Positions 1 to 64,000 of a stretch of DNA of 64,000 nucleotides are shown in pieces. The first letter of the stretch is position 1, and each line of letters starts with the position of its first letter. The notes below the pieces were generated by a model. It saw only the letters and a program-made list of their open reading frames with translations, was not told where the DNA came from and did not search any database. The stretch is from assembly GCA_031291995.1 (NCBI GenBank), contig JARLHZ010000034.1, positions 14,915 through 78,914 of the forward strand, given 5' to 3'. This DNA comes from Candidatus Doudnabacteria bacterium (GTDB lineage: Bacteria; Patescibacteriota; Doudnabacteria; UBA920). The position numbers and the translations under genes were made by a program.

Positions 1-66
1 AGGATTAGTCCTTGAGTTCAAACTTGATTCGCAAGTTCGTAAAAATTCGTAATTCGTAAAATCTAT

Positions 67-606
67 ATGGAACGACTTCAGGAACAATACAATAAACAGA
101 TAGCCCCGGCACTCAAACAGAAGTTCGGTTTTAGCAATGTCATGCAGGTCCCGAAAATTTTGAAAGTGGTTGTTAATGTCGGCGTTGGCAAAGTGAAGGA
201 AGACAAGAAGAAAGTTGACCAGATTGCCGAAGAGATAAAGAAAATTACCGGCCAGGCGCCGGTTAAGACCAAGGCCCGCAAATCCATTTCCGGTTTCAAA
301 GTTCGTGAAAATCAGATTGTCGGAATTACCTGCACGCTGCGCGGCTATAAAATGTACAGTTTTTTGGATAAAGTAATTAATGTCGGCCTGCCCCGCGTGC
401 GCGATTTCCAGGGAGTTTCCAAAGACGCTTTTGACGGACGCGGCAACTACCATTTGGGATTAAAAGAACAGCTGGTATTTCCGGAAGTGTCGTCCGAAAG
501 CTTAGACAATATATTCGGTATGGAAGTTTCGATAGTCACCAACGCCGGCAAAGACGAGCCCGCCAGAGAATTATTAAAGCAGATGGGATTCCCCTTTAAG
601 AAGTAA
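67..606 (+). CDS. rplE: 50S ribosomal protein L5
   Basis: 179 aa ORF with L5-like sequence (…KQKFGF…VVNVGVG…). Sits at the head of the S14-S8-L6-L18-S5-L15-secY cluster. Confidence 0.93.
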   Translation: MERLQEQYNKQIAPALKQKFGFSNVMQVPKILKVVVNVGVGKVKEDKKKVDQIAEEIKKITGQAPVKTKARKSISGFKVRENQIVGITCTLRGYKMYSFLDKVINVGLPRVRDFQGVSKDAFDGRGNYHLGLKEQLVFPEVSSESLDNIFGMEVSIVTNAGKDEPARELLKQMGFPFKK

Positions 607-695
607 TAAGAGAATAGAGATTAGTGCTTAGTGAATAGGATAGAACGTATGTCTTCTCCTATTCACTATGCACTAGGCACTAAGCACTAAATCAA

Positions 696-893
696 ATGGC
701 CACACAAGCACAAATCGCGAAGTCCAAGAGAAGCCTGAAAAAGAACGCCAAGTTTTCCACCCGGATTACCAGGCGATGTTGGAAGTGCGGCCGCAAAGCC
801 GGGTATATGCGGGATTTTAACTTATGCAGAATTTGCTTCAGGGAATTGGCCAGTAAAGGGGAAATACCGGGAATTGTTAAAGCCAGTTGGTAA
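696..893 (+). CDS. rpsZ: 30S ribosomal protein S14 type Z (zinc-binding)
   Basis: 65 aa with a CxxC…CxxC zinc ribbon (CWKCGR…CRICFRE). Canonical position between L5 and S8. Confidence 0.9.
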
Positions 894-895
894 AT

Positions 896-990
896 TAATT
901 GACAAGATTGACATGATTGAGCAAGAATGACAAGATTGCCAATCGTAAATCATGTCAATCATTTAAATCATTTAAATCTTGTTCAATAAA
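896..990 (+). repeat. Family A intergenic repeat, copy 1 (between rpsZ and rpsH)
   Basis: TAA-ATTGACAAGATTGACATGATTGAGCAAGAATGACAAGATTGCC…AATCATGTCAATCATTTAAATCATTTAAATC. Internal 12 bp inverted repeat GATTGACATGATT/AATCATGTCAATC. Confidence 0.85.
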
Positions 991-995
991 ATATT

Positions 996-1385
996 ATGTT
1001 CACCGACCCAATCGCCGACATGTTAACCAGAATCCGAAACGCCAGTGCCGCTAAAAAAAGCGAGCTGGTTTTGCCTTACTCCAAATTTAAGGCAAACTTG
1101 GCGGATCTGTTGTTGAAAGAGGGCTTCATTTCCGGATGCGGAGAACTGGCTGGCGAACATAAAATGCTGAGAATCAGTTTGAAATATTCCGGGCAGGAAG
1201 CCATTATTTCGGGGATTAAGCGCATAAGCAAGCCTGGGCAGAGAATCTATCTGCCGGCCGACAAGTTGCCAAGAACTAATTCGGGATTCGGCGTTACCGT
1301 TATTTCCACTTCCAAGGGATTGATGACAGACAAGGAAGCAAGAAAGGCCAAGGTTGGGGGAGAGATAGTGTGCCAGGTCTGGTAA
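996..1385 (+). CDS. rpsH: 30S ribosomal protein S8
   Basis: 129 aa. N-terminus MFTDPIADMLTRIRNA is the S8 signature. Gene order supports it. Confidence 0.95.
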   Translation: MFTDPIADMLTRIRNASAAKKSELVLPYSKFKANLADLLLKEGFISGCGELAGEHKMLRISLKYSGQEAIISGIKRISKPGQRIYLPADKLPRTNSGFGVTVISTSKGLMTDKEARKAKVGGEIVCQVW

Positions 1386-1547
1386 AACGCTGAAGGGACG
1401 CTGAACTGACACCAACGCTGATACTTCGCTGAATCGTCGGGTGTCGACCTAAGCGACCAATAATCGTGTATATCGGCGATCAATCGGCGTGAAAAATTAT
1501 TACTTAGCAGCATTCATTAATTTATCCAAATTTACTAATTCAACAAT

Positions 1548-2102
1548 ATGTCCCGTATCGGCAAAAAACCCGTAATAATTCCTTCCGGCGTGAAGGTAGA
1601 GAAAAAAGATTTGACTTTGACCGTTACCGGTCCTAAAGGGACTTTAACTTTAGCCGTGCATCCCAAGGTTATTGTGAATATTACCGATAAAGAAGTTACG
1701 ATAGACGTAGCCAACAAAGAAAACAAGCAGGAACGCGCGTTGTGGGGATTATTCCGCGCTCTTACCCAGAATCTGGTTGACGGCGTGACCAAGGGTTATG
1801 AGAAAAAGCTGGAAGTTATTGGTGTCGGTTTTAAAGTTGCCACTACTCCCGGAAAGCTGACTATGGCTCTGGGTTTTTCCCATCCGGTTATAGTTGATGT
1901 GCCCAAGGATTTGACCATTGCCGTGGAAAAAAATACAATTACCGTTATGGGTGCCGACAAGCAGCGGGTTGGGCAATTTGCCGCGGAAATCCGCGAACTT
2001 AAAAAACCGGAGCCTTATAAGGGCAAGGGAATTAAATATATTGACGAAGTCGTCCGCCGCAAAGCCGGAAAAGTTGTGAAGGTGGTAGGCGGCGGCAAAT
2101 AA
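1548..2102 (+). CDS. rplF: 50S ribosomal protein L6
   Basis: 184 aa. MSRIGKKPVIIPSGVKV start is typical of L6. Follows S8. Confidence 0.95.
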   Translation: MSRIGKKPVIIPSGVKVEKKDLTLTVTGPKGTLTLAVHPKVIVNITDKEVTIDVANKENKQERALWGLFRALTQNLVDGVTKGYEKKLEVIGVGFKVATTPGKLTMALGFSHPVIVDVPKDLTIAVEKNTITVMGADKQRVGQFAAEIRELKKPEPYKGKGIKYIDEVVRRKAGKVVKVVGGGK

Positions 2103-2103
2103 G

Positions 2104-2213
2104 CAATTGACAAGATTGACATAATTGAGCAAGAATGACAAGATTGCCATTTGTAAATCATGTCAATCATGTCAATCATTTAAATCATTTAAATCATTTA
2201 AATCATTTAATTC
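2104..2213 (+). repeat. Family A intergenic repeat, copy 2 (between rplF and rplR)
   Basis: Same core, with an expanded AAATCATTT array (x4). Confidence 0.85.
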
Positions 2214-2228
2214 TTGGTTAATCAGACT

Positions 2229-2612
2229 ATGAACAGCAACAAGCAAAAAAGAGCAAAGCGAATTATCCGCCACAAACGGGTCAGGTCGACCGTGGCCGGG
2301 ACTGCCGACAGGCCACGTCTTTCCGTATTTCGCGCCAATACCCACATTTACGCCCAGGTGATTGACGATTTATCCGGAAAAACTTTGGTTTCAGCTTCCA
2401 GTTTGGAAGTTTCCGCCAAAGGCGGACCCTCCTCCGGTGGAAAAGCCAAGGCAAAAAAATCCGACATGTCCAAAGAAGTCGGTAAAATGATTGCCCAAAA
2501 GGCAATGGCCAAGAATATCAAAGCTGTCCGGTTTGACCGCGGCGGATTTGCGTATCACGGCCGGGTCAAAGCTTTGGCCGACGGCGCGCGCGAGGGTGGA
2601 TTAGAGTTCTAA
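2229..2612 (+). CDS. rplR: 50S ribosomal protein L18
   Basis: L18-like basic N-terminus and core ([18 protein letters not shown]). The ORF track starts at TTG 2214; ATG 2229 is preferred. Confidence 0.88.
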
Positions 2613-2744
2613 TTGACAAGATTGACGTGATTGAGCAAGAATGACAAGATTGCCAATCGAAAATCATGCCAATCATTTTCCGCCAAAGGCGGAGCCGCCT
2701 CCGGCGGGAAATTAACTCACATTTAAATCTTGTTCAATAATTCT
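2613..2744 (+). repeat. Family A intergenic repeat, copy 3 (between rplR and rpsE), with an inserted near-copy of an rplR internal segment
   Basis: Same core. Bases 2667-2700 (TTCCGCCAAAGGCGGAGCCGCCTCCGGCGGGAAA) nearly duplicate rplR coding bases 2411-2444. Confidence 0.8.
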
Positions 2745-3248
2745 ATGGAAAAAAGACGCAGACAATCAGGCCGGGACGGCGGCGACCGCGAACGCAATGA
2801 GTTCGACCAAAAAACCGTGGAAATTAAGCGCGTCACCCGCGTGGTGGCCGGCGGAAAACGCATGCGTTTTCGCGCGTTGGTTGTAATTGGCGACCACAAG
2901 GGCCGCGTAGGCATGGGCCTGAAAAAAGGCGCGGATGTTTCGGAAAGCGTCAACAAAGCCGTGAACGCCGCCAAAAAGAGCATGATTACATTGCCTTTAA
3001 TTAACGAAACCATTCCGCACGAAGTCAATGTTAAATATAAGTCTTCCAGTTTAATGTTCAAGCCGGCCAAGCCCGGTACCGGCGTTATTGCCGGAGGGGC
3101 GGTTCGCAGCGTTATGGAGCTTTCCGGCGTAAAGAACGTCGTCTGCAAAATGCTTGGCTCGAACAATAAAGTTAACAATGTCAAAGCCGTGTTTGCCGCT
3201 TTTAATAAAATGAAGAGCAAGTCGGCGCTGGCACAAATGCGCAAATAG
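2745..3248 (+). CDS. rpsE: 30S ribosomal protein S5
   Basis: S5 motifs (KRVTRVVAGGKRMRFRALVVIGDHKGRVG). The track start is TTG 2730; ATG 2745 is preferred. Confidence 0.9.
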   Translation: MEKRRRQSGRDGGDRERNEFDQKTVEIKRVTRVVAGGKRMRFRALVVIGDHKGRVGMGLKKGADVSESVNKAVNAAKKSMITLPLINETIPHEVNVKYKSSSLMFKPAKPGTGVIAGGAVRSVMELSGVKNVVCKMLGSNNKVNNVKAVFAAFNKMKSKSALAQMRK

Positions 3249-3337
3249 TTTACGAAGTACGAACAAGTACGAACTTACGAAAGTTTGTACTTAAGGTTCG
3301 TATGTTCGTAAAATTTCGTACTTCGTAAAATACATTT
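3249..3337 (+). repeat. Family B palindromic element (TTTACGAAGTACGAAC…GTTCGTACTTCGTAAA), copy before rplO
   Basis: About 85 bp imperfect palindrome built from TTACGAA/TTCGTAA units. Ends 9 nt before the rplO ATG. Contains TTGTAC-18-TAAAAT promoter-like hexamers. Confidence 0.85.
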
Positions 3338-3772
3338 ATGATCAAACTCCACGAACTCCACAAACACCCCAAATCCACCCACCGCCGCAAGGTTGTCGGC
3401 AGGGGTCTTGGCAGCGGCAAGGGAACCTATTCCACCCGCGGCAACAAGGGTCAAACCAAACGTACCGGACACAGCAAGATGCCTGTTAATTTTGAAGGCG
3501 GCCGCCAGCCGCTGGTTCGCCAATTGCCGAAGTTGCGCGGTTTTCGGGCTCTTGACGGCAAACCAGCCGTAGTCTCTTTGAACGAATTGGCTGTTTTTGC
3601 CGATGGTGCCACCGTGGATCTTAAATCTTTGATTGCCAAAGGTTTGGTGGATGATATGACAAAAACCGCAAAAATATTAGGCGGCGAAATTAAAAAGAAA
3701 TTAAACATAAAATTGCCAATTTCGGCATCCGCCAAAGAAGCGGTGGAAAAAGCCGGGGGCAAAGTCTTTTAG
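3338..3772 (+). CDS. rplO: 50S ribosomal protein L15
   Basis: 144 aa. GRGLGSGKGTYSTRGNKGQ is the L15 glycine-rich signature. It directly follows S5 with no L30 gene between them. Confidence 0.9.
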   Translation: MIKLHELHKHPKSTHRRKVVGRGLGSGKGTYSTRGNKGQTKRTGHSKMPVNFEGGRQPLVRQLPKLRGFRALDGKPAVVSLNELAVFADGATVDLKSLIAKGLVDDMTKTAKILGGEIKKKLNIKLPISASAKEAVEKAGGKVF

Positions 3773-3859
3773 TTTACGAAGTACGAACAGGTACGAACTT
3801 ACGAAGGTTTGTACTTAAGGTTCGTAAGTTCGTAAAATTTCGTACTTCGTAAAAAATAT
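3773..3859 (+). repeat. Family B palindromic element, copy before secY
   Basis: Near-identical to the 3249-3337 copy. Confidence 0.85.
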
Positions 3860-5140
3860 ATGAACAAACTAGCGTTAATTTGGAAAACCAAGGACCTGCG
3901 CAATAAAATTTTAATTGTAACGGGTCTGTTGTTAATTACCCGCGTACTGGCTCATATCCCGATTTCCGGCATAGATATTACCGGACTCAAAAGCTACCTC
4001 CAGCAGAGCCAGTTTTTTAATTTGTTGGATATATTTTCCGGCGGCGGCTTGACCAATTTCTCCATCGCCATGCTTGGTGTTGGTCCGTACATTACCGCCA
4101 CCATCATTATGCAGTTGTTAACCATTGTCATACCGTCCTGGGCGGAGTTGCAAAAAGAAGGCGGCGAGGCCGGCCGGCAACAGTTAAACCAATACACCCG
4201 CTGGATGACTATTGTTCTGGCTCCTCTCCAGGGTTTCGGCACCATTCGTTTGCTGCAGAGCCAGGGCGGCGCGGCGGTATTGGGAAGTTTTAGCCCGTTT
4301 GTATGGTTTACGGTTTTGTTGTCCATTACTACCGGCACGATGCTGCTTATGTGGCTGGGTGAAATTATGTCGGAATTTGACGTTGGCAACGGAGTCTCGT
4401 TGATTATTTTTGCCGGCATTGTCGCCCGCTTGCCCGCCAACCTTGGTTTTTTGCAGGGCTGGTACGATCCATCCAAGTTGCCGACAGTCTTGGCTTTTGC
4501 GGCCATGATTTTAATTGTCATTGCCGGAGTGGTTTTGGTAACTGAAGCGCAAAGGAATATTCCCATTGCCTATGCCAAGCGCGTCCGCGGCAACCAGCTG
4601 TTTGGGGGAGTGGATACTCATTTGCCGCTTCGCTTGAACCAGGCTGGAGTTATTCCGATTATTTTTGCGATTTCCGTCATGCTTTTCCCGGCCATGTTGG
4701 CCCAGTTTTTCGTCAATGCCAAATCGGGCCTATTGGCCGGGTTGGCGACAAAAACCATTGCTCTGTTCCAAAGCCAGGGGTTGTTTTATGGCGTGACTTA
4801 TTTTATTTTGGTTATGGCGTTTACGTATTTTTATACGGCTGTGGTGTTTAATCCCGAGGAAATTGCCGAAAATGTGCAAAAAAACGGCGGCTTTGTCCCA
4901 GGCCTAAGGCCTGGCGCTCAGACTGCGGATTTTTTGAGCATGGTGCTCAACCGTATTACCCTGGCCGGCGCCTTCTTTTTGGCCGTCATCGCTATTTTGC
5001 CTCTTATCTTGCAAAACTATACCGGCACTACTTCGTTAACCTTTGGCGGTACTTCTTTATTGATTGTGGTCTCCGTGGTCATCGAAGTAATCAAAAAAAT
5101 CGAAGCTCAGCTGACAATGCACGACTATGAGGGCTTTTAG
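3860..5140 (+). CDS. secY: preprotein translocase subunit SecY
   Basis: 426 aa, about 10 TM segments. Conserved position after L15. Confidence 0.93.
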   Translation: MNKLALIWKTKDLRNKILIVTGLLLITRVLAHIPISGIDITGLKSYLQQSQFFNLLDIFSGGGLTNFSIAMLGVGPYITATIIMQLLTIVIPSWAELQKEGGEAGRQQLNQYTRWMTIVLAPLQGFGTIRLLQSQGGAAVLGSFSPFVWFTVLLSITTGTMLLMWLGEIMSEFDVGNGVSLIIFAGIVARLPANLGFLQGWYDPSKLPTVLAFAAMILIVIAGVVLVTEAQRNIPIAYAKRVRGNQLFGGVDTHLPLRLNQAGVIPIIFAISVMLFPAMLAQFFVNAKSGLLAGLATKTIALFQSQGLFYGVTYFILVMAFTYFYTAVVFNPEEIAENVQKNGGFVPGLRPGAQTADFLSMVLNRITLAGAFFLAVIAILPLILQNYTGTTSLTFGGTSLLIVVSVVIEVIKKIEAQLTMHDYEGF

Positions 5141-5185
5141 ATACCGCGGATCTGCGCGCGGATAGCGACGCGGATCGGTCGCGGA

Positions 5186-5262
5186 AGCTATTATCCGTGT
5201 CATTGCGAGTGCGTCCGAAGCAATCCATATTCTGATAAGATTGCTTCGTCGTCAGCCAAAGC
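5186..5262. repeat. MITE-like solo TIR pair of the GIY-YIG-element hairpin family
   Basis: GTCATTGCGAGTGCGTCCGAAGCAATC…AAGATTGCTTCGTCGTCAGCC forms a long imperfect hairpin with no ORF between the arms. Lies downstream of secY. Confidence 0.6.
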
Positions 5263-5342
5263 CCCGAATCCCAGCAATGACAGCAATAATTTACCAATTC
5301 CCAAAAACCTGCCATAATATTGGCAGGTTTTAAAATGACTTT

Positions 5343-5891
5343 ATGGTATTATCGGATAAATCGATAAACGAATATCTGGCCAGTGGAAAAATAATAATTG
5401 AACCCGCGGTCACGCCAAACGATGTTCGTCCTGTTGGAATCAGATTACATTTGGGAGAAGGTTTGCTTCTGCCAAAATCCGGTCAGACTGTGGATTTATC
5501 GAAAGAACAGCCGGTCGATTATGATTCCATTACGATGGGTACCGACGGGTTTGTTTTAAAGCCCAGTGGATTTATTTTAGGAACAACTTTGGAGTTAATT
5601 AAGGTACCGAGAAATATTGTCTGTTTTTTGGACGGGCGTTCCACCCTGGCAAGGTTAGGTCTGATGATTCATGTTACGGCCATGGTCGCTGACGGTAATT
5701 TTGAAGAGCCCGGTTCAATTGTTTTGGAAATAAAGAATCTTTCCCCGATGAATTTAATTTTAAAACCTAACTTGCCCATAGGCATGCTGTTGTTTAATCA
5801 GATTGATCAAGAAATTGCCCAAGACGTCCAATTCCAGTATAAAGGGCAAAAAGGGGTTTTACCGCCGGACTTAAAAAATCAATTCAAGTAA
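5343..5891 (+). CDS. dcd: dCTP deaminase / dUTPase-fold protein
   Basis: 182 aa. Dcd-like N-terminus (LSDKSINEYLASGKIIIEP) and beta-rich core. Confidence 0.75.
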   Translation: MVLSDKSINEYLASGKIIIEPAVTPNDVRPVGIRLHLGEGLLLPKSGQTVDLSKEQPVDYDSITMGTDGFVLKPSGFILGTTLELIKVPRNIVCFLDGRSTLARLGLMIHVTAMVADGNFEEPGSIVLEIKNLSPMNLILKPNLPIGMLLFNQIDQEIAQDVQFQYKGQKGVLPPDLKNQFK

Positions 5892-6257
5892 ATGCAAAAC
5901 GAAGAATTCGAAAATTTGATCAACGCCGCCATAGTGGCTTTGCCGAAAAATATTTTGGCTAAACTGGATAATGTGGAAATAACCATGGAAGAAGGGGATA
6001 GCCCCGACAATTCCCTGTTTGGTTTGTATCACGGCGTGTCACAGTTAAAACGCGGTTCGACTTACGGTTACGGCTCGGTTTTACCCGACAAAATTACTAT
6101 TTATAAAGGCACTATTGAAAAATTCGCCACCGATCCCGCCGATATCCCTTTTATGGTTCGCCGCGTCGTCTGGCACGAAATCGGCCACCATTTTGGTTTT
6201 GACGAAGAAGGCGTAAGGCGCTTGGAAGAAAAGTGGCGAAGAGAGGGTAAAGTGTAA
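5892..6257 (+). CDS. small zincin-like metallopeptidase-domain protein (HExxH)
   Basis: 121 aa with a WHEIGHHFG HExxH motif near the C-terminus. Resembles minimal MMP-like Zn-protease domain proteins (COG3824-like). Start ATG abuts the dcd stop. Confidence 0.5.
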   Translation: MQNEEFENLINAAIVALPKNILAKLDNVEITMEEGDSPDNSLFGLYHGVSQLKRGSTYGYGSVLPDKITIYKGTIEKFATDPADIPFMVRRVVWHEIGHHFGFDEEGVRRLEEKWRREGKV

Positions 6258-6270
6258 ATCTTTAAGTTGA

Positions 6271-6293
6271 TTTTTTGCTCGGCCGAGCAAAAA
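6271..6293 (+). terminator. intrinsic terminator TTTTTTGCTCGGCCGAGCAAAAA after the HExxH gene
   Basis: Perfect palindrome GCTCGGCCGAGC flanked by T and A runs. Confidence 0.6.
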
Positions 6294-6400
6294 CTCAACA
6301 AGCATTTTTTAGCAAAACATGACAAAGCGGTTATTATTGACAAAATTGGGGAAAAAATGTAAAATATAAAGTTAAATGTGTGTTATAATTTAATGGAAAT

Positions 6401-6826
6401 ATGCAAGAACAAACGAATCGAAACTTAACACCAGAAGAAAAACAGCAATTAGACGCGCTGCTCGCAAAAGCCGCTGATAATCGGATCAAGCCCGTTGAAT
6501 CGGATCTGTCTAATGCCGAAATTATAAGCCAAAAGGAGAGCGAAATCTCTCCGGATTTTGGGAGAGATACTCAAATTCCGCTTAAAAATCCGCCTGAAGT
6601 TAAACATTTTAATGCTGATGTTACAGGGGCTGCTAAACCGGTTTCCGCTCAGGCACAAGCGGCCAGTGAATCTTCTCAAAATAGGACAAATGGTGAATAC
6701 TATCTGGATACTTTGGCAAATGGTGAATTAATTGATTCCTCCAATAAGGCTACTGACGCTTTAAATGAATTGCTGCAACGCTTGCAAAATCCGGAGTCAG
6801 ACAAGACCACCCCTGATAAAAAGTAA
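6401..6826 (+). CDS. hypothetical acidic low-complexity protein
   Basis: 141 aa ORF preceded by a TTGACA-17-TAAAAT promoter at about 6331-6365. No recognisable domain. Confidence 0.45.
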   Translation: MQEQTNRNLTPEEKQQLDALLAKAADNRIKPVESDLSNAEIISQKESEISPDFGRDTQIPLKNPPEVKHFNADVTGAAKPVSAQAQAASESSQNRTNGEYYLDTLANGELIDSSNKATDALNELLQRLQNPESDKTTPDKK

Positions 6827-6851
6827 AAATTAGTTTGTTTCCAAAACAAAA

Positions 6852-9410
6852 ATGCCCGTTGAGCTAAGCACAATTCAAATTACGGCTCTGGTTTTAATTG
6901 CTTTGGTAGTCATTTTTTTGACTATCGCTTTTTATTATTTTAAAAGGCATCGCTATCACAGCAAACATATAGTTCCCAGAATAAAAGACTGGGTATTTTT
7001 GGAAATACAAATGCCCAAGGAAGGCTCGGAGGACAAGGACCAGCAGAGGCCGAAATCCGAGGAAGAAAAAAAGGCGTTGATTGCCGTGGCGGAGCAGTTG
7101 TTTACTACGCTTTCGGAGTCCGGACACAACAAAGGCTGGCTTTTGGGCAAGGATTATTACAGTTTTGAAATCGCATGCACGGAAAAGAAAATCAGTTTTT
7201 ATATAAATTGCCCGAAGCATTTACAGCAGCTGGTGGAAAAGCAGGTTCAGGCCCAGTATCCCCACGCCTTTGTGGAAGAAGTTAAAGGCTACAACCCGTT
7301 CCAAAAGGGCGGGACGATTGAAGTTATGGAATTGGAGCTGAACAAACAATATGTCTACCCGTACCGAACGTATAAAACCATGGAGTCGGACCCGCTGAAT
7401 TCTCTGACTAATGCCATGAGCAAGCTGCAGGAAAACGAAGGCGCGGCCATCCAGATAATTTTATCTCCGGCCGGGACTTTCTGGCAGAGCCGGCCCAGGC
7501 ACATGGCTTTGGAAATCCAGCAGGGTAAGAATCCCGAAATGGTGGAAAGAGGTCATGTCTATAAGTTATTGATAGGTTTCGCGCGATCGGTAGGACGCTC
7601 CATGGCGGGGATAGGCAACGGGAATCAAAATTACCAGGGCTCGCACGCGCATAAAGACTTGTCCGGTTATGCCTCGCCAATCCAGCTGACGCCAATGCAA
7701 AATGAAATTGTTAAAAAGCTGGAAGAAAAAGCCAGCCGCCCCGGTTACAAAACCAACATACGTTTAATTACGTCGTCCACCACGCCCGGGAGCGCGGAAA
7801 TCCACATGCGGAATCTGACCGCCGCGTTTTTACAGTATAATATGCCGCCGTTTAACGGCTTGCATCCTAAAAATCGTGACAAGAACGACGTGCTTAAGGA
7901 TTATATATTCCGCGTCTTCCGCGACAACGGCGCGCACGGCATTTTAAACACGGAAGAGCTGTCTTCCATATGGCATTTGCCCACGCCTTACATTGAAACC
8001 CCCAACATCAAATGGCTGGTATCCAAAAAAGCGCCGCCGCCGGTGAATTTGCCCAAAGAAGGTCTACTGCTTGGCCGCAGTATTTATCGCGGCCAGGAGA
8101 CCAAAGTGTTTATGGAGCGCGATGACCGCCGCCGGCATATGTATATTATCGGCCGCACCGGTTCGGGAAAAACCGAAATTATGAAATATATGTCCGTGCA
8201 GGACATTAAAAACGGCGAAGGTTTGTGCGTCATTGACCCGCACGGTGATTTTATAGAGGATATTTTGCCCCACATCCCCAAAGAGCGGGCCGAGGATGTT
8301 ATTTTATTTGAGCCGTTCGATATGGATCGGCCTATGGGATTGAATATGCTCCAGGTGGACAGCGAAGAACAAAAAGATTTTGCGGTGCAGGAAATGATCC
8401 AGATTTTTTACAAATTGGTTACCGACCCGGCCATGCTCGGACCGATGTTCGAGCACAATATGCGCAATGCTATGCTGACTCTTATGGCGGACGAAGAACA
8501 TCCCGGGACCATCACCGACATCCCGCGGATTTTTACCGACATGGAGTTCCAAAAATATAAAGTGTCCAAGCTCAAAGATCCGGTGGTTCGGCTGTTTTGG
8601 GAAAAAGAAATGGCCAAAACGTCCGACTTCCACAAATCCGAAATGCTTGGCTATTTAATTTCCAAAGTCGGCCGGTTCGTGGAAAACGCCATGATGCGAA
8701 ATATTGTCGGCCAGCCCAAATCGGCGTTTAACTTCCGTGAGGTTATGGACAAGAAAAAAATTCTGCTGATAAATTTGGCCAAAGGCAAAGTCGGTGAAAT
8801 TAACGCTAAACTTTTGGGGCTTATTATTGTCAGCAAAATCCAGATGGCAGCGCTGTCCCGCGCCGACACCAAAGAAGACAACCGTCCCGACTTTTATCTC
8901 TATGTGGATGAGTTCCAAAATTTTATTACCGACGCGTTTTCTTCCATATTATCGGAGGCCAGAAAATACCATCTTAACTTAATTGTCGCCCACCAGTATC
9001 TCGGACAGCTCGAACAGCAGGCCGGGGCGCAGGGAGCGGGCAGTAAGGATTTGCGCGACGCCGTATTCGGCAATGCCGGCACCATGGTTTGTTTCCGCAT
9101 TGGCGCCGAGGATAGCGAAATTATGGCCAAGGAGTTTAAACCGACATTTAACGAATTTGATTTGGTTAATGTGGACCGTTATAACGCATTTTTGAAGCTG
9201 ATGATAAACGGCACCGCCAGCAAGCCGTTTAATGTGGCCACTTACCCATTGCTCAGAAATGGAAATGAAGAGCAGGCTAAGGCTATACGACAGTTGTCAC
9301 GCTTAAAGCACGGGCGTGCCCGGGCCGAAGTGGAAGAAGAAATTTTGGAAGCCGGCCAAGTGGCGGAAAATATGGCGGCGGCTTTGCCGGACATTGAACG
9401 GGGGTTGTAG
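6852..9410 (+). CDS. membrane-anchored P-loop ATPase, VirB4/TrbE/TraC-like (T4SS/conjugation-type ATPase)
   Basis: 852 aa. N-terminal TM helix. Walker A IIGRTGSGKTE at about residue 433 and Walker B YLYVDEFQNF. The domain order (about 400 aa N-domain, then NTPase) matches the VirB4/CagE/TrbE family rather than coupling proteins. Confidence 0.6.
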   Translation: MPVELSTIQITALVLIALVVIFLTIAFYYFKRHRYHSKHIVPRIKDWVFLEIQMPKEGSEDKDQQRPKSEEEKKALIAVAEQLFTTLSESGHNKGWLLGKDYYSFEIACTEKKISFYINCPKHLQQLVEKQVQAQYPHAFVEEVKGYNPFQKGGTIEVMELELNKQYVYPYRTYKTMESDPLNSLTNAMSKLQENEGAAIQIILSPAGTFWQSRPRHMALEIQQGKNPEMVERGHVYKLLIGFARSVGRSMAGIGNGNQNYQGSHAHKDLSGYASPIQLTPMQNEIVKKLEEKASRPGYKTNIRLITSSTTPGSAEIHMRNLTAAFLQYNMPPFNGLHPKNRDKNDVLKDYIFRVFRDNGAHGILNTEELSSIWHLPTPYIETPNIKWLVSKKAPPPVNLPKEGLLLGRSIYRGQETKVFMERDDRRRHMYIIGRTGSGKTEIMKYMSVQDIKNGEGLCVIDPHGDFIEDILPHIPKERAEDVILFEPFDMDRPMGLNMLQVDSEEQKDFAVQEMIQIFYKLVTDPAMLGPMFEHNMRNAMLTLMADEEHPGTITDIPRIFTDMEFQKYKVSKLKDPVVRLFWEKEMAKTSDFHKSEMLGYLISKVGRFVENAMMRNIVGQPKSAFNFREVMDKKKILLINLAKGKVGEINAKLLGLIIVSKIQMAALSRADTKEDNRPDFYLYVDEFQNFITDAFSSILSEARKYHLNLIVAHQYLGQLEQQAGAQGAGSKDLRDAVFGNAGTMVCFRIGAEDSEIMAKEFKPTFNEFDLVNVDRYNAFLKLMINGTASKPFNVATYPLLRNGNEEQAKAIRQLSRLKHGRARAEVEEEILEAGQVAENMAAALPDIERGL

Positions 9411-9454
9411 GATCATATAGTAAATAACATATAGGCGCGAATGCGCTCGGCCGG

Positions 9455-9650
9455 GATGACAATAATTCAGTAACAGTTCACAAGCCTGAGTGAGGCCGAA
9501 AATCCTGCTGATTTTCCCAGCTGCGGGGCTCTTCGTTCATTCGCCTTTGGCGAATATCACAACGCCTCCCAATCCTCGCTGCGGAAAATCGCTAGCATTT
9601 CCGTCCTCCCGGGTTTGTCCAACTCGAGTTTGTGAACTGTTACAAAAATT
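9455..9650 (+). ncRNA. candidate structured RNA / structured 3' region closed by a 14 bp long-range stem
   Basis: GTAACAGTTCACAA (9459-9472) pairs with TTGTGAACTGTTAC (9635-9648). Several internal hairpins (GAAAATC/GATTTTC, ATTCGCC/GGCGAAT). The size and closing stem are compatible with a 6S-like fold, but not diagnostic. Confidence 0.2.
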
Positions 9651-9656
9651 CAGACT

Positions 9657-9684
9657 TGATTTATGTTTACTAAAATGGTATAAT
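9657..9684 (+). promoter_or_regulatory. sigma70-like promoter (TTGATT-16-TATAAT) for the downstream small ORFs
   Basis: TTGATT at 9657-9662 and an extended -10 TGGTATAAT ending at 9684, about 27 nt before ATG 9711. Confidence 0.5.
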
Positions 9685-9710
9685 ATCTCTATTATTAATT
9701 TATTAATTTT

Positions 9711-9962
9711 ATGGCGGAAGGCCATCACGATACAGGGCATCACGAAACTATTTCCCACGGAAGCACCAACAATGGGTTTTTTTTGAATATGTTTGAAACT
9801 TTGACTACCGGGGTTGCGGGTATAGTAAGTGAAGGTATGACCAATAATGCTTTAAATTTTACCACATCATTAAAAGATGTGGTGGCTCCCGATAACATTA
9901 AGTCTTCCAAGCGAAAAGGCGGAGGAGGCGGCGGAGGACATGCGGCGCCTGCCCATCATTAA
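9711..9962 (+). CDS. hypothetical small protein with His-rich N-terminus and poly-Gly C-terminus
   Basis: 83 aa ORF directly behind a consensus-like promoter. Confidence 0.4.
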   Translation: MAEGHHDTGHHETISHGSTNNGFFLNMFETLTTGVAGIVSEGMTNNALNFTTSLKDVVAPDNIKSSKRKGGGGGGGHAAPAHH

Positions 9963-10400
9963 ATGGAACATACAGCCACAAATTTAAACGAGCTTATCGC
10001 GCTATTTTTATCCGAGGCAATCCGAACCAGGCGCACTTCTATTTCCCGAGCCGCGGAAATTTCCCAGCGCGTCGTCTCGCGTCTGCCGTTTTTACGATCC
10101 GAATCGGGAGCTCTTATGATGCTTACGGAAATAGAAAAAGATTTCCAGGAGGTCAGCGTTTTAAAACAGGCCCTTCATTTTGGTTATGGGGCTTCGGACA
10201 TTAAGGTCTACGAAAGGGAAATTAAGGATTACGCCGGCAAGCTGTTTATTAGGGATATTCCGTCTTCAAACCAGTTTTTGCAGGATGCGGCCTTACCGCA
10301 GATGACTATTCAGCAGTTATGCCTAAAATATCCTGATTTTTGTATTTACCTGCAACATAACAGCGATAAAGCCCAAATGTTGGCGCAATTGGCCGTATAA
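9963..10400 (+). CDS. hypothetical protein
   Basis: 145 aa ORF. Its ATG directly follows the stop of the preceding ORF. Confidence 0.4.
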   Translation: MEHTATNLNELIALFLSEAIRTRRTSISRAAEISQRVVSRLPFLRSESGALMMLTEIEKDFQEVSVLKQALHFGYGASDIKVYEREIKDYAGKLFIRDIPSSNQFLQDAALPQMTIQQLCLKYPDFCIYLQHNSDKAQMLAQLAV

Positions 10401-10586
10401 TAAGGCTTATTCGCTATCCACTCTTTAGCCACAACCCGGATTTGCGGCTTTATTATTTTTTTGGTATAATGCCTTTGTACCTAAATGGCTTATTGAAACA
10501 AAAACCGCAAAATTACCGTAGTATTTAGTATAGAGTTTAGGCCATAGTTTTTTGCGTCTAAAAAACAAAACTAATTTTTTAAGCTT

Positions 10587-11228
10587 ATGGAAAAAGACAA
10601 AGACAAAATTGACAACAAAATTTCCAATTTGGTGCTGATTGCCCAAATGATAGACGCGGCTGAAAAAAATATCACCTCGGCCAAACAGATGTTAAGGGAA
10701 ATGATGGGCGGACCGGCTACCAAAGCGAATTTGGCGGCGTTTTCGGAAAAAGCCCAAACACTCACCGTTTCGGAAGGCGGCAAAGTTATTGAGGGCGTAT
10801 TTGACGGGCAGAACATGGTGGGTCCGGACAAAAAGCAGTATCCGGTGCCGGCCAACTATGCCTCCAAATCCAAACTGGTAGAGGGCGACGTATTAAAGCT
10901 GACTATTGCCGATGACGGTTCGTTTATATACAAGCAGATCGGACCGGTTGATCGCAAGAAAATGCTTGGCATGCTGATGGTGGATGAAAAGGGCGACTTC
11001 AGAGTTATGGCTGAAGGCAAGCCTTACAAAGTCTTGCTGGCTTCCTTAACTTATTTTAAAGCCGAGGCCGGAGACGAAGTGACCATTGTCGTACCCCAGG
11101 AAGGCGCGACCGAGTGGGCGGCAGTCGAAAATGTTATAAAAAAAGGCTCTCATTCTTTAAATACCGATATAGAAATGGGGGAGAATAGCGGCAGTAAGGT
11201 AATTGTGGACGAAGACGAGGAGCTATAG
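10587..11228 (+). CDS. hypothetical protein with internal duplicated beta-rich segments and acidic C-terminus
   Basis: 213 aa ORF. An extended -10 TGGTATAAT lies at about 10461-10469 upstream. Confidence 0.5.
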   Translation: MEKDKDKIDNKISNLVLIAQMIDAAEKNITSAKQMLREMMGGPATKANLAAFSEKAQTLTVSEGGKVIEGVFDGQNMVGPDKKQYPVPANYASKSKLVEGDVLKLTIADDGSFIYKQIGPVDRKKMLGMLMVDEKGDFRVMAEGKPYKVLLASLTYFKAEAGDEVTIVVPQEGATEWAAVENVIKKGSHSLNTDIEMGENSGSKVIVDEDEEL

Positions 11229-11304
11229 CAATTACAAATTAAAAATATCAAATTTTAAATTTGTACAAAGTTTTGGAATTTGAATTTGATTTGAAATTTG
11301 TAAT

Positions 11305-11985
11305 TTGACATTTGAAATTTATATAATGGACAACGTAGGTACAACTATGCCGAACCGAGAAAACGCTATTACCAGACTCCTGGAGCGTTTTCCGATAATT
11401 TACCAATTTCTGCGCTTTGCGGCGATTGGTTTTTTAAATGTCGCAATAAATTTTTTAATTTTAAACGGCATTTCAAAGGCTTTGGGGATATCGGAAGGTC
11501 TGCCACTTGGGGCTGTTGAGGCGGTGGCCTTTGTTTTTGCCCTGATTCAAAGCTACCTATGGAATAGAATGTGGACGTTTGGCGGCGAACAGGGCATATC
11601 GCTGTGGAAAAATTTTTTGCGGCTGGTGCTGGTGGGATCCGTTGGCGCGTTTTCGATTATTTTAGTCCTCGTCGGCTCCAAGTTTTTCGCTCCGCCGTAC
11701 TATTATTTTGGCATATTGCTGGTATTTTTAATCTGCCAGATAGTCCTGTGGCGGACTTTTGGCTTCCATACCTCAACCGCCGGACACACGGGCAATTCAT
11801 TTATCGCGTTTTTTATTGTAACGCTGGTGGGTTTTGGTATTAATGTCGGCTTGGTATCCCTAATTTCCCTGCACCTGCACATTACCCACACCGACCTGGA
11901 CAAAAACCTCGCCGCCGTCGCGGCCACCGCCGTATCATTGTTCTGGAATTTTTTTGGTTATAAGGTCGTGGTGTTTAAGAAATAG
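11305..11985 (+). CDS. GtrA-like family integral membrane protein
   Basis: 226 aa, multi-TM. RFAAIGFLNVAINFLILNG resembles the GtrA family motif. Possibly two GtrA-like repeats. Confidence 0.55.
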   Translation: MTFEIYIMDNVGTTMPNRENAITRLLERFPIIYQFLRFAAIGFLNVAINFLILNGISKALGISEGLPLGAVEAVAFVFALIQSYLWNRMWTFGGEQGISLWKNFLRLVLVGSVGAFSIILVLVGSKFFAPPYYYFGILLVFLICQIVLWRTFGFHTSTAGHTGNSFIAFFIVTLVGFGINVGLVSLISLHLHITHTDLDKNLAAVAATAVSLFWNFFGYKVVVFKK

Positions 11986-12111
11986 GTTTTAGTCTTTAAC
12001 TTGTAGTCTTTAGCTTAGAGCGGCATCGGCCGGTCTTTTTTTGATTTGACGCCGTAAGAGAGAGAGTACTATGAGGACAAGAATAAAAGTAAAATTTTTG
12101 AAAGGGAAATT

Positions 12112-12579
12112 ATGCAAGAAACAATGGATGAAACAAAAAAAGCCGATTGGCACCCTCTTCCCGAAGGCGAAGCTCACGATGAAGCCAATATGATGCGCGC
12201 TAATATGAAGCTCAATCCCGATACGGGATATGTAAAAAATCCCGGACTTAGTTATGAGGACGAAAGCCGACCGACTCCGGAAGATTACAATTATGCATTA
12301 AATGCAATTGAACAATTAAAAAAAGCGGCGGCAGACGAACCAAACTATCAAAAAGTTCTGCTTCAAATATCGCGTGTTGTTGCCAGGCCCTTCCAGGAGT
12401 TTTTTCACGCTTTAGACGCTGTAAGCCCGATTACAACGAAAACATTTAATGAAATGCACGAAAGACGTATGCACGCGTTGGATGACTCGGAAAAGCGCTT
12501 AAGAGCCATGCGGGAGTCCGGGCAAAATTTTGGCGACGCAGAGGCGGCTCATCACCCTAATGTGAAAGAAGAGAAATAA
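12112..12579 (+). CDS. hypothetical protein
   Basis: 155 aa ORF with no recognised domain. Confidence 0.45.
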   Translation: MQETMDETKKADWHPLPEGEAHDEANMMRANMKLNPDTGYVKNPGLSYEDESRPTPEDYNYALNAIEQLKKAAADEPNYQKVLLQISRVVARPFQEFFHALDAVSPITTKTFNEMHERRMHALDDSEKRLRAMRESGQNFGDAEAAHHPNVKEEK

Positions 12580-12660
12580 TCGAAGATTCTACTAAACCCG
12601 GCCAATTTCAGCCGGGTTTTTAGGCTTTTTTTGTTTGTGGAAAAATGCTAATATAGCAAT

Positions 12661-13487
12661 ATGGATAGTATCATTTTGCGTGGGCCGCATAAAGACTTTG
12701 AGGCAATAAAAAAACTTGACGAAAACGGCATGGAATTTTGGCTTGCCCGTGAATTAATGCCCTTGCTGGGTTACGAAAAGTGGCAGAATTTTGAAGAGGT
12801 GGTCGGTAAGGCGGCGCGGGCTTGCATTCAGAGTGGTCAGGTTGTGGATAACCATTTTACCGGAATCAGTAAAATGATAAAAATAGCCAAAAATGCGGTT
12901 AGGCCGGCTAAGGATTACAAGCTTGATCGCTATGCTTGTTACTTAATTGCGCAAAATGGAGATACAAGCAAAGAACCAATTGCCTTGGCGCAGACTTATT
13001 TTGCCTTACAAACCAGAAGGCAGGAGATTTTTGAAAATTTGCCGGAAGACGAAAAACGTTTATTTGTCCGAGGGCAGGTTAAATCTCAAAATAAAAAACT
13101 CATGGGTACCGCCAAAGCCGCCGGCGTAACGAAGTTTGGCGTTTTTAACGACGCTGGTTACCTCGGGCTTTATGGAATGCATTTGGCGGATGTGGAAAAG
13201 CGGAAAGTCATAAAAAAAGCGAACTGCTCGACAGGGCAGGAACAACCGAATTGGCCGCAAATCTTTTTAGGATAACTCAGACGCACGAAAAATTAGATAA
13301 TGACAAAATTCAGGGAGACTATCAAGCCAGCAGGGTTCATAATATGGTGGGTGGAAAAGTCAGGCAAACAATTAAAGATATTGGCGGAGTTCTTCCGGAA
13401 GACTTGCCTGCCGAAAGGCATATTTGCCAAATTCAAAGAGAAGTAAAAAGCTTAAAATCAGGCAATAAAAAATTGAAAGTGAAATAA
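12661..13487 (+). pseudogene. dinD: DNA-damage-inducible protein D (DinD)-like gene split by a frameshift at an A7 homopolymer
   Basis: ORF 12661-13275 matches the DinD N-terminal two-thirds (EFWLARELMPLLGY…RYACYLIAQNGD…QTYFALQTRRQE). Overlapping ORF 13251-13487 matches the DinD C-terminus (ELAANLFRITQT…GGKVRQTIKDIGG). The frames switch at aaaaaaa 13212-13218. Confidence 0.7.
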
Positions 13488-13490
13488 TTT

Positions 13491-15170
13491 ATGGCAGTTT
13501 TATATAGGAAATACCGGCCGCAGACATTTGCGGAGGTGGTAAACCAAAAACATATAATTCAGACTTTAAAAAACCAGGTGGCGGCCGGGCAGGTTGCGCA
13601 TGCCTATTTGTTTACCGGGAGCCGCGGGGTGGGGAAGACGTCGGTGGCGAGGATTTTGGCTAAGGCGGTGAATTGTTTGGGGGCAAGCGGATCAGCTGGT
13701 CCGCTAATCGGTAAATCAGCCAGGCAGCCGGGGGACGCATGCGGTGAGTGCGATGTATGCAAACAAATTGAAGCCGGGAATTTTTTGGATTTGGTAGAAA
13801 TAGACGCGGCGTCAAATACCGGAGTTGAGAATGTGCGGGATTTAATCGAACACGTAAAATTCGCCCCATCAATAGGCAAATACAAAGTCTTTATTATCGA
13901 CGAAGTTCACATGCTCAGCAAGCAGGCGTTTAACGCCCTGCTCAAGACTTTGGAAGAGCCGCCGAGCCATACCATTTTTATTTTAGCCACTACGGAAATC
14001 AACAAAGTTTTGCCGACCATAATTTCCCGCACCCAGAGGTTTGATTTTAAGACGCTATCTCCGGCGGATATTTTAGGTCAGTTGCAATATATTGCCAAAC
14101 AGGAAAATTTGAATTTTAACCCGGAAATTTTGGAGCTGGTGGCCAATAATGCCGAAGGAAGCGCGCGCGACGCTTTGTCGCTGCTCGACAAGCTTTTGAC
14201 CCTGGGCGACGAACTGACACTGGAAGACAGCCAGCAGCTATTGGGAATTACCGACATTGCGGTTTGCGAAAAACTGTCGGAATATATAGTGGAAGGCAAG
14301 CTTGCGGAATTGCCGGCATTTTTTGAAGGGCTAATGGAGGGCGGCGCGGACTTCGCTATTTTAAATCGCGACTATTTGGAATATTTGCGAAAAGTTTTGG
14401 TATATAAAATTACCGATGACGCGGAAGGATTTGGATTGGCGGATACCCATCGGGACGCGCTTAAAAGCCTCGCTGCCAAACTGACCATACAGGATATAAT
14501 GTTTGTTATCCGGCTGTTTTTGCGTTCCTACAAGGAATTGGACAGCTCACCAAGTCAGGAATTGCCATTGCTGCTGGCGAGCCTCGAAGCCGCGCAGAAG
14601 AAGGATGCAGGGCTAAGGGCTAAGGGTACAGTGGATAGTGAGGCTAAATCGTCAAAGGTGTCTTTAAAATCTTTCGCGGGACATATTCATAATAGCGGGG
14701 AGCCGGTCGGGTCCGTTACGGCGATAACATCACAAGCGTCTTTAAACGAACCAAAATCCGCGCCTCAAGTGGAGTCGGTCGTTGTGGAGCCGGTCGCGCC
14801 GCTCGAAGTATTATCCCATGATGAAAACCTGTCCGGCGATACCGTCGAACTTCCGGAAGCGCGGATTTTTTGGCCCAAAGTCATCAGCGAGGTCAAAAAA
14901 ATCAACAGTCCTTTGGCCAACCTGTTAAAAAGCTGTGAACTTTTGGAAACCAAAGGAAATAAAATTATTGTCGGCGTCAAATACTTGTTCAACCAGCAGC
15001 ATTTGAGCAACGCCAAAAATATCGATACTATAATGAAGGTCTTAAAACTGGTCAGCGGGAAAAACTTGTCATTATCGACCGAAGTTCAAAAGCAACCACA
15101 GCCGGAAACGGCTACTGTCGGGGCGCTTTCCGATGCCCTAAAAGTTTTCGGGGGTGAACTAATAGAATAA
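13491..15170 (+). CDS. dnaX: DNA polymerase III subunit gamma/tau
   Basis: 559 aa. YRPQTFAEVVNQKHI, Walker A GSRGVGKTS, a Zn-finger C-x-C…CxxC, and DEVHML. Confidence 0.9.
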   Translation: MAVLYRKYRPQTFAEVVNQKHIIQTLKNQVAAGQVAHAYLFTGSRGVGKTSVARILAKAVNCLGASGSAGPLIGKSARQPGDACGECDVCKQIEAGNFLDLVEIDAASNTGVENVRDLIEHVKFAPSIGKYKVFIIDEVHMLSKQAFNALLKTLEEPPSHTIFILATTEINKVLPTIISRTQRFDFKTLSPADILGQLQYIAKQENLNFNPEILELVANNAEGSARDALSLLDKLLTLGDELTLEDSQQLLGITDIAVCEKLSEYIVEGKLAELPAFFEGLMEGGADFAILNRDYLEYLRKVLVYKITDDAEGFGLADTHRDALKSLAAKLTIQDIMFVIRLFLRSYKELDSSPSQELPLLLASLEAAQKKDAGLRAKGTVDSEAKSSKVSLKSFAGHIHNSGEPVGSVTAITSQASLNEPKSAPQVESVVVEPVAPLEVLSHDENLSGDTVELPEARIFWPKVISEVKKINSPLANLLKSCELLETKGNKIIVGVKYLFNQQHLSNAKNIDTIMKVLKLVSGKNLSLSTEVQKQPQPETATVGALSDALKVFGGELIE

Positions 15171-15226
15171 ATGTGTTATAATATAGCGGTAGGCTCGTTC
15201 TCTAAAATTAGAAACAAAAAGTTCAA

Positions 15227-16738
15227 ATGTTAGACACCCCTGAACAAAAGCAAGTTTTTGCCGGGAGTATTGTCCTGATAATTATTTTGGGCGTTATTTC
15301 GATTTGGCAGCATCCGAATGTTACTCCCGTTGGTCCGGATTATGCCGCGCTTCAGCAGCAAAACCAGCAGGAACAGGCGGCAAATAACGCTTATTTGGCC
15401 TCCTTAGGCACCACAGCCCAGGCGCAGCAGCAGATTTTTAGCCAGATTTTACCGCCTGACCAGCTGCAGGCCGCGGTGGACCAGGCCCTTAATTCCAGCC
15501 AGACGATTACTATTCCGGTAGTGGCGGATTCCCAAATAAAAATCAGCAAAACCACGGGCAAGCAGGCTCTGCAAGATTATTTTAACCAAAGCGGGCCGAT
15601 TTTTGACCAATTGGCCAGCCTTACGGACGCGTCGCAAAATGACCTGTACAGCCAAACAGGAAACCAGGATAACATAAAAGGGTTAGCCCAATCCATAAGC
15701 AGTGACGAGACCGCGCTGGCGCAATTGGCGGTGCCGCAGGAGGCGGTGGATTTTCATAAACAGTTGTTAGTGGGGTTGCGGGTTTATGGGGACTTGGTTT
15801 CCGGATCGCAGAATTATATGACAGGCCAAGACCAAAACCCATGGCCGGATGTTTACAAAAATTACGTAATCATCGGCAACGTTTTAGCCCAGGGTAATAC
15901 CGATTATAACCAGCTTAACCAAAAATATAAATTCACGGCTTCCAGCGGCCAAACCGGACTCGCTTCCGGCAACTGGCTGGCGCCAAAAGCCAGTGCCCAG
16001 CTGGCTACCATAGACGTTTGGGCCAAAGCCCAACAAATTCTTGAAGAGGCGGCGGCTTCGGCGATTTCCCAATTTATGCTCAGTTTTTTGAGCAAGCTCG
16101 CGGATAAAATAGAAGCCAGCTATCGAATTTCCAACTTCTTATATTATTCGGACGCGTTAGTCAGCGGCCAATATGTGGATGACTATCTGAATAAATACGT
16201 CACCGATCCGGTGGACCGGACGATAGCCAAAAATTTTATTCCGGAAATTACCTGCGGCAATACCCAAAATTTAAATACCACGTTCAACGCCAAAGCAGAC
16301 CAATATTTGGGATTTGACCCGGCAACTCTTGACCCGAATGACCCCAACTATTATCAAAAACTTAACCGGGTAGGGAATTTTATGGCCACGCCCCAGGGCT
16401 GGCAGGAATATTACCTGGGAATAGCCCAACAGGCGCAATCCAACGCCCAGAGCGCGGCCAATAATGAAATTAACAGCCCGGGTCTTAAAGCCGGACGGGA
16501 CGCGCAGGGGAGCGGTATTCTTACGCCCGGCGCGACCAGCGAGGATGTCCTGCGCGGGATTTTTATGCGGTTTATGCAGGAGGGCAGTTCGGTCAGTACT
16601 TTCGCGTCCACGGAAAAAATTACCGCGCAAATTGCCACTACTTTTTTGAATAACTTTGTTCTTAAAGGTGTCACTCTGTTGGAGCAGAAGACCTGTATTA
16701 CCGTGCCCCAGTTGCAGCTTGTGACACAGGTGCCGTAA
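15227..16738 (+). CDS. hypothetical secreted/membrane-anchored Q/N-rich protein
   Basis: 503 aa. N-terminal TM/signal, then a long Q/N/A-rich low-complexity region. Confidence 0.55.
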   Translation: MLDTPEQKQVFAGSIVLIIILGVISIWQHPNVTPVGPDYAALQQQNQQEQAANNAYLASLGTTAQAQQQIFSQILPPDQLQAAVDQALNSSQTITIPVVADSQIKISKTTGKQALQDYFNQSGPIFDQLASLTDASQNDLYSQTGNQDNIKGLAQSISSDETALAQLAVPQEAVDFHKQLLVGLRVYGDLVSGSQNYMTGQDQNPWPDVYKNYVIIGNVLAQGNTDYNQLNQKYKFTASSGQTGLASGNWLAPKASAQLATIDVWAKAQQILEEAAASAISQFMLSFLSKLADKIEASYRISNFLYYSDALVSGQYVDDYLNKYVTDPVDRTIAKNFIPEITCGNTQNLNTTFNAKADQYLGFDPATLDPNDPNYYQKLNRVGNFMATPQGWQEYYLGIAQQAQSNAQSAANNEINSPGLKAGRDAQGSGILTPGATSEDVLRGIFMRFMQEGSSVSTFASTEKITAQIATTFLNNFVLKGVTLLEQKTCITVPQLQLVTQVP

Positions 16739-16952
16739 AATAGGGTTTTTCGCTTGACCCTTTTGCCGGATAAATACCGGATCCCGGATATTTTTTGCGG
16801 CTCTCAATTTGCATCAGCACAAAAAATTCCGGGATGACGTTTAAAATAGCTCTTGTTCTAAATGTCAAACAGCAAAATATAAGTAAAAACGGCCCGGATT
16901 TACGAATTTTGGGTTTTTTATGTTATAATTAGTTTAATTAACCTAAGAAAAT

Positions 16953-18215
16953 ATGGAAAATAATCAAGAAATCCAAACTACCCGGACCGCGGGGGAAGTT
17001 AACCAAAGGCCAATGGCGGTTTTAAGCCAAAAAATTATTATTTTAGTCGTTGTTTTGAGCGTTATTTTTGGAGCCATGGGCGGCGCTGGGGGCGCTTACT
17101 TTTTTTTGAAAGCGCCGGCTGGCCAAAAACTTTTATCGGTTAACCAGTCGTCGGGGCAAAAAATCAGCCTGACAGAGGATTCGGCTGTAATTGATGTGGT
17201 CAAACAGGCCAGTCCGGCCGTTGTTTCCATTATTATTTCCCAGGATTTAAATAAAATTCCGGGTTATGGGATGAACCCTTATAGTCAAAACCCGTTTTTT
17301 AATTTTTTTGGCGGCGGCCAAAGCCAGCAACAACAATCAACGGCGCCAAACGTGCAGGAAGTCGGGGCGGGAAGCGGATTTTTTGTTTCCGCGGACGGCT
17401 TGATACTGACAAACAAACATGTAGTGTCCGACCTGACTGCCAGCTACACGGTTATTACTTCCGACGGCAAAAAGTATGATGCCAAAGTAGTGGCCCAGGA
17501 TCCGGTGAATGATTTGGCTATTGTTAAAATTGGCATCCAGAACGCTCCTTATTTGAAGCTTGCCGATTCTTCCAGGCTTCAGGTAGGCCAGCACGTTATT
17601 GCCATCGGCAATTCGCTGGGGCAATACCAAAATACCGTGACCAGCGGCATTGTGTCCGGCATCGGCCGAAGTATTACCGCGGGTTCGGATACCGGCAGCG
17701 AAGACTTGTCCGGAGTGATTCAGACTGATGCCGCGATAAATCCAGGTAACAGCGGGGGGCCATTGCTGGATATTACCGGCCAGGTAATCGGTATGAATAC
17801 GGCCATCGACCAGCAGGGTCAGCTGGTGGGTTTTGCCATTCCTTCCAATGAAGTCCAAAAGGCACTGGAAAGTTTTCAGAAAAATGGAAAAATTACGCGG
17901 CCTTTTTTGGGCGTGCGCTATATTACCATTACTTCGGACATCGCCAAGCAGAATAATTTGCCCCAAGACTTTGGCGCTTTAATAGTGCGCGGGCAAAATG
18001 TCACCGACTTCGCCGTCCAGCCCGGCAGTCCGGCCGACAAAGCGGGATTGGTTGAGAACGATATTATTTTGGAAGTTAACGGGACAAAGGTGGATGAAAA
18101 TAATTCTTTATCGACGCTGCTGCAAAATTTTAATGTCGGCGATACCGTGGATTTGCAGGTTTACCACAAAGGCAAAACAGAAGATGTAAAAGTAACGCTG
18201 GGAGAATCGAAGTAA
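16953..18215 (+). CDS. htrA: trypsin-like serine protease HtrA/DegP with C-terminal PDZ domain
   Basis: 420 aa. N-terminal TM. Catalytic GNSGGPLL motif, His/Asp context, PDZ-like tail. Confidence 0.88.
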   Translation: MENNQEIQTTRTAGEVNQRPMAVLSQKIIILVVVLSVIFGAMGGAGGAYFFLKAPAGQKLLSVNQSSGQKISLTEDSAVIDVVKQASPAVVSIIISQDLNKIPGYGMNPYSQNPFFNFFGGGQSQQQQSTAPNVQEVGAGSGFFVSADGLILTNKHVVSDLTASYTVITSDGKKYDAKVVAQDPVNDLAIVKIGIQNAPYLKLADSSRLQVGQHVIAIGNSLGQYQNTVTSGIVSGIGRSITAGSDTGSEDLSGVIQTDAAINPGNSGGPLLDITGQVIGMNTAIDQQGQLVGFAIPSNEVQKALESFQKNGKITRPFLGVRYITITSDIAKQNNLPQDFGALIVRGQNVTDFAVQPGSPADKAGLVENDIILEVNGTKVDENNSLSTLLQNFNVGDTVDLQVYHKGKTEDVKVTLGESK

Positions 18216-18220
18216 ACAGG

Positions 18221-18700
18221 TACAGTATCTCCTCCTTGCTGAGGAGGAGTACCCGCCGCAGGCGGGGGAAGTGGTGAATAAATGGATTATCAGATAATAA
18301 AAAATAGACCAGACACAGTAAATTTTAGAAAGCAGTTGAGAAATAATTCATCACCGGCAGAAATTATATTATGGCTTGAGCTCAAAGGGCGAAAGTTAAA
18401 TGGTAGAAAATTTCGGAGGCAGTATGGGGTAGAACAGTTTACGGTTGATTTTTACTGTCCTGAATGTAAATTGGCTGTGGAACTAGATGGCGAGACCCAT
18501 AACAATCCTCAAAGCTTTAATTATGACGCCAAAAGAACAGAGGTTATATTGGGGCACGGAATAAAGACTATAAGATTTACTAATAAGGAAATCAGAGAAA
18601 ATTTAGCGGGAGTTTTGGAAGAAATTAAAAAATACTTGGATTGACACCACCCCGTCGCCCTGCGGGCGACACCCCTCCTCAGCAAGGAGGGGATGCTCCG
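18221..18700. mobile_element. about 480 bp element: DUF559 endonuclease-like gene flanked by about 45 bp terminal inverted hairpin repeats
   Basis: Left end 18221-18268 and reverse-complemented right end 18650-18700 align (CTCCTCCTTGCTGAGGAGG…CCGCCGCAGGCGG versus CCCTCCTTGCTGAGGAGG…CGCCCGCAGGGCG). Inserted between htrA and ruvX. Confidence 0.55.
18282..18644 (+). CDS. DUF559 (Vsr/endonuclease-like fold) domain protein
   Basis: 120 aa. DUF559-like pattern (…AEIILWLELKGRKLNGRKFRRQ…VDFYCPECKLAVELDGETH…). Confidence 0.7.
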   Translation: MDYQIIKNRPDTVNFRKQLRNNSSPAEIILWLELKGRKLNGRKFRRQYGVEQFTVDFYCPECKLAVELDGETHNNPQSFNYDAKRTEVILGHGIKTIRFTNKEIRENLAGVLEEIKKYLD

Positions 18701-18717
18701 CATTAGCTCTAACGAAT

Positions 18718-19158
18718 ATGAAAATTCTTGGAATAGACTATGGTACAGTAAGGATTGGATTGGCGATATCAGATGAATCGTTGACTTTGGCCCGGGAGCT
18801 GGATATATTATCGCCCAAGGAGTTTTGGGATCAGCTGAGTCAGCTAATCAGCAGTCAGCAAATTAGCAAAATAGTTTTAGGCTGGCCCCTAAATATGAAC
18901 GGGGAGCGGACAAAGAAGACGGAAGAAGTGGAAAGATTCAAGGTTAAAATTGAAAGTAAAACGGGCTTGCCGGTGGAAGTAATAGACGAGCGGTTAACAT
19001 CGCAGATGGCGGAACACATCAGCGACGATATCCGCCTTCGCCAAGGCTTCGGCGGTTCGCGTTCTAAAAATAAATTCGGGAGCGCGAAAAATGACCTGGA
19101 CAGTTTAGCCGCGCAAATTTTATTGCAAAATTATTTGGATAAAATGAAAAAAGATTAA
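18718..19158 (+). CDS. ruvX: Holliday junction resolvase-like protein YqgF/RuvX
   Basis: 146 aa. MKILGIDYGTVRIGLAISD is the YqgF N-terminus. Confidence 0.85.
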   Translation: MKILGIDYGTVRIGLAISDESLTLARELDILSPKEFWDQLSQLISSQQISKIVLGWPLNMNGERTKKTEEVERFKVKIESKTGLPVEVIDERLTSQMAEHISDDIRLRQGFGGSRSKNKFGSAKNDLDSLAAQILLQNYLDKMKKD

Positions 19159-19163
19159 AAGAA

Positions 19164-19190
19164 ATCCGGGCAGTTGGGACTGCCCGGAAT
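19164..19190. terminator. hairpin ATCCGGGCAGttgggaCTGCCCGGAAT (bidirectional terminator candidate)
   Basis: 8 bp GC-rich stem directly after the ruvX stop. A near-identical hairpin recurs at 60914-60948. Confidence 0.5.
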
Positions 19191-19208
19191 TTGGCCCATG
19201 ATGGGCTG

Positions 19209-19439
19209 TCAACGGTTTTTTCTGAACGACTTGTGTGTTTGCCACGAGCGGGCGGCGGAAGTAATCGAAAACATAGCTCCGAAGATGACGACAAGCAGCG
19301 CCAAATCCATCAGGCTTGAGTCGTCGTGGGCTTTTGGGCCTTCGAATACCCCCATTAAAGAAAATACCAGAGACAATGTCCCTACAATCCCGACGAGCGC
19401 CGATAAAACAAACCACAATGCACTCCAGAAGCGTCTCAT
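19209..19439 (-). CDS. hypothetical small 2-TM membrane protein
   Basis: 76 aa with two clear hydrophobic helices. Preferred over the overlapping + strand ORF 19174-19482, which is low-complexity. Confidence 0.35.
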   Translation of the reverse strand: MRRFWSALWFVLSALVGIVGTLSLVFSLMGVFEGPKAHDDSSLMDLALLVVIFGAMFSITSAARSWQTHKSFRKNR

Positions 19440-19494
19440 AAAACCCCCTTACTGCTTAATTATAGGAAAAATTAAACTATAGTCAACGTAAAAA

Positions 19495-20511
19495 TTGTCC
19501 GAATTTCGCCAAAATCCAATTACAAAAAACTGGGTCCTTATTGCTCCCGCCAGGGGGAAGCGGCCGGATCAGTATAAAACTTACAGTGTTATGTTGGGCG
19601 TGCCGGAAACCGATCCGGCGTGCGTTTTTTGCGCGGGCAACGAACATTTAAACCGGGAAGTTTTACGTTTGGATTCAAGCGGCGAGCGGACCACGGGGAA
19701 GGATTGGGAAATACGGATTATTCCAAATAAATTCGCGGCACTGGAACAGACGGCGGTTTACCGCCACAAAGAATTTTATATTTCCCACAGCGGGGACGGC
19801 GAACATGAGGTCATAATTACGCGAAACCACAATGAGCCGGTCGCTTTGCAGTCCATTGCGGTAGTGGAACTGTCTATTCGCACATTCATCGAGCGGATAA
19901 AAACCTTTGCCAAAAACCCGGAGCTGGCTTATGTGCAGATTTTCCATAACCATGGACGCGACGCCGGAGCCAGCATTATCCATCCGCATTATCAATTACT
20001 GGCCACTCCTATTGTTCCGCCCCATGTCCACAGTGAAATTTTAGGGTGTTACCATTATTACCAGACCCACAAAAGTTGCGTATATTGTGATATTATAAAG
20101 GAAGAGCTGGAAGTAAAACACCGCGTGGTTCACGACAGCGAGCATTTTGTGGTAATTTCCGCTTACGCCAGCCGCAGCCCGTTTGAAACCTGGATTTTGC
20201 CAAAAAAGCACGGCGCGCGGTTTGAGGATATGGGTGAAGAGGAAATTAAACACCTGTCCTTCGTTTTAAAAGTGACGCTCGGCCAGCTGTATACTAAACT
20301 TTCCGACCCGCCGCTGAATTTTTATATCCACACCATGCCTCTTCGCCAGCAGGGCGGCATGCACAGCACCTACGAAGAAAAAGATTTCCACTGGCACCTG
20401 ACCATCTTCCCCCGCATCACCATTTGGGCCGGCTTCGAATTCGCCACGGGGATTCCGGTAAACCCGATAGCGCCGGAGGTGAGTACGAAGTTTCTTAAGG
20501 GAGAGGGTTGA
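19495..20511 (+). CDS. galT: galactose-1-phosphate uridylyltransferase-like (HIT superfamily, GalT family)
   Basis: 338 aa. HIT-like HPHYQL motif and GalT-like two-half architecture with Cys/His metal ligands. Confidence 0.7.
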   Translation: MSEFRQNPITKNWVLIAPARGKRPDQYKTYSVMLGVPETDPACVFCAGNEHLNREVLRLDSSGERTTGKDWEIRIIPNKFAALEQTAVYRHKEFYISHSGDGEHEVIITRNHNEPVALQSIAVVELSIRTFIERIKTFAKNPELAYVQIFHNHGRDAGASIIHPHYQLLATPIVPPHVHSEILGCYHYYQTHKSCVYCDIIKEELEVKHRVVHDSEHFVVISAYASRSPFETWILPKKHGARFEDMGEEEIKHLSFVLKVTLGQLYTKLSDPPLNFYIHTMPLRQQGGMHSTYEEKDFHWHLTIFPRITIWAGFEFATGIPVNPIAPEVSTKFLKGEG

Positions 20512-20552
20512 TAAAAGAGGGTGAAGGGTTGATAACACAATGCAAAGATATT

Positions 20553-20912
20553 ATGCCAGCGAACTCTTATAAAAATCTGACAGCGTGGATTAAGGCTATT
20601 GAATTGGTACAGGAAATTTATGTCATTACTGATAAATTTCCAAAAATGGAATTGTATATTTTGGTCAACCAAATGTTAAGGGCGGCAATCTCAGTACCTT
20701 CAAATATAGCCGAGGGTTATAGAAGAAATCACAGATTAGAGTATATACAATTTTTATCAATAGCAATTGCATCCGCGGCTGAATTGGAAACACAGCTAAT
20801 AATTGCTAAAAATAGATACCCGCTCGTAGATTATCAAAAAGCGGAAATTTTATTGGACGAAATTCAAAGATTGTTGTACGTCACAATTAGATCTTTGAAA
20901 GGAGGTAAATAA
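20553..20912 (+). CDS. four-helix-bundle protein (TIGR02436-like, 'rRNA intervening-sequence protein' family)
   Basis: Conserved IAEGYRRNHRLEYIQFLSIAIASAAELETQL. The ORF track starts at 20508; internal Met 20553 gives the typical 120 aa size. Confidence 0.65.
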   Translation: MPANSYKNLTAWIKAIELVQEIYVITDKFPKMELYILVNQMLRAAISVPSNIAEGYRRNHRLEYIQFLSIAIASAAELETQLIIAKNRYPLVDYQKAEILLDEIQRLLYVTIRSLKGGK

Positions 20913-20946
20913 TGAATCTTTGTACTACTAACCCGAACACCACTAT

Positions 20947-21645
20947 ATGAAAAAACTTATTATCGCAAATTGGAAATTAAATCCTACCAACCTCAAAGAC
21001 GCTCAAAAATTGGCGGCGTCTATTTCAGTGAAGGCCAAAAATAAGGTCATTCTCTGCCCGCCGACGATTTATTTAGCCTCAATTAACTTTCCAAATATTG
21101 GGGCACAGGACTGTTTTTGGGCTGATAAAGGAACTTACACCGGCCAAACTTCGCCAGCACAATTAAAAGATCTGGGGGTGGAATATTCCCTCGTTGGCCA
21201 TAGTGAGCGGCGGGAAGTCGGGGACACGGACGAGATGGTGAATTTAAAGGTCAAAGCTTGCTTGGCAAATAAAATTACGCCGGTTTTATGCGTCGGTTTT
21301 GGAACCAAGGTAGAACAAGATGATTTAGAAGTGACCGATGTATTAAAGAGTCAGCTCGATATTAATCTTGCGGGAGTTGATGCTTCTAAAGTCGTGGTGG
21401 CATACGAACCGGTCTGGGCAATTTCAAAAGGTAACCCTTATATGACTAGAGCCGCTGATGCCGAACACGCAGAAAAAATGGCAATTTTTATTAAAAATAA
21501 ATATAAGGTTTCGAAAGTAATTTACGGAGCCAGCGTAAATCTTAATAACGCGAAGGGTTTTTTGTCCCAGCCTAATATAGATGGATTACTGCCTGGTGGT
21601 GTAAGTTTAATTTCAAAGGACTTTAATCAGATAATTAATTTTTAG
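20947..21645 (+). CDS. tpiA: triosephosphate isomerase
   Basis: 232 aa. IIANWKLN, GHSERR and YEPVWAI motifs. Confidence 0.9.
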   Translation: MKKLIIANWKLNPTNLKDAQKLAASISVKAKNKVILCPPTIYLASINFPNIGAQDCFWADKGTYTGQTSPAQLKDLGVEYSLVGHSERREVGDTDEMVNLKVKACLANKITPVLCVGFGTKVEQDDLEVTDVLKSQLDINLAGVDASKVVVAYEPVWAISKGNPYMTRAADAEHAEKMAIFIKNKYKVSKVIYGASVNLNNAKGFLSQPNIDGLLPGGVSLISKDFNQIINF

Positions 21646-21697
21646 GGAAGAGGATATTTATGACCCTATCTACCCTCACCCCTATCCCCTCATCAAT

Positions 21698-22141
21698 ATG
21701 ATCTACATTGCCTCTGACCACGCGGGGTTTGAACTTAAAAATAAAATTATTGCGCATCTAAAAGGCAGCAACCAGGCCGTGGAAGATTGCGGGCCGTTTA
21801 AAGTTGACCCGGATGACGACTATCCCGACTTTATTTATCCGTGCGCGCAAAAAGTCGCTCAAAACCCGGGCAGTATGGGTATAGTAATCGGCATGAGCGG
21901 CCAGGGTGAGGCGATTGTGGCTAATAAAGTCAAAGGCATTCGCGCGGCGCTTTATTACGGCGGCCATGAGGATATTATTAAATTATCCCGCCAGCATAAT
22001 AATTCCAATATCCTATCGCTGGGCGCGAGATTTTTATCGGTTGAGCAAGTCGAACGCGCCATAGACTTATGGATAGAAACCGGCTTTGACGGCGGCAGGC
22101 ACCAGAGAAGGATAGACAAAATTAACGCTTTGGAAAAATAA
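21698..22141 (+). CDS. rpiB: ribose-5-phosphate isomerase B
   Basis: 147 aa. MIYIASDHAGFELK RpiB/LacAB N-terminus. Confidence 0.85.
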   Translation: MIYIASDHAGFELKNKIIAHLKGSNQAVEDCGPFKVDPDDDYPDFIYPCAQKVAQNPGSMGIVIGMSGQGEAIVANKVKGIRAALYYGGHEDIIKLSRQHNNSNILSLGARFLSVEQVERAIDLWIETGFDGGRHQRRIDKINALEK

Positions 22142-22142
22142 C

Positions 22143-22227
22143 AGATGGAATTTACGAAGTACGAACAGGTACGAACTTACGAAGTTTGTCCGTTCGTAAG
22201 TTCGTAAACATCCATACTTCGTAAACT
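22143..22227 (+). repeat. Family B palindromic element, copy between rpiB and rpe
   Basis: ATTTACGAAGTACGAACAGGTACGAACTTACGAAG…CGTTCGTAAGTTCGTAAAC…ACTTCGTAAAC. Confidence 0.8.
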
Positions 22228-22866
22228 ATGTCGCAAATAGTCCCCGCAATTTTAGAGCAAACAAAAGACGGCTTTAACCAAAGGCTGTCTTTAGTGTTAA
22301 AAATTCCCGGCGTGGAGCGGATCCAGGTTGATTTTGGCGATGGAGAGTTCATTGAAAACAAACTTTTGTCTGCCGCGGACATGGACACGCTTAATCCGGC
22401 ATTTAATTGGGAAGCGCATTTAATGGTAAAAGAGCCGAAAGACTTTTTGGATTATCAGATTTGCGGGTTTAATACCTTGATTGTGCATTACGAAGCCTTC
22501 GCGTCGGCGGCGGAATTAAAGAAAACATTGAACGAAATAAAAAAAATGGGTTTTAAGAACGCGGTGGCAATAAATCCGGACACATCGGTCAATGTTTTAA
22601 AGGACATTATTGCGGATGAATACCTGGTTATGAGTGTGGTTCCGGGCAAACAGGGCCAGGAATTTATTGCCTCCACACCCCAAAAAATCCGCGACCTGCG
22701 AAAGCTATTCCCTCATGCTATAATAGAAGTAGACGGCGGAATAAACATCGGCAATGCCAAACTGGCCGCCGTAGCCGGGGCTGATTTAATATGCGTCGGT
22801 TCGGCTTTGGTTAAGGCTCCCGATGTTCCAAAAGCGTTTGAAGACCTGACATCCGCAATCCTTTAG
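22228..22866 (+). CDS. rpe: ribulose-phosphate 3-epimerase
   Basis: 212 aa. Rpe-like TIM barrel (IVPAIL…HLMV…VDGGIN). Confidence 0.88.
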   Translation: MSQIVPAILEQTKDGFNQRLSLVLKIPGVERIQVDFGDGEFIENKLLSAADMDTLNPAFNWEAHLMVKEPKDFLDYQICGFNTLIVHYEAFASAAELKKTLNEIKKMGFKNAVAINPDTSVNVLKDIIADEYLVMSVVPGKQGQEFIASTPQKIRDLRKLFPHAIIEVDGGINIGNAKLAAVAGADLICVGSALVKAPDVPKAFEDLTSAIL

Positions 22867-22907
22867 TATTATGACGTAAGTCCTAAGTTTTAAAAATAAC
22901 AAGAAAT

Positions 22908-23744
22908 ATGAAAAAACTATCGGGTAAGGATTTAAAACTCAAAGCCAACGATATTAGGCGGGACATAATCAAAATGCTTGTGGAAGCCAAAAGCGGACAC
23001 AGCGCCGGTCCTTTGGATATGGCGGATATTTTTGCCGCGCTTTACTTTAATGTTATGAATGTTCATCCTGAAGATCCAAAGTGGGAAGGCAGAGATTACC
23101 CGGTGTTGTCGTGCGGCCATATTTGCCCGGTACTTTACGCCGCCATGGGAGAGGCGGGTTACTTTCCGAAGGAAGAATTGTTGACTTTAAGAAAATTCGG
23201 CACGCGCCTGCACGGACATCCGCATAACCTGGCATTGCCCGGCATTGAAACTTCATCAGGTCCTCTTGCCCAGGGCAGCAGCCAGGCCGTGGGAATTGCC
23301 CTTGGTTTAAAAATGGATAAAAAACCCAATTATGTATATCTGGTTGTTTCGGACGGCGAACAGCAGGAGGGCCAAACGTGGGAAGCGGTTATGATGGCCG
23401 GAAAAAACCATCTGGATAATTTAATCGCGGTTATGGACAGAAACCGCATCCAAATAGACGGCAACACCGAAGACATTATGCCGCTGGACGACGTTAAGGC
23501 CAAGTACGAAAGTTTTAACTGGCATGTAATTGAAATTGACGGAAATAATATGGACGCGGTATTAAAGGCCTACGAAACCGCTAAGACAGTTAAGGGCAAG
23601 CCGATAATGATAATCGCGAATACTTTGGCCGGCAAAGGCGTAAGCTTTATGGAAGGCGACTACAAATGGCACGGCATGCCACCGAACAAGGAGCAGGGAG
23701 AGAAGGCGTTGGGAGAGCTCGTGGCGGAAAGGGAAAAAATTTAG
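22908..23744 (+). CDS. tktA: transketolase, N-terminal (TPP-binding) subunit
   Basis: 278 aa. SCGHICPVLYA and the GDG…E TPP-binding region. Split-type transketolase. Confidence 0.9.
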   Translation: MKKLSGKDLKLKANDIRRDIIKMLVEAKSGHSAGPLDMADIFAALYFNVMNVHPEDPKWEGRDYPVLSCGHICPVLYAAMGEAGYFPKEELLTLRKFGTRLHGHPHNLALPGIETSSGPLAQGSSQAVGIALGLKMDKKPNYVYLVVSDGEQQEGQTWEAVMMAGKNHLDNLIAVMDRNRIQIDGNTEDIMPLDDVKAKYESFNWHVIEIDGNNMDAVLKAYETAKTVKGKPIMIIANTLAGKGVSFMEGDYKWHGMPPNKEQGEKALGELVAEREKI

Positions 23745-23745
23745 T

Positions 23746-23822
23746 GTCATTGCGAGTGCATCCGAAGCAATCTTTTTATAAATAGACTGCTTCGTCGGCT
23801 GCACTCATCGTAACGACATGAC
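23746..23822. repeat. MITE-like solo TIR pair of the GIY-YIG-element hairpin family (between tktA and tktB)
   Basis: GTCATTGCGAGTGCATCCGAAGCAATC, 13 nt, then GACTGCTTCGTCGGCTGCACTCATCGTAACGAC. The arms are imperfect reverse complements. Confidence 0.6.
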
Positions 23823-23842
23823 CTCTATCACAAATAAAATTT

Positions 23843-24817
23843 ATGATCAAACTTAATCCAAAAATCGGACAAAGCGATATTGAGCAGGAACCTACGCGTA
23901 AGGGCTATGGTCTGGGCGTGGTTGATTTAGGGGACGCCGATAAAAATGTTGTCGTACTGACCGCGGATTTGGCCGAATCGACTATGGTGCATGAATTCCA
24001 GAAAAAATTTCCGGAACGGTTTGTGGAATGCGGCGTGGCCGAGCAGAATATGATGGGCGCGGCCGCGGGCTTGGCACTTTACGGTAAAACCGCGTTTGTC
24101 TCGTCGTACGCCGTATTTTCTCCCGGACGCAGCTGGGACCAGATGCGGGTTTCGGTTTGTTACAGCGAGGCTAACGTTAAAGTGGCGGGCGCGCATACGG
24201 GGGTTACAGTTGGTCCAGATGGCGCAACCCATCAAGCGTTGGAAGATGTGGCGATAATGCGCGTGCTGCCGAATTTGGTCGTGGAAGTTCCGTGTGACTC
24301 CATTGAAGCACGTAAAACCGTCGTGGCGCTCGGAAAAATGAAAGGCCCGGCATATTTTAGATTGGGGCGCTCTAAAACCGCGGTTATAACAACATCGGAG
24401 ACTCCTTTTGCGGTGGGCAAGGCGGAAATTTTCCGCGACGGATCCGACGTGGCGATTATTGCCAGCGGTCCGGTTTTATATAATGGCTTGTTGGCCGCAA
24501 TAGAATTGGAAAAAGAAGGCATATCGGTTATGGTGGTTAATAATCATACTATTAAACCAATTGATAGCGCGACAATCATCGAGGCGGCTAAAAAGTGCGG
24601 CGCAGTGGTAACTTTGGAAGAACACCAAACCCAAGCCGGTTGCGGCAGCGCGGTTTGCGAAGTTTTAGCCATGAATTATCCGGTCCCCGTAGAAATGGTC
24701 GGCATGCCCAACACCTTTGGCGAGTCCGGCGAGCCGGAGCAGCTGATACAAAAATACGGAATGGGGAAGGATCATATTATGGAAGCAGTTAAAAAAGTTC
24801 TTCAGCGGAAGAAGTGA
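23843..24817 (+). CDS. tktB: transketolase, C-terminal (pyrimidine-binding) subunit
   Basis: 324 aa. Transketolase C-terminal half, adjacent to the N-terminal subunit. Confidence 0.9.
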   Translation: MIKLNPKIGQSDIEQEPTRKGYGLGVVDLGDADKNVVVLTADLAESTMVHEFQKKFPERFVECGVAEQNMMGAAAGLALYGKTAFVSSYAVFSPGRSWDQMRVSVCYSEANVKVAGAHTGVTVGPDGATHQALEDVAIMRVLPNLVVEVPCDSIEARKTVVALGKMKGPAYFRLGRSKTAVITTSETPFAVGKAEIFRDGSDVAIIASGPVLYNGLLAAIELEKEGISVMVVNNHTIKPIDSATIIEAAKKCGAVVTLEEHQTQAGCGSAVCEVLAMNYPVPVEMVGMPNTFGESGEPEQLIQKYGMGKDHIMEAVKKVLQRKK

Positions 24818-24828
24818 AACCTCTTTAT

Positions 24829-25209
24829 GTCATTCCGAGGGAGTGCATCCGACCGAGGAATCCCTTAGTATATGAAAGAGTATCAATATTTCGTATATAT
24901 AATGGCCAGTAATAGCGGCACGTTATATACTGGCATAACAAGTGATTTGTATAAAAGGGTTTATCAGCATAAAAATAACCTAATTGAAGGTTTTACAAAA
25001 AAATACCAATGTCATAAACTTGTCTATTTTGAGGAAACTACCGAGGCGGAATCGGCGATTGCAAGAGAAAAGCAAATTAAAGGTTGGAGCAGGTGGAAGA
25101 AGGAAGATTTGATAAGGTCAAAAAATTTTTACTGGGAAGACCTATCCAAAAGCTGGGAATAATAAACTAAGGGATCCCTCGGCCGTATTCCCAGGCCTCG
25201 GGATGACAC
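24829..25209. mobile_element. about 380 bp element: GIY-YIG (COG2827) gene flanked by about 36 bp imperfect terminal inverted repeats
   Basis: Left GTCATTCCGAGGGAGTGCATCCGACCGAGGAATCCC (24829-24866) and right GGGATCCCTCGGCCGTATTCCCAGGCCTCGGGATGAC (25172-25209) are reverse complements of one another with a few mismatches. Confidence 0.6.
24872..25162 (+). CDS. small stand-alone GIY-YIG nuclease-domain protein (COG2827/YhbQ-like)
   Basis: 96 aa. YFVYIMAS…GTLYTGITSDLYKRVYQH GIY…YIG motif. Confidence 0.8.
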   Translation: MKEYQYFVYIMASNSGTLYTGITSDLYKRVYQHKNNLIEGFTKKYQCHKLVYFEETTEAESAIAREKQIKGWSRWKKEDLIRSKNFYWEDLSKSWE

Positions 25210-25535
25210 ATGGCATAAAAATGAAAATTTTTAGCTTAAAGTCAAGAACTGGTTTGGTGGCATGGAGTATAATATTAGGATTTATCATTAATGTTATAGT
25301 AAGTGCTTTAGCTTACGCATTTGGTTACGTTGAAAGAACCCCGGCATTTTGTTTAACTTGTATATCACCTCAAACGGTGAGTTATTTTTATGGATTTCCA
25401 TTTCAGGTTTGGTTGGATCGATTTTCAAGTCCGGGCATTTGGGAATATTATTTTTTCTTTAACTTGCTTTTTTGGATTTTTGTCATTTTAGTCATTTTAA
25501 GTTTGATCAGATATTTTAAGCATAAGAAAGTGTAG
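25203..25535 (+). CDS. hypothetical small membrane protein
   Basis: 110 aa with 2-3 hydrophobic helices. No homology recognised. Confidence 0.35.
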   Translation: MTHGIKMKIFSLKSRTGLVAWSIILGFIINVIVSALAYAFGYVERTPAFCLTCISPQTVSYFYGFPFQVWLDRFSSPGIWEYYFFFNLLFWIFVILVILSLIRYFKHKKV

Positions 25536-25600
25536 TTAGCCCATTTATGGGCTGCTGTGATAGGAACAGCCGATAAATCGGCTAACTACAAAAAACAAAA

Positions 25601-26614
25601 ATGTTTGACATAATCAGCATCGGCGATCCGACAATAGACACGTTTTTGATTGTTAAGGACGTGGAAATAAAGGAAATTAACGGGCAAAAAAAAGCTCTGA
25701 TTAATTGGGGCGACAAATTGCCTGTTGATCAGTTTTATCGTACCGTCGCGGGCAACGCGGCTAATAACGCCGTGGGTAGCGCCCGCTTGGGCCTGGTAAC
25801 GGGATTCTATTGTGTCGTGGCCCACGACACCGGCGGACGCGAAATCGTCCACAAAATGGAAAAAGAAGGCGTGTCGGCTCGCTACATCATCAAAAACGAC
25901 AAACATCCGACCAATGCCTCCACGGTTCTGTCGCATGACGGCGAGCGCACGATTTTTGTCTATCATGAGCACCGGCATTATAAACTTCCCGAGTTCGCCC
26001 ATTCCAAATGGGTCTATTTAACTAGTATGGGGGTGGGGTTTGAAAAAATTTATAAAGATTTGGCCCGCTACCTCGACCGATATAAGGTAAAATTGGGTTT
26101 TAACCCGGGCACGTTCCAATTGCGGGCCGGCCCTAAAGCCAATGCGGAAATGTTAAAACGGACGGATTTGTTGTCGGTAAATGTCGAGGAGGCTCAGAGC
26201 TGGGTGGGGGAACACGGGCGTGACCCGGAATTGCTTTGCAAACATCTGATGAAGCTGGGTGTCAAAGCTGTGGCACTTACCGACGGCCGCAAAGGCGCGT
26301 ATAGTTATTCCAATGACGGCTTTTACTATATAGAAGAATATCCCGGTCCAAGGATTGAGGCTACGGGGGCCGGGGATTCCTTTACCACGGCCTATATTGC
26401 CGCTTTGGCGCACGGCCTTTCGCATAAAGACGCGTTGCGCTGGGGACCGATGAACGCGGGCTCGGTTGTCCAGCAAGTCGGCCCGCAGGCCGGTCTTTTG
26501 ACCAAAAAAGAAATGGAAGGCCAGTTAAAAAAATTGAAACAGTTCCAGGTGGTGGAAATCACGGAAGAAAATAATGAAAAATTAAAGGAAATGGTCAGTA
26601 AGAAAAAGGATTAA
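25601..26614 (+). CDS. PfkB-family carbohydrate kinase (ribokinase-like)
   Basis: 337 aa. C-terminal GAGDSFTTAYIAALAHG PfkB signature. Confidence 0.82.
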   Translation: MFDIISIGDPTIDTFLIVKDVEIKEINGQKKALINWGDKLPVDQFYRTVAGNAANNAVGSARLGLVTGFYCVVAHDTGGREIVHKMEKEGVSARYIIKNDKHPTNASTVLSHDGERTIFVYHEHRHYKLPEFAHSKWVYLTSMGVGFEKIYKDLARYLDRYKVKLGFNPGTFQLRAGPKANAEMLKRTDLLSVNVEEAQSWVGEHGRDPELLCKHLMKLGVKAVALTDGRKGAYSYSNDGFYYIEEYPGPRIEATGAGDSFTTAYIAALAHGLSHKDALRWGPMNAGSVVQQVGPQAGLLTKKEMEGQLKKLKQFQVVEITEENNEKLKEMVSKKKD

Positions 26615-26711
26615 ATTTATAAAATTGGTGTAATTAAGGAACTAAGATTCCTGCCTTCGCAGGAATGACACAAGTGTACTAATCCTAGAGGCGGGTATCT
26701 CCTAGTGAGTC

Positions 26712-27064
26712 ATTCCTGGCAGTAGCATCCGAGACCAGGAATCTTGAATCCCATGAAGAATTATTTTGTTTATATATTGGCAAGTAAAAAAGATGGAGTA
26801 TTGTATATTGGAGTTACAGGTGATTTAATAAGAAGAGTATGGGAACATAAAAATAACATAATAGAGGGTTTTACCAAGAAGTATTTTGTGCACCGGTTAG
26901 TATATTTTGAATCAACGACAGATGTTGAAAGTGCAATAAACAGGGAGACGCAATTAAAAAGATGGAAGCGCGATTGGAAAATTAAACTTTTTGAAAAAGA
27001 TAATCCCAATTGGGAAGATTTATATCCAAAAATAATTTAAGATTCCTGCCTTCGCAGGAATTAC
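26712..27064. mobile_element. second GIY-YIG element bounded by the same hairpin-repeat family
   Basis: Left GTCATTCCTGGCAGTAGCATCCGAGACCAGGAATCT (26712-26747). Right AGATTCCTGCCTTCGCAGGAATTAC (27040-27064). Extra partner copies lie at 26645-26673, 27076-27115 and 27161-27187. Confidence 0.55.
26744..27040 (+). CDS. small stand-alone GIY-YIG nuclease-domain protein (COG2827-like), paralogue of 24872-25162
   Basis: 98 aa. YFVYILAS…GVLYIGVTGDLIRRVWEH, colinear with the first copy. Confidence 0.8.
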   Translation: MNPMKNYFVYILASKKDGVLYIGVTGDLIRRVWEHKNNIIEGFTKKYFVHRLVYFESTTDVESAINRETQLKRWKRDWKIKLFEKDNPNWEDLYPKII

Positions 27065-27075
27065 GCACTTAGAAT

Positions 27076-27187
27076 ATGTCATTCCTGGCGAGTGCAGCCG
27101 AGACCAGGAATCTTACAACCAAACTGGTATTAAAATTTATAACTTTTATCATAAATAATTTAAGATTCCTGCCTTCGCAGGAACGAC
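27076..27187. repeat. gene-less TIR pair (Y arm 27076-27115, X arm 27161-27187) of the GIY-YIG-element family, directly upstream of gap
   Basis: GTCATTCCTGGCGAGTGCAGCCGAGACCAGGAATCT, about 45 nt AT-rich spacer, then AGATTCCTGCCTTCGCAGGAACGAC. Same arms as the intact element with the gene missing. Confidence 0.55.
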
Positions 27188-27200
27188 ATAAAGGGAAAAC

Positions 27201-28223
27201 ATGAAGACAATCAAAGTCGGCATAAATGGGTTTGGGAGGATTGGCAGGCAGGCGTTTAAAATCGCCCTGGAGCACGAGGAAGTGGAAGTGGTCGGTATTA
27301 ACGATTTAACTTCTACTGCCGTCCTGGCGCATTTGCTGAAATATGACAGCGTTTACGGGCGTTATCATCATAAAATTGAATTTGACGAGACAAACATAAT
27401 CGTCGAAGGTAAAAAATATCCGGTATCCGCGGAAAAAGATCCGGCGGCATTGCCGTGGGGCAAGCTCGGCGCGGAAGTGATTATTGAATGTACCGGCCGA
27501 TTTACCGACAGCGAAAAAGCCGGCGCGCACTTAAAAGCCGGCGCGAAAAAAGTGGTTATTAGCGCTCCGGCTAAAGACGAAGGCATTACGCCCACAATCG
27601 TTTTGGGCGTTAATGAGCAAAAATATACCGGCCAGAACATCATAAGCAACGCTTCCTGCACTACCAACTGTATTGCGCCGGTTTTGGCGGTTATGAATGA
27701 AACCTTTGGCGTAGAAAAAGCGCTAATGTCCACAATCCACAGCTACACCGCCGAGCAGAATTTGGTTGACGGGCCGCCGCCGGGGGGGAAATCCAACGAC
27801 CTTCGCCGGGCGCGCGCCGCGGCTTTAAATATTATTCCGACCACGACCGGCGCGGCCATTTCAGCTACTCAGGCCATTCCGGAGCTAAAAGGCAAGTTTG
27901 ACGGCGTATCGTTCCGCGTGCCTACCCCCGTTGGTTCGTTATCGGATTTCACAATGCTCCTTAAGAGAAATGTGACCAAAGAAGAAATCAACAAGGCCTT
28001 TACCGACGCGGCCGCAACCAAGCGTTTTAAGGGAATTTTGGAAGTAACCAACGAGCCAATAGTATTATCGGACATAGTCGCCAATCCCGCATCTTCGATT
28101 GTCGATTTGGCCTTAACCCAAGTTGTGGACGGAAACTTTGTTAAAGTCGTCGCCTGGTATGATAATGAGTTTGGCTACAGTCATAGGTTGGTGGAAGAAG
28201 TAATAATGGTCGGTAAATCATAA
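27201..28223 (+). CDS. gap: glyceraldehyde-3-phosphate dehydrogenase
   Basis: 340 aa. INGFGRIGR Rossmann motif and active-site SCTTNCIAP. Confidence 0.95.
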   Translation: MKTIKVGINGFGRIGRQAFKIALEHEEVEVVGINDLTSTAVLAHLLKYDSVYGRYHHKIEFDETNIIVEGKKYPVSAEKDPAALPWGKLGAEVIIECTGRFTDSEKAGAHLKAGAKKVVISAPAKDEGITPTIVLGVNEQKYTGQNIISNASCTTNCIAPVLAVMNETFGVEKALMSTIHSYTAEQNLVDGPPPGGKSNDLRRARAAALNIIPTTTGAAISATQAIPELKGKFDGVSFRVPTPVGSLSDFTMLLKRNVTKEEINKAFTDAAATKRFKGILEVTNEPIVLSDIVANPASSIVDLALTQVVDGNFVKVVAWYDNEFGYSHRLVEEVIMVGKS

Positions 28224-28225
28224 TA

Positions 28226-28582
28226 ATGATGAAAATTACCAGAAAAAATTCTGTAATATTTGGGTTAATTTTTGCGGTCTCGTTTATCGTGGTGTATTTT
28301 CTGCAAAATTATATTTTGGTCGCTTTTGGTCTTGATTATTTTAACAGTCTTGGACTCGCATTTCTTCTGCCCTTATGTATTGTCTTTTTTTCTGAGGTTG
28401 CTATTTTGTATTTTAATCAGGAATTACCAATAAAAGAAAAATTTGTTGATTTTATTGTTGCGGGCATTTCCTTTGTTGTCGCGTTGACGATAGTTTGGTA
28501 TGGGGCGGTATATCTCCTTGCTTCTCGAAGTTACAATCTCGAAGGCTGTCATGCGGCAAATGGCATAAACTGCGGTGTTTAA
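28226..28582 (+). CDS. hypothetical small membrane protein
   Basis: 118 aa, 3 predicted TM helices. Wedged between gap and pgk. Confidence 0.4.
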   Translation: MMKITRKNSVIFGLIFAVSFIVVYFLQNYILVAFGLDYFNSLGLAFLLPLCIVFFSEVAILYFNQELPIKEKFVDFIVAGISFVVALTIVWYGAVYLLASRSYNLEGCHAANGINCGV

Positions 28583-28666
28583 GTTATAAGTCGGTAATCG
28601 TGTCAAGGGCGACCCTTGACACTCAATATTTAATCAATCCCACGAGGGTGGATTAATAAAAAATAT

Positions 28667-29890
28667 ATGGCAATTAAGTATTTGAGCAAATCATCGGTTA
28701 AAAATAAAGTTGTGCTGTTGCGCGTGGATGTGAATGTGCCAATAGACGGCGGTAAAGTGTCCGATGCTTTTCGGATTGAACAGATTATCCCGACAATCAG
28801 GCATTTGCAGGCGGATGGCAATTCGGTAATTGTTTGCGGGCATTTGGGTAGACCAAAGGGAAAGGTGGATTCGACGCTGTCTTTAAAACCCGTGGCCGAA
28901 CTTATGGCTGACATGCTTGGCTATAAATCTTTAACAACGGCCCACGCTCTGCCGGATTACGGTATTAACCACCTCATTTTTTACACCGGGAGTATAACGG
29001 AAGAAAAACACCACGCTCAGCTTTCGTCGGTGCCAAGCAAGGATGTCGTGCTTTTGGAAAACCTGCGCTTTTATCCCGGCGAAGAGGAAAATGACCCGGT
29101 ATTTGCGAAAAAATTGGCAAGCTTTTCCGATGTCTATGTAAACGACGCGTTCGGCGTGGATCACCGTGAATCGGCATCCACGGTCGGCGTGACCAAATAC
29201 CTGGATAGCTATTGCGGTCTGCTCTTGGAAAAAGAAATTAAAGCCCTGGATATGGTCATGCAAAAAGTCCAACACCCGTTTGTGGTTATGACCGGCGGTA
29301 TTAAACTTTCCGAAAAAGTCGGTACGCTGCAAAATTTGGGCAAACAAGCCGATAAAATTCTGGTGGGTGGCGGCGTGGCCAACCTGATTTTTAAAACCAA
29401 GGATTATGAAATCGGTTTATCCAAAATTGAAGAAAGTGAAGCTAAAACCGCCTGGGAAATCAGCAAAAATTTTAAAGACAAATTAGTTCTGCCTTTGGAC
29501 GTTGTGGTCGCCAATAAAAATCTTGACAAGCACTCCATTCGGGCAATCGAGCCGTTTGACGTAAAAAAAGATGAGCAAATGTTGGACATAGGCCCAAAAA
29601 CCATTTTAGAATATTCCAAAATTATCAAGGAGGCTAAAACCATTGTCTGGAGCGGACCGTTTGGCCTGTTTGAAAAAAAGCCTTTTGATACCGGCACTAT
29701 GGCACTCGCCAGGCTGCTGGGCGGGCGCGGCAAAGGCATTGCCTTTGTCGTCGCCGGCGGGGGAGACACCGTGGACGCCATCAAACAAGCCGGCCAGTTT
29801 GAACATTTTGACCACGTCTCCACCGGCGGCGGCGCCATGCTCGAATATTTAGCCGGCAAAAAACTGCCCGGGATTGAAGCATTAAAATAA
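28667..29890 (+). CDS. pgk: phosphoglycerate kinase
   Basis: 407 aa. LLRVDVNVP, GHLGRPKG and GGGA…GG motifs. Confidence 0.95.
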   Translation: MAIKYLSKSSVKNKVVLLRVDVNVPIDGGKVSDAFRIEQIIPTIRHLQADGNSVIVCGHLGRPKGKVDSTLSLKPVAELMADMLGYKSLTTAHALPDYGINHLIFYTGSITEEKHHAQLSSVPSKDVVLLENLRFYPGEEENDPVFAKKLASFSDVYVNDAFGVDHRESASTVGVTKYLDSYCGLLLEKEIKALDMVMQKVQHPFVVMTGGIKLSEKVGTLQNLGKQADKILVGGGVANLIFKTKDYEIGLSKIEESEAKTAWEISKNFKDKLVLPLDVVVANKNLDKHSIRAIEPFDVKKDEQMLDIGPKTILEYSKIIKEAKTIVWSGPFGLFEKKPFDTGTMALARLLGGRGKGIAFVVAGGGDTVDAIKQAGQFEHFDHVSTGGGAMLEYLAGKKLPGIEALK

Positions 29891-29904
29891 AAATTAATAA
29901 AAAA

Positions 29905-30696
29905 ATGAAAAATAAACAATCCCCGAAAAAGTTATTTTGGGATTTTATAATAGTTGTTGTCATAATTATAATCGGGGCGATTTTGTCGTTGGTTTTTAGA
30001 TTTAAAGGGTTGACATCAAGTTTATTTTTTTTCTTTCTTCCAAGTTTTTACCTGTTATGCCGTCAGCCTAAAAGGCTCCACAGAATCTTCGGCGGATCTT
30101 TTTTAATCGGAACAATTTTTGGATTTATTTTTGATTTTATGGCGAACATCGGACATGCTTGGGCGGAGTATAATAGTCAGCTGGTCTTTCCATACAGGAT
30201 ATTGGGAGTGGTTCCTTTAGATGAGTTGATTTGGTATTTTGGGTGGGTTTTAGTAATTGTAACTTTTTACGAACATTTTTTAGAGCACGAAAGAAGGGAT
30301 ACAATTTCCCATAACTATAAGTATGGCTTGCTCCCAGCTTTATTTACCACGGCCTCTATCTTAGTTATATATATTGTTGCGCCAGACAAGTTGGTATTAG
30401 GGCACACCTATTTATTGTTAGGCCTATGTACCTTGGTGCCGTTTATATATTTAACAATAAAAAAGCCGGTTCTATTTATAAAATTCATGAGTATTAGCCC
30501 TTTCTTTTTCTTTCTTTTTTCAATACATGAAATTACGGCGCTCATAATCGGGCAATGGTATTTTCCGGGGAGGTATATTGGCGTTGTCAGCATAGGAAAC
30601 CTTTCATTTCCTTTTGAAGAATTCTTTTTTTGGATATTAATGAGTAGCACAATAGTGCTTTCTTATTATGAATTGTATGTAGACGATGAAAGGTGA
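29905..30696 (+). CDS. hypothetical polytopic membrane protein
   Basis: 263 aa, about 7 hydrophobic segments, rich in F/I. Sits between pgk and eno. Confidence 0.45.
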   Translation: MKNKQSPKKLFWDFIIVVVIIIIGAILSLVFRFKGLTSSLFFFFLPSFYLLCRQPKRLHRIFGGSFLIGTIFGFIFDFMANIGHAWAEYNSQLVFPYRILGVVPLDELIWYFGWVLVIVTFYEHFLEHERRDTISHNYKYGLLPALFTTASILVIYIVAPDKLVLGHTYLLLGLCTLVPFIYLTIKKPVLFIKFMSISPFFFFLFSIHEITALIIGQWYFPGRYIGVVSIGNLSFPFEEFFFWILMSSTIVLSYYELYVDDER

Positions 30697-30766
30697 TAAA
30701 GCGCGGATTTTTAGGGCGGGTTTTTATTTGTGGTATAATGACATTGAAATTAATCCAACAATACTT

Positions 30767-32020
30767 ATGAAAATCACAAAAATTCAGGCTCTGGAGGTTT
30801 TGGACAGCAGGGGAAACCCGACGGTGCAAACCACGGTTTGGGCCGGAGATTTGAGCGCTAAGGCTTCTGTCCCGAGTGGCGCGTCAACAGGCGTGCATGA
30901 GGCTTTGGAATTGCGCGATAATGACAAATATCGCTTCGGGGGCAAAGGCGTTCTCAAAGCCTGCCTTAATGTTGAGAAAAAGATTTTTAAAGCCTTAAAA
31001 GGCTTGTCCGTAGCGGATCAGCAAAAAATTGACCGCACCATGTTGGAGCTGGACGGTACGGCCAATAAGGCAAAACTGGGCGCTAACGCGATTTTATCAG
31101 TTTCTCTTGCCACGGCCAGACTGGCCGCCAAAGCCAAAAAAATTGAACTTTATGAGTACCTGGCAGCTACGTACGGCTATAAGGTAAAGAGTTTGCCCAC
31201 GCCGTTTTTTAATGTTATAAACGGGGGTGTCCATGCCGACAGCGGTTTGGATATCCAGGAATTTTTTTTGATACCGCTTAAAGGCAATTTTGCAAATAAA
31301 CTTAGGATGGCGGCGGAAGTATTCCATTCGCTTAAATCGCAATTGGCCATTCAGGGGCTTGCCACTTCGGTTGGAGACGAGGGCGGCTTTGCGCCAAAAC
31401 TTTCTTCTAACGAGGACGCGCTTAAACAATTGGAGACTGCTATAAAATCGGCTAAATATAAATTGGGCTCGGATTTTGCCTTGGGATTAGACGCGGCGTC
31501 CAGTGAATTTTTTGATGAGAAAAAAGGAGTTTATGAATTGAAAGCGTCAAATATAACGGCGACCCCGGCCAATGTCTATCAGATTTATAAAAAATGGCTG
31601 GCCAAATATCCGCTGCTTGCCCTGGAAGATGGCTGCGCTCAGGATGACTTTTCGGGTTGGAAAGCTTTAACTCAAAATTTGGGTGATAAAACTTTACTTA
31701 TTGGCGACGATATTTTTGTCACAAATCCTATCCGCATCCAAATGGGTATAGAGCAAAAAATTGCCAACGCGGTGTTAATAAAAGTTAACCAGATTGGCAC
31801 GTTAACAGAAACAATCGACGCTATTAAGCTTTCGCAAAAGCATAAATATAAAATAGTATTTTCTCATCGCAGCGGCGAAACTTGCGATAGTTTTATTGCC
31901 GACTTAGCCGTAGCGACAAATGCCGATTATATTAAGAGCGGAGCGCCGAGCCGGGGCGAAAGGCTGGCCAAATATAATCGATTGATGGAAATAGAGGAAC
32001 AATTGACAAAATTTAAATAA
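30767..32020 (+). CDS. eno: enolase (phosphopyruvate hydratase)
   Basis: The ORF opens at 30686, but the enolase N-terminus MKITKIQALEVLDSRGNPTV begins at ATG 30767. An extended -10 TGGTATAAT lies at 30731-30739 upstream. Confidence 0.93.
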   Translation: MKITKIQALEVLDSRGNPTVQTTVWAGDLSAKASVPSGASTGVHEALELRDNDKYRFGGKGVLKACLNVEKKIFKALKGLSVADQQKIDRTMLELDGTANKAKLGANAILSVSLATARLAAKAKKIELYEYLAATYGYKVKSLPTPFFNVINGGVHADSGLDIQEFFLIPLKGNFANKLRMAAEVFHSLKSQLAIQGLATSVGDEGGFAPKLSSNEDALKQLETAIKSAKYKLGSDFALGLDAASSEFFDEKKGVYELKASNITATPANVYQIYKKWLAKYPLLALEDGCAQDDFSGWKALTQNLGDKTLLIGDDIFVTNPIRIQMGIEQKIANAVLIKVNQIGTLTETIDAIKLSQKHKYKIVFSHRSGETCDSFIADLAVATNADYIKSGAPSRGERLAKYNRLMEIEEQLTKFK

Positions 32021-32098
32021 TTGACAAAATTGACATAATTTTGAGCCCGTACATTTTGCTCAATTATGTCAATTATGTCAATTATGCTCAATATTTTA
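32021..32098 (+). repeat. Family A-related intergenic repeat, copy 4 (between eno and gpmI), plus a 9-mer tandem repeat
   Basis: TAA-TTGACAAAATTGACATAATTTTGAGC…, then (AATTATGTC)x3 running into the gpmI start region. Confidence 0.7.
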
Positions 32099-33718
32099 AT
32101 GAAGCATAAAATTTACAAGAAAGTAGCGCTGGTAATTTTAGACGGTTTTGGCGTGGCGCCGGCCGGGCGGGGCAATGCCATTTCGCGGGCCAAGACTCCG
32201 ACTTTGGATTATTTGGTGGACAATTATCCCAGCCTGACGCTGCAAGCCTCGGGTCCGCTGGTTGGCCTGCCGTGGGGGGAAATGGGAAACAGTGAAGTTG
32301 GCCATTTAAACATTGGAGCCGGACGGATTGTCGGACAGGATTTGCCGCGCATTAGCAACTCCATCCAAAATGGCGGCTTTTTTTCGAACGCGGTATTGGT
32401 TGAGGCGGTCGAGCATGCCAAAAAATTTAATTCATCCCTTCACCTGGTGGGCATGGTCAGCCCGGGCGGGGTCCACAGCCTGGACGAACATTTGTACGCT
32501 TTGCTGTCTTTGGCGGCGGAACTGGGTCAGAAAAAAGTTTATATCCATATGTTTACCGACGGTCGCGATACCGATCCAAAAATCGCTCCGGAGTCGATAA
32601 AAAAATTGGACATAAAGATGGCCGAGGTCGGAGTGGGAAAAATTGCCACGGTGTCCGGACGTTTTTACGCCATGGATCGCGGCGGACATTGGGCGCAAAC
32701 CATGATGGCTTATGGCGCCATGGTGGACGGCTTGGGGGAAACCTCGCGTACGCCGGAAGAATGCGTGGCCAAAAATTACCAGGCGCAAATTTTTGACGAA
32801 ATGATTAAGCCGACCGTAATTGTGGACGACGATAATAAAGCTGTGGGTAAGATTTCCGACAACGATGCGCTTATATTTTTTAATTTTCGTTCCGATCGCG
32901 CTTTGCAGCTGACCGAAGCGTTTGTAAGTCCGCAGGGCATGCCTCCCGAATTCGAGCACCGTTTGCTTCAAAATTTATATTTCGCGACCATTACCGAATA
33001 CGCCCCGGGCTTGCCGGTGCATGTGGCATTCGGGCCGATGAGCCTGAAAAATAATCTGGCGGAGGTCGTGTCGAGCAGCCGGCTGACCCAGTTCCATATA
33101 GCCGAAAGCGAAAAATACGCCCACGTGACCGCGTTTTTTAACTGTGGACGCACCGAAAAGTTTCCGGGAGAGGAACGGATTATAGTTACCAGTCCGACAA
33201 ATAACGCGCGCAATTATTCCGACCATCCCGAAATGTCCGCGGAAAAGCTGGCCGATGAACTGACTCTGAAGATTTCCAGCACGGACATTAATTTTTTCCT
33301 TGCTAATTTTGCCAACACCGACATGGTCGGCCATACGGGAAACCTGCTGGCCGGCATCCAGGCGGTCGAATTTGTGGATAAATGCCTGAAGAAAATTCTA
33401 GATGCCTGCATGATGGCTGACGCGGCACTGCTGGTGACTGCCGACCACGGGAACATAGAGCAAATGATAAACCCGAGAACAGGCGACATAGACAAGGACC
33501 ATACGACCAATCCCGTACCGTTGTTGCTGGCGGCCAATGAATTTAAATTCAGCCATCCGTACAGCCGCGGCCTGATGTCGCTGGCTGAGCGTGTGCCGGC
33601 CGGAGCGGTTTCCGACGTGGCGCCCACGGTTTTGGCGCTGTTCGGCTTAAAAAAGCCCCAGGAAATGACCGGGATTGATTTAACCGATGAAATTGACGAG
33701 GTTCCGGCCGCCCACTAA
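32099..33718 (+). CDS. gpmI: 2,3-bisphosphoglycerate-independent phosphoglycerate mutase
   Basis: iPGM motifs (VALVILDGFG, NSEVGHLNIGAGR, TADHGN). The ORF opens at 32066 inside a 9-mer tandem repeat; the start is taken at MKHKIYKK 32099. Confidence 0.9.
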   Translation: MKHKIYKKVALVILDGFGVAPAGRGNAISRAKTPTLDYLVDNYPSLTLQASGPLVGLPWGEMGNSEVGHLNIGAGRIVGQDLPRISNSIQNGGFFSNAVLVEAVEHAKKFNSSLHLVGMVSPGGVHSLDEHLYALLSLAAELGQKKVYIHMFTDGRDTDPKIAPESIKKLDIKMAEVGVGKIATVSGRFYAMDRGGHWAQTMMAYGAMVDGLGETSRTPEECVAKNYQAQIFDEMIKPTVIVDDDNKAVGKISDNDALIFFNFRSDRALQLTEAFVSPQGMPPEFEHRLLQNLYFATITEYAPGLPVHVAFGPMSLKNNLAEVVSSSRLTQFHIAESEKYAHVTAFFNCGRTEKFPGEERIIVTSPTNNARNYSDHPEMSAEKLADELTLKISSTDINFFLANFANTDMVGHTGNLLAGIQAVEFVDKCLKKILDACMMADAALLVTADHGNIEQMINPRTGDIDKDHTTNPVPLLLAANEFKFSHPYSRGLMSLAERVPAGAVSDVAPTVLALFGLKKPQEMTGIDLTDEIDEVPAAH

Positions 33719-33814
33719 TCGGCGATGCCGGAAAAAGAGTAGCCGGCATATCGTATTAATGTACTAGTACGCTAAAATACGAAATTCCGCGTTGCCAAAA
33801 TAACCGAAAATTTT

Positions 33815-35566
33815 ATGGCGGCCGACTGGAAAACTAAGCCGGAAATGCCCGAGGGTATTTTTGGAGTCGTAAATGACTTGCCGCGGCTGCTTCTGCAGCT
33901 GCTTTTTAACCGCGGCCTGTCCGGAGAGGAAGAAGCGCGTAAATTTATTGATTGCAAATACGAGGGCTTGCACGATCCGTTTTTGTTTCGGGACATGCGC
34001 CGGGCGGCGGATAGAATTTGGGAGGCGGTGGAGGCCGGCGAAAAAATTTGCATTTATGGGGATTACGACGCGGACGCGGTAACGGCCAACGCCGTTTTGC
34101 GCCAGACATTCGGTTTTTTGGGCGTTACGGCCACATCGTACATTCCGGACAGGTTTACGGAAGGATACGGGGTAAATTTGGAGGCGCTGATGAAGATAAA
34201 AGACGAAGGCACAAAGGTAATTATTACCGTCGATTGCGGCACGAATTCCGCGGACGCCGCCGAGTTTTGCGCGGCAAATAACATCGACTTTATTATAACC
34301 GACCATCACGAACTAATCGGTGACGCGCCAAAAGCTTACGCTTTAATAAACCCAAAAAATCCTGAGGACACTTATCCGTACTCTGAAATTACCGGCGTGG
34401 GCGTTGCGTTTAAATTGGCCTGCGGAATATTATCGTATTACGACAGGGTCACGGCCAGGCTATGGTCCGGAACCTTGTCTACTCCCACAATGCCGGCAAA
34501 AAAGTACGCCGGCGGTTTTGAAAAATGGCTTTTGGATCTTGTGGCTATCGGTACCGTGGCCGACTGCCACAGCCTTATGGGCGAAAATCGGATTTTGGTC
34601 AAATACGGCTTAAAAGTTTTGGAGAAAACCAGATGGCCGGGCTTAAAGGCAATTATTTTATCGGCCGGGTTGGATTTTAAGCGGCGGCCCGCGGATACTT
34701 ATTCGCTGGGCTTTGTTATCGCCCCGCGCTTGAACGCCGCCGGCCGGCTGGAACACGCCAATGTGGCATTGGACGTTTTACTTGAAACTGACGCAAATCT
34801 CGCGGCCGAAAAAGCGCAAAAATTGGATCTCATAAACCGCCGCCGGCAGGATCTGACGGAGCGGGTGCTAAGCGAAGCCCGCGAACGGGCGATTTTGCTT
34901 AAAGACCGGAAAATTTTGGCGCTTATGGGCGAAGGTTGGGCTAAAGGCGTGGTCGGGCTGGTTGCCGGGCGGCTGGCCGAAGAGTTTAATAAGCCCGCAA
35001 TAATTTTGGAAAAATTAGAAACCCTGTCGACCGGTTCGGCGAGGACGGCGGGGGAATTTAATATTTTAGAGGCGATAAAATTTGCTTCCGCCCATCTGGA
35101 AAAATTCGGCGGACATAAACAGGCGGCCGGCTTGAGCTTAAAGCCTGAAAAATTCGAAGTTTTTTACCAGCAGGTCCTGATTTACGCGGATGCCAATATG
35201 CCCCGGGAGCAGGCACCGCGGGTTTTGGAAATGGAAGCCGAACTTTTACCCGAAGACCTACAGCTTACAACTTACAGCTTGGTTGCTATGATGGAGCCCT
35301 TTGGCGTGGATAACCCCAAGCCGAAATTTTTAATAAAAGGCGCGCAGATTATTTCAGCCCGGGTGGTCGGGCAAATCGGCAAGCATTTGCAGTTTCGGCT
35401 CAAGGCCGGTAATAAAGAAATCGCCGCTATTTATTTTAACGCCCCGGAATTTGCCAAACACTTAAAAATTGGCGATACTGTAAATGTCGCGGCCGAACTT
35501 ATTGAAGACGGCTGGAACGGGAGGCGGGAAGTAAAATTGCGGATTGTCGACTTGAAGAACAAGTAA
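33815..35566 (+). CDS. recJ: single-stranded-DNA-specific exonuclease RecJ
   Basis: 583 aa. DHH-family motifs (IYGDYDADAVTA, DHH), a DHHA1-like region and a C-terminal OB-like domain. Confidence 0.85.
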   Translation: MAADWKTKPEMPEGIFGVVNDLPRLLLQLLFNRGLSGEEEARKFIDCKYEGLHDPFLFRDMRRAADRIWEAVEAGEKICIYGDYDADAVTANAVLRQTFGFLGVTATSYIPDRFTEGYGVNLEALMKIKDEGTKVIITVDCGTNSADAAEFCAANNIDFIITDHHELIGDAPKAYALINPKNPEDTYPYSEITGVGVAFKLACGILSYYDRVTARLWSGTLSTPTMPAKKYAGGFEKWLLDLVAIGTVADCHSLMGENRILVKYGLKVLEKTRWPGLKAIILSAGLDFKRRPADTYSLGFVIAPRLNAAGRLEHANVALDVLLETDANLAAEKAQKLDLINRRRQDLTERVLSEARERAILLKDRKILALMGEGWAKGVVGLVAGRLAEEFNKPAIILEKLETLSTGSARTAGEFNILEAIKFASAHLEKFGGHKQAAGLSLKPEKFEVFYQQVLIYADANMPREQAPRVLEMEAELLPEDLQLTTYSLVAMMEPFGVDNPKPKFLIKGAQIISARVVGQIGKHLQFRLKAGNKEIAAIYFNAPEFAKHLKIGDTVNVAAELIEDGWNGRREVKLRIVDLKNK

Positions 35567-35664
35567 ACAAGGATACAAGTAAACAAGTAAACAAGTAAAC
35601 AAGTAAACAAGTAAACAAGTAAACAAGTAAACAAGGATACAAGGATACAAGGATACAAGGATTG
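35558..35664. repeat. microsatellite: (GTAAACAA)x7 flanked by (GGATACAA)x4
   Basis: Perfect 8-mer tandem arrays. The recJ stop codon TAA lies inside the first repeat unit. Confidence 0.9.
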
Positions 35665-35695
35665 GCCCAGATTGCTAGATCGTTAAATTGACACA

Positions 35696-36103
35696 ATGAA
35701 TTTAATTATAAACACAGACGGGGGAGCCAGGGGTAATCCGGGTCCGGCCGGGATTGGCGTGGTCATTCGCAACGCCGAAAATCAAATTATCGCGGAACAT
35801 AAACAGTATATTGGCGAAGCGACCAATAATGTGGCCGAGTATAAGGCTCTGATATTGGCGTTGTCGGAAGCCTTAGCCCATAGCCCTACTCCCTTAGCCC
35901 TGGAAATCCGCATGGACAGCGAACTGATTGTCCGCCAGATGCAGGGCCGCTATAAAATTAAGGAACCCACGCTAAAACTGCTGGCCGCGGAAGTGTTAAA
36001 ACTGATTAAAAATTTTAAGCACGTGGCCTTTAGTCACGTGCCTAGAGAACAAAACAAAGAGGCCGACAAACTGGTCAACGAAGCCATAGACGCGGCAATA
36101 TAA
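35696..36103 (+). CDS. rnhA: ribonuclease HI
   Basis: 135 aa. INTDGGARGNPGPAGIGVVI RNase H N-terminus and a DSELIVRQM-type motif. Confidence 0.85.
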   Translation: MNLIINTDGGARGNPGPAGIGVVIRNAENQIIAEHKQYIGEATNNVAEYKALILALSEALAHSPTPLALEIRMDSELIVRQMQGRYKIKEPTLKLLAAEVLKLIKNFKHVAFSHVPREQNKEADKLVNEAIDAAI

Positions 36104-36113
36104 CCGTGCCGGT

Positions 36114-37202
36114 CTAACTGCTTTTGGCCGGCTCCGATAAGTTTTCCTGCCGGGTTATATTCCACTTATTTGTTTGCCGATTATAACGGAATTGCCTGAG
36201 GGTCGGCAAAACGTCTTTTAAGGCATCTAACATTGGGGCGTAGGCTTTTATTTTAAGCGCGCGTTCCTTTGGTGATTGGGAATAATATTTTATACCTTCC
36301 AGGTGCGCGTCGCCGTATATGCAGGTAATATTTCGGGGGCTGTCCTTTTGCTTGCTCAACCGATCCAGGCCTTCCGCGGACATAACATCCCGAAAATCAA
36401 CGTATTCATATAATAAAGCGCTAAACGGATCTTTGGCGCGGCGGCCGTGCCAAAATGAGTCGGCGCTTTCGTAGAGTGATGCTGCCGCTCCCGCCGCGAC
36501 GGTACCGCCTAATATTTTTAAAAAGCCCCTCCGGCTTTGCCGCCCGTCACTTTTTTCCGAGACGTCGCCGCGTTCATCGGCGTTTAAAGGCCTGACATGT
36601 TTGCTTGTCTGGCGACAAATCTCATCCAACGCGATTATCCCCATGCCTCCGAGCATGGTCAAAACCTTAAAGTTCCGGAAGACTTGGTTTTCGTCGTGCA
36701 TTATGGCGATGGCGCGCGCATTTTCATTAGCATTGCCGCTGGTTTGAGGATCGGCGATGGCTATTGGCTTGCCGTTTTTTTGGCAAAATTGTTCAGCGCG
36801 GGCAAAAAAAGGCCGAAACTTTCCCCGCGACAAAACTTTTTGAACTAATTCCCAGTTTACAATATTGGTTTTGCCCAGTTTGGCGGCTATTTCTTTTAAC
36901 GTTTTAACGGTAATTTTAATATCTTCCTCAAGTTCTCCGGTCGCGGTCGGCGCGCCTTCCAAAACCACAATGCCAGATTTGATAATCGCTTCTTCAATTT
37001 CCTTGCCGTACAACTCCAATGTTTCCGGAACATGCGCGACCCCGTAAAAATCTATTTTTTTCCCGTTTAAGTTCCAAGTTTCATGTTTCCAATTATTCCT
37101 GATTTCAGTATCCGGAATTCTTTCACGCGGTTCGTAAAATTTTTCATATTCAGGAGGCAGATCGAAAGACTTTAGGGGGATTGGCGGGCCTTCTTGAAAC
37201 AT
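36114..37202 (-). CDS. TraB/GumN-family-like protein (hypothetical)
   Basis: 362 aa. FYGVAHVPETLE resembles the GTAHV motif of the TraB/GumN family. An internal RRGFLKILGGTVAAGAAA Tat-like segment is present. Confidence 0.45.
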   Translation of the reverse strand: MFQEGPPIPLKSFDLPPEYEKFYEPRERIPDTEIRNNWKHETWNLNGKKIDFYGVAHVPETLELYGKEIEEAIIKSGIVVLEGAPTATGELEEDIKITVKTLKEIAAKLGKTNIVNWELVQKVLSRGKFRPFFARAEQFCQKNGKPIAIADPQTSGNANENARAIAIMHDENQVFRNFKVLTMLGGMGIIALDEICRQTSKHVRPLNADERGDVSEKSDGRQSRRGFLKILGGTVAAGAAASLYESADSFWHGRRAKDPFSALLYEYVDFRDVMSAEGLDRLSKQKDSPRNITCIYGDAHLEGIKYYSQSPKERALKIKAYAPMLDALKDVLPTLRQFRYNRQTNKWNITRQENLSEPAKSS

Positions 37203-37313
37203 ATAATTATCGGGACGGTTTAAAATTTAAACTTATGGGATGTTGAGTGACGCTCAAATTTCCAAATAGTAAAAGGCAACAATCAATTTAAGGGGTTGGC
37301 GCCGGCGAATAAT

Positions 37314-38621
37314 CTATCTAATGGTTAAGGTATTTAATTCGGTGCCGTCTAAAACGACCAAATTTTTCCCGGCGTTGTCTACGGCCGTTTTTTTAATGTC
37401 CGAGCCGTTGTATATAACGTATTGGTTTTGGCGGTCCCGGGTATCAAGCTCAATCGCGTCGATTTCGCTGCCGGTTCGGAACAGAGCGTAGCCGATATTT
37501 TGGCGGATTTGCAGGTCGGCCAGAGCCCCGCTGCTTCGGGTCACAAAATTTAAATTGCCGGTGAGCGGGTCAAAATAATCCAGCTCCCCGGAATCCACAA
37601 TGGCCAAAATGGATGTTTGGGCTTCAAATTTGGCCACACTGACATTGCCGGCCATTTGCCCCATGGAATTATTGGCCAGATACAGGGTGTTGTCGGCCAG
37701 CAGGAAAATTTGCTTTTGGAAGGTAATGTAGAGGTGAGCCTGGTTAAACGCGGGCAGGTTGGCAAAGAGAGTCTGAGTTTGGTTAAATGGCGGCTGGCTG
37801 ACCAAAAGTTCCGGTGTGCCGCTGGCGTTATTTTGGATAAAATAAACGCTGCCGTCCTGCAGGCCGAATGTTTTAACGCCGGAAAACAGGAGTGTTTTTG
37901 TCTGGGCGTCCGGGTCTATGGCGTAAAGCTGTCCGTCGCTTAATGCATAGAGCTGGCCCCCCTCGCTAAAGGCAAATTCCGACGGTGTGGAAAATAAGCC
38001 GCTCAGCTTGGTAAACTTCCCGTCGTTGAGGCTAAAAAATAAATACGCGGCCGCGGCCGGGGAATTTGCGGTTTCCGATAAGACAAAGTTTTTTCCGGAT
38101 GCGTCGGCAGCCGCTATGGTATTGGCGGGTTGGGGCAGCGTAAAAAGAGTTTGGTTGCCTAAATTTGTTCCGGAGGCCGCAATTAGATTGTTTTTTTCCA
38201 GAAGGACCGCTTCACCGTTATGGAAGTAAAAATCCTGTACCCCAGTTGCCACGGTTACGACCGGTGGTTGTTTAAAAAGAAGATAAATGTCGCCAAATGA
38301 AGGATTGGCCCAGGTTACCTGTCCTTCTTCAACCTCGAGTCTTTTGCTCCAATCCTGGTAGCCCGGTTTTTTTAAAGTAAGTTGATGTTCCCCGGGGACA
38401 ATAAAGTCCAAATCGCCGGAGCTGTCGCGCCTGAGGCGTCCGTCCAAATAAATTGCCGCTGAGTTTGGTACGGAACGTACTGACAATATCCCATTTGTCA
38501 CGAAGGAACCGGTATTAAAATTAAAGCTAATGCCCCGGACGTACAAGACCATCAACGGCGCCAAAATTAAAAAAATTAATACGCAAGCGGCCAACAGAAA
38601 ATACCGGGTTTTTTTGGTCAT
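37314..38621 (-). CDS. hypothetical membrane-anchored protein with N-terminal PEGA-like domain
   Basis: 435 aa. N-terminal TM. PEGA-like segment (VRSVPNSAAIYLDGRL…VPGEHQLTLKKPGYQDW). Then a repetitive beta-rich region. Confidence 0.5.
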   Translation of the reverse strand: MTKKTRYFLLAACVLIFLILAPLMVLYVRGISFNFNTGSFVTNGILSVRSVPNSAAIYLDGRLRRDSSGDLDFIVPGEHQLTLKKPGYQDWSKRLEVEEGQVTWANPSFGDIYLLFKQPPVVTVATGVQDFYFHNGEAVLLEKNNLIAASGTNLGNQTLFTLPQPANTIAAADASGKNFVLSETANSPAAAAYLFFSLNDGKFTKLSGLFSTPSEFAFSEGGQLYALSDGQLYAIDPDAQTKTLLFSGVKTFGLQDGSVYFIQNNASGTPELLVSQPPFNQTQTLFANLPAFNQAHLYITFQKQIFLLADNTLYLANNSMGQMAGNVSVAKFEAQTSILAIVDSGELDYFDPLTGNLNFVTRSSGALADLQIRQNIGYALFRTGSEIDAIELDTRDRQNQYVIYNGSDIKKTAVDNAGKNLVVLDGTELNTLTIR

Positions 38622-38652
38622 ATACGGTGAATTATAGCCGATTTTAGGTCAT

Positions 38653-38680
38653 TGATACAAGTGTGGCCTTTTGTTATACT
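38653..38680 (+). promoter_or_regulatory. sigma70-like promoter TTGATA-16-TATACT upstream of mreB
   Basis: Hexamers at 38653-38658 and 38675-38680, about 44 nt before the mreB ATG. Confidence 0.5.
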
Positions 38681-38723
38681 AGTGCTTGAATGAGAAGTTT
38701 TGAAACTCCTAACTCCTTTTTAA

Positions 38724-39731
38724 ATGTTCGAAACTAAAATCGGTATCGACCTTGGCACGGCCAATACTCTGGTATATGTCCCCAAAAGGGGGATTATAAT
38801 TAACGAGCCAACGGTAGTCGCGATTTCCTTGGAGGACAATCGCGTATTGGCGGTCGGGCAGGAAGCCAAGGAAATGCTCGGCCGGACCCCGGAAACCATC
38901 GTCGCCAGCCGTCCGATGAAAGACGGCGTAATAGCGGACTATCGCGTAACCGAGGCTATGCTCCGCTATTTTATAAATAAAGCATTGGGCAATATTCGGT
39001 TTTTCCGGCCTGAGGTTATGATTTCCGTTCCGGGCGGAATTACTTCCACCGAACGGCGCGCCGTGATTGACGCGGCTATAGCCGCAGGCGCAAAAGGTGC
39101 TTACGTTATAAAAGAGACGGTTGCCGCGGCCATAGGCGCCGGAATCCCGATTGCCGAGGCCAGAGGCAATTTGGTAATAGATATTGGCGGAGGCACCACC
39201 GACGTAGCGGTACTTTCTTTGGGCGGCATTGTCAACTCCACATCTGTGCGCGTGGCCGGCAATCGGTTGGATCAGGCTATTATAGATTTTGTCCGCAAGC
39301 GTCATGGCCTGGCCGTCGGCGACCGCACAGCCGAGGAAATTAAAATCACCATCGGAAGCGCCCTGGCTTTAAACGACGAGGAAGTTATGGAAATAAAGGG
39401 ACGCGACATGATTTCGGGACTGCCCAAAACGGTCACGGTTTCCACTAATGAGGTGGTTTCGGCCATTAGCGACGATTTGGGAGAGATCGTCCGGGCGGTT
39501 AAGCATGTGCTGCAGGAAACTCCGCCGGAACTTGCCTCGGATATTATTGATAAAGGAATGGTAATGACCGGGGGCACGGCGCTGCTCCGGAATTTGGGCG
39601 AATATATTGCTCAAGCCGTAGGCGTACCCTGCTTTGTCGCCGAGGATGCGCTGTTATGCGTGGCCAAGGGCACGGGCGTGGCGTTAGATAACTTGTCCAG
39701 TTATAAAAAGAGCATCTTAAGCACAAGGTAA
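38724..39731 (+). CDS. mreB: rod shape-determining protein MreB
   Basis: 335 aa. IGIDLGTANTLVYV and actin-fold phosphate motifs. Confidence 0.95.
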   Translation: MFETKIGIDLGTANTLVYVPKRGIIINEPTVVAISLEDNRVLAVGQEAKEMLGRTPETIVASRPMKDGVIADYRVTEAMLRYFINKALGNIRFFRPEVMISVPGGITSTERRAVIDAAIAAGAKGAYVIKETVAAAIGAGIPIAEARGNLVIDIGGGTTDVAVLSLGGIVNSTSVRVAGNRLDQAIIDFVRKRHGLAVGDRTAEEIKITIGSALALNDEEVMEIKGRDMISGLPKTVTVSTNEVVSAISDDLGEIVRAVKHVLQETPPELASDIIDKGMVMTGGTALLRNLGEYIAQAVGVPCFVAEDALLCVAKGTGVALDNLSSYKKSILSTR

Positions 39732-39795
39732 CTAAATATTTGCCAAGTCTTACAAAGTATCCTATAATACCAACAAAGAAATCAAAACTAAAAAT

Positions 39796-40311
39796 ATGAA
39801 AGATTTTAGGAAATCTCTGTATATTTTTTTATGTTCCCTGTTGGGTGTTCTTATGTTTATGCTGCTGGAGCGTCTGGCGGTATTTTTTTATTTATACCTT
39901 TTAGCCGGAGGCTATTTGGTTACGAATATGTCTTACCTGCAAATCGCGATATTTGATTACATTGTCTTGGTTTTGGCCATGATGCTGGGAGCCTGGTACG
40001 GAGTCTGGCTGGGGCTTTATTGGTATCGGATAATTTATGAGGAACAAAGCCATCCGGGTTTGGTTGGGCATGTATCGGAGCATTATTTTCCCCGGCCCAG
40101 TTTCGCCCGATCCGAAGGAGTCGCGGAGTTGAAAAAACGCCTGGTCGAAGACTTGTCGCGGCTGGAAACGGTTGAGGTCGCCACTGTGCCGAGCCCCTTG
40201 GAGCCGGTTCCGGTAAAAAGAAAAATTGTCCGCCGGAGCGCGCCAAAAAAGCTAAAAACGGCCGGGGCCAGTTCCGCTAAAATATTGCGCGATTCACAGC
40301 CGCAGCAGTAA
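39796..40311 (+). CDS. hypothetical membrane protein
   Basis: 171 aa with 3 TM helices and a charged C-terminal tail. Downstream of mreB; an MreC/MreD-like role is possible but not demonstrable. Confidence 0.45.
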   Translation: MKDFRKSLYIFLCSLLGVLMFMLLERLAVFFYLYLLAGGYLVTNMSYLQIAIFDYIVLVLAMMLGAWYGVWLGLYWYRIIYEEQSHPGLVGHVSEHYFPRPSFARSEGVAELKKRLVEDLSRLETVEVATVPSPLEPVPVKRKIVRRSAPKKLKTAGASSAKILRDSQPQQ

Positions 40312-40330
40312 TTAAATATAACGGCAACAT

Positions 40331-40774
40331 ATGAACCGAAAAAATTTCCTGCTGTTTTTTTTGCTGGAGTGGCTGTTGACCGCAGCGTTGAAAATTTGGC
40401 TGTTTAATTACCAGGTTTTTGCCAATCTCGGCAGCCAGCAGATTTTATTTTGGATCATAACTGTAGTTATAACTGCCGCCATTGTCAGGCGGTTTGGTTA
40501 CATTTCCCTGTTTGAAATGGCAGTCGTCGCTATTTTTTGGACTGTGGCCGGTATGTTTTTAGATCTCATTTTAACAAGTAAATTTACAGGACTGGGCATG
40601 TTCAGATCTCAGGCCTATTGGGACAGTTTTGGCATAATGATTGCCGCATTATTTTTATTCCACAAAAAAAGGCATATTTTAGCGCGCCACAAGCTGCATG
40701 CCGCCAAACTCGCCGCCCAGCACGCGGCCGATCATCCGTCGGAGGCTCATATGCCGGATATTAAACGGCATTAG
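40331..40774 (+). CDS. hypothetical membrane protein
   Basis: 147 aa, 4 TM helices. Confidence 0.45.
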   Translation: MNRKNFLLFFLLEWLLTAALKIWLFNYQVFANLGSQQILFWIITVVITAAIVRRFGYISLFEMAVVAIFWTVAGMFLDLILTSKFTGLGMFRSQAYWDSFGIMIAALFLFHKKRHILARHKLHAAKLAAQHAADHPSEAHMPDIKRH

Positions 40775-40869
40775 ATTGGGAGGAGATGGTTATAGGTTAT
40801 AGAGGTTGGAGTGGTAATAAGTCCTGGAAGTTTTCCACAGCTTGACTGGCGTGCGCATTGTGTTAAACT

Positions 40870-41110
40870 ATTTTTACATTTGAATATTATAAAGCCATAG
40901 CGGAGTCGCGATCCGTTTGCTGTCCCGAATAAATCGGGAACGGTCAGCCTTTCCGTACAACTAGGTAAATAAGTGTCCCCGCGAAGTAGCGGGGGAATCG
41001 AGGTGGTACCGCGGTAATGTTTGAATCCATGAACGAGTCGTCCGGCTCCGGTTCATGCCAAACCCGCCCTTGAAAACAACTACGTTGTTTTTGTGGGCGG
41101 GTTTTGATTT
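40870..41110 (+). ncRNA. candidate structured small RNA ending in a strong intrinsic terminator
   Basis: 500 nt gap with no coding potential. TTGACT…TAAACT promoter-like hexamers at about 40833-40861. Several perfect local stems (TCCCGA/TCGGGA, TCCCCGC/GCGGGGA, CATGAAC/GTTCATG). Terminator AAACCCGCCC…GGGCGGGTTT at 41060-41104 followed by a T-run. Confidence 0.3.
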
Positions 41111-41312
41111 ATTCTAATCCAGCCTTGGATTATAAAAAAACATCCGCCGTACCCTTGGGCTATGGCGAAGGCGGATAAATGCTTTATTACTATCTAGTAA
41201 TAAAGTGCCCCAGGTAAGGCATAAATGACGCGAACTAGTAAAAATAATTCTCATCGGAAAATTTGTAAGACTTCTGTTGAGAACAATTTTTGTTAGTCCA
41301 AAAGGAGAGCTT

Positions 41313-41588
41313 ATGAAGTCCTTTGCAGTTGTTGGGCATTCGATAACCGACGAAGAAATAGCAGCTTTGCATCAGCGCTGCCAAAACGCTTGGGTAAAGT
41401 GGTACGACCGGGGAAATAACACGGCTTTCATATTGGGCGAATTGCGGGGAAACTTGCCGGATGTTCTGATCATACACCCGAATATCGACGAGGCGGCAAT
41501 AGGGATCTTGTTGTCCGGCCGGGAAGTCCGGGTGGTAAAAGCGGCGAATGCAATCGTCGCGATGTTTCAGATCGCGACTGAAGCATAA
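41313..41588 (+). CDS. hypothetical protein
   Basis: ORF with RBS AAAGGAGAG 6 nt upstream of ATG 41313. The track start at 41277 is less likely. Confidence 0.4.
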   Translation: MKSFAVVGHSITDEEIAALHQRCQNAWVKWYDRGNNTAFILGELRGNLPDVLIIHPNIDEAAIGILLSGREVRVVKAANAIVAMFQIATEA

Positions 41589-41847
41589 TAACTCAACAAC
41601 TGGAAGGCCATCAACACTGGCGCCGTGAATGGACTACTAACATGTAGTTCTGAATCGGCGCCTTTGGTTATATGAATAAGCGGCTTGCGCCAAAGTGTAC
41701 AACCAACCATTTTAGATATCAACAAGAAAAGTGTCAAAGGTGCTCTTTGCCACTGGTTGCAAGAAGCGCTTTCAAGAGAAAATTAGCCACAATTACATAT
41801 TTTGTGGTATAATATATTTACCGCTAATTAATCAATAGGAAACAAAA

Positions 41848-42114
41848 ATGTCAGACCAGGATGAATACAAAAAAATGCTGACAGACTTAATCCAAAAACA
41901 AATGGTTGTTTTGGGCCCGAATATTGCTTTGGACAAGGCGCGCAAGGTTCCCGGGGTTAAGGTTGCGGATGATGGTACGGTTTTGGATATGGATGGCGAT
42001 CCGCCAATGGTTTTAAAGGGCGTGGCAAACGAATACATGGCTCTGTCCGGCCAGATTGCCCAAATGACCCTGAACTCATTATTGGAAAAATATCCGACTG
42101 TAAAGGGCCTTTAA
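41848..42114 (+). CDS. hypothetical small protein
   Basis: 88 aa. An extended -10 TGTGGTATAAT sits at 41804-41813 upstream. Confidence 0.4.
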   Translation: MSDQDEYKKMLTDLIQKQMVVLGPNIALDKARKVPGVKVADDGTVLDMDGDPPMVLKGVANEYMALSGQIAQMTLNSLLEKYPTVKGL

Positions 42115-42234
42115 AACCGCCGATCCGACGCTACTATATATGCGGATAGGTCGCTGAGAAGGTACTTGAAACTTCAGTGTTTGTCTCAGCGGTGGTCTTA
42201 AAATCGGCGTCGCCTCAGCGTCATAAAAAACAAA

Positions 42235-43899
42235 ATGTTAATCAACATCCTTTTAGTCATAGATTTTATAATGCTGGCGGTAGTCGTTAGCGCTTATATT
42301 TACGCGTCCCGGAGGGAACGTAAGTACTTGCGATCGGAAGCCGACCAGTCATTGGAACTGCAGCAGAAAGTTTACCAGGCGCAGGTGTTAAAAGAAATCA
42401 GCGAACGCATCGGTTATTCGTTAAATACCGGGAAGATTGTGGATATTATTACCAGCAGTCTCGGAAATTTGCTGGATTACGATACAGTGGCCTACATGGT
42501 TTTGCAGGAAGACGGCAAAGTGGTTTTTAAATGCCAGGTGGAAAACTCCGTTAACCATGAATTTATTGAGCAGGTGAAAGAAAAAATGCTCATGTCCTAC
42601 GAAGCTATTTTAAACAAAAAGATTTCCACCGCCGGTTTGGACGAAAGCGTTACCGGAAATATATTAAACGATAACTCGAAATTCAGAGTTACGTCTTTTT
42701 TTAATCTGCCCGTGGTTATTTCGCGGAAATTGGTGGGGCTGATTAATGTTGCTTCCCACGAACCCGGCCGGTACGGCGAAGAACAGGCGTCCATTTTATA
42801 CGCGATTACCAACCAGGCCGCCACGGCGGTTTCCAAACTCCAGGAAGTTTTGGAAAGTGAAAAAGGCAAATTGGCCGCGGTTATTTATTCTTTGGCCGAC
42901 GGGGTTATAACCGTGGATTTAAATTACCAGCTTACGGTTTACAATCCGGTCATTAAAAATATTCTGGAAATCGCCCATAATAAACCGCTAACAATGTTTG
43001 ACATAGTTGACGCGCTGGCCGGCAAAATCGACTTGCGTACCAAAATCGAGCAGTCTATTGCGGAGAATAAAACCTTAAACGTACCGGATGTGATTTTAAA
43101 AGACAAAGCCCTGGAGCTGACTATATCTCCGGTCAAAGACAGCGGCGGAACCGTTATTGCCGCGACCGTGGTATTCCACGACATTACCACGGAAAAAACT
43201 TTGGAAAAAACCAGGCAGGAATTTACCGCCATGATGGTTCATGAACTCCGGGCGCCGTTGACCGCGGTGCGCTGGTCCAGCGAATCTTTAATTAAAAACC
43301 TCGCGGCCAACACCGGCGTTGACCCGGCTAAAGTTAAAGATACGGTGGTCACCATAGAAACCGCTTCCAATAATATGCTGGAACTGGTGAACGACCTGCT
43401 GGATGTTGCCAAAATTGAGGCCGGTAAATTCGAATTGAATATACAGGATTATGATTTGGTGGAGCTGATTAACGAACAGGCCAAAGTTTTCCGGCCCCAG
43501 GCCGAAGTTAAACATTTGGCCATTAACGTTATTACTCCGCCCAAATATATGCTAAAATTTGATAGAGTAAGGGTTGGCCAGGTTTTAGGCAATTTATTGA
43601 GTAATGCCATAAAATATACGGATAGCGGCCAAATAGAGGTAAATTTGGTGCCTAACGCCCAGGAAAAGACCGTGGCGATAGGGGTAAAAGACAGCGGGAT
43701 AGGGGTGTCCCATGAGGATTTATCCAGCCTTTTTTCCAAATTTAAACAGTTGAAAACCGGCGACCACGCCAGAAAAGGCACCGGTTTGGGCCTGGTGGTG
43801 AGCCGGGGAATCGTGGAAGCCCATGGCGGCAGAATTTGGGCGGAAAGCGCGGGGGAAAATTTGGGTACGACATTTAATTTTTCATTACCAATTATATAA
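42235..43899 (+). CDS. sensor histidine kinase (TM, GAF-like, HisKA, HATPase_c)
   Basis: 554 aa. HisKA H-box MVHELRAPL. N, G1 and G2 boxes (NLLSNAIKYT, DSGIGV, GTGLGL). Confidence 0.85.
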   Translation: MLINILLVIDFIMLAVVVSAYIYASRRERKYLRSEADQSLELQQKVYQAQVLKEISERIGYSLNTGKIVDIITSSLGNLLDYDTVAYMVLQEDGKVVFKCQVENSVNHEFIEQVKEKMLMSYEAILNKKISTAGLDESVTGNILNDNSKFRVTSFFNLPVVISRKLVGLINVASHEPGRYGEEQASILYAITNQAATAVSKLQEVLESEKGKLAAVIYSLADGVITVDLNYQLTVYNPVIKNILEIAHNKPLTMFDIVDALAGKIDLRTKIEQSIAENKTLNVPDVILKDKALELTISPVKDSGGTVIAATVVFHDITTEKTLEKTRQEFTAMMVHELRAPLTAVRWSSESLIKNLAANTGVDPAKVKDTVVTIETASNNMLELVNDLLDVAKIEAGKFELNIQDYDLVELINEQAKVFRPQAEVKHLAINVITPPKYMLKFDRVRVGQVLGNLLSNAIKYTDSGQIEVNLVPNAQEKTVAIGVKDSGIGVSHEDLSSLFSKFKQLKTGDHARKGTGLGLVVSRGIVEAHGGRIWAESAGENLGTTFNFSLPII

Positions 43900-43902
43900 T
43901 TG

Positions 43903-43978
43903 AGTTTACGAAGTACGAAATTTTACGAACTTACGAAAGTTCGTACGTTCGTATCGGTTCGTACTTTGTAAAATATAG
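43903..43978 (+). repeat. Family B palindromic element, copy between the histidine kinase and response-regulator genes
   Basis: GTTTACGAAGTACGAAATTTTACGAACTTACGAAAGTTCGTACGTTCGTATCGGTTCGTACTTTGTAAAA. Confidence 0.8.
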
Positions 43979-43989
43979 AAAGGATAACT

Positions 43990-44373
43990 ATGACTAAAAT
44001 TCTCGCGGCGGAGGACGACAAATTAATATCAGGCTCGTTATGCGACGCGCTTAAGAGCGCCGGCTATGAGCCGACTCCGGCTTATGACGGGGAAGAGGCC
44101 GTGGCCAAGGCCAAGGAAATAAAACCGGATTTAATTTTGCTCGACATTATGATGCCCAAACTGGACGGAATTTCCGTATTGTGGGAACTGAAAGCCGACC
44201 CGAACACGGCCAAAATTCCCGTAATTGTTTTAACCAATATTGGCGACGTGGAAACCATAAGCAAAATCGTGGAAGCCGGCGCCGTGGATTATCTGCTAAA
44301 GAGCGACCAATCGGTTGATGATATTATCCAAAAAGTTAAAGACGTTTTAGCGCGAAATGTGCAACTAACATAA
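43990..44373 (+). CDS. stand-alone response-regulator receiver domain protein (CheY-like)
   Basis: 127 aa. Phospho-acceptor context LILLDIMMP and a conserved K (VLTNIGD…K). No output domain. Confidence 0.85.
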   Translation: MTKILAAEDDKLISGSLCDALKSAGYEPTPAYDGEEAVAKAKEIKPDLILLDIMMPKLDGISVLWELKADPNTAKIPVIVLTNIGDVETISKIVEAGAVDYLLKSDQSVDDIIQKVKDVLARNVQLT

Positions 44374-44493
44374 ATTGCTGATGAGTCCTGGTTTGGTGCT
44401 GAGGTGGAAATTTTGATTCAGCGTCATATCAGCGTAGTTATCCACCTCCGCCAAGGCTACGGCGGACTCACGTCAGCGAAAAATCAGCGAATT

Positions 44494-44913
44494 ATGAAAG
44501 CTATAATCCAGGACGACCGACGCTATATGCTGCGGTTTGACAAAGGCGAAGACGTTATTTCCGGCTTGGCCGATTTTATGAAATCGCAAAGCATTGGCGC
44601 CTGCGTTTTTTTTGGCATAGGCGCTTGCGAATCGGTCGAGCTTGGTTATTTTAACCCATTTTTGAAAGATTATCGCAAAAAACCATACGTGGAAGAATTG
44701 GAAATTGCCACTTTTAGCGGCAATGGGTCTTTAAGCGGTGGGCAGCCTTCGATTCACGCGCACGGGGTATTCAGCCGGAACGACTTCACCAGCCTTGCCG
44801 GGCATGTATTCAAATTGGTAGTGTCCGTCACCTGCGAGATTTTATTGATAAAATTGGAAGGTCAAATGAACAGAGGGTTAAACGCGGAGTTTAATTTGAA
44901 TCTACTCCAATGA
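44494..44913 (+). CDS. PPC/DUF296-domain (AT-hook-associated, DNA-binding-type) protein
   Basis: PPC-like core (…FDKGEDVISGLADFMK…GIGACESVELGYF…). The ORF opens at 44404; internal Met 44494 is preferred. Confidence 0.5.
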   Translation: MKAIIQDDRRYMLRFDKGEDVISGLADFMKSQSIGACVFFGIGACESVELGYFNPFLKDYRKKPYVEELEIATFSGNGSLSGGQPSIHAHGVFSRNDFTSLAGHVFKLVVSVTCEILLIKLEGQMNRGLNAEFNLNLLQ

Positions 44914-44930
44914 TCAATTTTTAATAAAAA

Positions 44931-45440
44931 TTGAAAAATCAAAATTCTAAATTAATCATTCCGAGGCAATTCTTTGTCATTGCCCACAATATCCGTTCGC
45001 TTTATAACGTCGGGTCGATTTTTCGTACGGCCGACGCGTTAGGGGTCAGTAAGATTTATTTAACCGGTTATACCGGCAGCCCGGAAAACCCGTCCCATAA
45101 AGACAAAATTGCCAAAGTGGCGCTTGGGGCTGAGGATTGGGTGCCTTGGGAGCATTCGGAATCGGCTCAGGCTGTTATCCGCATCCTTAAAAAGCAAAAA
45201 GTGTTAATCGTCGGGCTGGAAAACAACCTGGAAGCGGGGCAAAAAGCCGTTGCCTTAAACTCGTTTAAACCCAAATTCCCTTTGGCGTTAATTCTTGGGG
45301 AAGAAGTTAATGGGATTAATAGCACTTTAATAAAGTCTTGTGACAAGCTGGTGGAAATTCCCATGTCCGGTAAAAAAGAAAGCCTTAATGTTTCCGTGGC
45401 TTTTGGAATCGCGGCCTATTATATTTCTTCGAAAGTGTAA
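44931..45440 (+). CDS. SpoU/TrmH-family RNA 2'-O-methyltransferase
   Basis: 169 aa. SpoU motifs (HNIRSLYNVGSIFRTADALGV, LILGEEVNGI, NVSVAFGIAAY). Confidence 0.8.
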   Translation: MKNQNSKLIIPRQFFVIAHNIRSLYNVGSIFRTADALGVSKIYLTGYTGSPENPSHKDKIAKVALGAEDWVPWEHSESAQAVIRILKKQKVLIVGLENNLEAGQKAVALNSFKPKFPLALILGEEVNGINSTLIKSCDKLVEIPMSGKKESLNVSVAFGIAAYYISSKV

Positions 45441-45624
45441 AATATTTTGTAAAATTGTATTTTTATGTTCTAATAAAACGAATAAAATTTAGCTGCCTAA
45501 AAAATTTAAAAAAATATTGAAAATTTTGGGAGTATTTGTGGACAGGCTTAATGAAATCCACCAAATTAGGTTGTATACCGCTTGTGAAAGCGGTTTTTTT
45601 ATTGTTTGACGGAGCTTAACGAGC

Positions 45625-45654
45625 TTTGACTTATGGGTAAATGTGGTATATAAT
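45625..45654 (+). promoter_or_regulatory. mraZ promoter TTGACT-18-TATAAT (extended TG)
   Basis: Near-consensus hexamers at 45625-45630 and 45649-45654. Confidence 0.55.
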
Positions 45655-45673
45655 ACTAGAGTCATGGCAAAAA

Positions 45674-45710
45674 GTGGATAAAAGTGGGGACAAGTGGGTG
45701 TTTTAGTGGA
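45674..45710 (+). promoter_or_regulatory. MraZ operator: direct repeats GTGGA-n5-GTGGG-n5-GTGGG-n7-GTGGA
   Basis: Four GTGGR pentamers at 45674, 45684, 45694 and 45706, immediately downstream of the -10. This matches the known MraZ GTGGG-repeat operator architecture. Confidence 0.6.
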
Positions 45711-45815
45711 TAACTGTACCGCGGATCAGTCGCGGATCTTAACTGCAGACGCGGAATAAACGCGGATCCGCGTTAAGATCGGCGTAACGGATCCGCGTTA
45801 AGATCGGCGGTTAAT

Positions 45816-46247
45816 ATGTTTATTGGTGAATATCAGGCGACAATTGATGAAAAGGGGAGAGTTTCCGTGCCGGTTAAATTCCGGCAGTCTTTAAAGTCTA
45901 AAATAGTTGTTACTCGGGGCTTGGATAATTCCCTGTTTTTATACAGCATAGACGAGTGGAAAAAGCTTGCGGAAAAATTGGCTAGTCTCCCAATTTCTAC
46001 TGCCAATACCCGGGCTTTTTCCCGTCTAATGCTGGCCGGAGCCATGGATTGCGACATAGACAAACAAGGACGTATTATTTTACCGGGCTACCTAAAGGAT
46101 TTTGCCAAAATCAGCAAGAAAGTTATAATCGCCGGTTTGTACAACCGCATCGAAATTTGGAGCGAAGAATTGTGGATCGCCTACAAACAGCAGACCGAAG
46201 CGGCAAGCAACCAGATTGCGGAACAACTGGGAAGTTTGGGAGTTTAA
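45816..46247 (+). CDS. mraZ: transcriptional regulator MraZ
   Basis: 143 aa. MFIGEYQATIDEKGRVSVP and a second DxxxR repeat. Confidence 0.9.
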   Translation: MFIGEYQATIDEKGRVSVPVKFRQSLKSKIVVTRGLDNSLFLYSIDEWKKLAEKLASLPISTANTRAFSRLMLAGAMDCDIDKQGRIILPGYLKDFAKISKKVIIAGLYNRIEIWSEELWIAYKQQTEAASNQIAEQLGSLGV

Positions 46248-46334
46248 TAATTAAGTAAAAATAAATAAAATTAAGTAAAATTGTACCGCACAAAATTTTA
46301 TTTAATTTTACTTAATTCTGGTCAATTTTATTTA

Positions 46335-47273
46335 ATGAATTATGAACATACTCCAGTTCTACTTAATGAAATTCTTGCATTTTTGGACGCCCGTCCCGGT
46401 CAGAATATCGTGGACGCGACGCTGGGAGGGGGAGGGTATACATCAGAAATACTAAATAAGGTTGGTTCGGGCGGAAAAATACTGGCGATTGATTTAGACC
46501 AAGATGCGGTTGAAAATTACAAATTACAAATTACAAATTACAAATTCAAAGATCAAATCATTGTCGCGCAGGGGAATTTTGCTCAGATTGATAAAATCAT
46601 CAGCCATCATAAATTTCCGGCGCCGGATGGGATAGTCGCGGATCTCGGATTGTCTTCTTATGAACTGGAACATCGCGGCATAAGTTTTAAAACCGACCAG
46701 CCGCTGGATATGAGGTTCGATTTGTCCCAGCCGGAAACCGCAAAATTTATTTTAAATAATTACGATGAACAGAGGCTTAGGAAAGTTTTTGAAGATTACG
46801 GTGAGGAGAAGTTCAGCAGGCAGATTGCGAGGAGGGTTGTAGGGTTAAGGGCTAAGGGCGAAGTGATAAAGCATACAGCCGATTTATATCAGCTAATTGT
46901 AGAGGCGCTGCCCAAGCCCGTAAAGCATAAAGCTGATGACAGTGCCCGAAGGATATTTCAGGCTTTAAGGATAGAAGTTAATCATGAATTAGAAAATCTG
47001 AAAGATTTTCTACCCAAAGCCTTTGATTTGTTGGCTCCGGGCGGCAGGCTGGCAGTTGTCAGCTTCCATTCTCTGGAAGACAGAATTGTTAAACAGTATT
47101 TTGTGGGGCTGACCAAAGGCTGTGTATGTCCGCCGGAATTTCCCCAGTGTCTGTGCGGTAAAAATCCCAAAGCTAAAATTTTAACCAAAAAACCGATTAC
47201 GGCTTCAGCCGAAGAGTTAAAGAAAAATTCCCGCGCTCAGCCCGCCAAGCTGAGGGCAATAGTAAAATTTTAA
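46335..47273 (+). CDS. rsmH: 16S rRNA (cytosine1402-N4)-methyltransferase RsmH
   Basis: RsmH motifs (HTPVLL, VDATLGGGGYT, DLGLSS, SFHSLEDRIVK). The ORF opens at 46281; the start is taken at MNYEHTPV 46335. Confidence 0.9.
   Translation: MNYEHTPVLLNEILAFLDARPGQNIVDATLGGGGYTSEILNKVGSGGKILAIDLDQDAVENYKLQITNYKFKDQIIVAQGNFAQIDKIISHHKFPAPDGIVADLGLSSYELEHRGISFKTDQPLDMRFDLSQPETAKFILNNYDEQRLRKVFEDYGEEKFSRQIARRVVGLRAKGEVIKHTADLYQLIVEALPKPVKHKADDSARRIFQALRIEVNHELENLKDFLPKAFDLLAPGGRLAVVSFHSLEDRIVKQYFVGLTKGCVCPPEFPQCLCGKNPKAKILTKKPITASAEELKKNSRAQPAKLRAIVKF
46515..46549 (+). repeat. heptanucleotide tandem repeat (AATTACA)x4 plus a degenerate unit inside rsmH
   Basis: Perfect 7-mer units at 46515-46542. 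They encode NYKLQITNYKF in a variable loop of RsmH. Confidence 0.85.
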
Positions 47274-47448
47274 CAACAAAAATTTATGGACAATACCATG
47301 CGCGGCGGAACGTGGTCCGATGCCGCCGGAAAAATAAAAATTAAAAATAAGAACAGCGGACTGCAAAAAATAAAAATAAATATTTCCGCCGGAAACGCGA
47401 ATGCTTTTGGCGGAAAAGTTAACGCAATAATAAAATCAAAATAAATTT

Positions 47449-47814
47449 ATGATAAAAGAACTGGCGCTCAACCGCATTTGGCCGGGCGGATCTTTAAAAA
47501 CCCACCATCGTGTCATAAACAACCAATCGCAAGCAAGCCGCCTGAGGGTTTGGCTGTCCGCCGCCTTGGTGTCGCTAAACGTTTTACTGCTGCTCAGCTA
47601 TATTTACGGCGTAAACCAGTTTGCCTCGCAAGGCTACGAAATTACCGCCCTGCAAACGCGGCTAACCGGCCTGAACACGTCAAACAAACAGTTAAACTTA
47701 AAAATCGCGCAGGCGGCTTCCATGGTCAGCATCCAGAATGATTTTTTAAATTCCGGCTATGTTCTGGCTGCCACGCCCAAATTCCTGCAAACCGAAAATT
47801 TGTCCTTAAGATAA
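47449..47814 (+). CDS. ftsL: FtsL-like cell-division protein (septum formation initiator family)
   Basis: 121 aa. Single TM then a coiled-coil. Positioned between rsmH and ftsI as in dcw clusters. Confidence 0.5.
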   Translation: MIKELALNRIWPGGSLKTHHRVINNQSQASRLRVWLSAALVSLNVLLLLSYIYGVNQFASQGYEITALQTRLTGLNTSNKQLNLKIAQAASMVSIQNDFLNSGYVLAATPKFLQTENLSLR

Positions 47815-47832
47815 GTTTGAGCTGTTAAAGCT

Positions 47833-49581
47833 ATGTCCGGACGCAACGTAAAAAACGCCTTTGAATTCAGAAGCAGTTTATTGGCTGTTTTTTTATGTCT
47901 GCTTTTTGTGGTGTTAGCGGCCAAGCTGTTTTATTTGCAGGTGCTGCAAGGCGCCGAACTAAAAAAGGCCGCCGAAGCCCAGCACAGCATTTACCAAAAA
48001 CTTCTGCCGAGCCGGGGCGAAATAGACATGGTGGATAAAGCCTCGTCCGCGCTGGTGCCGCTTGCTACCAATGTAAAAAGCTACCTGGTTTACGCCGTGC
48101 CGTCCGAGGTTTTAAATCCCGGACTCGCGGCGGCCAGTCTGGCCGGCGTATTGCAGTTGGATTCCAAAGACATTTTGGGCAAAATTACGCAGACGGATAA
48201 AAAATACGTTATTATTAAAAAACAGTTAACCGACGCCGAGCAGTCGCAAATCAAGCAGCTCGCGCTGGCCGGAATTTTTTTTGATTCGGAAGATACCCGC
48301 GTTTATCCCCAAAACAGCCTGCTCAGCCAGACCGTGGGGTTTTTGGGATATTCGGGGAAAAATCCCAACAAGACCGGGCTTTACGGTCTAGAAAGGTATT
48401 TTAATCAGGATTTATCGGGATCCTCCGGGCAGGTAACGGCGCAAAAAGACAGCGGGGGAGCAATGATTTACGGCGCCGGTATTGACCGCGAGCCGGCTCT
48501 AGACGGCGCGAATTTAATTTTGACCATCGACCAGACAATTCAGTTTCAGGCCGAAAGCATGCTCAAGGATATGGTGGATAAAAACGGCGCAGACAGCGGC
48601 AGTATAATTGTAGCTAACCCGAAAACCGGCGCCATATTGGCGCTGGCCGGTTATCCGAATTTCGATCCGAACCAGTACAATACTGTTGCCAATCCCGCGG
48701 ATTTTAATAACCAGACGGTCACGGGAAATTACGAACCGGGCTCGGTGTTTAAGGCCATCACCATGGCCGCGGCATTGGATGAAAATAAAGTTACTGCGAC
48801 TTCCACTTATGTTGACACCGGCGATGTCGCGGTTGGCGGGTTCCACATTCATAACTCCGACAACAAGGCGCACGGCCTGACGACCATGACACAGGTTTTG
48901 GATTGGTCTTACAATACCGGCGCGGTATACGCGGAAAACCAGCTAGGCAACCCGGACTTTTTAAAATACGTAAACGCATTCGGCTTTGGCCAGGCCACGG
49001 GTATTGAATTGCCGGAAACCAAAGGCAGTCTGGACGGATTAAAAGGCAATAACCAGACAAATTATGACACTGCCAGTTTCGGCCAGGGAATTTTGGTAAC
49101 GCCTATGCAGATGCTTCAGGCATATACGGCTTTTGCCAACGGCGGGAAAATGATGAAGCCTTATATTATCCAGAGTGAAATTTTTCCGGACGGTAAAATT
49201 GTGGATACCAAGCCCACGGTGGTCAAGCAGGTCATTAGTCCGCAAACCGCCAGCACGCTGGATGCCATGCTGGTGGATGTGGTAGAAAACGGCTACGGCG
49301 CCAAAGCGGCCGTGCCGGGCTATTTTGTGGCCGGCAAGACGGGTACGGCGCAGGTGGCCGGACCGGACGGAAAATATTTGGTTAACGATAACATCGGCTC
49401 GTTTATTGGTTTTGCGCCGGTCGATAATCCCCAGTTTGTCATGCTTATCCGCGTAGACCACCCGCGCGATGCCGAATTTTCCGAAACTACCGCGGTGCCG
49501 GTGTGGGGCAAGCTGGCGCAGTTTATTTTAAACTATATGGGCATTCCGCCCTCGCGACCGATTCCGGCAAACAAACAATAA
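47833..49581 (+). CDS. ftsI: peptidoglycan D,D-transpeptidase FtsI / class B PBP
   Basis: 582 aa. N-terminal TM. SVFK (SxxK) and KTGTA motifs. dcw context. Confidence 0.88.
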   Translation: MSGRNVKNAFEFRSSLLAVFLCLLFVVLAAKLFYLQVLQGAELKKAAEAQHSIYQKLLPSRGEIDMVDKASSALVPLATNVKSYLVYAVPSEVLNPGLAAASLAGVLQLDSKDILGKITQTDKKYVIIKKQLTDAEQSQIKQLALAGIFFDSEDTRVYPQNSLLSQTVGFLGYSGKNPNKTGLYGLERYFNQDLSGSSGQVTAQKDSGGAMIYGAGIDREPALDGANLILTIDQTIQFQAESMLKDMVDKNGADSGSIIVANPKTGAILALAGYPNFDPNQYNTVANPADFNNQTVTGNYEPGSVFKAITMAAALDENKVTATSTYVDTGDVAVGGFHIHNSDNKAHGLTTMTQVLDWSYNTGAVYAENQLGNPDFLKYVNAFGFGQATGIELPETKGSLDGLKGNNQTNYDTASFGQGILVTPMQMLQAYTAFANGGKMMKPYIIQSEIFPDGKIVDTKPTVVKQVISPQTASTLDAMLVDVVENGYGAKAAVPGYFVAGKTGTAQVAGPDGKYLVNDNIGSFIGFAPVDNPQFVMLIRVDHPRDAEFSETTAVPVWGKLAQFILNYMGIPPSRPIPANKQ

Positions 49582-49585
49582 TTCC

Positions 49586-49680
49586 TTTACTAACTACGAA
49601 TCCGTACTAATATACGAATTGAGAACTAAAATTAGTATATTCGTAAAGATTCGTAGTTAGTAAAGGTAGTAAAGGTAGAT
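49586..49680. repeat. Family B-like long palindrome between convergent genes (bidirectional terminator candidate)
   Basis: CCTTTACTAACTACGAATC…GATTCGTAGTTAGTAAAGG, an 18 bp perfect outer stem around ACGAAT/ATTCGT inner repeats. Confidence 0.75.
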
Positions 49681-50057
49681 TATTGGTACAACTGTTGAAT
49701 GTCCGAAGGTTTTATCTGCTCAATTTGCTGGGGAGTAACCCCGGCCGTGGAGAAAAACGCTTTGTAGCCAAAATAAAAAATCAGCAGGGAGACGACCGTC
49801 AAAATTACGCAGACCCAGGCGACCTGTTGGGAGTCGTCCTTGTCGTCAAAAAAATATTTTACCGCGAACAGCAGGCCAAACGGCGGGACGCTTATGCTAA
49901 TCAGGTATGCCCATTTTTTGGCGGCCGGGGAAACGAGGTTGCGGCTTTGCGTTTCCAATGCGTTCATCATTAGCGCGCCAATGTCCACATTGGGATTTTC
50001 TTTGGCCACGCTGGCGTACAAATCCACTTTTTTTGCCAATTTGTCGTCTATGTCCAT
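49680..50057 (-). CDS. hypothetical small membrane protein
   Basis: 125 aa with two TM helices. Convergent with ftsI. The overlapping + strand ORF is rejected. Confidence 0.35.
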   Translation of the reverse strand: MDIDDKLAKKVDLYASVAKENPNVDIGALMMNALETQSRNLVSPAAKKWAYLISISVPPFGLLFAVKYFFDDKDDSQQVAWVCVILTVVSLLIFYFGYKAFFSTAGVTPQQIEQIKPSDIQQLYQ

Positions 50058-50201
50058 AAGAGTTATGGATATTAATAGATATTTATAGATATTGGGATAT
50101 TAAGTTGTCATCCCGACCCCCGCCGTCGCCAAGGCTTTGGCGGGCAAGCCGGCATCATCATGTGCTTGTGCAAGCGAAGGGGATTTCTTAACCATCGGAT
50201 G

Positions 50202-50750
50202 CTATTTAAAGGCGCTGCCTTTTTGCCAGGGAGTGCCTATTGCCGGTAGCAGCCACATATCAATGCCGTACCAGCCGGCTACGCGCCAGGCCAAAATTAA
50301 AAATAGTTGAAGCATAAGCAAGACCGGATTTATACTCACGGTTCCAGCCAAAAGATAATTCAGATTCATAAACGTGCCAAAGAAGGCCGCGATGCCGGTA
50401 AAAATTCCCAAAATTAAGGCTAGGCCGACAAAAAGTTCGCCAAAGGCCACCATTACCCCAAACCCCGCGGCGTGGGGGATAACGAAATTTTGGATGAATC
50501 CCGCGTACCATCCCTGCACATCGGGATGCGCCCCGGCCGCCTTAACTAAAGCGCCATTTAAAAAGCCCCGCAAAGCCGTACCGGCCTGTCCGCCCACCCA
50601 CATAGGCGAATTTATTTTTCCCCAGCCTGCCTCCACCCACTGCCAGCCCACATAAAGCCTAATAATCAGCCACAACCAAGCCATCTTCGTATTGGCAAAT
50701 AAAAATCTCGCAAACGGCGGCTCGGCAATTTCAATATTGTTTTGTTTCAT
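50202..50750 (-). CDS. DoxX-family membrane protein
   Basis: 182 aa. RLYVGWQWVEAGWGKI is the DoxX signature. 4 TM helices. Confidence 0.7.
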   Translation of the reverse strand: MKQNNIEIAEPPFARFLFANTKMAWLWLIIRLYVGWQWVEAGWGKINSPMWVGGQAGTALRGFLNGALVKAAGAHPDVQGWYAGFIQNFVIPHAAGFGVMVAFGELFVGLALILGIFTGIAAFFGTFMNLNYLLAGTVSINPVLLMLQLFLILAWRVAGWYGIDMWLLPAIGTPWQKGSAFK

Positions 50751-50992
50751 TTTTAGTAATTAATTTTCTATATTATACCATATTTATCACTACCACAAAA
50801 AACCCGCAGATTGGCGGTAAGGTTCGTGTCTGACCCGTCATTTGCAATCACATTGGCAAGCCTCGTATGATAATGACGGAACTGAAATAGTTAAACTTTT
50901 TTTACAAAATAAATTCCCGACAATATACCGTATCGGGGGCGGTGCAGGCTCGGGTATCGGCCACATGCGATGCCTTTAAAGTTCTGCGGAAA

Positions 50993-51832
50993 CTAGCGGA
51001 AGGTAGTCGGCAGATAAGGTGAAGAGAAGTGATACGTCGCGCCAATTCCAGGTACATTGATTACCTCCGTTTGCACGATTTCGTCATCGTACTTGGGAAG
51101 ATTGATGCGCACCTCTTGAGATGGCTTTATCTGCCTTATCTGTTCTAAAAGCACCGCGAGTACCTTGGGTAGCGTTTCCGCCCATAGGAAGCCTTTGCCT
51201 TTGCTGACCGAGACGTTATTGTTTTGGGCAAACACCTCTTGAACCCCATCGACTTGCGCAAGTTTCGTGACGAGCGCGGAGTTTTTATCTTGACCGATTG
51301 CCCAATCGAACATGTCTAGATCAGCGGGTGCCATTATGGTGTCGAAGTACAGAATTACCATGTCGTGGTTAGGCGGGCATACCATAATGTATCTTGCCAT
51401 ACCTAAGGTTTTTAGCGCCGGTTTTTGTTGCTGACAAGGGACTTCGTTCGGCCTGGGTTCAACCTGCGTCATGGCTCCCGAGAACCGAGTCATAGCACTC
51501 TTGACTTGCGGACCGATTGTGGACCAACTCGCGTTCGGCCTTTTGAATACCGAGAGCTCATACTTTTTCAGATAGAGACTCTCCAATCCTTGAATCCGGG
51601 TTAGATTCTTAAGTAGTGGCGGCAAAACCCCGTCTTCCCCGTCAAACATGGGCTCGCCGTTTTGCCTGAACATCACCATGCGGATTGTCTGATCAGTGAG
51701 CGGGGACGTCGCATGGAATGTCAGGCCATTTCCGTGGTGATATTGGACAAAATAAGTGGAATTCTGTCCGGTTGCGGTTAAGGCACCCAAAATTAGCAGC
51801 GCCAAGAAAAGCGTGGGCGTAATTTTTCTCAT
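50993..51832 (-). CDS. hypothetical secreted protein
   Basis: Signal peptide MRKITPTLFLALLILGALTATG begins at an internal Met; the track opens at 51868. No recognised domain. Confidence 0.5.
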   Translation of the reverse strand: MRKITPTLFLALLILGALTATGQNSTYFVQYHHGNGLTFHATSPLTDQTIRMVMFRQNGEPMFDGEDGVLPPLLKNLTRIQGLESLYLKKYELSVFKRPNASWSTIGPQVKSAMTRFSGAMTQVEPRPNEVPCQQQKPALKTLGMARYIMVCPPNHDMVILYFDTIMAPADLDMFDWAIGQDKNSALVTKLAQVDGVQEVFAQNNNVSVSKGKGFLWAETLPKVLAVLLEQIRQIKPSQEVRINLPKYDDEIVQTEVINVPGIGATYHFSSPYLPTTFR

Positions 51833-51978
51833 GTATCCCTCCAATTTAGGGATACAATACCATAACAAAAATGGTCTATGACTGTCCAGGATTGGTACTT
51901 ATTGATAAAAATAGACGTTTTTGCTAAAATAAGCCAAGCCGCCTTAGTTAATTGTAAATTGTTAAACGTTAATTGTTA

Positions 51979-53514
51979 TCACATTGGGGTGTCGCCAAGT
52001 GGTAAGGCAGCGCCCTTTGGAGGCGCCATTCGCAGGTTCGAATCCTGCCACCCCAGCCAATCACTTAAAACGAGATTTTTCGGACTTTCCGCGAGCAGAG
52101 AAAATGGAGACTTGAATTGATATTGTTGAACAATCTGATTTTTAAGTTTCAGGTTCCAAAGTAATTTTTTTAGCAGTTCAAACTTTTCAACATCAGTAGA
52201 TTCTAAATACTCAAAAGACGCTATTGAGGCCTGTAAAAAGGTCTTTTTTGTTAGTTCCAAAGTGAATAAGGCCTCTTCAAGCGTTTGGGTCTTGGTGTTC
52301 AAAACTTGGGTCTGAATTAATTTTGTTTCGGCCTCTAGGTTTAAAATTTGGGGCTTTAGGGCATTTGCCATACTTGGGTCAGTAGAAATTACCTGCACAA
52401 GATTTGCTAGTCGCTCTTGTGTAGTTTTAAGCTTTTTAGCCAGTTCGTCTTTTTGAAAATTGATGTTGCCGGCTTGGGCGATAGTTTTTTCCTTTGCGGC
52501 ACGATAAGCAATTTCAATATCGTGTTCGTCAAACTTAAGTTCCTGAAAAGTTTTGGCTATGAGTTCATCAATGGCTTTATCCCTTAAATATTTTTTATGT
52601 TCCAAACAATTTCCCTTGCCATTGGTGCAATAATAATAAGCGTGGCCTTTTTTTGTTGAGGCGGTAAGCAGACAGCCACAGGAATGGCAAAACATAAAAC
52701 CACGGGCAGGAAAAAAATGTTTTTGTTTTTTGGAACGGGATTTACCGGATAACACATCCTGCACAGTATCAAATAAAATTTTGCTGATAATCGGCTGATG
52801 TATGCCTTGGTAAATTTGGCCGTTGCGGCGGATAACTCCGTAGTAAAATGGATTTTGTAAAATGTGATGAAATTGGGCTTTGCTGGGTTTAAGCCCGCCT
52901 TTTGTTCTAAAGCCGTTTTGGTAAGTGATATTATTTACATCCTTAAGCGAATAGCCGCCGGTAGCATAAAGTTCAAATGCTTGTTTAATGAATACAGATT
53001 TTATTGGGTCTATTTCTTTTTTCTTGGTCGCCAAATTATCCAAATAACCAATCGGTGCGGCTCCGGGCAACTCGCCTTTTTCTAGTTTAGTTTTGTTGCC
53101 GCGCTTAACATCCTGCGACAAGTTTCTGACAAACTGGTTAGCAGTGCCAAATTCCAAGGCTAAGTGCATAACATTGTCGCTGGGGTGGTGACTACCAAAA
53201 GGAGTTATGATTTCGGAAATTATGTTCTCTTGCAGGAGGCTGATAATTTCCCCGCTGTCCCGTAAGTTCCTTGCTATTCGGTCAAGTTTCCACGCCAAAA
53301 GCTTACAACCCTGATTAGCCTTAATATACAAAACCATTTTATTGAACTCCGGACGGCCAATGGTTTTAGCGGATTTACTTTCCTGAAATATTTTATCAAT
53401 GCTCAAATTTAACTTTGCGGCCAAAGCCTTTATTTCGCCGGCTTGAGATTCCAAAGACAAAGCCTGCCGGTCTTCGGCTTCACTGGATTTTCGTAAATAA
53501 ATAATTGTTTTCAT
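51979..53514 (-). CDS. large serine recombinase (resolvase catalytic domain, recombinase domain, Zn-ribbon)
   Basis: 511 aa. N-terminal IIYLRKSSEAEDRQ…SLESQ catalytic-Ser region. Zn ribbon CHSCGC…CTNGKGNC. Coiled-coil. Its 3' end reads through the 3' half of tRNA-Gln. Confidence 0.85.
   Translation of the reverse strand: MKTIIYLRKSSEAEDRQALSLESQAGEIKALAAKLNLSIDKIFQESKSAKTIGRPEFNKMVLYIKANQGCKLLAWKLDRIARNLRDSGEIISLLQENIISEIITPFGSHHPSDNVMHLALEFGTANQFVRNLSQDVKRGNKTKLEKGELPGAAPIGYLDNLATKKKEIDPIKSVFIKQAFELYATGGYSLKDVNNITYQNGFRTKGGLKPSKAQFHHILQNPFYYGVIRRNGQIYQGIHQPIISKILFDTVQDVLSGKSRSKKQKHFFPARGFMFCHSCGCLLTASTKKGHAYYYCTNGKGNCLEHKKYLRDKAIDELIAKTFQELKFDEHDIEIAYRAAKEKTIAQAGNINFQKDELAKKLKTTQERLANLVQVISTDPSMANALKPQILNLEAETKLIQTQVLNTKTQTLEEALFTLELTKKTFLQASIASFEYLESTDVEKFELLKKLLWNLKLKNQIVQQYQFKSPFSLLAESPKNLVLSDWLGWQDSNLRMAPPKGAALPLGDTPM
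51985..52059 (+). tRNA. tRNA-Gln (anticodon UUG)
   Basis: 75 nt cloverleaf. Acceptor TGGGGTG/CACCCCA with a U1:A72 pair. D-loop AAGTGGTAA. Anticodon loop CTTTGGA. T-loop TTCGAAT. Encoded CCA. Near-identical in outline to E. coli tRNA-Gln. Confidence 0.85.
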
Positions 53515-53631
53515 TTTTTTTTGTTTCTTAAGGATTTTTACAAATCCATAATACGCCGGAAGTAAATAATTTTCAAATATTTGCCATAAAGCGCGATTTG
53601 CTGTCTAACCATTTTCGGATTAAGTGTTATA

Positions 53632-53835
53632 TTAATCGAGTGTAACAGGCGGCGGCGTTGCCGCCGCGCCTCCGTTGGGGTGCGGCCGCCTCGCCGCCTG
53701 CCTCTTGGCCATTAGCAAAAACAAATCAGCCAATGCTTCGGTAGCTGAATTAGCCTCATCGTCTGACATTAATTTGTGGTGCTTATCGTTAAAATGCTGT
53801 TGCGTGTAGCTGATAAGCCCCTCGCTGAACCGCAT
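53632..53835 (-). CDS. hypothetical small protein
   Basis: 67 aa ORF adjacent to the recombinase. Its C-terminal part is encoded by a GC-rich GGCGGCGGC palindrome. Weak. Confidence 0.25.
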   Translation of the reverse strand: MRFSEGLISYTQQHFNDKHHKLMSDDEANSATEALADLFLLMAKRQAARRPHPNGGAAATPPPVTLD

Positions 53836-54089
53836 ACAAACCCCGGCGGAGAAAATATAACTTGAATCGTATGAACATAAAATAAAAACAAAAAGCTACT
53901 CCCGCTTATTGCGTAGTAGCCATTGGGCGCTAGTCCCTCTTGGGCTAGCCCACTCCCTGATTAGCTTTTACACTAACCATTTTAAGTTTAACGCTTAAAC
54001 AATTTATGTCAAGCGGATTATCCACCGCTATTTATTTTTAAGACAAAACTTGCTATAGTTTAAGTATAATTTTAACTTAAATCATTATT

Positions 54090-54611
54090 ATGAAAAAAAT
54101 ACTCTTTGCTTTGCCGTTTATATTATTATTAGCGTCAGGGTGTAGTTCTGAAAATAATCAAACCTCTCAAAGTTTACCAACAGCCAGTAATTCTAGTCCG
54201 CAATTTACTACCACGACCGTTGCGGATATGGTGCAGGGAGGGATGGAACATACCCCCACTTTGGTCGAGACTCAAACTAAAATTCTTAAAAAAATTACTT
54301 TTTTAAATAAAAAAGCCACGCCACCCACACAAGAATATTTATTTGAAATTGGAGATAGTAAGGCAGTTGCCGTGTTTGATGTTTCAAAATTTTCACAATT
54401 ATACTCACAATTCAACGCCGGAAATTCCGTAGTTGTCCGAGGGGCTTTCGGAAGTTTTAGCTGTGACACAGATTCAATGGCCGGGGACGCAGGCATTACG
54501 TATCTTTGCAAGACATTAAACACTACACAAATTTTTATTCCTTGGGTTGTTGCTATTGCTCCAGACCCAACGCTTGGAAATAAAAATCCAGTAGAAAAAA
54601 TCACTCAATAA
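54090..54611 (+). CDS. hypothetical lipoprotein
   Basis: 173 aa. Signal peptide plus lipobox LLLASGC. AT-rich. Confidence 0.55.
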   Translation: MKKILFALPFILLLASGCSSENNQTSQSLPTASNSSPQFTTTTVADMVQGGMEHTPTLVETQTKILKKITFLNKKATPPTQEYLFEIGDSKAVAVFDVSKFSQLYSQFNAGNSVVVRGAFGSFSCDTDSMAGDAGITYLCKTLNTTQIFIPWVVAIAPDPTLGNKNPVEKITQ

Positions 54612-54612
54612 T

Positions 54613-55203
54613 ATGGATAAAAATCTTAAAAATTCTTTGCTATTCGGCGCTGCAACGGGCGGTCTTTTTGCTCTTTTTCGTAACGCTGGAAATAAACAAA
54701 AATTAAGCGACTTACAGCTTAAAGCAGTTAATGACCTTAGAGACGCTTTTGCTCAGTTGGTAGGTTCGCTTAATGGAAACATAGCACTCGCTCCAATATT
54801 AACAAGCGTTAAAGAATTTGAGGTTCAAAAACGGTATCAGCAAATAGTAATTTTTCTAGAAAAAAATATACAGAAAGACGCCGAAAATCTTGGTTTGGTA
54901 AAAAGTTTTAAAAGCAGGCTTCAATATGTTTTAAGCGGCAGATTTACTGAGGAAAAAAATAATGCTAAAGCCCACCAAACCCAAGCATTTTTTGTTCCTT
55001 TTAGAGAATTACCAGCTTTGCTTGAAACCCTGCTTGAAAAGCACACACAGATTTTTCGCTTAATGCAAAAAGGATTTGGTTATATGGAAACAGAAGGGCT
55101 TAAAGATTTTAAGCCAGAGGATAGTACGCTCTTAAAATCATACGTAAGCCAATTTCAGGCGTTAGACAAACAAGCAACAAGTTTACTTTCAGACTTCAAG
55201 TAA
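54613..55203 (+). CDS. hypothetical protein
   Basis: 196 aa. Its start overlaps the preceding stop (ATAATATGG). No domain recognised. Confidence 0.5.
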   Translation: MDKNLKNSLLFGAATGGLFALFRNAGNKQKLSDLQLKAVNDLRDAFAQLVGSLNGNIALAPILTSVKEFEVQKRYQQIVIFLEKNIQKDAENLGLVKSFKSRLQYVLSGRFTEEKNNAKAHQTQAFFVPFRELPALLETLLEKHTQIFRLMQKGFGYMETEGLKDFKPEDSTLLKSYVSQFQALDKQATSLLSDFK

Positions 55204-55227
55204 ACTAAAAAATAAACTGAGATTATT

Positions 55228-55776
55228 ATGCGAGGATATTTTTATTACAACTCTTTTGCGGGAAATCATTTTGATATTTCCACTTGGGTAGCCATAATTG
55301 CGGCGTTTGCTGCTATTGCCGCAGCTGTTGCTGCGTTTTGGCAAGCAAATGGGCTTAAGCTTTCCATAAAAGCTGAGACTTTATTAAAATTTATTGATAG
55401 ATTTGAATCGCAAAATTTTAAGGCAGCAAGAAAAACAGCTACCTTAGCTTGCCACACTATGCTGAAAGATAAAAATCCCGGAATAGATGTTGATGACGTT
55501 CTAGATTTTTTTGAGGACGTTTCTTTTATGGTTGAAAAGCAGGCCTTAGATGAGGAAATGGTTTGGCACGCTTTTTATCATTGGATGAGGTTATATTATC
55601 AAGCCTCCGCAACATACATAAATGAACGCAGGCAAGAAGAGCCGACGGTATGGAAATATTTTATTTGCCTGTATCCAAGATTAAATGCTTTGGAAAGAAG
55701 CAACAGTTTTGGCCAATACAAAGAAATACTGGATGACGCTGAGTTAAAAAAACAGCTAGAGGATGAATTAAACTAA
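55228..55776 (+). CDS. hypothetical single-TM protein
   Basis: 182 aa. One Ala-rich TM helix (VAIIAAFAAIAAAVAAFW), then an alpha-helical domain. Confidence 0.5.
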   Translation: MRGYFYYNSFAGNHFDISTWVAIIAAFAAIAAAVAAFWQANGLKLSIKAETLLKFIDRFESQNFKAARKTATLACHTMLKDKNPGIDVDDVLDFFEDVSFMVEKQALDEEMVWHAFYHWMRLYYQASATYINERRQEEPTVWKYFICLYPRLNALERSNSFGQYKEILDDAELKKQLEDELN

Positions 55777-55973
55777 AGCAATTTCTTTAATTTTTGTTCC
55801 AACTTGGTCAAACAAGGCCAGCCAACAATTTTGGTTCCTACAGACCTACCAACCCTTGAACCAAAGTTACAAATCTTAAGAAAATAAGAGCATGGATTTT
55901 CGTCCATGCTCTTATTTTTTTCTACATTCAGTAAAAATATGCTAAAATAAGGTCATAATTTCAATAGAATTCT

Positions 55974-56969
55974 ATGAACAAAATATATTCGGAAAAACTA
56001 AAAGTTGGAGATGAAATTAGAATTATAGCGCCTTCAAGATCGCTCGGCATTATCTCAAATAATTTAAGAGAGATTGCCAACCGCAGGCTTAGGGATTTAG
56101 CGCTTAAAGTCAGTTTTGGCAGGCACGTTGAAGAAAAAGACGAGTTTGATTCTTCCGGTATAGAATCGCGCGTTGAGGATTTGCACGAAGCGTTTGCCGA
56201 CAAAAACATCAAGGCAATTTTTACCGTCATTGGCGGGTATAATTCCAACCAGTTATTGAAGCATATTGATTGGCAATTGCTCAAAAACAATCCAAAAATA
56301 CTTTGCGGTTATTCTGATATTACGATCTTGAATAATGCCATTTACGCCAAGACCGGTTTGGTTAGCTATTACGGCCCGCATTATTCCACTTTCGGGCAGG
56401 AAAAGCACTTTGACTACACTTTGGTTTACTGTAAAAAATGTTTGTTTTTTGACGAACCGTTTGAAATTAAGCCCAGCGAAAATTGGAGTGATGATTTATG
56501 GTTTAAAGATCAAAACAACCGCACCCTCATTCCTAACGAAGGCTGGCTGATAATAAACGAAGGCGAGGCTAACGGCACTGTCCTTGGAGGTAACCTTTGC
56601 ACTTTTAATTTGCTACAAGGGACGGAATTTTTTCCAGACCTAAACGGCAGTATTTTATGTTTGGAAGACGATGACTTGCCAAAAGAAAATTCCGCTGTGG
56701 AATTTGACCGCAACCTACAGTCCTTAATTCAGCAACCAAATTTTGGAAAAGTCCAAGGTTTGGTTATTGGCAGGTTTCAAAAAGCCAGTCAAATTACGAA
56801 CGAAAAGATAAAACAAATTATAAAATCAAAAAAAGAGTTGGCCAGCATGCCCATAATTGCCAATGTCGATTTTGGCCACACCGATCCCAAAATCACCCTT
56901 CCAATTGGCGGAGAAATTCAGATTAAAGCGGATTTTCAGAATCCCCAAATAAACATAGTCAAACACTAA
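55974..56969 (+). CDS. LD-carboxypeptidase / MccF-like peptidase (MEROPS S66 family)
   Basis: 331 aa. Nucleophile context CGYSDIT. Conserved His/Glu in the C-terminal half (DFGHTD). Length and architecture match LdcA/MccF. Confidence 0.8.
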   Translation: MNKIYSEKLKVGDEIRIIAPSRSLGIISNNLREIANRRLRDLALKVSFGRHVEEKDEFDSSGIESRVEDLHEAFADKNIKAIFTVIGGYNSNQLLKHIDWQLLKNNPKILCGYSDITILNNAIYAKTGLVSYYGPHYSTFGQEKHFDYTLVYCKKCLFFDEPFEIKPSENWSDDLWFKDQNNRTLIPNEGWLIINEGEANGTVLGGNLCTFNLLQGTEFFPDLNGSILCLEDDDLPKENSAVEFDRNLQSLIQQPNFGKVQGLVIGRFQKASQITNEKIKQIIKSKKELASMPIIANVDFGHTDPKITLPIGGEIQIKADFQNPQINIVKH

Positions 56970-57062
56970 AGTTATTATTCAGGCAAAAAAATAAGGGCAT
57001 GGACAAAAAATCCAAGCTCTTTTTTTAATGATAGTCCAAGTCTTTTAAATATATGACAATAG

Positions 57063-57090
57063 GGGTCGACGAGAGCCGGCCCCTATTTGG
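57063..57090. terminator. hairpin ATAGGGGtcgacgagagccggCCCCTAT between convergent genes
   Basis: 7 bp stem plus a T-run (CCCCTATTTGGTTT). Sits between the 56969 end of the + gene and the 57108 end of the - gene. Confidence 0.5.
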
Positions 57091-57107
57091 TTTGAGCGCC
57101 ATTGCGC

Positions 57108-57560
57108 TCAGTTGATGGTGACGGGACGCAGCTCGAGGGGTTCCTGTTCGTAGGGAACGAAGAACGCTTTGGATCCCTCCACAGCTACGCCCTTTCCGGA
57201 AGTCCCGTCCGCCAAGGCGAGACCGATGTTGCAGCGGCAGCCTAATCCTGGAGTGGTGATGAGTTCGTGATACTGCTGAAAGGCCTCGCTCCACCTCTCC
57301 AGGACGATATGGTGACCGTGGTCGTCAGTGTAGACGTTGACACCCTCTTCGTGCAGGAGGCGGAGAACGGCGTTCTCCACAACCTTGCCCGAGAAGGGCT
57401 TGTCCGCATTGATTACCAGGTGAAACAGGCGGCCGGTCATCCGGGCGCCGTTCATGATGATGGTTTCCGGGTTGCCGACAACGAACTTCGTATCCGGTTG
57501 GCCGAATCGTAAATGCATTGCCAGCGTTTCCGCAATCTGTCCTTGACGTTCCGTATACAT
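57108..57560 (-). CDS. hypothetical protein (GC-rich block)
   Basis: Strong RBS AAGGAG 5 nt before ATG (MYTERQGQ…); the track opens 15 codons earlier. 150 aa. No confident family. Confidence 0.45.
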   Translation of the reverse strand: MYTERQGQIAETLAMHLRFGQPDTKFVVGNPETIIMNGARMTGRLFHLVINADKPFSGKVVENAVLRLLHEEGVNVYTDDHGHHIVLERWSEAFQQYHELITTPGLGCRCNIGLALADGTSGKGVAVEGSKAFFVPYEQEPLELRPVTIN

Positions 57561-57586
57561 AACTGCTCCTTGGTGGGTTGTCTGAC

Positions 57587-57796
57587 TTATGCCGAGTGAA
57601 CGCAAGTGCCGTCGGAGTCGTAGGCATAAACTTCAATGCCAACGCCGCGGTTGCTGTGAGCGATGTCGTCTATTTCCCCTTGGCTTAACGGTGCGTTGTA
57701 GTCGCCAATAAAGAAATCTTCGCCATGCTCGTGTCCGATGAAACGGATCTTACCATCCGGAGCCTTGGGCTCCGTATCTGACTTTCGGAATTGCAT
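57587..57796 (-). CDS. hypothetical small acidic protein
   Basis: 69 aa ORF, GC-rich. Lies between the HisRS-like gene and the 57108-57560 gene. Confidence 0.35.
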   Translation of the reverse strand: MQFRKSDTEPKAPDGKIRFIGHEHGEDFFIGDYNAPLSQGEIDDIAHSNRGVGIEVYAYDSDGTCVHSA

Positions 57797-58001
57797 GATT
57801 CCTCCCCCTTTGCAAATTTATACCGCACGTTTCAAAACATATTTATAAACTCTGTAAACCGTAAAATAATGAAAATACTACTTATTGAGAAAATGGTCTT
57901 GGTTTGAAATAATTATATACCTATTCAATAAATAAAAACAACCTGAAAAAATCAACCCGGCGCGTCCTCCTTCGCGCCGGGCGTGGTTGAAGAACAACAA
58001 C

Positions 58002-59327
58002 TTAAACCTCCTGGAGCACCTGCCCCAGGGCATTCCGGACATCGGCCTCGAAAGCGGAGCGGCATTCGAGGGCGTGGGTGAGGGTGGCTTCTTTGCCGTT
58101 GACGCAGAACGCCAACTGGCATCCACGGAGTTTGGCCTGTTCTACCGCTCCCGCGGAGGAAAGCGGGTCGTAGCTCAGGTCAACGTTGATGCCAGCATTG
58201 CGAAGCTGCTGGGCGAATCGGAAAGCCATGGCTGTACTGTCGTTATTGCCGCAGTACGCTACCAGGACTTTATCCGGAAGGACAAGCTCGGATTTGAGCA
58301 TGTCCAATTCCTTCATGACTGCAAGGATGCGGTCGAGGCCGAAGGCCATGCCGACCGCCGGTTCAGGCGGAGCGCCGAAAGCGCCCACCAGGTTGTCGAA
58401 TCGGCCGCCGCCGAGCACCGCGCCGATTGGCACGCCGGGAATCACTCCTTCCAGAATGAAACCGGTGTAATAGTCGGCGCCGCGAGCCAACGTGAGGTCG
58501 ATTCTGACGTGAGAGAGCACTTCGTCGGGCAGATAAGAGAAAATCTTCCGGAGCTCAGCGATGCCGGTTAATCCGGCCGGCTGGTCGTGAAGATTGTCTT
58601 GAAGGTGTTGAAGCATGTCTTCGAGCGAGCCGGAAATAGCGATGACGCCCATAATGCTTTCTATCAGGGCGCTGCCAACCCGGCGGCGTTTCAGGTCTTC
58701 GCGGATCCCTTCCAGGCCTGCCTTGGTCACCTTGTCGGCGTAATCCATGGCGCGTTGCACCTTGAGGATGCCGTCTTTGCCGGTGATACCGGCGCGGGCA
58801 GCAATGGCCTGGATGATCATGCGATGATTGACGCGGATGACGAACTGCCGGAAACCGAGGTCACAAAGGCCGCGGCACGCTACGGATATAATATCGGCGT
58901 CGGCCAGAAGGCTGGAGGCGCCGATGATATCCCCATCGCATTGCATGAATTCGCGGAAGTGGCCTTTGTCCGGTTTGTCATCGCGGAACACATAGCCGAA
59001 CTGATACCGCTTGTAAGGGCGGGGCAGGTCGGGATGCGAACTGGCGACGCGAGCCAGCGGTACCGTTAGGTCGTAGCGGAGAACGAGGCGGTGTTTCTTG
59101 TTGTCTTCCAGGCGGAAGATGAGCTTCTCGCCCTCGCCGTGGTGGCCGTCAAATACGACCTCGTTCTCGATGGTGGGGGTATCGTGGGGAGTGAAACCGC
59201 TCTTCTCGTAGACAGAACGGAGAATACGGATAACGTAATCACGTACCCGCATTCCAAGCCCCAGCTTATCAGTAGTGCCCGGCGGGACGGCGTTCTTAAG
59301 CCGAGACCGGGTCTGTGGATGGCCCAT
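58002..59327 (-). CDS. histidyl-tRNA synthetase-like protein (class II aaRS core plus anticodon-binding-like C-domain), paralogue 1
   Basis: 441 aa. Motif 1 RYDLTVPLAR. Motif 3 GGRFDNLVGAFG. C-terminal alpha/beta domain (VLVAYCGNND…). Confidence 0.75.
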   Translation of the reverse strand: MGHPQTRSRLKNAVPPGTTDKLGLGMRVRDYVIRILRSVYEKSGFTPHDTPTIENEVVFDGHHGEGEKLIFRLEDNKKHRLVLRYDLTVPLARVASSHPDLPRPYKRYQFGYVFRDDKPDKGHFREFMQCDGDIIGASSLLADADIISVACRGLCDLGFRQFVIRVNHRMIIQAIAARAGITGKDGILKVQRAMDYADKVTKAGLEGIREDLKRRRVGSALIESIMGVIAISGSLEDMLQHLQDNLHDQPAGLTGIAELRKIFSYLPDEVLSHVRIDLTLARGADYYTGFILEGVIPGVPIGAVLGGGRFDNLVGAFGAPPEPAVGMAFGLDRILAVMKELDMLKSELVLPDKVLVAYCGNNDSTAMAFRFAQQLRNAGINVDLSYDPLSSAGAVEQAKLRGCQLAFCVNGKEATLTHALECRSAFEADVRNALGQVLQEV

Positions 59328-60663
59328 TGTTTGCGCTCTCCTTGGCGCGGATGAGGCTAATAGCCTCTTTGGTGCTCACGTTGCTGGTTTGTCCTGTGGA
59401 CATATCCTTGAGGGAAACATAGCCGCCGGCGACTTCGTCGTCGCCGATCACGATGATGAAAGGAATTCCCAGCCGGCTGGCGTAGGTTACCTTTTTTTTC
59501 AGCTTGGCATCATCGAAGTATACGGCCGTAGGTATACCGCCTTCGCGCAACTCGGTAGCTGCCTGCAAAGGAACGCGGAGATCGGAAGTTTGCGGAATGA
59601 CCAGCACTATGGCGGGCGTTGCGGATTTGGGAGTAATGATGCCCGCTTCGCGAAGCTGGTAAAACAGCCTGGTCAGGCCAATGGAAATTCCGACGCCGGG
59701 CAACTGTTTGTTGGTATAGTACCCAGCCAGGTCGTCGTAACGTCCGCCCGAACAGACACTGCCGATGCCGGGGTAGTCATTCAGTACCGTTTCGTACACG
59801 GTGCCCGTGTAATAGTCGAGGCCGCGGGCGATTGTCAGGTCAATAGCGTAATTCTGCCCGGGAACCCCAAGCGCCGAGACGTAGGAAATCACCTTCTCCA
59901 ATTCGTCGACGCCGGTACGGAAAGTGCCGTTGCTGATCTGCATCTGCTTGAGCTGGGAGAGGATGGCGGCCGTGTCGCCTGTCAATCCGATGAACGCAAG
60001 AACTTCGCGCGCCGCATCGGGTGGCACTCCTAGACCGGCCAACTCCTGCTGAACTGCTTCCTGCCCGGCTTTCTCCAGTCTGTCGACCGAACGGAGGATG
60101 TCCGCGGCCTGGCTGGCAAGTCCGAGCGATTCGAAGAAGCCGTTGAGGATCTTGCGATTGTTGATTTTGATGGTGAAGCGAGAAAAGCCGAGCGCCGCAA
60201 AGGTTGCGTAGATGACGCTGGGAATTTCCGCGTCGTTTAGCAAACTCAAAGCGCCGTCGCCGATGATGTCGATGTCGCACTGATAGAATTCCCGGAAACG
60301 GCCTCTCTGCGGCCGCTCTCCGCGGAACACTTTTCCGATGTGGTAGCGCCGGAAAGGAAACGCGAGGTCCGGATAGTGCTGCGCTACATAGCGAGCCAAC
60401 GGAACCGTGAGATCAAACCTCAAGGCCAAATCGCTGTCGCCCTTGGTGAAGCGGTAAATCTGCTTTTCGGTCTCACCGCCCGCCTTGGCCAAAAGCACTT
60501 CGGCCAATTCGATGACGGGGGTATCTAGCGGAATGAACCCGAACCGTTCATAGCTTTTCTGGATTACTCCCAACATGCCGTTGAACAGCATTTGGTCTGC
60601 CGGGAGCAGTTCCATAAAGCCGGAAAGGATCCGGGGGGTGACTTTACTTGGGTTGTTGTTCAT
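59296..60663 (-). CDS. hisS: histidyl-tRNA synthetase-like protein, paralogue 2 (HisS or HisZ-like)
   Basis: 455 aa. RFDLTVPLARY, GGRYDDLAGYY, and a C-terminal anticodon-binding-like domain. Its 3' end overlaps paralogue 1 by 32 nt. Confidence 0.75.
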   Translation of the reverse strand: MNNNPSKVTPRILSGFMELLPADQMLFNGMLGVIQKSYERFGFIPLDTPVIELAEVLLAKAGGETEKQIYRFTKGDSDLALRFDLTVPLARYVAQHYPDLAFPFRRYHIGKVFRGERPQRGRFREFYQCDIDIIGDGALSLLNDAEIPSVIYATFAALGFSRFTIKINNRKILNGFFESLGLASQAADILRSVDRLEKAGQEAVQQELAGLGVPPDAAREVLAFIGLTGDTAAILSQLKQMQISNGTFRTGVDELEKVISYVSALGVPGQNYAIDLTIARGLDYYTGTVYETVLNDYPGIGSVCSGGRYDDLAGYYTNKQLPGVGISIGLTRLFYQLREAGIITPKSATPAIVLVIPQTSDLRVPLQAATELREGGIPTAVYFDDAKLKKKVTYASRLGIPFIIVIGDDEVAGGYVSLKDMSTGQTSNVSTKEAISLIRAKESANNGPSTDPVSA

Positions 60664-60913
60664 AATATTTGATCAATCCTCCTTCATGGTACAAACTACG
60701 GAACGACTGGCTCCATAATTCTGCCAATCGATGGTAAAGAACAAACAAGCTCATCCTTATTGCACGGATAAACTTATCGTATTACTATAAATCAATTTAG
60801 CTCATATTGTCAAGGAGATTGGGTTTGGCCAGAGAAGCCCCTGACAAAATTTTTTAACTTGATTTTATTGGATAAATAATATATATAAAAGTAGAGTAAA
60901 CTGTAAAAAAAGA

Positions 60914-60948
60914 TATCCGGGCAGATCCTAAGAGGAACTGCCCGGAAT
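60914..60948. terminator. hairpin ATCCGGGCAG…CTGCCCGGAAT (repeat of the 19164-19190 hairpin)
   Basis: Same 8 bp GC stem with a longer loop. Lies between the lyase gene end and the hisS-like start on the - strand. Confidence 0.4.
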
Positions 60949-60975
60949 ATAAAACCTTTGCCAAACGGCTCGGGT

Positions 60976-62631
60976 CTAAGTGGTCAACGCGTTGCAGACT
61001 GACTGCAGCAGACTTCCGTCTGCCAGCATGCCCTCGACTGCGTCCAACTCGGCCTTGAGATACCGGTCGTTGAACCAGGCCTGGGCGCCCTTGTCCGTTT
61101 CCTTCTGGAATACGCCGCGGATATGGCCGTAAGCCTCGCCCGTTCCGAGCCCGAGCTGCTGGAGGTTTTCCGGCAGCAAATGCTGAGTGAGGGTGATCCC
61201 TTGCGACGCCATGAACAGTTCGGCGGCAAGCACGCGACGGATGATCGGCAGTATGGAGCGAACTTTGAGAGCGCTGTTCATTCCCATGCTCACCCAGTCT
61301 TCCTGGTCTGCCGAGGTCGTGATCGAATGAGTCGAGCAGGGATTGGCCAGAAGTGCAATCTGGTTTACCAAGGAGGCAACCCCATATTGCACGATCATCA
61401 GGCCGGTATTAGCCGTATTGGGACCGGCAAGATCCGCAGGTAAACCGTAGCTTAACCTGGGAGTAGTCAGAGCGAAACCCCGCCGGTCACTGGCGCCGGC
61501 AAGCGGCGTCAGGGCTATTGCGAGGTAATCCAGCGGCGCTGCCAAAGGCTGGCCGTGAAAATTGCCGCCTGAAATGGCTATGTATTGCGCGCCGTTCTCA
61601 CCATCCTCGAACACCAGAGGATTGTCGGTTGCCGAGTTGAGTTCGACTTCGAGAATCGACTCCAGATGAGAAAGGGCTTGGTATGCCGCCGCATGAATCT
61701 GGGGCGCACAGCGGAACGAGTAAGCGTCCTGAACGCGGGGAACCTGCTTGCCGTGGCTAAACTTCTTCTGTTCATCCGGAAAGGCTACGGATCTGGCTTC
61801 TTCCGTAATTCTCCTGGATCCTTCGGTGAACTTCCTGATGCGCGCCGCAGAATGAACCTGGCCGGGTAATGGCCTGGCTTCGTGGATGCGGGCATCGAAA
61901 GCGTTCTGCTCTCCGCGAATAGCCTCCAAAGACAAGGCCGTAGCGAGATCGGCGGTTTCCAAGAGGATCCAGCCGTCCACTACCGCAAGACACGCAATCG
62001 CCGCAATGAAGTTGGCGCCGTTTGTCAGTGCCATGGCTTCTTTGGCCGCAAGCGTGAGGGGTTTGAGGCCGTGGTTTTCAAGGGCTGTTCTGGCCGGTTG
62101 AATTTCGTCCGCCACGAACATTTGGCCTTCCTCGAGGCCGATTATGCCCGCGGACATGTGAGCCAAGGGAATTAGATCTCCCGAGGCGCCCACCGACCCG
62201 AACTCAGGGACTACCGGGGTAAGCCCCAAATTCAGGCAATCGCGAAGCCTTTCAATCAGGCAAGGTCGCACGCCGGAGTGACCCTTCAAAAAGTTGTTCA
62301 GCCGAACAAGCATGGCTGCTCGGGTGACTTCGGGTGGAAGCGGGTTCCCATAGCCGCAGCAATGGGCCGGGATATAACGCATCTGGTAATCGGACAGTTC
62401 GTCCGACGGCAACACTTGGTTCTTGCGAGAGCCACAGCCGGTATTGACACCGTACATGATGTCTCCACGGATAGCGGCGGCTTCGAGTCCTTGACGGAAA
62501 CGTTCGATTTTCGCAAACGTCTCGGGGTTGATCTGAACCTCGTGATGATGTCTGGCCACGGCTATAACCTGTTCAATGGTTAAGCTGTGACCGTCTACCT
62601 CCACGATTCTCTGCGTAAGCATGGATTTCAC
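60976..62631 (-). CDS. aromatic amino-acid ammonia-lyase/aminomutase family enzyme (HAL/PAL/TAL; MIO cofactor motif Ala-Ser-Gly)
   Basis: 551 aa. GSVGASGDLIPLAH contains the MIO-forming ASG triad. The fold is colinear with HutH. Substrate specificity is not assignable by eye. Confidence 0.85.
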   Translation of the reverse strand: MKSMLTQRIVEVDGHSLTIEQVIAVARHHHEVQINPETFAKIERFRQGLEAAAIRGDIMYGVNTGCGSRKNQVLPSDELSDYQMRYIPAHCCGYGNPLPPEVTRAAMLVRLNNFLKGHSGVRPCLIERLRDCLNLGLTPVVPEFGSVGASGDLIPLAHMSAGIIGLEEGQMFVADEIQPARTALENHGLKPLTLAAKEAMALTNGANFIAAIACLAVVDGWILLETADLATALSLEAIRGEQNAFDARIHEARPLPGQVHSAARIRKFTEGSRRITEEARSVAFPDEQKKFSHGKQVPRVQDAYSFRCAPQIHAAAYQALSHLESILEVELNSATDNPLVFEDGENGAQYIAISGGNFHGQPLAAPLDYLAIALTPLAGASDRRGFALTTPRLSYGLPADLAGPNTANTGLMIVQYGVASLVNQIALLANPCSTHSITTSADQEDWVSMGMNSALKVRSILPIIRRVLAAELFMASQGITLTQHLLPENLQQLGLGTGEAYGHIRGVFQKETDKGAQAWFNDRYLKAELDAVEGMLADGSLLQSVCNALTT

Positions 62632-62837
62632 TCCTAAACCGAGATTTCAACTGTACTGAGACTTAGAACAGACAACCCAAAAATAGGTGCGTTGATGTTA
62701 TTTTTCCTCCAAATTCAAGGCAAAACAAACAACTCAACCCTTTGAGCGGTCTGGTCTGTGCTATATGCATATACCTTTTACTGACCTCCTGTCAAGATCT
62801 TAATAAAAATTGTACTTTTAATTTCGGTTTAAAAATT

Positions 62838-63131
62838 TTATCTATTTAATAACAATTTGTAACCTCCGCTGCCATTCTTTAGCCGTCTATTAATTTTGGC
62901 TATTGTAACAGGGCTCATATTTGTAAGTTTGGTAATTTTTGAATAAGAAAATTTTTTGTTCAGCATCCGAGCTACTTTCCAACGCATACTGATCTCTTGA
63001 ATTTCTTTGGTTGTTAATACATCCGACAAAAACATTTTTGCCTCTTGAAAACGTTCAAGCGATAACAACGCATTAAAAAGATCTTTGACTTGTTGATTGT
63101 CCAATTTTTTTGAATTGGTATTTTTAAGCAT
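62838..63131 (-). CDS. YerC/YecD-family TrpR-like DNA-binding protein
   Basis: LFNALLSLE…ITKLTNMSPVTIAKINRRLKNGSGGY closely parallels Bacillus YerC. The ORF opens at 63182; internal Met 63131 gives about 98 aa. Confidence 0.75.
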   Translation of the reverse strand: MLKNTNSKKLDNQQVKDLFNALLSLERFQEAKMFLSDVLTTKEIQEISMRWKVARMLNKKFSYSKITKLTNMSPVTIAKINRRLKNGSGGYKLLLNR

Positions 63132-63238
63132 AAAACATTTCTTAATTAATTGAAGTATAGCTTTATTTATAACTATTTTCAACGACAGCCGTCCCAGAAC
63201 TAAAAAATAATGCCAACCTTAATGGTTGGCATTATTTT

Positions 63239-63838
63239 TTATCTGCGTTTATCGACTTCGTCAGTAATATCTTTAAAAGAGATATCTTTTTCTGCCAGTA
63301 AAACAAACAGGTGGTAAATTAAATCCACGGTTTCCTCAATTAACCTGGGTTTGGTTTGCTTTTGCGCTGCGTGTACGACTTCAAGCGCTTCCTCGGCCAC
63401 TTTTAGGGAAATTTTGTCCAAACCGGCTTTGAATAAAGAGGCTGTATAGGATTTTTTTGGCATCTTTAATTTTCGCTCCTGGATTACGCTGAACAACTCC
63501 AATAATTTGTTGGGGTCAAAATTTTCTTTAAAACAGGAATAAGTACCCGTATGGCACGTCGGACCTACCGGTTTGGCTTTAATTAGTATTGCGTCGTTAT
63601 CACAGTCTAACTTTATATCAACAAGGTTTAAGATGTTCTTGCTGGTTTCGCCTTTCATCCAGAGCCGTTGTTTGCTTCGGCTGTAAAACCAAACTTTTTT
63701 TGTCTTTAAAGTTTTGGCGAAGGATTCCTTATTCATATAACCCAGCATCAAAACAGCGGACGTGTCGGCATCTTGAATGACGGCTGGTACCAGACCTTGG
63801 CTTTTTGTCCAATTTATTTTTTTGATTAAATTTTTCAT
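63239..63838 (-). CDS. hisIE: bifunctional phosphoribosyl-AMP cyclohydrolase / phosphoribosyl-ATP pyrophosphatase
   Basis: 199 aa. HisI region GLVPAVIQD…WFYSRS…CHTG. HisE region EVVHAAQ…[10 protein letters not shown]. Confidence 0.85.
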
Positions 63839-64000
63839 AAGCGTATTGGTATGTTGTTAGTTGATAAATAATTTTTAACTTGGTTGACGCTAAATTGTCC
63901 ATAATGGAACAAGCTTGCCACCAATGCCGCGTCTGCCTTGCCCTCGGTAAAAGCCAATTTTAAATCTTCCAAAGATCCGGCGCCGCCTGATGCGATAACA
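63835..64000 (-). CDS. hisF: imidazole glycerol phosphate synthase cyclase subunit HisF (3' fragment, continues beyond window)
   Basis: The reverse translation ends …[45 protein letters not shown]…, a typical HisF C-terminus. Its TGA overlaps the hisIE ATG (ATGA). Confidence 0.6.

Follow-up and report, generated by a model that had tools for sequence, protein, structure and literature searches.

A DUF559 nuclease gene between inverted two-hairpin modules at the htrA-ruvX junction of Doudnabacteria: a candidate resident selfish cassette

Free-standing homing endonuclease genes of T-even phages are present at a conserved intergenic junction in some genomes and absent in others, and alternative nuclease genes may occupy the same junction. 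The homing endonuclease I-Bth0305I carries an extra DNA-binding domain. DUF559 is among the commonest bacterial nuclease domains of unknown function. DUF559/EDxHD proteins have been grouped with a group I intron homing endonuclease (PMC3424549; PMC9403480), a DUF559 protein works as a Vsr-like factor in Caulobacter (PMC12907096), and DUF559 genes are over-represented at predicted programmed inversions with an odds ratio of 14 (PMC9881135). RAYT genes, a further point of reference, are single-copy, vertically inherited and flanked by REPs (PMC3337134).

The window analysed here is a 64,000-nucleotide (64-kb) stretch of Candidatus Doudnabacteria DNA, and all positions refer to it. The left host gene is htrA, encoding a trypsin-like protease with a PDZ domain (16953–18215, + strand; Pfam Trypsin_2, E=3e-35, and PDZ_2), which ends in a TAA stop codon at 18213–18215 on the + strand. 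The right host gene is ruvX, encoding a YqgF-family nuclease (18718–19158, + strand; Pfam RuvX, E=1.9e-34). Between them lies a gene for a 120-aa DUF559/Vsr-like PD-(D/E)XK nuclease (18282–18644, + strand; PF04480), bounded by a left arm at 18221–18277 and a right arm at 18644–18703. Both arms were delimited by repeat search, folding and covariance model R1 and are assigned to neither strand; the right arm has the canonical module orientation and the left arm is its inverted copy. The first-pass annotation had described a DUF559 gene on a hairpin-bearing unit with terminal inverted repeats (TIRs) at 18216–18702, between htrA and ruvX, and its boundaries and quoted sequences proved correct. No spare sequence separates the nuclease gene from its arms. 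Orthologs of htrA border the site in all related loci, and ruvX adjoins htrA directly in relatives with an empty site. All three genes lie on one strand, with no promoter-like or terminator-like site between the DUF559 gene and htrA or ruvX, and the DUF559 gene is presumably co-transcribed with both. The GC content of the DUF559 ORF is 0.34–0.43, lower than that of the flanks. A 23S_rRNA_IVP-family gene is found 1.9 kb from the cassette.

Repeat search recovered the arms as an inverted pair (18224–18276 and 18645–18697) of 53 nt, 75% complementary and spaced by 368 nt, in agreement with the earlier view that the flanks are homologous inverted repeats. Among all inverted pairs within 1.5 kb in the window, it is the longest. 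The window contains two exact copies of the 17-mer CCTCCTTGCTGAGGAGG, one per arm and on opposite strands, against a shuffle expectation of 0.06 matches even allowing up to 3 mismatches. Comparison with orthologs extended the repeat a few bases outward, to approximately 18221 on the left, at the outer motif TACAGTAT, and to approximately 18703 on the right, at the outer motif ATGCTCCGCAT. Other copies of the arms had been proposed as a check, and none was present in the 64 kb. With filters off, the covariance model matched only the two arms, and the next match scored 12 bits. The left arm scored 56.6 bits on the minus strand and the right arm 63.7 bits on the plus strand, both being part of the seed alignment of model R1. 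The window contains one DUF559 gene by tblastn and no second copy of it, and no arm copies were found outside the cassette in other Doudnabacteria-like loci.

Folding resolved each arm into two hairpins, as had been suggested (H1/H2 on the left, H2'/H1' on the right). In the left arm, H1 (18229–18249; stem CTCCTCCTT/GAGGAGGAG) is followed by H2 (18252–18266; CCCGCC/GGCGGG) and by the G-rich inner end GGAAGTGGTG (18267–18276). In the right arm, the inner end CACCACCCCG (18645–18654) begins right after the TGA stop and is followed by H2' (18655–18669; TCGCCC/GGGCGA) and H1' (18672–18692; CCCCTCCT/AGGAGGGG). The arm loops, TTGCTGA and TCAGCAA, are reverse complements, the order of the hairpins is mirrored, and the unpaired inner ends GGAAGTGGTG and CACCACCCCG are mutually complementary; the arms are therefore a true inversion and not two copies of one palindrome. 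In canonical orientation the module runs from ACCACCCCG through a variable GC hairpin to CACCCCTCC-loop-GGAGGGG. The inner end of the left arm is GGAGGTGGTG in orthologs, 4–6 nt upstream of the ATG, and looks like the ribosome-binding site of the DUF559 gene. In type A orthologs the right arm begins 0–3 nt past the stop. Neither arm has a U-tract or terminator-like site, and the sequence past the hairpins is not T-rich, giving no sign of an intrinsic terminator. Rfam searches of the window at E≤10 gave no match over the arms apart from noise, and searches at the gathering threshold of 11 loci carrying arms or other DUF559 TIRs gave no match over them.

Purifying selection is stronger on the arms than on the protein. 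Left arms are 77–94% and right arms 81–95% identical among orthologs, against 31–56% at 4-fold degenerate sites, which are near saturation. Between type A and type C the protein is 51% identical, and the arms still reach 78–95%. Type A orthologs are 73–90% identical at codon positions 1 and 2, compared with 49–59% at position 3.

Hairpin 2 varies through compensatory changes. At least 26 different H2 stems were counted among 50 unique modules, and 245 of 254 pairs were Watson-Crick, the other 9/254 being G.U. MAFFT arm alignments put the variable hairpin in the wrong place; for this reason only the three outer H2 pairs entered the covariance model, with a separate analysis for the inner ones. 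Aligned to that model, 62 modules had 97.3% of cells paired, and none of 500 shuffles came up to the observed covariation. The left and right H2 stems of one element differ, yet each forms a perfect local hairpin, and left-arm H2 is not complementary to right-arm H2 in any ortholog. Selection thus acts on the local hairpins and preserves them, rather than pairing between the left and right arms. Strand asymmetry was dropped as evidence for RNA versus DNA: folding is invariably better in the G-rich orientation, which is explained by composition and by a single fixed U.G position.

The 120-aa protein matched PF04480 (DUF559) at E=1.6e-28, with 99 bits against a cutoff of 20.6, and the NCBIfam DUF559 model at E=8e-17, below the equivalog cutoff of that model. 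By sequence it matched PDB entry 3hrl (E=3e-14). An AlphaFold2 model (pLDDT 86.9) matched, by Foldseek, 3hrl (E=2e-7; target-normalised TM-score 0.88), 3r3p (I-Bth0305I; E=3e-4) and Vsr (1cw0 and 1vsr; probability 0.97), and TnsA was a distant fold match (probability 0.77). The modelled protein has a Vsr-like alpha/beta nuclease fold, as had been proposed, and its closest functionally characterised structural neighbour by Foldseek is the homing-endonuclease catalytic domain of I-Bth0305I. Residues D56, E67, D69 and H73 are invariant in 35–38 homologs, and all are kept in the window protein. This nuclease is the sole ORF of the cassette, which encodes no recognised transposase (DDE, serine, tyrosine or HUH) and no strand-transfer or recombinase function. 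We know of no transposase that consists of a 120-aa nuclease domain by itself. PADLOC returned just weak partial matches, to DpdF and a methyl-directed REase, giving no tie to a defence system. An ORF with C5-methyltransferase motifs was not seen in the window, which is a weak test.

The htrA|ruvX junction was compared across related genomes, a check that had been proposed along with a search for empty sites. The type A cassette is carried by the window, L003, L005, L009 and L010; at least four other sampled lineages thus have the same gene and arms at the same site. One further lineage has a 51%-identical DUF559 gene in a rearranged neighbourhood. A contig search with the window DUF559 protein gave two loci, L010 and L011. 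Among lineages the DUF559 protein is 63–78% identical in amino acids, HtrA 65–81% and RuvX 75–82%; since the divergence of DUF559 matches that of HtrA and RuvX, the cassette has been inherited vertically. The junction is empty in at least 15 equally related contigs (L013, L014, L017–L020, L023–L026, L029 and L031–L034). These empty junctions are highly diverse, from 0 to approximately 85 nt in length, with no conserved sequence or target.

Other nuclease genes occupy the same junction, each with its own inverted arms. L012 has a DUF559 gene that is only 34% identical and has different arms, although its HtrA is 75.5% identical to that of the window; L030 has a third DUF559 type; L022 has a GxxExxY nuclease cassette with arms of CGCGGAA repeats. 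L009 and L012 have their outer right flank in common. TGCA-like motifs at both outer ends of the cassette are equally explained as part of the repeat, the empty sites are too divergent to align, and no target-site duplication is definable from the comparison of empty junctions. The orientation of the DUF559 gene relative to htrA and ruvX is constant in all sampled lineages and for every type, and no recombinase gene is adjacent to the cassette. Insertion of the cassette into the htrA|ruvX spacer took place in a single Doudnabacteria sub-clade and was followed by vertical inheritance.

These results divide the first-pass claim of a selfish element. Discrete insertion is borne out by the empty junctions, by the other cassettes at the same junction and by the arm family elsewhere. 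Recent or active mobility is contradicted by the presence of the cassette at the same site in at least four other lineages, with divergence that tracks HtrA and RuvX. The contrary idea raised there, a vertical core gene without TIRs, holds for its conserved position within the sub-clade; the gene there comes with TIRs.

The arm family also surrounds distant DUF559 genes elsewhere. L097, an unrelated contig, has a DUF559 gene of only 42% identity with this module on its flanks. L103 carries a head-to-head pair of left and right modules without an ORF; the start codon and five codons remain between them, and the pair looks like the product of an internal deletion. Phage-like contigs carry solo modules where genes end, on or across the stop codon of an ORF read from the same strand, and L106 has 5 modules at 5 successive cistron boundaries, all on the gene strand. 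The solo sample was picked by the H1 sequence pattern, and the "viral" contigs are possibly misclassified; in GC-rich contigs the proximity of solo copies to ORFs gives a noisy signal, and the clear case of L106 was mainly relied upon. Dispersed module copies were seen only in other contigs, with no DUF559 gene in the stretches examined there. The right arm alone trails DUF559 genes that have no left arm inside type I R-M operons, between hsdR and hsdM. Insertion of the gene into the centre of a pre-existing palindrome was rejected, because the solo copies consist of lone arms or of pairs joined tail to tail; the sole head-to-head pair is that of L103. A blastn search of plasmids with the module gave nothing useful.

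DUF559 loci chosen by protein similarity alone were scored for flanking inverted repeats, with a cross-locus null (95th percentile 25, 99th percentile 34). The score was 35 or more in 12/26 full-length DUF559 loci from viral contigs and in 0/17 partial matches. Flanking inverted repeats were significant in 4/7 plasmid or chromosomal examples chosen in the same way. Two Deinococcus plasmid elements share one arm family, approximately 95% identical, at different loci (paaD|paaZ and hpaB|oxidoreductase), and a Pseudanabaena plasmid element has a near-perfect TIR of roughly 90 nt. Carriers of a TIR-flanked DUF559 gene include Deinococcus psychrotolerans, D. proteolyticus, Pseudanabaena ABRG5-3 and the Bacteroidota loci L193 and L201. 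No flanking inverted repeat was found at an E. coli DUF559 gene (L198), at an Oscillospiraceae homolog (L011) or at the 23S_rRNA_IVP gene of the window. The TIR-flanked DUF559 architecture is common but not universal. Members of the cassette family occur in further phyla and at different loci, and in some cases their arms are almost identical.

We put at about one half the probability that the unit was acquired long ago and is now a resident copy of a compact selfish cassette, composed of a DUF559 nuclease between inverted two-hairpin modules. The class of TIR-bounded nuclease cassettes is apparently undescribed, and no description of it was found. The arms would be cis-acting ends, and what recognises them in folded form, as hairpins or cruciforms, would probably be the encoded nuclease, much as single-copy RAYT genes are served by the REP hairpins around them and IS elements by their TIRs; nuclease activity on the arms is something that we infer entirely. 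Movement would be rare on an evolutionary timescale, and could proceed by excision and insertion or by nuclease-stimulated gene conversion between genomes. With no second copy of arms or gene in the window or other Doudnabacteria-like loci, mobility in this lineage is historical at best. In a secondary role, the arms may package expression inside the host operon, the left arm supplying a ribosome-binding site behind two hairpins and the right arm capping the cistron at its stop codon.

Expression could also be the whole purpose of the arms. It is possible, and we say so tentatively, that an ordinary, host-beneficial gene for a Vsr-like repair or restriction-associated nuclease is punctuated at the RNA level, by transcript hairpins that insulate, stabilise or limit translation in the htrA-ruvX operon; the module would then be a general gene-end element and the inversion incidental. 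Given the co-oriented solo modules and the R-M genes with a right arm only, the arms fit no better as DNA ends than as RNA-level gene-end elements, and perhaps less well. The stop-codon positions of solo modules, the five cistron boundaries of L106, the Shine-Dalgarno sequence GGAGGTGGTG at the left-arm inner end, the right arm placed 0–3 nt past the stop in type A, long retention with purifying selection on protein and arms, and the Vsr-like role of the Caulobacter protein all point the same way. Such punctuation does not account for 5' and 3' elements that are reverse complements of each other, and matched arms are found in many unrelated DUF559 lineages, some at approximately 95%. It also accords poorly with the loss or replacement of the gene by other nuclease cassettes among equally related genomes (missing from at least 15), with the rarity of G.U in H2 stems, with arms that have no U-tract or terminator-like site and, weakly, with the lack of a C5-methyltransferase motif ORF in the window. 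We regard it as unlikely that the gene is a free-standing homing endonuclease gene, whose product would cleave incoming or sister DNA at an empty htrA|ruvX junction, the gene then being copied in by recombination via the conserved flanking genes, with no mobility role for the arms. Presence, absence and exchange of nuclease genes at one conserved intergenic junction are what such genes show in T-even phages, and both the best characterised Foldseek match and the published grouping of DUF559/EDxHD (PMC3424549; PMC9403480) favour it. Homing leaves unexplained why arms are more conserved than the protein, why TIRs match across lineages, why ORF-less pairs exist and why one arm family sits at unrelated loci (paa and hpa operons); the diverse empty junctions, of 0 to approximately 85 nt, offer no conserved target, and the DUF559 protein has no extra DNA-binding domain, unlike I-Bth0305I.

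Two further readings turn on the inverted repeats themselves. The arms might pair in the transcript into a long stem cut by RNase III, excising the DUF559 mRNA as in ORF-carrying 23S rRNA intervening sequences. Complementarity of 75% over 53 nt, inner ends (GGTGGTG/CACCACC) and H1 sequences that are complementary in all orthologs, and the 23S_rRNA_IVP-family gene 1.9 kb away are in keeping with this, yet we consider it highly improbable: left-right complementarity breaks across H2 in every ortholog while the local stems are perfect, solo arms without a partner exist, and the element is not inside an rRNA. That recombination between the inverted repeats switches the gene on and off is scarcely credible. 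The repeats enclose the whole gene, and DUF559 is enriched among predicted programmed-inversion targets, but the gene has one orientation relative to htrA/ruvX in all sampled lineages, no recombinase gene is adjacent, and the enrichment possibly just reflects TIRs flanking DUF559 genes (PMC9881135).

Under the selfish-cassette reading, DUF559 would gain a testable context from the recurrent architecture, in which matched hairpin repeats enclose a nuclease gene, conserved junctions either have or lack the unit, and the arms are more constrained than the protein; the arms would be candidate substrates. The architecture would also explain the enrichment of DUF559 near predicted programmed inversions (PMC9881135). 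The locus adds a conserved structured module at gene ends in several phyla, without an Rfam family match, and suggests that a set of nuclease cassettes (DUF559, GxxExxY) is tolerated in essential-operon spacers by small CPR genomes. If it is true that the nuclease acts on the hairpins, REP-like or TIR-element biology would gain a new class of enzyme. A broader proposal, which we hold to be doubtful, is that the REPIN/RAYT relationship has a second counterpart, built on PD-(D/E)XK, in DUF559 nucleases and their double-hairpin modules. A single-copy, vertically persistent nuclease gene would there recognise and propagate (or police) structured intergenic repeats, and the non-autonomous partner, spread across phyla, would be ACCACCCCG-hairpin-CACCCCTCC..GGAGGGG at cistron ends in phage-like and Bacteroidota-like contigs.

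Among described systems, Vsr-like EDxHD homing endonucleases (I-Bth0305I) share the catalytic fold and the placement of a small nuclease gene in a variable slot between conserved genes; homing genes are not TIR-bounded, and the DUF559 cassette has no intron or intein context and no conserved empty-site target. Vsr/VsrA very-short-patch repair endonucleases belong to the same superfamily, with the same fold and conserved invariant acidic and histidine positions (PMC12907096), but no cytosine methyltransferase linked to the DUF559 gene was seen in the window, and its patchy distribution and TIR packaging are foreign to vsr genes. The 23S rRNA intervening sequences (S23p, four-helix-bundle) are likewise units of approximately 0.4–0.5 kb with a small ORF between terminal inverted repeats and are regarded as selfish (PMC4990558). 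The DUF559 unit differs in lying in a protein-coding operon rather than an rRNA helix, in its ORF family, and in having arms that are local hairpins rather than one long RNase III stem. With IS elements and MITEs it shares matched terminal inverted repeats that bound a small unit present or absent at precise points, an ORF-less derivative (L103) and, in some members of its family, arms approximately 95% identical at different loci. Unlike them, it has no recognisable transposase or demonstrable target-site duplication, is single-copy in 64 kb, and has arms that are hairpin pairs conserved far beyond an inactive relic. REP/REPIN-RAYT systems differ in using a HUH/Y1 (IS200-like) transposase where the DUF559 protein is a PD-(D/E)XK Vsr-like nuclease; there are no dispersed arm copies in the 64 kb of the DUF559 host, and a module sequence found again in different phyla contrasts with REPs, which usually keep to a single species. 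The two are alike in having a short single-copy gene between inverted hairpin-forming repeats, with a repeat type for each gene lineage, in compensatory stem variation beside conserved foot motifs, and in long-term vertical inheritance with solo or doublet repeats at gene ends elsewhere (PMC3337134).

The first-pass annotation had described a DUF559 nuclease gene with hairpin-forming inverted flanks between htrA and ruvX, and the sequence matched this description. The DUF559 ORF was at 18282-18644 (PF04480, E=1.6e-28; neighbours HtrA and RuvX). Its arms were recovered by inverted-repeat search at 18224-18276 and 18645-18697 (53 nt, 75% complementary, spacing 368 nt); no other inverted pair within 1.5 kb was as long in any part of the window. 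Folding gave hairpins H1 (18229-18249) and H2 (18252-18266) in the left arm, and H2' (18655-18669) and H1' (18672-18692) in the right arm. The H1 core, CCTCCTTGCTGAGGAGG, occurred exactly twice in the window, on opposite strands, where shuffles gave an expectation of 0.06 matches with up to 3 mismatches permitted. Loops, hairpin order and unpaired inner ends (GGAAGTGGTG / CACCACCCCG) were mirrored between the arms, which are therefore a genuine inversion. The cassette carried no spare sequence: the left arm ended 5 nt upstream of the ATG and the right arm began at the base after the TGA. Neither promoter-like nor terminator-like sites were found in or beside the arms in the window, and the gene therefore probably shares a transcript with htrA and ruvX. 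A covariance model of the two-hairpin module, run with filters off, matched only these two arms in the window; both were in its seed alignment, and the informative part is the absence of further matches.

The cassette protein is annotated at NCBI from a Candidatus Doudnabacteria MAG, and the identical element was present on two metagenome contigs. A search of 5.8 billion proteins returned only four close homologs (76%, 73%, 70% and 65% identical), beyond which identity was at most 58% and named matches came from Bacteroidota, Cyanobacteria and Ignavibacteria. Three of the four were looked up, together with a GTDB Doudnabacteria contig; all occupied the htrA|ruvX junction and had the same two-hairpin arms. 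Among cassette-carrying lineages, identity was 63-78% for DUF559, 65-81% for HtrA and 75-82% for RuvX. Because DUF559 identity matches that of HtrA and RuvX, and codon positions 1 and 2 of DUF559 were far more conserved than position 3, the cassette has diverged in step with the host genes, under purifying selection.

The arms are under the tightest constraint of any part of the cassette. Arm identity among orthologs was 77-95%, against 31-56% (near saturation) for the four-fold degenerate positions in DUF559 and htrA, and between type A and type C cassettes the arms were 78-95% identical and the proteins approximately 51%. H1 and the inner motif were conserved in sequence, while H2 varied by compensatory substitutions. 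Within one element, H2 differed between left and right arm with each local stem perfect, which shows that selection keeps the local hairpins and not a long duplex between the arms. A stem cut by RNase III, as in an IVS, is accordingly a very improbable account of the arms. A left/right asymmetry was common to the window, type A loci L003, L005 and L010, the relative L015 and the ORF-less arm pair L103: the left arm was CTCCTCC/GGAGGAG plus GGAGGTGG and the right arm CCCCTCC/GGAGGGG plus CCACCCCG.

The htrA|ruvX junction was surveyed by RuvX homolog look-ups and by scanning metagenomes with an alignment of RuvX; this yielded the junction from more Doudnabacteria-like contigs. In at least 15 contigs the junction was empty, htrA adjoining ruvX with a spacer of 0 to approximately 85 nt and no arm traces. 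Other contigs carried different cassettes: L012 (type B) had a DUF559 just 34% identical to that of the window, with different arms of the C-run/G-run kind, in a genome whose HtrA was 75.5% identical to the window's and nearer than those of two type A carriers; in L030 the DUF559 was of a third type and its arms were single hairpins; and L022 had a GxxExxY (PDDEXK_3) gene between CGCGGAA-repeat arms. In L015, a DUF559 51% identical to the window's had arms of the same family in a rearranged neighbourhood. HtrA of the type A locus L009, compared over 271 C-terminal residues only, was nearer to L012 and to the empty L013 than to the window, so that loss or replacement of the cassette must have taken place inside the clade. 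The outer right flank, GGGGAGACTGCA..CGCAT, was common to L012 and L009 and hints at replacement in situ.

Several further features of the window and of related loci were recorded. The GxxExxY ORF of L022 (2078-2520) appears to continue in frame through the right arm into the RuvX CDS (..SASFRVLGIDYG..). Between the right arm and ruvX of L015 (~2370-2460) was a second left-arm-like unit, CTCCCCC..GGGGGAG TA CTGCCC GTA GGGCGG GGAGGGGG, so that a right arm and a left arm form a doublet, as in the tail-to-tail pairs of L107, L112, L117 and L128. Long AT-rich intergenic hairpins of short repeated motifs (TACGAA-type, TTGACA-type) were present in the window at 3246-3332, 3770-3853, 22151-22225 and 49579-49671, with further examples at 893-973, 2156-2190 and 32007-32100; one pair encloses rplO (3338-3772). 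In relatives, the empty htrA|ruvX junctions are filled by spacers of this motif-repeat kind, and GxxExxY cassettes have arms of similar repeats (CGCGGAA in L022, ACAGAT in L012). The galT|tpiA slot was a second variable site, holding a four-helix-bundle/23S_rRNA_IVP gene without flanking inverted repeat in the window (20508-20912), a GxxExxY gene between inverted arms of 50 nt in L012, a 139-aa ORF of unknown type in L013, and a Bro-N gene together with an ORF of 108 aa in L014. The window also contained a stand-alone RNase H/RVT_3 gene (135 aa, 35696-36103).

For DUF559 genes at large, IMG/VR loci were chosen by protein motifs only and scored for the best inverted repeat between upstream and downstream flanks. 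Scores of at least 35 (maximum 133) were obtained for 12/26 full-length loci and 0/17 partial matches; in the cross-locus null, the 95th and 99th percentiles were 25 and 34. Flanking arms were also present in 4/7 plasmid or chromosomal loci: Deinococcus psychrotolerans (between paaD and paaZ; arms ~70 nt, ~95% identical), D. proteolyticus (adjoining hpaB; arms ~62 nt, same arm family, protein 61% identical to that of D. psychrotolerans), Pseudanabaena (~90 nt, near-perfect) and Azospirillum (~31 nt, score 52). All arms were hairpins of C-runs and G-runs. The E. coli and Oscillospiraceae loci were counter-examples, with no flanking repeats. In Synechocystis sp. B12 plasmid CP101712.1 (834-3327 of the retrieved locus), a DUF559 with C-run/G-run hairpins on both sides has a short DUF1156 fragment on one side and, downstream, a 'hypothetical' ORF; it looks to interrupt a DUF1156 methylase-like gene, whose PCC 7002 pAQ6 counterpart is one gene of 3.2 kb.

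A right-arm pattern search of IMG/VR, some contigs of which may not be viral, returned 54 stretches. On the unrelated, GC-richer contig L097, a DUF559 42% identical to the window's had the same module on both sides, and in L103 left and right arms lay 55 nt apart without the ORF, retaining ATG plus five codons. Most other matches, a sample chosen by sequence pattern, were solo copies that kept the consensus in full: (G)AACCACCCCG, variable hairpin, CACCCCTCCTT-loop-AAGGAGGGGAGCTT; tail-to-tail pairs and tandem copies also occurred. At least 26 different H2 stems were found among 50 unique modules, with 245/254 pairs Watson-Crick. In a covariance-model alignment of 62 modules, 97.3% of cells were paired and the observed covariation was reached by 0/500 shuffles. 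No Rfam family matched the module. In Doudnabacteria-like loci, model matches (with rough E-values) were confined to type A and type C cassettes. A Mu-like viral contig with four module copies, L112, also contained a type II hammerhead ribozyme at 6589-6655 (Rfam RF02276, 50.6 bits).

The AlphaFold2 model of the cassette protein (pLDDT 86.9) gave as top structural matches 3hrl (a DUF559 structure), 3r3p (the I-Bth0305I homing-endonuclease catalytic domain) and then Vsr, with TnsA a distant match; D56, E67, D69 and H73 were invariant in the family. One paper places DUF559, Vsr and a homing endonuclease in one group (PMC3424549), a Vsr-like role is reported for one member (PMC12907096), and DUF559 genes are enriched near predicted inversions (PMC9881135). 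The literature search found no published description of TIR-flanked DUF559 cassettes.

There is firm support for three points: the window unit is a discrete nuclease cassette of ancient insertion, DUF559 genes enclosed by matched hairpin repeats make up a broad class of which it is a member, and the arms are functional. The proposal of a selfish element is partly supported. The arms could instead have a purely transcript-level role as punctuation, a less likely reading that still carries some weight. Most solo modules adjoined or overlapped the stop codon of an ORF on the same strand, although ORF calls in GC-rich contigs were crude. In the phage-like L106 (3609-9116; terminase, portal and head-morphogenesis genes), one cistron boundary after another was marked by a module, five in all; each had the orientation of the genes, and several overlapped stop codons. 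The closest relatives of the window protein in Bacteroidota-like genomes (54-56% identical), between hsdR and hsdM, had the right arm only, partly translated (..TTP..). The probable co-transcription of the window gene points the same way. In two large Bacteroidota-like genomes (L193 6759-13007; L201 1-6333), DUF559 is inside a type I restriction-modification operon, overlapping the hsdR stop with hsdM and hsdS downstream. A second conserved structured unit resembling a left-arm-oriented module, GCTCCCCTG-loop-AGGGGAGCTGTCCG..GGACTGAGGGGT, follows DUF559 in four Bacteroidota-like loci (L192 ~10410-10460; L193 ~10425-10470; L201 ~3480-3535; L202 ~1485-1525 and 3455-3500).

Action of the arms at the DNA level, as element ends, is favoured because many unrelated lineages have left and right arms that match, near-identical arms occur at different loci, presence or absence is precise, and an ORF-less derivative exists, all of which fits such ends. 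Homing alone fits these observations less well and is improbable, and an invertible segment (inverton) fits so poorly that it can hardly be entertained. The DNA-level reading is weakened by the lack of a known transposase and of a target-site duplication, by the single copy in the window, and by solo copies that lie at the ends of genes in the orientation of those genes. The nearest parallel to a DNA-level role as element ends is the REP/RAYT system (PMC3337134).

Follow-up and report, generated by a model that had tools for sequence, protein, structure and literature searches.

The ssn1 gene and its arms

The window analysed here, a stretch of 64,000 nucleotides from a Candidatus Doudnabacteria bacterium, carries on its plus strand ssn1 (24872-25162), an ORF of 96 aa that codes for a single-domain GIY-YIG nuclease, a putative site-specific ssDNA endonuclease of the Ssn family. 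The gene lies in a co-directional operon with galT, tpiA, rpiB, rpe, tktN, tktC, pfkB, gapA and pgk. Its upstream neighbour is the gene for the C-terminal subunit of transketolase (tktC, 23843-24817) and its downstream neighbour an ORF for a small membrane protein (25203/25221-25535). The original prediction had described a GIY-YIG gene on an element bounded by inverted repeats, inserted between a transketolase gene and a small membrane-protein gene of a central-metabolism operon. This location was correct, as were the span (24826-25209), the arm sequences and the ORF, and the arms could be resolved to 24828-24869 and 25166-25208.

The Ssn1 protein matched the Pfam family PF01541 (GIY-YIG) over residues 5-76 (E 5.8e-16), and searches of Pfam and NCBIfam revealed no further domains. 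The catalytic-type residues Y9, Y19, R29, H33, E66 and N85 were invariant in a family alignment of 12 sequences. The ssn genes had a GC content of 0.32-0.37 versus 0.46-0.57 for the core genes; all those seen were oriented like the host operon and were devoid of clear promoters or terminators of their own. No meaningful match was obtained with PADLOC (defence systems) or PHROGs. The best PDB matches of Ssn1 were the UPF0213 proteins 1zg2 (E 3.6e-7) and 1ywl (E 0.038). The size and the fold class are shared with these UPF0213/YhbQ proteins, but the sequence similarity is remote and the motif that follows the histidine differs, being GFTKKY in Ssn-type proteins and GAKYTR in UPF0213. For these two reasons the YhbQ-like label given to the gene in the original prediction was wrong.

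Proteins of the Ssn family (CDD cd10448) are single-domain GIY-YIG enzymes of about 94 aa whose genes are flanked, typically in inverted orientation, by hairpins named Ssn-related motifs (SRMs), the SRM of Neisseria being the NTS, CGTCATTCCCGCGMAVGCGGGAATCYRG (PMC11893778). SsnA binds the hairpin only as ssDNA and recognises an unpaired 5' (C/T)GTCAT tag together with the stem. The cut is made a few nt 5' of the tag, on the strand that bears it, and neither dsDNA, RNA nor the complementary strand is a substrate of the characterised family members (PMC11893778). An earlier catalogue (Di Nocera et al. 2013, PMC3733652) contains the same hairpins under the name of CGTC-tagged REPs. The class comprises TGTC variants, stems that start with A-T and T-A, and frequent inverted dimers, and its members "apparently lack a dedicated transposase".

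Both arms of the ssn1 unit resemble such elements. The left arm (24828-24869, plus strand), a tagged hairpin of the SRM or CGTC type, is composed of the TGTCAT tag, the ATTCC-GA-GG stem, the loop GAGTGCATCCGA, the returning CC-GA-GGAAT strand and the tail CCCTTAGT. The right arm (25166-25208, minus strand) is inverted and reads TGTCATCCCGAGGCC..GGCCGAGGGATCCCTTAGT on the minus strand. The arms constitute imperfect inverted repeats of about 42 nt, and the whole unit measures 381 bp. A repeat finder detected two inverted segments offset by one indel, the longer of 27 nt with 85% complementarity and the shorter of 13 nt with 92%. When the left flank was aligned locally, gaps allowed, with the reverse complement of the right one, TGTCATTCCGAGG-GAGTGCATCCGACCGAGGAATCCCTTAGT was matched with TGTCATCCCGAGGCCTGGGAATACGGCCGAGGGATCCCTTAGT, and the arm-to-arm alignment had 33 identical columns out of 43 and a score of 39. 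Shuffled flanks scored 11.6±2.1 with a maximum of 23, none of 5000 reaching 39; among random genomic pairs of identical geometry, also 5000 in number, a single one attained 39, and the runner-up had 25. The imperfect inverted repeats claimed for the flanks hence exceed what random flanks provide.

Each arm has an outer stem of 5 bp, a GA/GA internal loop and an inner stem of 2-4 bp. The outer stem is ATTCC/GGAAT on the left and ATCCC/GGGAT on the right, which amounts to a compensatory T>C / A>G change, and the layout, with 5 bp followed by a tandem G·A and a short G+C stem, is met again across the family, for example in GTCATTCTGAGCGAAGCGAAGAATC. Folding with DNA parameters was no better for the two arms than for their shuffles (z -0.4 and -0.8), so thermodynamic support is not invoked for these hairpins. 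That either arm forms a hairpin of its own, as had been claimed, is thus only partly borne out: the interrupted stem, the compensatory change and the family-wide layout agree with it, and the folding energy does not. In their tag and the A-T/T-A start of the stem the arms fit CGTC-tagged REPs, of which they are variants with interrupted stems and long loops. Neither T-tracts nor terminator-like sites were called on the arms, and their interpretation as terminator hairpins was rejected on these grounds.

Tagged hairpins in the window and the turnover of operon junctions

A second gene, ssn2 (26744-27040, plus strand), encodes a 98 aa Ssn-type GIY-YIG protein, the identity of which to Ssn1 is 60% by tblastn and 55% by MAFFT. 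The two paralogues are separated by less than 2 kb, and each has its own type of arms. A long-loop tagged hairpin, GTCATTCCTGG..CCAGGAATC, lies directly 5' of ssn2 (26709-26743, plus strand; DNA-fold z -2.0), and another hairpin of the same form, again GTCATTCCTGG..CCAGGAATC, is located 3' of this gene (27078-27112, plus strand). Three short-loop hairpins occupy the minus strand. The one at 26646-26669, GTCATTCCTGCGAAGGCAGGAATC, comes near the Neisseria NTS core, its stem being 8 bp long and its loop GAAG (z -4.7); the stem, shorter by 1 bp, is the sole difference from the NTS core. The one at 27041-27064 directly follows the stop codon of ssn2, forms the right arm of the second element and bears the degenerate tag GTAATT (z -4.1), and the third (27164-27187) bears the degenerate tag GTCGTT (z -4.2). 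Folding of all three as ssDNA is strong (z -4.1 to -4.7), and with an 8-bp stem and the loop GAAG in each they fit the description of CGTC-tagged REPs, which have an unpaired CGTC/TGTC tag, a stem of 8-9 bp with an A-T/T-A start, a loop of 4-5 nt and a short tail. With their 8-bp stem and 4-nt loop, the short-loop copies around ssn2 are like family CGTC-1, whereas the long-loop variants of the window fall outside the four families described in PMC3733652.

Two geneless inverted doublets of tagged hairpins were also identified, one at 5199-5281 and the other at 23746-23819, between tktN and tktC; the latter is REPIN- or MITE-like. The tktN|tktC doublet has an AAAATTT motif to its left and to its right; this motif is not adjacent to the doublet and is therefore not claimed as a target-site duplication.

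The abundance of such hairpins was assessed with a scan for GTC[AG]T followed by one strand of a perfect stem (5 bp or more), 3-35 nt of loop, the other strand of the stem and a C. Nine tagged hairpins were found in the window versus 1.03 expected (maximum of 4 in 100 first-order Markov simulations), and eight of the nine fall at four loci: the ssn1 unit, ssn2 and the two doublets. Extra copies of the arms, which the original prediction had pointed to as a check, do exist in the window, geneless doublets among them. A search of Rfam returned no family at the gathering threshold and, with E values up to 10, nothing relevant; sub-threshold FtrB matches on the short-loop hairpins were all that came up. 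Logan contigs of the ssn1 locus end at the arms, as is expected for repeated DNA.

The same operon was compared among Doudnabacteria relatives. A scan of metagenomes with the membrane protein retrieved five loci when an alignment of three sequences was used and none with the single sequence, and an exact-sequence look-up of this protein gave no match. In relatives with 80-90% identical TktC, the operon was kept and the contents of the junctions differed. The junction between tktC and the membrane-protein gene, occupied in the window by Ssn1 with the TGTCATTCCGAGG arms, holds in L007 (TktC 85% identical) an Ssn whose identity to Ssn1 is only 47% and whose arms are CCATCCCGGAAT…CCGGGATCCAG. In L009 it holds a UPF0213-like gene proper, the GIY-YIG product of which is 35% identical to Ssn1 and which is accompanied by unrelated repeats. 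In L013 and L016 neither a GIY-YIG gene nor an SRM is present.

The neighbouring tktN|tktC junction varied as well. The two genes overlap or lie 5 nt apart in L011 (TktC 89% identical) and L016, and are separated by four different SRM doublets in the window, L003, L005 and L009, by a 23S-rRNA-IVP gene in L007 and by a DUF2339 gene in L010. Other junctions of the operon in the relatives were seen to contain DUF559, Bro-N, HicAB or 23S-IVP genes.

The homologues nearest to Ssn1, at 73-80% identity, were found in unrelated contexts, between pyrG and a gene for a hypothetical protein (L097) and between tmk and thyA (L098), and also in L101. All three share the arm subfamily of Ssn1, TGTGTCAT(T/C)CCGAG…CGAGG(A/G)ATCCCTTAA. 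The type of arms followed the type of protein in the four groups seen (the Ssn1 group, Ssn2, L007 and L005).

These data support the view that the gene and its arms form a discrete cassette and not a syntenic housekeeping gene, as the original prediction had it: at the same junction the relatives have nothing, another Ssn or a UPF0213-like GIY-YIG. Judged from sequence comparison, the junction turnover and the unrelated contexts of the close homologues support mobility, since this is the pattern that would be expected of a cassette moving between sites and genomes. No target-site duplication, another mark of insertion that had been suggested for inspection, was found for the ssn1 unit. As to empty sites downstream of tkt, those of L013 and L016 are indeed empty, but their flanks have diverged too far for the limits of the insertion to be placed, and at the tktC|membrane junction no empty site was found that could be aligned exactly.

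Homologues in other phyla and published counterparts

The distribution of the gene-hairpin association was examined in a scan of one genome per species, queried with an alignment of Ssn-type proteins. It yielded 80 homologous loci, with 51-66% identity to Ssn1, in Chloroflexota, Cyanobacteria, Acidobacteriota, Bacteroidota, Planctomycetota, Patescibacteria, Proteobacteria, Firmicutes and other phyla. A tagged hairpin was located within 200 nt of the gene in 74 of the 80 loci, and flank-to-flank inverted repeats reached z > 5 in 39 of 78. Altogether, 310 tagged hairpins were counted in 241.5 kb versus about 4 expected. The hairpins were also oriented with respect to the gene: upstream, the one nearest to it was on the plus strand in 45 of 55 loci; downstream, the nearest was on the minus strand in 47 of 64. 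The canonical +/- arrangement was present in 33/80 loci, which is close to the 42% given in PMC11893778. The hairpin offsets of the ssn1 unit are 43 and 11 nt, compared with family medians of 48 and 16 nt.

Several of these loci provide a link to the Neisseria system. In a Burkholderiaceae genome (L093), the homologue stands between exact matches to the NTS core GTCATTCCCGCGMAVGCGGGAATC that are inverted relative to each other. In Nevskia (L059), the exact core lies just downstream of the gene and another about 1.4 kb upstream, with a near-core hairpin just upstream; three further loci (L038, L039, L065) have one exact core each, adjoining the gene. The homologues flanked by the exact core in L093 and L059 are about 58% identical to Ssn1. 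They lend indirect support to the putative membership of Ssn1 in the SsnA clade (cd10448). A search seeded with the NTS-flanked Burkholderiaceae homologue gave no Neisseria-named proteins among the top matches.

The published SRM pattern, HGTCWYN(0-2)YYVSBRHN(0-5)WNVSBRGN(0-2)RNCYNB, a hand-made heuristic derived from 29 genomes that does not define the protein family, had no match in the window, although NTS test sequences were recognised by it. It detected 17/80 of the homologous loci, versus 74/80 for the scan by tag and hairpin. The long loops here measure 12-15 nt, where the pattern allows at most 5 nt, and the stem of the short-loop form is shorter by 1 bp. The failure of the pattern in the window is therefore treated as a limit of the pattern, the arms being variants with longer loops and interrupted stems.

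With the Ssn/SRM system (PMC11893778) the ssn1 unit has in common a single-domain GIY-YIG protein of about 95 aa, the position of the gene between inverted (C/T)GTCAT-tagged hairpins and the occurrence of the same hairpins scattered in other intergenic DNA. It differs from the published examples in its CPR host (Ca. Doudnabacteria), in its arms, which have interrupted stems (5 bp + GA/GA + 2-4 bp), loops of 9-12 nt and a CCCTTA tail and escape the pattern, and in the presence, inside 2 kb, of two or more ssn paralogues whose arm types differ. The unpaired tag, the A-T/T-A start, the short 3' tail and the inverted dimers are shared with the CGTC-tagged REPs, Neisseria dRS3 and Rickettsia RPE-4/6 included, as far as these are characterised in the consulted sections of PMC3733652; Patescibacteria are absent from the taxa named in those sections.

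An analogy to the RAYT/REPIN systems can be drawn as well: a small nuclease gene stands between inverted cognate ssDNA hairpins, geneless doublets are dispersed, and there is no evident target-site duplication. The enzymes differ, a hydrolytic GIY-YIG nuclease being opposed to a Y1 HUH tyrosine transposase that derives from IS200/IS605 and forms a covalent intermediate. The tag is TGTC/CGTC here and GTAG in RAYT/REPIN, and several ssn copies occur in one genome region whereas RAYTs are typically single-copy. No Y1_Tnp domain was detected between the hairpin ends, where GIY-YIG was the sole domain, so the resemblance to RAYT/REPIN is functional and architectural only. GIY-YIG homing endonucleases such as I-TevI and the Seg proteins share with Ssn1 the catalytic domain and selfish behaviour; unlike Ssn1, they have a C-terminal DNA-binding domain and a single cognate site, at which they cut dsDNA, and their ends bear no hairpin repeats.

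Nature of the cassette and its possible mode of spread

We conclude that the ssn1 unit is very probably an SRM-ssn-SRM cassette with cognate inverted tagged hairpins and that, together with the geneless doublets, it probably represents selfish DNA that is mobile now or was so recently. Mobility of the unit itself is probable on the basis of the comparisons described above. The kind of element is already published, as Ssn/SRM and as CGTC-tagged REPs, and so is the idea of an IS-like architecture: NTS-ssnA-NTS was likened to an insertion sequence and to RAYT/REP, its mobility being proposed, not demonstrated (Chenal et al. 2025, PMC11893778). Of the original notion of an autonomous micro-transposon, the IS-like cassette with comparative signs of mobility was retained, while its autonomy is unproven and neither a target-site duplication nor an alignable empty site accompanies it.

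By analogy with the characterised family members (PMC11893778), Ssn1 would cut tag-bearing ssDNA a few nt 5' of the tag. Owing to the inversion of the arms, the top strand would present a cleavable left arm and the bottom strand a cleavable right arm, each at the 5' boundary of the unit, so that the predicted cuts would fall just outside the cassette on both strands. The comparison of relatives suggests that the cassette and the geneless doublets would repeatedly colonise the short junctions of the sugar-phosphate/glycolysis operon and pass between genomes. Our best guess for re-integration is an ssDNA route, at the replication fork or during DNA uptake, for which host replication or repair might be borrowed as in RAYT/REPIN. 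GIY-YIG nucleases are hydrolytic, and we know of no joining or strand-transfer activity among enzymes of this kind. The hydrolytic chemistry makes such a host-assisted route likelier than strand transfer catalysed by a transposase.

The main competitor of this interpretation is a domesticated, non-mobile host system in which Ssn, as a single-strand 'restriction' nuclease, would trim incoming or exposed ssDNA at SRMs and so modulate transformation or recombination; the arms would then simply be sites of recognition or autoregulation close to the gene, and losses would account for the patchy distribution among relatives. The reduction of transformation by NTS/SsnA in N. meningitidis, for which domestication was proposed by the authors (PMC11893778), speaks for this, and so does the co-orientation of the ssn genes with the operon, without clear promoters or terminators of their own. 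It is nevertheless unlikely in view of the two paralogues with distinct arm types within 2 kb, the non-orthologous Ssn with different arms at the same junction of a relative, and the identical arm subfamilies of close homologues in unrelated contexts. The low GC of the ssn genes relative to the core genes also counts against it. Domestication and past mobility do not preclude each other. By analogy with Neisseria, a domesticated role in limiting transformation may coexist with mobility. The arms could alternatively act mainly as RNA: as REP-like hairpins of the mRNA, they would confer stability on parts of the polycistronic transcript or insulate these parts, the nuclease gene being incidental. 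Their position within a co-directional operon suits such a role, and many REPs are transcribed and may be RNA elements, as argued by Di Nocera et al. 2013 (PMC3733652). We consider it improbable, given the lack of an Rfam match at the gathering threshold and of terminator-like T-tracts on the arms, the inability of Ssn homologues to bind RNA (PMC11893778), and a tight, oriented association of ssn genes with hairpins across phyla, which RNA stability alone leaves unexplained.

Two further explanations concern the nuclease itself, and both were rejected. A free-standing GIY-YIG homing endonuclease, as the original prediction also entertained, would cut dsDNA in ssn-less alleles and be copied by double-strand-break repair. 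The scores in its favour come from ssn2: a sub-threshold match to TIGR01453, group I intron endonuclease (16.6 bits versus a cut-off of 56; no match for ssn1), and a weak one to the homing endonuclease family phrog_314 (E 3.5e-4). With 96 aa and no DNA-binding domain, insertion at many mutually unrelated targets, terminal hairpin repeats and geneless doublets that are foreign to homing endonuclease genes, and characterised family members devoid of dsDNA activity (PMC11893778), homing is very improbable here. Hardly any credence is left for a housekeeping nuclease of the YhbQ/UPF0213 type that happens to adjoin chance or terminator hairpins. The UPF0213 proteins 1zg2 and 1ywl are indeed its best, yet remote, PDB matches; this reading is refuted by the inverted repeat far above chance, the tagged hairpins at 74/80 homologues and the junction turnover that leaves the gene non-syntenic among relatives, and no terminator-like site exists on the arms.

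A more far-reaching proposal, which we put forward tentatively and regard as possible, is that Ssn is the long-missing mobilising enzyme of the CGTC/TGTC-tagged REPs and that the SRM-ssn-SRM cassettes and the doublets constitute an active, ssDNA-dependent class of transposons. If this is true, the class would rely on a hydrolytic GIY-YIG nuclease and be the mechanistic counterpart of RAYT/REPIN. The streamlined CPR genomes would then have been invaded repeatedly at the same few intergenic junctions of essential operons, and the junction turnover would be the first comparative evidence of Ssn/SRM mobility.

The ssn1 unit extends the range of Ssn/SRM to Patescibacteria and adds long-loop hairpin variants, rich in G·A mismatches, that the published pattern misses. 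The turnover at the junctions lends comparative support to a mobility that PMC11893778 put forward as a hypothesis. The galT-tpiA-rpiB-rpe-tktN-tktC-pfkB-gapA-pgk operon of Doudnabacteria offers a natural array of insertion sites, and each pair of protein and arms is a candidate new specificity for ssDNA-cutting tools.

Repeats in the spacers around tktC

The spacer between the two transketolase genes, tktN and tktC, was occupied in four genomes by four different doublets, i.e., geneless inverted pairs of the tagged Ssn hairpins (positions 23746-23819 in the window and the same junction in the relatives' loci L003, L005 and L009). In two further relatives, the two genes were almost without a spacer or overlapped (L011, 780-795; L016, 1380-1390). 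The motif AAAATTT was found at both sides of the doublet in the window and in L005. Because these motifs do not adjoin the doublets, a target duplication at this junction cannot be claimed.

A UPF0213-like GIY-YIG gene with its repeats was located at the junction of tktC and the small membrane-protein gene in L009 (4477-4930); its product carries a GSKYTR motif and shares 35% identity with Ssn1, the first GIY-YIG nuclease of the window. Its flanks contain direct and inverted copies of AATAGTGTTCGACCTTGTGGAGAACCTATT, an unrelated repeat. This arrangement points to a second type of association between GIY-YIG genes and repeats, one not yet described. Where Ssn is absent from the spacer downstream of tktC (L005, 5990-6110; L013, 330-395), the space was taken by palindromes of a type rich in CTCTCC/GGAGAGG.

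The membrane-protein genes and the GTAG-tagged palindrome

Two small membrane-protein ORFs lie in operon junctions of the window, one of 110 aa (MKIFSL…, 25203-25535) and one of 118 aa (28226-28582), and neither gave a Pfam match. The MKIFSL… protein was present only in some of the relatives and was highly divergent (31-46% identity). The GC content of ssn1, ssn2 (the second nuclease copy) and the small membrane-protein gene was 0.32-0.37 (24800-25600 and 26500-27200), whereas the flanking core metabolic genes reached 0.46-0.57.

The spacer between the membrane-protein gene and pfkB contained a long GTAG-tagged palindrome (25531-25590), laid out as GTAGTTAGCC-CATTTATG-GGC … GCC-GATAAATC-GGCTAACTAC. 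Two relatives retained it (L009, 5229-5279; L013, 671-721), with the inner part inverted in comparison to the window and with compensatory changes in the outer stem (GTAGCGTGCC/GGCACGCTAC). This palindrome belongs to another repeat class than the Ssn hairpins; it could be REPIN-like or an element capable of inversion.

Further small genes in the operon junctions

Small genes of the selfish type are also present in junctions of the relatives' operon: DUF559, a Vsr-like endonuclease, between rpe and tktN (L003, 3623-3979; L005, 3589-3942; L009, 2085-2438), HicAB between gapA and pgk (L007, 9100-9610) and Bro-N between galT and tpiA (L005, 790-1599).

In the window, the galT-tpiA junction contained an ORF of the 23S-rRNA-intervening-sequence type encoding a four-helix bundle (20508-20912; PF05635, E 2.9e-31), which also matched bAvd weakly. 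Members of the PF05635 family were found at other operon junctions in L003 (6024-6392) and L007 (4609-4974), the former between 51-nt inverted repeats that are 73% complementary. The ORFs of this type look like a further class of small mobile genes at the same operon junctions.

What the first reader, a model, noticed from the sequence alone, without database searches (positions are those of the whole stretch)
26644..27190. GIY-YIG gene number 2 in a nested array of the same hairpin repeats, including a gene-less (MITE-like) TIR pair
Repeat arm X (AGATTCCTGCCTTCGCAGGAAtgac) and arm Y (GTCATTCCTGGC[AG]AGTGCAGCCGAGACCAGGAATCT) alternate as X(26645)-Y(26712)-[GIY-YIG 26744-27040]-X(27040)-Y(27076)-spacer-X(27161). 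The last X arm ends 14 nt before the gap ATG. Y…X bracket the nuclease gene exactly as in element 1. The downstream Y…X pair brackets only about 45 nt of AT-rich filler, a deletion derivative. Similar gene-less pairs sit at 5186-5262 (after secY) and 23746-23822 (between tktA and tktB). This is the pattern expected of an active or recently active family with autonomous and non-autonomous members.
Basis: seen in the sequence. Interest (0 to 1): 0.7.

Follow-up and report, generated by a model that had tools for sequence, protein, structure and literature searches.

The report
Ssn ssDNA nuclease genes with hairpin repeats
The two small GIY-YIG genes and the alternating hairpin repeats around them belong to the Ssn/SRM system published in 2025 (a nuclease that cuts single-stranded DNA next to its own hairpin repeat), seen here in a candidate-phyla bacterium, so the pattern is real but already known, and whether it moves like a transposon remains open.

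Summary
Coordinates are right to within 2-3 nt for the main array, and chance would give none of these hairpins.

It is a known system. Chenal et al. 2025 (Nat Commun 16:2388, PMC11893778) described Ssn, a family of about 94-aa single-domain GIY-YIG nucleases. Ssn binds an oriented hairpin repeat (NTS, or SRM more generally) only as ssDNA and cuts just upstream of it. Its genes typically sit in an SRM-ssn-SRM arrangement.

- Both window proteins are 52-53% identical to Neisseria SsnA without gaps (E 2e-35 and 1e-29). The catalytic Tyr, Tyr and Glu are kept.
- Arm X is the Neisseria NTS with one compensated stem pair. Arm Y is a long-loop variant.
- Of 77 homologous loci from many phyla, 75 carry such an oriented hairpin next to the gene, and 57 carry one on both sides.

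The host is a Candidatus Doudnabacteria (CPR) genome.

Comparison with syntenic relatives shows gain or loss. The pfkB-gap spacer is empty in 14 loci from relatives (two pairs of them duplicate contigs). It holds a simple X-ssn-X cassette in one relative and the elaborated array here. The gene-less pair after secY is absent from relatives whose SecY is 94-96% identical. The gene-less pair Y2..X3 keeps the last 13 nt of the ssn ORF, which points to a deletion derivative.

"Recently active" is not supported, and transposition is not shown. Verdict: new member of a known kind.

The parts
26645..26669 (-). X1: short-loop SRM hairpin in reverse orientation. Read on the - strand it is tGTCATTCCTGCGAAGGCAGGAATCtta. 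It lies 30 nt after the pfkB stop codon.
   Evidence: DNA fold -7.7 kcal/mol, z -4.5. Differs from the published NTS consensus mainly by one compensated stem pair.
26709..26744 (+). Y1: long-loop SRM in forward orientation (GTCATTCCTGG-CAGTAGCATCCGAGA-CCAGGAATCT). It ends 8 nt before the ATG of ssn copy 2.
   Evidence: (D5).
26753..27040 (+). ssn copy 2 (GIY#2): 95-aa single-domain GIY-YIG nuclease. An alternative TTG start lies at 26744.
   Evidence: Pfam PF01541, E 1.6e-13. 52% identical to Neisseria SsnA without gaps, E 2e-35, with Y7, Y18 and E65 conserved. 2257 homologues found.
27040..27064 (-). X2: reverse SRM directly after the ssn stop codon. Its outer end is mutated: it reads GTAAT instead of GTCAT in SRM sense.
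   Evidence: (D2). The published mutagenesis says the three nt before the palindrome matter most for cutting.
27078..27113 (+). Y2: forward long-loop SRM, the left end of the gene-less pair.
   Evidence: (D5, 86% identical to Y1).
27114..27162 (.). AT-rich spacer of the gene-less pair. Its last 13 nt (CATAAATAATTTA) match the 3' end of the ssn ORF (CAAAAATAATTTA).
   Evidence: D2 (34 nt, 97%). The pair is absent from the simpler orthologous cassette in L114.
27163..27187 (-). X3: reverse SRM, the right end of the gene-less pair (GTCGT instead of GTCAT). It ends 13 nt before the gap ATG.
24829..24864 (+). Forward SRM of element 1 (GTCATTCCGAGG-GAGTGCATCCGA-CCGAGGAATCCC). Only 5 bp of stem.
24872..25162 (+). 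ssn copy 1 (GIY#1): 96-aa single-domain GIY-YIG nuclease.
   Evidence: Pfam E 5.8e-16. 53% identical to Neisseria SsnA, E 1e-29. 57% aa identity to copy 2.
25171..25207 (-). Reverse SRM of element 1. Read on the - strand: GTCATCCCGAGG-CCTGGGAATACGG-CCGAGGGATCCC.
   Evidence: (I2).
23746..23822 (.). Gene-less SRM pair between the two halves of split transketolase: forward 23746-23772, decayed reverse copy 23785-23822.
   Evidence: A pair at the same site occurs in relatives L083, L085, L086, L087 and L112, but not in L099.
5199..5281 (.). Gene-less SRM pair after secY: forward 5199-5225, reverse 5239-5281.
   Evidence: Absent from relatives whose SecY is 94-96% identical (L107, L108, L109, L110).
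16780..16838 (-). Lone long-loop SRM (GTCATCCCGGA...TCCGGGATCC).
   Evidence: A similar copy lies elsewhere in relative L109.

Best explanation
The region holds two copies of an Ssn-type nuclease gene, each bracketed by its own Ssn-related motif (SRM) hairpins. Further SRMs without a gene are also present.

**Taken from the published family (inferred here).** Each 95-96-aa GIY-YIG protein binds the hairpin that an SRM forms when the DNA is single-stranded. It does so in one orientation only, the strand reading GTCAT-stem-loop-stem-AATC. It then hydrolyses that strand a few nucleotides 5' of the motif. It does not touch duplex DNA or RNA.

**What this means for a cassette.** With a forward SRM upstream and a reverse SRM downstream, the predicted cut sites lie just outside both ends of the cassette, one on each strand.

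**Shown here.**
- The family assignment.
- The fixed geometry of gene and hairpins.
- The two SRMs of one cassette resemble each other more than SRMs of other loci do.
- Cassettes and gene-less pairs come and go at orthologous intergenic sites in related Doudnabacteria.

**Inferred.**
- The cassette is, or was, a selfish unit that spreads together with its recognition sites. The likely route is nuclease-triggered recombination or repair of single-stranded intermediates, not transposase chemistry.
- Gene-less pairs arise by internal deletion or by dispersal of SRMs.
- The resident copies have been kept for a long time under purifying selection. This would fit a host-level role such as restricting or trimming incoming ssDNA during DNA uptake, as shown for Neisseria.
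For: **Published system.** PMC11893778 defines the protein, the motif, the biochemistry and the SRM-ssn-SRM architecture.

**Protein.**
- Pfam GIY-YIG hits.
- 52-53% ungapped identity to the 94-aa Neisseria SsnA ORF, with Y6, Y17 and E64 aligned.

**Motif.**
- X in SRM sense is TGTCATTCCTGCGAAGGCAGGAATCTTA. The NTS consensus is CGTCATTCCCGCGMAVGCGGGAATCYRG.
- The GTC before the palindrome and the C after it are the positions the paper found critical. Both are present in X1, Y1 and Y2.

**Association.** 75 of 77 homologous loci have an oriented hairpin, against 2.7% of control segments. 42 of 77 match the published SRM pattern, against 0.3% of controls. 5 carry the exact NTS consensus.

**The two ends co-vary.** Median identity between the upstream SRM and the reverse complement of the downstream SRM is 0.85 within a locus and 0.71 between loci (p 9e-11).

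**Unit boundaries.** Two copies in one MAG are 80% identical in the gene but 100% identical in both SRMs. Homology begins at the outer edge of the upstream SRM; downstream the L008 contig ends at the SRM, so that edge could not be checked.

**Gain and loss.**
- pfkB-gap spacer: empty in 14 loci from relatives (two pairs are duplicate contigs), a simple cassette in L114, the array here.
- secY pair: absent from close relatives.
- One relative (L087) has ssn between gap and pgk instead.

**Long residence.** GIY is 83.2% and PfkB 83.4% identical in protein between the window and L114.
Against: - No biochemistry exists for these proteins. ssDNA specificity is extrapolated from four tested homologues.
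- The published degenerate SRM search pattern finds nothing in the window. It does not allow the T:A pair in the stem or loops longer than about 8 nt.
- The SRMs of element 1 have only 5-bp stems and fold no better than shuffled sequence.
- X2 and X3 carry changes in the cleavage-critical GTCAT (GTAAT and GTCGT).
- CDD family cd10448 could not be checked.
- The biological role in a CPR bacterium is unknown.
- The route by which cassettes or pairs spread is not shown. No clean filled-versus-empty junction and no target-site duplication was found.
Confidence: 0.85

Rival explanations
1. One reading: an active or recently active transposon family. SRM-ssn-SRM would be the autonomous element, with the GIY-YIG protein as its transposase. 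Gene-less SRM pairs would be non-autonomous MITEs moved in trans.
For: - TIR-like geometry, and the two ends of a cassette co-vary.
- The homologous unit is bounded by the SRMs.
- Presence and absence at orthologous sites.
- The gene-less pair keeps the 3' end of the ORF (D2).
- The published Discussion raises the IS-like hypothesis.
- 65-87% protein identity across distant phyla.
Against: - GIY-YIG enzymes hydrolyse DNA and form no covalent intermediate. No strand-transfer activity is known for them (established knowledge of the superfamily).
- No consistent target-site duplication is visible at the element ends (read from the sequences).
- The two window copies are old paralogues, 62% identical in DNA.
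- The cassette co-diverged with pfkB.
- No empty-site variant appears among contigs of the same strain.
- X2 and X3 have mutated outer ends.
Confidence: 0.15
2. The hairpins are ordinary transcription terminators or mRNA-stabilising stem-loops, and their position next to GIY-YIG genes is coincidental.
For: All copies are intergenic. X is a stable 8-bp GC-containing hairpin. REP-like elements in other bacteria can have such side effects.
Against: - No T-tract follows any copy, and none is called by the terminator scan.
- Copies occur in both orientations, including directly upstream of start codons.
- The non-palindromic flanks GTCAT and AATC are conserved, which a terminator does not need.
- The association with the gene holds in 75 of 77 loci across phyla.
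Confidence: 0.03
3. The genes are free-standing GIY-YIG homing endonucleases of the I-TevI kind. They would cut duplex DNA at an allelic empty site and be copied in by double-strand-break repair.
For: Weak partial hits to homing-endonuclease profiles: PHROG 314 at E 9e-4, TIGR01453 at 16.7 bits. Patchy distribution.
Against: - The protein is only 95 aa and has no DNA-binding domain. TIGR01453 scores far below its cut-off of 56 bits.
- The closest characterised relative, SsnA at 52% identity, does not cut duplex DNA.
- The context is neither an intron nor a phage.
Confidence: 0.04
4. The repeats act as RNA, as a small RNA or a cis-regulatory structure. Rfam's FtrB would be the precedent.
For: All three X copies give sub-threshold FtrB hits (24-27 bits). 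The FtrB consensus itself contains an SRM-like hairpin.
Against: - The scores are far below the gathering threshold of 66.
- The match is confined to the hairpin.
- Copies lie in both orientations relative to transcription.
- SsnA does not bind RNA.
Confidence: 0.03

Closest known systems
Ssn nuclease family with NTS/SRM repeats (SsnA of Neisseria meningitidis, NMB0047; Chenal et al. 2025, Nat Commun 16:2388)
   Same: - Single-domain GIY-YIG protein of 94-96 aa, 52-53% identical, with the same catalytic Tyr, Tyr and Glu.
- An oriented hairpin repeat with a GTCAT 5' flank and an AATC 3' flank.
- Forward copy upstream and reverse copy downstream of the gene.
- Extra copies in alternating orientation nearby. 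The N. gonorrhoeae locus L103 shows the same kind of array.
   Different: - The host is a CPR bacterium (Ca. Doudnabacteria). CPR is not mentioned in the paper's main text.
- Two divergent paralogues lie 1.6 kb apart, each with its own SRM variant.
- The stems read CCTGC, CCTGG or CCGAGG instead of CCCGCG, so the published search pattern misses them.
- Many copies carry a 12-15-nt loop with a lineage-specific GAGTGCATCCGA motif.
- Activity is untested.
Neisseria dRS3 repeats and NIME arrays (Neisseria intergenic mosaic elements)
   Same: Intergenic arrays of a 20-nt palindromic repeat in alternating orientation that bracket short variable units. dRS3 is the palindromic core of the NTS.
   Different: The literal dRS3 pattern ATTCCC-N8-GGGAAT is not met, since the window has ATTCCTGC-N4-GCAGGAAT. 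There are few copies here, about 12 in 64 kb. No link to phage integration is seen.
REP/BIME repeats with RAYT (REP-associated tyrosine transposases; IS200/IS605 relatives)
   Same: A small nuclease gene flanked by inverted copies of the hairpin repeat that it recognises as ssDNA. Repeat doublets without a gene are scattered in intergenic regions. A domesticated-versus-selfish question applies to both. The analogy is drawn in the paper's Discussion.
   Different: The enzyme is a hydrolytic GIY-YIG nuclease, not an HUH/Y1 transposase that forms a covalent 5'-phosphotyrosine link. The predicted cuts at the two ends fall on opposite strands, not on the same strand.
MITEs and their autonomous IS partners
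   Same: Terminal inverted repeats. Short gene-less derivatives that keep the element ends. Presence/absence polymorphism between relatives.
   Different: There is no DDE or other transposase. No consistent target-site duplication is visible at the element ends. The ends are individually palindromic hairpins recognised as ssDNA.

Membership tests
Ssn nuclease family (cd10448; Chenal et al. 2025) | Single-domain GIY-YIG protein of about 94 aa with no extra DNA-binding domain | tested here: met
   ORFs of 95 and 96 aa. PF01541 covers residues 5-80 of each. No other domain hit in Pfam or NCBIfam.
Ssn nuclease family (cd10448; Chenal et al. 2025) | Sequence homology to Neisseria SsnA (the paper's criterion is E < 1e-10) | tested here: met
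   tblastn hit to the N. gonorrhoeae chromosome at E 7e-25. BLASTP to the 94-aa ORF L103:589-873 gives 52% identity at E 2e-35 and 53% at E 1e-29. That ORF fits the paper's length and its Y6, Y17 and E64 numbering.
Ssn nuclease family (cd10448; Chenal et al. 2025) | Catalytic residues shown by mutagenesis (Y6, Y17, E64 in SsnA) are conserved | tested here: met
   They align with Y7, Y18 and E65 of copy 2 and with Y9, Y19 and E66 of copy 1. They are also invariant in the 25-sequence alignment A1.
Ssn nuclease family (cd10448; Chenal et al. 2025) | Gene flanked by oriented SRM hairpins: forward 5', reverse 3' | tested here: met
   Y1/X2 around copy 2 and 24829/25207 around copy 1. The same geometry holds in 57 of 77 homologous loci.
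Ssn nuclease family (cd10448; Chenal et al. 2025) | Repeats match the published SRM search pattern HGTCWYN(0-2)YYVSBRHN(0-5)WNVSBRGN(0-2)RNCYNB | tested here: not met
   0 hits in the window, against 0.15 expected in shuffles. The pattern forbids the T at the third stem position (CCTGC) and forbids long loops. It does hit next to 42 of 77 homologues of the window protein, against 0.3% of controls. The pattern is therefore narrower than the family.
Ssn nuclease family (cd10448; Chenal et al. 2025) | Binds and cuts its SRM only as ssDNA, in one orientation, a few nt upstream of the motif | not testable with these tools
   Needs purified protein and labelled oligonucleotides.
Ssn nuclease family (cd10448; Chenal et al. 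2025) | Assignment to CDD model cd10448 (GIY-YIG_unchar_3) | not testable with these tools
   No CDD search is available. The only PDB relative by sequence is 1zg2, a UPF0213 protein, at E 5e-4.
REP/RAYT (IS200/IS605-related) | HUH/Y1 tyrosine transposase encoded between the repeats | tested here: not met
   The encoded protein is GIY-YIG. The similarity is one of logic only.
IS/MITE-type transposon | Target-site duplication flanking the terminal inverted repeats | tested here: inconclusive
   The flanks of the four units differ...TTTAT|...|ACATGG...AGTGA|...|GCACTT...AATAT|...|ATAAAG...TCCGT|...|AGCAAT. Only Y2..X3 could be read as a TA duplication, which is uninformative in AT-rich DNA.
GIY-YIG homing endonucleases (I-TevI type) | N-terminal GIY-YIG domain plus a C-terminal DNA-binding domain; intron-borne or free-standing in phage | tested here: not met
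   TIGR01453 scores 16.7 bits against a cut-off of 56, and only over residues 5-35. The protein ends after the nuclease domain.
Intrinsic (rho-independent) terminators | GC-rich hairpin followed by a T-run | tested here: not met
   The scan of 23600-27400 finds one site, at 25365, and none at any X or Y.
Rfam RF02748 FtrB | Score at or above the gathering threshold of 66 bits | tested here: not met
   24-27 bits. The match is limited to the SRM-like hairpin inside the model.

The most novel reading that the evidence does not exclude
SRM-ssn-SRM cassettes and gene-less SRM pairs would be the autonomous and non-autonomous members of a mobile-element class not yet demonstrated. Its spread would be driven by a hydrolytic GIY-YIG nuclease directed at ssDNA hairpins. 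Cutting single-stranded intermediates just outside each hairpin end, followed by host recombination or repair, would copy the unit. That chemistry differs from both DDE and HUH transposases. The Doudnabacteria locus series (empty site, simple cassette, elaborated array with a deletion derivative) would then be a natural record of that process.
Probability: 0.3. Interest if true: 0.7.

Novelty: new member of a known kind. Interest (0 to 1): 0.3.

Why it matters
The system was published in 2025, so the finding does not open a new category. It still adds three useful points.

- Ssn/SRM extends into CPR/Patescibacteria. These bacteria have tiny genomes and depend on DNA uptake, so an ssDNA-specific nuclease could matter for handling incoming DNA.
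- The published SRM search pattern is too narrow. It misses stems with a T:A pair and long-loop variants, so published counts of SRMs are probably underestimates.
- The series of orthologous sites (empty, simple cassette, array with a deletion derivative) is comparative evidence for the still-untested idea that these cassettes are or were mobile. The two paralogues with distinct SRM variants also form a ready-made pair for testing nuclease-hairpin specificity, which is what biotechnological use of Ssn enzymes needs.

Tried and rejected
- **Published SRM pattern on the window.** 0 hits. A relaxed-loop version was too unspecific: 5 hits against 3.2 expected.
- **My own structural detector** (GTC + at least 7-bp stem + C). 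It recovers X1, Y1, Y2 and the 16780-16838 copy. It misses mutated or short-stem copies and gives several false hits, so the window copies were curated by eye. Possible half-remnants at 9453-9460 (- strand) and 50107 (+ strand) were left unassigned.
- **Rfam.** Only a tRNA passes the gathering thresholds. FtrB is sub-threshold.
- **PADLOC and PHROGs.** Only marginal partial hits, so no defence-system assignment.
- **Search for strain-level empty sites.** Every contig that carries the exact PfkB, GAPDH or GIY#2 protein is 100% identical to the window and breaks at 25156, 27059 or 27154, that is, at the repeats. No polymorphism was found.
- **Search for a clean filled-versus-empty junction in the plasmid collection.**
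  - Planktothrix: the flanks are rearranged.
  - Sinorhizobium: an indel of roughly 0.8 kb in a repeat-rich spacer, but not a clean insertion.
  - Rhizobium CIAT894: the spacer is not conserved in related plasmids.
- **Similarity between the spacer before X1 and the spacer before X3** (D3, 70%). Outside X this is about 58% in AT-rich DNA, so it was not used.
- **Supplementary tables of the Ssn paper.** Not held as text. Whether CPR genomes appear there is unknown.
- **Later literature.** No later paper on Ssn mobility was found.
Full report
**1. What is in the sequence**

The region between pfkB (25601-26614) and gap (27201-28223) holds the following, in order:
- a reverse hairpin X1 (26645-26669);
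- a forward long-loop hairpin Y1 (26709-26744);
- a 95-aa GIY-YIG ORF (26753-27040; Pfam PF01541, E 1.6e-13);
- a reverse hairpin X2 (27040-27064), which overlaps the stop codon;
- a forward Y2 (27078-27113);
- a 49-nt AT-rich spacer;
- a reverse X3 (27163-27187), which ends 13 nt before the gap ATG.

The core pattern ATTCCTG-N(2-30)-CAGGAAT occurs four times, against 0.00 expected.

A second 96-aa GIY-YIG ORF (24872-25162; Pfam E 5.8e-16) lies 1.6 kb upstream. A forward copy (24829-24864) and a reverse copy (25171-25207) of a related repeat bracket it. Gene-less forward/reverse pairs lie at 5199-5281 and 23746-23822. A lone long-loop copy lies at 16780-16838.

Read in one sense, all copies share GTCAT(T/C)(C/G)C-stem-loop-stem-G(G/C)(A/G)ATC. 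None has a T-tract, and none is called as a terminator. As ssDNA the X hairpins are stable (z about -4.4), the Y hairpins less so, and the element-1 copies are weak.

**2. What it is**

A literature search for GIY-YIG together with the Neisseria repeat dRS3 returned Chenal et al. 2025 (PMC11893778). That paper makes the following points:
- The dRS3 palindrome is the core of a 28-nt oriented repeat, the NTS: CGTCATTCCCGCGMAVGCGGGAATCYRG.
- NTS-like repeats, called SRMs, flank homologues of one gene, ssnA (NMB0047), across bacterial phyla.
- SsnA is a 94-aa single-domain GIY-YIG protein of CDD family cd10448.
- It binds the NTS only as single-stranded DNA and only in one orientation. It cuts a few nucleotides upstream of the motif.
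- It touches neither duplex DNA nor RNA.
- Y6, Y17 and E64 are needed for cutting.
- The loop can be changed or even replaced.
- In meningococci the enzyme lowers transformation by NTS-containing DNA.

**3. Membership tests**

*Protein.* tblastn of window copy 2 against the plasmid collection hit two N. gonorrhoeae chromosomes that are filed there as plasmids (E 7e-25). The ORF at that place (L103:589-873) is 94 aa. It carries Y6, Y17 and E64 exactly as numbered in the paper. It is surrounded by canonical NTS copies in alternating orientation. The window proteins align to it without gaps at 52% identity (E 2e-35) and 53% (E 1e-29), with the three catalytic residues matched.

*Motif.* X in SRM sense, TGTCATTCCTGCGAAGGCAGGAATCTTA, differs from the NTS consensus mainly by one compensated stem pair (C:G to T:A). 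Y has the same flanks and an 8-bp stem with a 15-nt loop. The published degenerate search pattern nevertheless gives no hit in the window, because it excludes that T and excludes long loops. So this formal criterion is not met.

*Link to the published family.* I fetched 80 loci that encode homologues of the window protein (55-70% identity). They come from Planctomycetota, Patescibacteria, Alpha-, Beta-, Gamma- and Deltaproteobacteria, Chloroflexota, Cyanobacteriota, Omnitrophota and others. Results for the 77 usable loci:

| Test | Loci with a hit | Controls |
|---|---|---|
| Published SRM pattern next to the gene | 42 of 77 | 0.3% |
| Exact NTS consensus | 5 of 77 | 0 of 601 segments |
| Generic oriented hairpin (GTCRY + stem + C), forward upstream | 64 of 77 | 2.7% per 200-nt segment |
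| Generic oriented hairpin, reverse downstream | 68 of 77 | as above |
| Generic oriented hairpin, both sides | 57 of 77 | as above |
| Generic oriented hairpin, at least one side | 75 of 77 | as above |

Long-loop variants make up 18% of these flanking hairpins. The window genes are therefore Ssn family members and the repeats are SRMs. The published pattern is narrower than the family.

**4. Host and context**

SecY of the window is identical to a protein that NCBI names from a Candidatus Doudnabacteria MAG. The paper's main text does not mention CPR or Patescibacteria.

**5. Is it a mobile element?**

*Evidence for movement over evolutionary time*
- Within the 57 loci that have both hairpins, the two ends of a cassette resemble each other more than ends from different loci do (median identity 0.85 versus 0.71, p 9e-11).
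- Two copies in one MAG (L008 and L024) are 80% identical in the gene but 100% identical in both SRMs. Homology begins at the outer edge of the upstream SRM; downstream the L008 contig ends at the SRM.
- In 18 metagenomic loci from relatives (PfkB 68-85% identical) the order rpe-tktN-tktC-(small membrane ORF)-pfkB-gap-pgk is kept. All 12 that contain both pfkB and gap lack any ssn gene or SRM between them. One (L087) has ssn between gap and pgk instead.
- Two further loci, L112 and L113, from a relative whose SecY is 94% and PfkB 84% identical, are also empty at that site.
- Relative L114 has a simple cassette at exactly this site: forward X, ssn, reverse X, lying 10 nt after pfkB and 17 nt before gap.
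- Relative to L114, the window has an extra X1, has a Y in place of the forward X, and has the Y2..X3 pair inserted between the flank of X2 and the gap leader.
- The 13 nt before X3 repeat the last 13 nt of the ssn ORF before X2, with one mismatch. My estimate is that chance gives this at about 1e-4 (D2). This fits a cassette that lost its interior.
- The secY pair is missing from relatives whose SecY is 94-96% identical, although they keep the neighbouring landmark hairpin.
- A gene-less pair sits between tktN and tktC in five relatives, with different stem sequences. It is absent from a sixth.

*Evidence against current activity*
- The two window genes are 57% identical in protein and 62% in DNA.
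- The L114 and window cassettes have diverged exactly as much as pfkB (83.2% versus 83.4% aa). The cassette has therefore been inherited vertically under purifying selection since those lineages split.
- No consistent target-site duplication is visible at the element ends.
- X2 and X3 carry changes in the GTCAT positions that the paper found critical for cutting.
- All public contigs of this strain are identical and merely break at the repeats.
- Attempts to find a clean filled-versus-empty junction in plasmid records gave only messy indels in repeat-rich spacers.

**6. Mechanism proposed**

*Taken from the published family.* The nuclease binds the extruded SRM hairpin on the strand that reads GTCAT... 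and cuts that strand just 5' of it.

*Follows from the geometry seen here.* The two predicted cut sites lie immediately outside the cassette, on opposite strands.

*Inferred.* Cutting of single-stranded intermediates (replication, uptake or conjugation), followed by host recombination between SRM copies, could duplicate, delete or convert units. This would explain the pairs, the arrays, and SRMs that stay more uniform than the gene. A GIY-YIG enzyme cannot itself join DNA, so any mobility must borrow host repair. The long vertical retention suggests that the host also benefits, for example by trimming incoming ssDNA as in Neisseria. None of this is tested for CPR bacteria.

**7. Comparison and novelty**

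The closest known system is Ssn/SRM itself, and membership is met on every sequence-level criterion except the published regular expression. The system works like REP/RAYT in logic: a nuclease gene sits between the ssDNA hairpins that it recognises, with orphan doublets elsewhere. It is not a member of that family, because the enzyme fold and chemistry differ. It resembles MITE/IS pairs in anatomy only.

The finding is a new member of a known kind. The open and interesting part is mobility, which the 2025 paper raised only as a hypothesis and which no later paper in the searchable library addresses.

**8. Scores**

Interest is 0.3. The added value is the CPR host, the variant hairpins that escape the published pattern, and comparative evidence for gain, loss and a deletion derivative.

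Noticed in passing
window 36-58, 3251-3327, 3775-3851, 22153-22223, 43907-43963, 49640-49655: A second, unrelated intergenic repeat family: palindromic clusters of TACGAA units, about 75 nt each. The pattern gives 25 hits against 0.33 expected. Related 'cgaat' and 'cggat' unit repeats fill the pfkB-gap spacer of relatives (L083, L085, L112) where this window has the ssn array.
   Followed up: partly
window 26612-26686, 26977-27082, 27132-27210 (- strand): All three X copies give sub-threshold hits to Rfam RF02748 FtrB (Francisella sRNA B). The FtrB consensus itself contains GuCauuCcCGCGuAGGCGgGaauC, which is an NTS/SRM hairpin. That Rfam family seems to include an Ssn-type DNA repeat.
   Followed up: partly
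L086 4170-4680: A relative carries a different small GIY-YIG gene (38% identical to copy 1) between tktC and the membrane ORF. It is flanked by direct copies of a different hairpin (…aatagtgttcgaccttgtggagaacctatt…) and not by SRMs. This may be another nuclease-repeat pairing.
   Followed up: no
L104 (Planktothrix agardhii plasmid NZ_LR882964, 17347-20613): An ssn homologue surrounded by many 'tgtcattctgag…gaagaatc' SRM pairs sits between an MmeI-type restriction-modification gene and DISARM drmA, that is, inside a defence island.
   Followed up: no
L103 (N. gonorrhoeae NZ_CP119142, 1881119-1882588): PLSDB files 2.17-Mb gonococcal chromosomes as plasmids. The SsnA ORF there has no in-frame ATG. 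It gives the published 94 aa and the Y6, Y17, E64 numbering only if it starts at ATT.
   Followed up: partly
L008 4340-4777 and L024 2765-3260: Two ssn copies in one MAG are about 80% identical in the coding part but 100% identical in both flanking SRMs. The hairpins are thus held more uniform than the gene, by concerted evolution or by selection for recognition.
   Followed up: partly
window 23746-23822 and relatives L083, L085, L086, L087, L112: The spacer between the two halves of split transketolase carries a gene-less SRM pair in six related genomes. The stem sequences differ (ATTGC, ATTCTGAAC, ATTCCGAGG), and many loops share the motif GAGTGCATCCGA. The site is either a hot spot or an old insertion that tracks each genome's SRM variant.
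   Followed up: partly
window 25531-25590: A near-perfect hairpin with 24-nt arms (92% complementary, 12-nt loop) lies between the small membrane ORF and pfkB. It is unrelated to the SRMs (I4).
   Followed up: no
L105 / L106 (Sinorhizobium sp. C101 versus S. meliloti Ak57): At an orthologous spacer, one genome has an insert of roughly 0.8 kb made of RIME-like repeats plus an ssn homologue. The other has a single short repeat. Here the gene is flanked by direct, not inverted, copies of a longer mosaic repeat that is present hundreds of times in rhizobial replicons.
   Followed up: partly
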